DNA from: a virus
Length of the DNA: 5,697 nt
Virus record (IMG/VR): IMGVR_UViG_3300029330_000069
Strand: one strand, 5' to 3'
Positions 1 to 5,697 of the stretch are shown here, piece by piece. The notes under the pieces were generated by a model. That model was not told the DNA's origin. It made no database searches and saw only the letters and a program-made list of their open reading frames with translations. The translations under genes and the position numbers were made by a program. Numbering within the stretch: position 1 is the stretch's first letter; each line of letters opens with the position of its first letter.

Positions 1-99
1 GGATGCAGAACTCTGGGTTGCGCCTTGCTTTTCATACGGCACGGGGCAACCGTGCCTAGCGCAAGGCCTCAAACAAAAGCCTTGCAATTTTTTTTTTTT
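1..99. repeat. Terminal direct repeat, identical to 5599..5697. This is the assembly overlap of a circular genome, so the unit genome is about 5598 nt.
   Basis: Window starts ggatgcagaactctgggttgcgcc...caattttttttttt and the same string restarts at 5599 and runs to the window end. Offset is 5598. Confidence 0.9.
22..67 (+). other. Nested stem-loop region in the Rep-M15 intergenic spacer; candidate origin or structural element of the ssDNA genome.
   Basis: gccttgc (22-28) can pair with gcaaggc (61-67). Inside it, ggcacgg (38-44) pairs with ccgtgcc (50-56) around loop ggcaa. A second gccttgc at 79-85 competes for the same 61-67 partner. Confidence 0.45.
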
Positions 100-100
100 T
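61..100 (+). terminator. Rho-independent terminator candidate downstream of rep. A 7-bp GC-rich stem (61-67/79-85) with an 11-nt loop, then AA and a T13 run (88-100).
   Basis: gcaaggc-ctcaaacaaaa-gccttgc-aa-ttttttttttttt read directly, about 90 nt downstream of the rep stop across the circular junction. Confidence 0.5.
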
Positions 101-108
101 GATAAAAT
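82..108 (+). promoter_or_regulatory. Weak sigma70-like promoter candidate for the late gene block, overlapping the T-run: TTGCAA, about 15 nt, TAAAAT.
   Basis: ttgcaa at 82-87 (5/6 to TTGACA) and taaaat at 103-108 (5/6 to TATAAT). Spacer is short (15 nt) and is the T-run itself. Confidence 0.2.
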
Positions 109-132
109 AAAAACGAAAGGGGGAAAAAAAAT

Positions 133-516
133 GTGAAAATTTACAGAATGCACAACGACAGAAACGGAAAAGTGACAGAAAATTTTAAGGTCAGGGAATA
201 TGCCTGTAAAGATGGCAGCGACCTGGTGCTGATAGCAGATGAACTAGCAGAGCTGCTACAGGAAATCCGAAACAGACTCGGAGTGCTGTACATCAACTCA
301 GGGTTCAGAACCGAAAAATGGAATGAAAAAGTAGGCGGAAAGCCTTACAGTTACCATCTGGCAGGAATGGCAGCGGACATCTGGGTAAAAAATGTAAGTC
401 CGAAAAAAGTGGCTCAGACAGCAAGCGAAATCCTCGACACACACGGAGGAGTGATCTTATACACAAACTTTGTGCATGTCGATGTAAGAAAAGACTTTTA
501 CAGAAAGGGGGTATAA
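133..516 (+). CDS. Peptidase M15 family (Peptidase_M15_3 / zinc D-Ala-D-Ala carboxypeptidase-like) cell-wall hydrolase; putative lysin.
   Basis: 127 aa from GTG 133, preceded by SD agggggaa at 116-123. Family hallmarks: ENFKVREYACKDGS, SGFRTEKWNEKVGG, SYHLAGMAADI (His/Asp Zn ligands), FVHVDVR (second His). No signal peptide or TM. An ATG at 148 is an alternative start but has no SD. Confidence 0.75.
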   Translation: MKIYRMHNDRNGKVTENFKVREYACKDGSDLVLIADELAELLQEIRNRLGVLYINSGFRTEKWNEKVGGKPYSYHLAGMAADIWVKNVSPKKVAQTASEILDTHGGVILYTNFVHVDVRKDFYRKGV

Positions 517-519
517 CCA

Positions 520-624
520 ATGATTACTTTGAAAGACGTCAGAGGGATTTTTAATCAGCTTCGGAAAATCCTAGCCATGCTGGACAAAATCTATCACGCA
601 ATGGGACTCGATAAGGAGGAGTAA
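520..624 (+). CDS. Small hypothetical protein (34 aa), tightly packed between the M15 and J-like genes.
   Basis: ATG 520 preceded by aaggggg (504-510) at 9-nt spacing. MITLKDVRGIFNQLRKILAMLDKIYHAMGLDKEE. Stop at 622-624, 2 nt before the next ATG. Below the ORF-track size cutoff. Confidence 0.35.
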   Translation: MITLKDVRGIFNQLRKILAMLDKIYHAMGLDKEE

Positions 625-626
625 AA

Positions 627-743
627 ATGGCACACAGAATGCCCGTAAATCCGAAAAAGGATAAGAAAATCTTCACCAACACGGCAAAGAAGACGAAAAA
701 AATCAATATCAACCCGAAACCGTCTCGGGGTGGTATCCGACTG
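627..743 (+). CDS. Small highly basic DNA-binding/packaging protein (phiX174 J-like / gokushovirus VP8-like), 38 aa.
   Basis: SD aaggagg (613-619) 7 nt before ATG 627. MAHRMPVNPKKDKKIFTNTAKKTKKINI NPKPSRGGIRL is lysine-rich and 38 aa, the same size and character as phiX J. It sits upstream of scaffold and capsid genes. Below the ORF-track cutoff. Confidence 0.6.
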
Positions 744-758
744 TAAGGAGGAAAAACC

Positions 759-1022
759 ATGATTTTTCAGGTATATGCAGTAAAAGACGAACTGGCCGGC
801 ACTTTCGGCAATCTGATGGTGGTCAACGAAAAGGTGGCAGCACGCACCTTTAAGTGGATGGCACAGGAGATGGAAAAGAGCGACACGGAAGACAAACGGG
901 TCTATCTGATGGCCCAGTACGACAACGAGAGCGGCCAGATCGTGCCGATCGGCATTCCGGAAATGGCCTATAACCTCGAAATCATGAAAAAGGAGCAGGA
1001 AAATGGCAGTAAGAATCTTTAA
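759..1022 (+). CDS. Hypothetical protein, 87 aa. Size and position fit a VP5/protein C-like non-structural protein; family not recognised.
   Basis: SD aaggagg (744-750) before ATG 759. Overlaps the next gene by 20 nt. No TM segment. Confidence 0.5.
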   Translation: MIFQVYAVKDELAGTFGNLMVVNEKVAARTFKWMAQEMEKSDTEDKRVYLMAQYDNESGQIVPIGIPEMAYNLEIMKKEQENGSKNL

Positions 1023-1497
1023 GCCATACGAAGACGAAAAACCACCGGCACTGTTCAACGATCCAGGCAGCATCATGGAACCGCAATATAAAGAACGGTA
1101 TGATGAAAGAGGCGTGGCATACCTCGAAAAAGTGGGCGAAGTCAACACCTACGAAAAAATCCAAAGTTACCGGGATGAATGTGACGTTATGAGCATCCTC
1201 AGCCGATACGCAGCGGGAGATCAGACTGTCCTTGCAACACCAGGCTGGTACATCGACACCAGCAAACTGCCGAACAGCTACACAGAATACATGAACCTCA
1301 TGAACGAGCAGCGAGAAAAATTCGAAAAACTGCCGCTCAACATCCGGGCAGCGTTCGGAATGTCCTTTGAAAAGTGGGCAGCGACCGCAGGTGATGAAAA
1401 CTGGATGAAAGCCATGGGCTTTGAAAAAAAGCAAAATGCACAAAAAGAAACCGCTGCAGCAACGGAAGAAGTTGTGCAGAAAGGAGAAAATAAATGA
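1003..1497 (+). CDS. VP3: Putative internal scaffolding protein (gokushovirus VP3-like), 164 aa.
   Basis: SD aaggag (991-996) before ATG 1003. Motifs SYRDECDVMSILSRY and KLPNSYTEYMNLMNEQREKFEKLPLNIRAAFGMSFEKW resemble conserved blocks I recall from gokushovirus VP3 scaffolds. Ends overlapping the VP1 start (ATGA). Confidence 0.55.
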   Translation: MAVRIFKPYEDEKPPALFNDPGSIMEPQYKERYDERGVAYLEKVGEVNTYEKIQSYRDECDVMSILSRYAAGDQTVLATPGWYIDTSKLPNSYTEYMNLMNEQREKFEKLPLNIRAAFGMSFEKWAATAGDENWMKAMGFEKKQNAQKETAAATEEVVQKGENK

Positions 1498-3182
1498 ACC
1501 GAAACAGTGAACAGCACTATGCACAAGTACCACGAGCAGAAATCCGGAGATCACGATTCAAACGAGATTTTAATTTGCTGACGACAATCAACGAGGGCGA
1601 TCTGGTGCCGATCTACTGTGATGAAGTGTTGCCGGGCGATACCGCAAAAATCAACATGAACGCACTCATGAGAATGAGTACACCACTCTATCCGGTCATG
1701 GATAACTGCAACTGCGACTTTTACTTCTTCTTCGTGCCGGCACGTCTGCTGTGGGACCACTTTGAAAACCTCATGGGACAGAACGATTCATCGTACTGGG
1801 CAGAACCAGTAGAATACACAACTCCGCAAGTAACAAGCCAAACAGGTTGGGAAGAAGGAACAATCGCAGATTATATGGGAATTCCAACCAACATAAAAAA
1901 CATATCAGTAAACGCTATGCCATTCAGAGCATATACAAAAATATGGAACGAATGGTTTAGAGACGAAAACTTGCAGCAGCCATCAAATCTAGACACAAGT
2001 GACAAAACACACACATATAGCCAAAACATAGAAGAAGACAAAAAAGAAATCAAAAGAGCGCAAATCGGAGGAAAACCGCTCAAAGTATGCAAATACAAAG
2101 ACTACTTCACAAGCTGCCTGCCGAGCCCTCAGAAAGGCGAAGCAGTGAAACTGCCACTGACAGGTAACGCACCAATCAGAACATACACTGATAAAGAAAT
2201 GACAAAACAAGCGGCCGCAATCGGAAACCCGGAAATATACTACTCGCCATGGACATGGGGAGGCACAGAAGCAAACCTCGAACAGACCTACGACTTAGAC
2301 GATATCCCAAAATTCCAAAGCAAACTAGTTGGAAAAGCAAAAGACAAATATAACTTCGTAGAACAAGGAAATATTAACCCCACCAAAACAGTATACTTAG
2401 GCGCAGATCTGAGCGCAACCACAAGCACAACGATCAACGAACTCCGACAGGCTATCGCAGTACAGCATATTCTGGAAAGAGATGCCAGAACGGGAAGCAG
2501 GTACAAAGAAATCTTACAGGGGGCCTGGGGGGTCACCTCGCCGGATGCACGACTTGACCGGAGCGAATACATCGGCGGATACAGACTGCCAATCAACATC
2601 AATCAGGTGGTACAGACCAGCTCGACCGACACCACAAGCCCGCAGGGCAACACTGGCGCATACAGCATGACAACCATGTCAAAAAAAATGTGCACCTACT
2701 CAGCTACAGAGCATGGCTACATCATCGGGCTCGCAGCAGTACGAGTAGAACACAGCTATCAGCAGGGCCTTGCACGGATGTGGACACGTAGCACCAGATT
2801 CAGCTACTATGACCCGATGCTTGCAAACCTCGGTGAACAAGCAGTGCTCAATCAAGAAATCTATGCACAAGGCAACGATCAGGATGAAGAAGTATTCGGC
2901 TATCAGGAAGCCTGGGCCGATTACAGGTACCGCACAAACATGGTAACCAGCGAAATGCGCAGCACCTACAAACAGACGCTGGATGCATGGCACTATGCAG
3001 ACAAATACAACGAATTACCAAAACTAAGTGCAAGCTGGATTCTGGAAGATGATAAAAACATCAACCGAACGCTGGCAGTACAGAGCTCCAACAGCCATCA
3101 GTTTATCTGCAACTTCTACTTCGACCAGACGTGGACAAGACCTCTCCCGATCTACAGCATCCCGGGCCTGGAAACGATTTAA
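1494..3182 (+). CDS. VP1: Major capsid protein VP1 (Microviridae F-protein family), 562 aa.
   Basis: N-terminus HYAQVPRAEIRRSRFKRDFNLLTTINEGDLVPIYCDEVLPGDT closely parallels chlamydiaphage/gokushovirus VP1 (..FAQVPSARIQRSSFDRS..TTFDAGYLIPIFCDEVLPGDTF). The 560-aa length is typical for Gokushovirinae. SD aaggag 1482-1487. Confidence 0.92.
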   Translation: MNRNSEQHYAQVPRAEIRRSRFKRDFNLLTTINEGDLVPIYCDEVLPGDTAKINMNALMRMSTPLYPVMDNCNCDFYFFFVPARLLWDHFENLMGQNDSSYWAEPVEYTTPQVTSQTGWEEGTIADYMGIPTNIKNISVNAMPFRAYTKIWNEWFRDENLQQPSNLDTSDKTHTYSQNIEEDKKEIKRAQIGGKPLKVCKYKDYFTSCLPSPQKGEAVKLPLTGNAPIRTYTDKEMTKQAAAIGNPEIYYSPWTWGGTEANLEQTYDLDDIPKFQSKLVGKAKDKYNFVEQGNINPTKTVYLGADLSATTSTTINELRQAIAVQHILERDARTGSRYKEILQGAWGVTSPDARLDRSEYIGGYRLPININQVVQTSSTDTTSPQGNTGAYSMTTMSKKMCTYSATEHGYIIGLAAVRVEHSYQQGLARMWTRSTRFSYYDPMLANLGEQAVLNQEIYAQGNDQDEEVFGYQEAWADYRYRTNMVTSEMRSTYKQTLDAWHYADKYNELPKLSASWILEDDKNINRTLAVQSSNSHQFICNFYFDQTWTRPLPIYSIPGLETI

Positions 3183-3194
3183 GGAGGGGACAAA

Positions 3195-4079
3195 ATGGGC
3201 TTGTTTACAACACTCATGGGCGGATTGCAAATAGCAGGAATGCTATCAAGCATCTACTCAAACCTCAAAGGCAATTCATCCAGCGCAACCGGACAGAACA
3301 CGATGAACAATACTATCACGAGTGGTACAGTCACAGGAAACAACGCTCAGACCACCACAGGAGCCGGAGGAAGTGTGCAGACAGGCAACACCTCAGCACT
3401 CGGAAACCTGCTATCCACGGCGCTAGGAACGCCTACAGGAAACAACAGTCAAACCGCAGCTGATTTCAACTTAGGCAGTGCAACAACAGCAAACGACCTG
3501 CAATCCAGTCAATGGAAACTCGGAAACATCATCAACTTAGGAGCAAGCTTAGCAACCAATGCGATGAGCGCAGCAAGCCAAAGCAGTGCAATGAGGTACA
3601 ACGCAAAGGAAGCACAGCTACAAAGAGACTGGGAGGAGCGGATGAGCTCAACAGCTTATCAAAGAGGCGTGAAAGACCTCAAAGCAGCAGGGTTAAATCC
3701 TATCCTGGCAGCTTACAACGGATACGGTGCAAGTACACCGTCCGGAGGTTACGCATCAGTGGGCGGAGGTCAAACCTACAGCCATACACAAGCAATGGCC
3801 ATTCCAGCAGCCAAAACGGCAACAATGCAGGCCATGTATGATTATGGCAACAACACAGCACAGGTACTGACGAACATGCAAGCAGCGATCAACAGCGCCA
3901 AACAGTCAAATGACTACTGGACAGCAGAACAGCTGCAAGGCATGATGAGCCAGATCACAGACACCAGCGCAAGACAGGTGGGCCAGCTGAGCAAAACAGA
4001 GCGGAACCAGTACAGCGAAGAAAAACAGAGCAAAGAAACTGAGGTATCCGGCAAAATTGAGGGCAAAATAAAACACTAA
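3195..4079 (+). CDS. VP2: Minor capsid / DNA pilot protein VP2, 294 aa.
   Basis: SD aaggagggg (3181-3189) before ATG 3195. Hydrophobic N-terminus [21 protein letters not shown], a Gly/Asn/Gln/Thr/Ala-rich low-complexity body, and the conserved gokushovirus VP2 block [27 protein letters not shown]. Confidence 0.8.
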
Positions 4080-4108
4080 TTGACAGGAAAGAACAGGAGG
4101 TGTATAAT
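4080..4108 (+). promoter_or_regulatory. Perfect consensus sigma70/sigmaA promoter: TTGACA (4080-4085), 17-nt spacer, TATAAT (4103-4108), TG immediately 5' of the -10. Predicted start near 4114-4116.
   Basis: Read directly: ttgaca ggaaagaacaggaggtg tataat. The -35 begins one base after the VP2 stop codon. Confidence 0.7.
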
Positions 4109-4148
4109 ATGAGTGTACTAATCACACACTTCATCTAGGAGGCACAAC

Positions 4149-4316
4149 ATGAGAAGTCAAGTAGTCAAACGTGTAAACATCAATCTGACACAAAAAGAGA
4201 TTAAATCACTTGAATACATCAAAACATGTAATCTTGAAAATACACGATACACCGAAAGCGATATCATCCGAGACGCAATAAACATGTATGCGGAAACAAT
4301 GGGCTTGCAGAATTAG
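4149..4316 (+). CDS. Ribbon-helix-helix (CopG/Arc/MetJ-like) DNA-binding protein, 55 aa; putative transcriptional regulator.
   Basis: SD aggagg (4137-4142) 6 nt before ATG 4149. MRSQVVKRVNINLTQKEIKSLEYIKTCNLENTRYTESDIIRDAINMYAETMGLQN. Pattern is basic N-terminal beta-strand (KRVNINLTQ), helix A (KEIKSLEYIK), turn (NTRYTESD), helix B (IIRDAINMYAETMG), as in CopG. Absent from the ORF track because it is under 60 aa. Confidence 0.6.
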   Translation: MRSQVVKRVNINLTQKEIKSLEYIKTCNLENTRYTESDIIRDAINMYAETMGLQN

Positions 4317-4323
4317 AAACGAA

Positions 4324-4375
4324 CATGGACGGGGAGACCCGTCCAGTTCTGCAACATCTGTCCATGGGTTTTTTT
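4324..4375 (+). terminator. Terminator candidate downstream of the RHH gene: alternative hairpins followed by a T7 run.
   Basis: catggac (4324-4330) pairs with gtccatg (4360-4366), then gg and ttttttt (4369-4375). An inner GC hairpin ggacggg-GAGA-cccgtcc (4327-4344) has a GNRA-type loop. Confidence 0.4.
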
Positions 4376-4396
4376 GGGCAAGAGCTAAATTTTCTG

Positions 4397-4441
4397 TCAA
4401 TGGGCCCCAATAACATCAAGAGGGTTATTGGGGCCCATTGA
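4397..4441 (+). other. Perfect 17-18 bp inverted repeat (hairpin) with a 9-nt loop, ending exactly at the Rep RBS. Candidate ssDNA origin/primosome hairpin or operator.
   Basis: t-caatgggccccaataac (4397-4414), loop atcaagagg (4415-4423), gttattggggcccattg-a (4424-4441), then aaaaggagg and ATG 4464. Confidence 0.6.
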
Positions 4442-4463
4442 AAAGGAGGTGCAACGAAACAAT

Positions 4464-5573
4464 ATGGCATGTACAAGACCGCTCGTAAGAATACCGACCA
4501 AAAGCGGAGAGTACCGCATAGTCAGCCTGAAAGGGTACATAGAGAGCACCGGCTTATACCTAAGCCAGAATGCAGACAAAAAGACTCAAGCCAGAAACGA
4601 AAAAAAAATCAAAGAGCTTCTGAAAAACCAGGATGCACAGCTTCTACCATGCGGTCACTGTCCAGCTTGCAAAATGGCAGCGGCCAGCAGCTGGGCAAAC
4701 AGAATGGAACTGGAACTACCATATCATGAAAATGCATGGTTCATTACATTGACATACGATGAAGAACATATACCACTTCGAGCAGTATGGAGCGAGGAAA
4801 CAGGCGAAATCTACACCGAGAACTACTCGCTCAGATATGAGGACATGCAAAAATTTTGGAAACGGCTCAGAGATCACATCAGATACCATGAAAAAAGCTG
4901 TGGTCAACTGATGTACTTTCAATGTGGTGAATACGGTGGAAAAACACACAGGCCACATTATCATGCGATCGTATATGATCTCCCGATAAAAAAAGAAGAA
5001 TTAAAAATTTACAAAAAGAAAAACGGCGCAGTGTATTACAATGTAGATTGGATCACAAAATTGTGGGGTTTGGGTTATGTTGTCATTGCTCCGGCAGAAT
5101 GGAAAGCAATGGCATATACAGCCAGATACACCACAAAAAAAGTATATGGAAAGGAGGGCAAAGAATTTTATAACGAACTCGGGATTCTGCCAGAGAAATG
5201 CAACATGAGCAAAAGACCAGCAATTGGAGCGAGATATTTTGAAGAACACAGCAAAGAGATCTACGAAAATGATAAGATTCAACTGAAAAATGGAAAAGTA
5301 TGCAAACCGCCACGATATTTCGACAAGCTGTATGATGCACAATGCCTAAGAAAACCACTCTCGGAATCAGAAGTGGAAGATATTGAGCTGATAACAGAAA
5401 AAGCCGAGTCCGATGAACTTAAAGCGATAAAAAGAAAGCGTCGTAAACTCGCAAATGACGCACTCTTCGCTAAGCTCAAACAGAACAACGGCTTAACTCT
5501 ACAAGAATATTATAACAAGGAAGAACAACTAATTCAAGACAAATTCAAAAAACTGATAAGGAACGAAATATAA
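4464..5573 (+). CDS. VP4: Rolling-circle replication initiator protein (Microviridae VP4 / phiX174 protein A family), 369 aa from ATG 4464.
   Basis: SD aaggagg (4443-4449) before ATG 4464. N-terminus MACTRPL (M-x-C-x-x-P typical of gokushovirus VP4), Cys cluster CGHCPACK, motif I WFITLTYD, HUH motif HYHAIVY (4956-4976), catalytic di-tyrosine motif YTARYTTKK (5115-5141; compare phiX A YVAKYVNKK). The ORF-track TTG 4428 start lies inside the hairpin and lacks an SD. Confidence 0.9.
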   Translation: MACTRPLVRIPTKSGEYRIVSLKGYIESTGLYLSQNADKKTQARNEKKIKELLKNQDAQLLPCGHCPACKMAAASSWANRMELELPYHENAWFITLTYDEEHIPLRAVWSEETGEIYTENYSLRYEDMQKFWKRLRDHIRYHEKSCGQLMYFQCGEYGGKTHRPHYHAIVYDLPIKKEELKIYKKKNGAVYYNVDWITKLWGLGYVVIAPAEWKAMAYTARYTTKKVYGKEGKEFYNELGILPEKCNMSKRPAIGARYFEEHSKEIYENDKIQLKNGKVCKPPRYFDKLYDAQCLRKPLSESEVEDIELITEKAESDELKAIKRKRRKLANDALFAKLKQNNGLTLQEYYNKEEQLIQDKFKKLIRNEI

Positions 5574-5598
5574 GGAACGGCGATTAAAGGCGCAATCC

Positions 5599-5697
5599 GG
5601 ATGCAGAACTCTGGGTTGCGCCTTGCTTTTCATACGGCACGGGGCAACCGTGCCTAGCGCAAGGCCTCAAACAAAAGCCTTGCAATTTTTTTTTTTT
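5599..5697. repeat. Second copy of the terminal overlap, redundant with 1..99.
   Basis: Exact match to 1..99 by direct reading. Confidence 0.9.

Follow-up and report, generated by a model that had tools for sequence, protein, structure and literature searches.

A ribbon-helix-helix gene fixed between VP2 and Rep in a gokushovirus clade: a putative autorepressor ahead of the replication initiator

Introduction

Microviruses are treated as minimal phages in which expression is set solely by constitutive promoters and leaky terminators. What, then, does a small gene of ribbon-helix-helix (RHH) type do in the spacer between VP2 and Rep of such a genome? The sequence that raises this question is IMG/VR record IMGVR_UViG_3300029330_000069, and the whole stretch of 5,697 nt that was analyzed is referred to here as the window. 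A first-pass annotation, made from the sequence alone, had described the locus as a self-contained, moron-like cassette and had considered a dedicated regulator unexpected in Microviridae. The latter point agrees with the literature: searches linking Microviridae or gokushoviruses to RHH, CopG, repressors, or regulators retrieved nothing relevant, no published description was found, and the accessory genes named in the main survey of microvirus diversity are limited to methyltransferases and lysis peptidases, with no regulators (PMC9239249). A fixed RHH module in a microvirus clade appears to be undescribed.

Genome organization

The window comprises the complete genome of a microvirus of gokushovirus type, with every gene on the plus strand (Table 1). 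Its first 99 nt, as read from the sequence, are repeated as its last 99 nt, so the circle measures 5598 nt. An integrase is absent from the genome. The RHH gene has VP2 and Rep as its neighbours, Pfam and PHROGs gave no toxin-family match beside it, and PADLOC was blank; with no partner gene, the reading as an RHH antitoxin of a type II toxin-antitoxin system was rejected.

Table 1. Features of the window, with the evidence for each
Feature	Position	Strand	Evidence or detail
M15 peptidase	133-516	+	profile matches
VP5-like protein	759-1022	+	profile matches
VP3 scaffold	1003-1497	+	profile matches
VP1 capsid	1494-3182	+	profile matches
VP2 pilot protein	3195-4079	+	stop TAA 4077-4079
Sigma-70-type promoter	4080-4108	+	TTGACA 4080-4085, 17-nt spacer, TATAAT 4103-4108
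Putative operator	4099-4130	.	GGTGTA 4099-4104 over -10; AGTGT-N9-ACACT 4112-4130 across expected +1
Nine-codon mini-ORF MSVLITHFI	4109-4138	+	ATG abuts -10; TAG stop overlaps RHH Shine-Dalgarno sequence
Shine-Dalgarno AGGAGG	4137-4142	+	6 nt before RHH ATG at 4149; sequence read
RHH gene, 55 aa	4149-4316	+	strand ~6-13 (KRVNINLT), helix 15-27, helix 36-50
GC-rich hairpin	4321-4349 (core 4326-4345)	+	GAAC-A-TGGACGGG / GAGA / CCCGTCCA-GTTC
Motif TGCAACATCTGTCCATGGG, then T7 4369-4375	4350-4375	+	not a canonical terminator
CTAAATTTTCTGTCA, then perfect 18-bp hairpin 4397-4414 / 4424-4441, loop ATCAAGAGG	4385-4441	+	candidate origin or Rep leader element
Rep/VP4, HUH rolling-circle initiator	4464-5573	+	Pfam REP_ORF2-G2P E=1.5e-15; phrog_942 E=6.5e-95
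Hairpin after Rep, 15 pairs, then GCTTTTCATA	5587-5624	+	terminator scan
Hairpin after Rep, GCAAGGC/GCCTTGC, then AA + T12-13	5659-5683	+	sequence read

The RHH gene and its protein family

A family profile recovered 51 IMG/VR loci, 50 of them in microvirus genomes, and together with GenBank records a set of 55 microvirus genomes was assembled. The order VP1, VP2, RHH, Rep is the same in all 55. The ORF, whose conservation in related genomes the first-pass annotation had named as a check of its reading, is conserved in this set. The leader from the -10 hexamer to the RHH start measures 38-44 nt in 53 of the 55, and the distance from the RHH stop to the Rep start is 92-154 nt in 54 of them and 147 nt in the window.

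An initial sequence search retrieved close homologues in 11 clusters (78-96% identity). A profile search extended this to 276 homologous clusters and, among the 120 matches listed, all were on contigs of at most ~5.9 kb. Only 45 clusters at 50% identity came out of 1.84 billion representatives searched exhaustively with an HMM; the family is narrow, and judging from its distribution it is confined to one gokushovirus clade. The identical 55-aa protein is encoded on 21 contigs and, where named, is called a "hypothetical protein". The JGI pipeline labels one sister cluster as an Arc/MetJ-type regulator. GenBank relatives MG945569, MG945373, MG945797, MG945186, and KX513873 carry the gene in the VP2-VP4 spacer, and MT135351 is the sixth matching record; it is unannotated in all six. 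The suspicion that short-ORF cut-offs would overlook it was well founded, as common length cut-offs do miss it. Nei-Gojobori dN/dS ratios of 0.05-0.28 at synonymous divergence of up to 0.6 (leaving aside the window versus L008, L010, and L013, equal-length pairs that were improperly aligned) point to purifying selection on the RHH gene across the clade, also in genomes without the anti-CRISPR gene described below.

The fold was approached through profiles and structure. Pfam RHH_1 matched the window protein below threshold (15.5 bits, E=0.016, against a gathering score of 20.5), matched 14 of 17 relatives with a best E-value of 1.3e-4, and exceeded the gathering value in two remote members, P0156 with 22.8 bits and P0160 with 33.1 bits. 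PHROGs gave the window protein a weak "transcriptional repressor" match, NCBIfam gave RHH-type matches below threshold only (aCcr1, NikR), and PADLOC gave nothing. PDB sequence searches, whether started from the protein or from the family profile, found no meaningful match, and Foldseek found nothing significant. An AlphaFold2 model built from 37 diverse homologues (pLDDT 83.5) has an extended N-terminus followed by helices 15-27 and 36-50, in agreement with what an RHH monomer should look like, and the beta-alpha-alpha topology over ~45 residues is that of the RHH (MetJ/Arc/CopG) superfamily. In hhalign, the family aligned to CopG (sequence checked against 1b01/2cpg) with strand and helices all matched in register across 39 columns (E=7.7e-4), a remote similarity with 26% identity and a probability of 25%. 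Residues R8, N10, N12, L13, T14, S37, and D38 are invariant among the 37 diverse sequences. They fall in an RHH-type strand (K7-R8-V9-N10-I11-N12-L13-T14) and in the N-cap S37-D38 before helix 2, and R8, N10, and N12 are the predicted DNA-facing residues of the strand, invariant throughout the family. RHH proteins pair into homodimers whose two-stranded antiparallel ribbon enters the major groove, and a natural tandem RHH-RHH protein, P0124, offers a hint in this direction, with an E-H-H-E-H-H arrangement in a low-confidence single-sequence AlphaFold2 model (pLDDT 54).

We conclude that the 55-aa ORF, which has the strong Shine-Dalgarno sequence that had been described for it, encodes a genuine RHH-fold protein. 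The RHH pattern noted earlier is upheld by the fold, the profile chain, and the Pfam matches of relatives, and falls short for the window protein itself at the RHH_1 threshold; its predicted superfamily membership rests on the structure and profile chain and not on Pfam RHH_1.

Promoter, leader, and putative operator

The consensus promoter had been proposed to lie directly behind VP2, and this was confirmed. It begins one base past the VP2 stop and is the single 12/12 match in the window, with a runner-up of 10/12 in the promoter scan; a uniform-composition estimate puts the chance expectation at ~0.002 such matches per 5.7 kb on both strands. All 55 related genomes retain it at 10-12 of the 12 positions, mostly 0-6 nt past the VP2 stop, and the sequence between -35 and -10 varies while the hexamers are kept.

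Transcription is expected to start at ~4115, about 7 nt past the -10 hexamer. Around this point GTGTA occurs as a direct repeat (4100-4104 and 4113-4117) with an inverted ACAC arm at 4126-4130, so that a 19-nt pseudo-palindrome (4112-4130) spans the expected start and the first GTGTA copy lies over the -10. Among 43 unique leader sequences GGTG, TATA, ATG, GTGTA, AA, C, AC, and C are invariant, and the whole pattern GGTG-TATAxT-ATG-R-GTGTA-NN-AAyC-RY-ACAC-Y is almost wholly so, against a VP1 identity among the same genomes of merely 51-86%. The outer palindrome pair is A-T in 19 of these leaders, G-C in 12, and G-T in 12, and is never A-C. In one sub-clade the palindrome extends to eight of nine positions, and its inner pairs would leave room for a loop of 1 nt only. 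An RNA hairpin was rejected because transcription would start inside the left arm and the inner pairs leave so small a loop, which points to a site in duplex DNA. The palindrome is suited to autoregulation by the RHH protein and is treated here as a putative operator; the invariant reading residues of the protein and the invariant repeats would fit together.

Some features of the leader weigh against autorepression. The half-sites are spaced by 12-13 nt, slightly more than one helical turn, and the invariant bases could partly reflect features of promoter strength or a mini-ORF with its Shine-Dalgarno sequence. The same 19-mer, with TTGACA 17 nt upstream, also occurs in two larger phage contigs, L094 and L098, with no RHH gene evident in the ~700 nt inspected downstream. 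As for the mini-ORF, its Shine-Dalgarno-like GGAGGTG sits in the promoter spacer, and it is closed within the leader, or overlaps it by 4 nt, in 47 of 50 unique leaders. A conserved peptide was rejected, since substitutions are mostly non-synonymous, at codon positions 1 and 2; its conservation thus probably reflects a DNA element. The 40-nt leader of the window holds no other ORF. No further full copy of the palindrome was noticed in the window, where RGTGTA half-sites occur elsewhere, their inverted partners not individually checked.

The RHH-Rep spacer and the extent of the transcription unit

Is the RHH gene closed off from Rep? The first-pass annotation had proposed a hairpin plus T7 terminator between them. 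Both elements exist, but 19 nt lie between the last base of the GC-rich hairpin (4349) and the first of the T7 run (4369), and together they do not make a canonical terminator; in an intrinsic terminator the U tract lies within 0-2 nt of a GC stem, an arrangement that is not found at 4321-4375, and the terminator scan made no plus-strand call between RHH and Rep. Only a long imperfect hairpin (~4299-4365, -31.7 kcal/mol), which uses the last 15 coding bases of the ORF, comes to 3 nt from the T7 run, and it is not conserved in relatives. The GC hairpin and T run are found together in one group of relatives only, and the T run is missing from most sub-clades. The remaining relatives have a different sequence at this place or pass almost directly from the RHH stop into the long hairpin at 4397-4441.

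This long hairpin, with its loop ATCAAGAGG, and AAATTTTGTGTCA are the universal elements of the spacer. Its stem shows compensatory changes, its loop is kept in all relatives, and no T run follows it on either strand. The core (GC)AACA...TCCAT is kept across sub-clades whatever coding sequence lies upstream. The 4385-4441 element also occurs in gokushoviruses without RHH. A permissive Rfam search of 4000-4500 returned no credible family.

No promoter-like site was found between RHH and Rep in the promoter scan. As Rep has no recognizable promoter of its own, the promoter at 4080 most likely serves Rep too. In many relatives ~92-113 nt separate the two genes, mostly taken up by the long hairpin, and many lack the GC hairpin with no room for a separate Rep promoter. 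Two terminator-like hairpins behind Rep would together close an early unit running from 4080 to ~5697, and the simplest reading of the sequence would be one early unit of promoter, RHH, Rep, and terminators, with some attenuation that may occur at the T7 run in the sub-clade of the window. An antisense RNA promoter like that of pMV158 was sought on the minus strand near the Rep start and rejected, as no site of at least 9/12 was found in the scan.

Origin and exchange of the module

No RHH gene is present in Dulem virus 202, whose Rep is related. Its 146-nt VP2-Rep spacer contains a hairpin like the GC hairpin of the window just past the VP2 stop, AATTGTGTCA, and a long hairpin with loop ATCAAGTAG, and no sigma-70-like promoter. 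A TGTCA-hairpin-ATCAAGA element is also present in Bajarodmic virus 460. Compared with these two genomes, promoter, operator, and RHH (4080-4316) look like a clade-specific insertion ahead of an older, origin-like region. Since the similar hairpin in Dulem virus 202 occurs without RHH, the GC hairpin predates the RHH insertion or lies outside it, and would belong to the older region and not to the RHH cassette.

Within the clade RHH alleles are exchanged. One genome that is nearly identical to the window (95% in VP2 and in Rep) shares its promoter and leader but has an RHH allele only ~52% identical that retains the same strand motif, and alleles with and without the C-terminal tail described below have been swapped between near-identical genomes. 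Neither an RHH homologue nor a copy of the 25-nt promoter/operator core was detected among 185,579 species-representative genomes, in scans of limited sensitivity that used exact patterns and one genome per species. Prophage copies of the module were not found.

A proposed autorepressed rhh-rep unit and its alternatives

The RHH gene is real and conserved, its promoter and repeats are conserved, and the order VP2, promoter, RHH, Rep is fixed. On balance we lean towards an early rhh-rep unit that is autorepressed in the way of CopG-RepB; its binding, autorepression, co-transcription, and timing are predicted. Among the roles proposed earlier, that of a repressor of rep is thus the favoured one. 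The 55-aa product would be a dimeric RHH DNA-binding protein and its gene the first of the early transcription unit. Once the incoming ssDNA is made duplex, and while RHH protein is absent, the consensus promoter would fire strongly; transcription would yield RHH and then Rep through the structured 147-nt spacer and end at the post-Rep hairpins. Accumulating RHH protein would then bind the GTGTA/ACAC repeats over the -10 and the start and shut the promoter. Rep would thus be made in a burst that is then clamped. Besides the leader features mentioned above, some observations argue against this explanation: Dulem virus 202 manages without the module, the tailed alleles suggest functions beyond repression, the T7 run and the possible long hairpin could end part of the transcripts before Rep in the window and its sub-clade, and the RHH_1 match is sub-threshold with no significant PDB sequence or Foldseek result. 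In a wider proposal, possible though rather doubtful, promoter, operator, and RHH would form an exchangeable cassette that combines Rep-burst timing with an anti-defence landing pad and, in tailed alleles, recruitment through an SSB-like tail.

The landing pad is suggested by two relatives, MG945373.1 (L002) and Logan contig L088, in which an ORF of 61 aa separates the promoter/palindrome from the RHH gene and, in the sequence ATGA, has its stop overlapping the RHH start. The product is a homologue of AcrIC5 (full-profile Pfam match, E=2e-25, 89 bits where the cutoff is 27). Inhibition of type I-C systems by AcrIC5 has been validated experimentally, and gut Firmicutes and Actinobacteria have orthologues of it (PMC7913775). 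Aca14 (WP_005725436.1), a validated RHH-type regulator reported in July 2026, binds an inverted repeat over the -10 (bioRxiv 10.64898/2026.07.27.740549). On these grounds the RHH protein could be an Aca-type regulator: the promoter would express anti-defence cargo at entry, RHH would silence it, and the window would be an orphan or empty landing pad. Such a role would share the mechanism of autorepression with the favoured explanation and differ in biological purpose. We regard it as unlikely. No anti-CRISPR gene is present in the window, whose 40-nt leader carries no cargo; only L002 and L088 have one, 2 closely related genomes of ~60, and fellow members of their RHH sub-family lack it, while purifying selection seems to act on the module clade-wide in the absence of cargo. 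Other AcrIC5 homologues occur in unrelated elements (~17-kb phages, a prophage-like contig, and a ParA-bearing contig), which, with the acr-free members of the sub-family, suggests that the acr gene is the mobile part and was inserted late, when the module already existed. The earlier suggestion of an Aca-like regulator thus gains a concrete neighbour in two relatives, and its further claim, that the regulator is the remnant of an anti-defence locus, makes a less parsimonious account than an acr insertion into a module that was already there.

The Gram-positive form of the SSB C-terminus is DDLPF. Many RHH alleles have an SSB-like acidic DLPF end, and an acidic run followed by [LIM]P[FY] was found at the C-terminus of 51 of the 160 family proteins retrieved, with tails such as EEDELPF and EEEDLPF. 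The SSB C-terminal motif is given as DDDIPF (PMC5872125), and PMC5531588 contains term matches for the DDLPF form. These tails suggest that RHH might be a replication accessory that binds DNA near the Rep gene and the origin-like hairpin and helps Rep or host proteins to load, with the tail of tailed alleles recruiting the partner proteins of SSB. We regard this, too, as unlikely: the window protein has no tail, the most strongly conserved repeats lie on the promoter and not on the hairpin, and the hairpin region exists, and presumably works, in gokushoviruses without RHH. The exchange of tailed and tail-less alleles between near-identical genomes further implies that the tail is unnecessary for the core role.

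A self-contained moron, insulated from Rep and directed at another target such as late or host genes, would account for the seemingly discrete insertion of promoter, leader, and RHH that appears directly behind the VP2 stop when Dulem virus 202 is compared, and for the T7 run after structured RNA in the sub-clade of the window. It has become improbable, however. The module has a promoter and no terminator of its own: hairpin and T run stand 19 nt apart with no terminator call, and the T run is missing from most sub-clades. Rep lacks its own promoter, no further full palindrome was noticed in the window, and the module, although absent from Dulem virus 202, is not sporadic but fixed in the clade (55/55). 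The descriptions "self-contained" and "moron-like" find no support in a gene that is syntenic and seemingly under purifying selection throughout its clade.

Some gokushoviruses integrate, and the RHH proteins include small phage repressors such as those of the Arc/Mnt type; a lysogeny or carrier-state switch had also been suggested; it is very improbable, as there is no integrase, the homologous clusters, among the matches listed, are all on contigs of at most ~5.9 kb, and neither a homologue nor the 25-nt core occurs in the 185,579 species-representative genomes (exact patterns, one genome per species).

If the favoured explanation holds, a whole clade of gut gokushoviruses would exert plasmid-style feedback on its initiator. 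The AcrIC5 homologue, the SSB-tail alleles, and the allele swapping are side findings that add to the potential importance of the module. The first raises the question of anti-CRISPR activity in ssDNA phages and, if the landing-pad role is true, would give microviruses their first noted anti-CRISPR. The SSB-tail-like ends raise the question of host replication protein recruitment; a true mimic would bring PriA, primase, and the chi subunit to the adjacent origin and would link the shut-off of early transcription with the onset of replication.

Comparison with known systems

RHH proteins act in several settings with which the module can be compared. Under the replication-accessory reading it would resemble TraY, NikA, PcfF, and MobC, the RHH accessories of HUH relaxases, from which it differs in that the conserved repeats are on the promoter and binding to the hairpin is hypothetical. 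Arc and Mnt of phage P22 and SvtR of SIRV1 are viral RHH repressors, with no sequence-level relationship detected, and their context differs, as they belong to the immunity regions of large dsDNA viruses. The acr-aca operon of Aca14 is closer, as there too a short operon with a strong promoter and an inverted repeat at the -10 ends in the gene of an RHH regulator, and two relatives have the operon promoter, AcrIC5 homologue, RHH. On the other hand, the window and most of the clade lack the acr gene, an essential Rep lies downstream, and the RHH family seems restricted to one gokushovirus clade.

The comparison that we favour is with CopG-RepB of plasmid pMV158, where CopG represses Pcr, the source of the copG and repB co-transcript (PMC2724298), and relieved repression gives a burst of Rep at plasmid establishment (PMC5717011). 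One is a plasmid and the other a virus; the repeats lie over the -35 in the plasmid and over the -10 and +1 here; a 147-nt structured spacer with an origin-like hairpin parts the two genes here; the antisense RNA was not found here; and the similarity is remote (26% identity), with co-transcription and repression in the virus predicted. In both, a small RHH gene (~45-55 aa) directly precedes, on one strand, the gene of an HUH rolling-circle initiator (4149-4316 and 4464-5573 in the window, with this order kept in all 55 relatives), there is one strong promoter with a pseudo-palindrome in it, the family profile aligns with CopG in register, and a burst of Rep followed by a clamp would be expected on entry. 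The type of system, a small RHH autorepressor before a rolling-circle Rep, is well known.

AcrIC5 homologue and promoter core

In the locus of the pig-gut gokushovirus MG945373.1 (L002) and in a second locus, L088, the conserved promoter and palindrome are followed by a 61-aa ORF matching the anti-CRISPR family AcrIC5 and then by the RHH gene, whose start is overlapped by the stop of this ORF. MG945373.1 apparently carries an acr-aca-like operon. Further AcrIC5 homologues were found in phages of about 17 kb, in one prophage-like contig and in one contig bearing ParA. The 19-nt core GGTGTATAWTATGRGTGTA of the promoter and putative operator recurs in three larger phage contigs, in two of which TTGACA lies at exactly 17 nt from the core; no RHH gene was evident in the approximately 700 nt inspected downstream of the core in those two contigs. 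This recurrence could be a product of chance, of a common strong-promoter design, or of horizontal transfer.

Coordinates of the features described in the text (window positions unless a locus is named)
Feature	Location	Details
AcrIC5-matching 61-aa ORF	L002:3769-3954 (MG945373.1); L088:63-248	Pfam full-profile match, E=2e-25
Promoter/putative operator core GGTGTATAWTATGRGTGTA	L089; L094:7860-7900; L098:9660-9700	larger phage contigs
Nine-codon mini-ORF	4109-4138	ATG abuts -10; TAG stop within RHH SD
(GC)AACAT..TCCAT motif and direct repeat TCTGTCCATGGG / TCTGTCAATGGG	4350-4368 and 4393-4404	copies 36 nt apart
CTAAATTTTCTGTCA and perfect 18-bp hairpin	4385-4441; RHH-less loci L113:2653-2702, L114:2828-2872	loop ATCAAGAGG
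Post-Rep hairpins	5587-5697	same sequence as 1-100
Exact terminal repeat	1-99 and 5599-5697	99 nt
M15-family peptidase gene	133-516	after Rep
Tailed RHH alleles	L003:5204-5413; L110, about 416-192 (minus strand); P0130, P0135, P0137, P0140, P0147, P0155
RHH proteins with TGYTFANEW	L032, L034, L042, L047, L050, L052, L055, L105
Tandem RHH paralogues	L056, about 3970-4560	second of P0155 type

Leader, spacer and genome ends

The leader contains a mini-ORF that is closed inside it in 47 of the 50 unique leaders. Its SD-like GGAGGTG sits in the promoter spacer, and the mini-ORF would be carried only by read-through transcripts from VP2. Between RHH and Rep, the stems of the 18-bp hairpin show compensatory changes and its loop is kept in all relatives; the element is present also in gokushoviruses lacking RHH, and no Rfam family matched it. 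The hairpin element is a candidate for the origin of replication or for a leader element of Rep. The (GC)AACAT..TCCAT motif is conserved across sub-clades, including those with minimal spacers, and together with the direct repeat it may provide Rep-binding or origin elements.

Three hairpins lie downstream of the Rep stop, and a run of T12-13 comes after the last one (GCAAGGC/GCCTTGC). They are probably the terminators of the proposed early unit. A weak promoter-like sequence (TTGCAA-N15/16-TAAAAT) comes next, before the gene of the M15-family peptidase, a probable lysis enzyme that, among the loci examined, was common only to the closest relatives. The exact terminal repeat at the contig ends is an assembly overlap, and the genome itself is a circle of 5598 nt.

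Possible exchange and C-terminal classes of RHH alleles

The genome of L110 (IMGVR_UViG_3300045988_018676) is almost identical to the window, with 95% identity in both VP2 and Rep and an identical promoter and leader, yet its RHH allele is a tailed protein of 75 aa only about 52% identical to that of the window (4080-4316 compared). This contrast suggests that RHH alleles are swapped through recombination between conserved flanks.

Rearranged forms were also observed, namely a tandem pair of RHH paralogues in L056, the second ending in DDLPF, a natural RHH-RHH fusion protein (P0124), and a locus (L007) with a leader partly duplicated in tandem plus a truncated RHH.

At the C-terminus, 51 of the 160 RHH family proteins retrieved carry an acidic stretch with [LIM]P[FY] as the last residues (e.g., EEEDLPF and EEDELPF); the window allele is without this tail, and a third class bears a conserved TGYTFANEW motif. 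The acidic [LIM]P[FY] ends resemble the C-terminal tail of SSB, which recruits replication and repair proteins.
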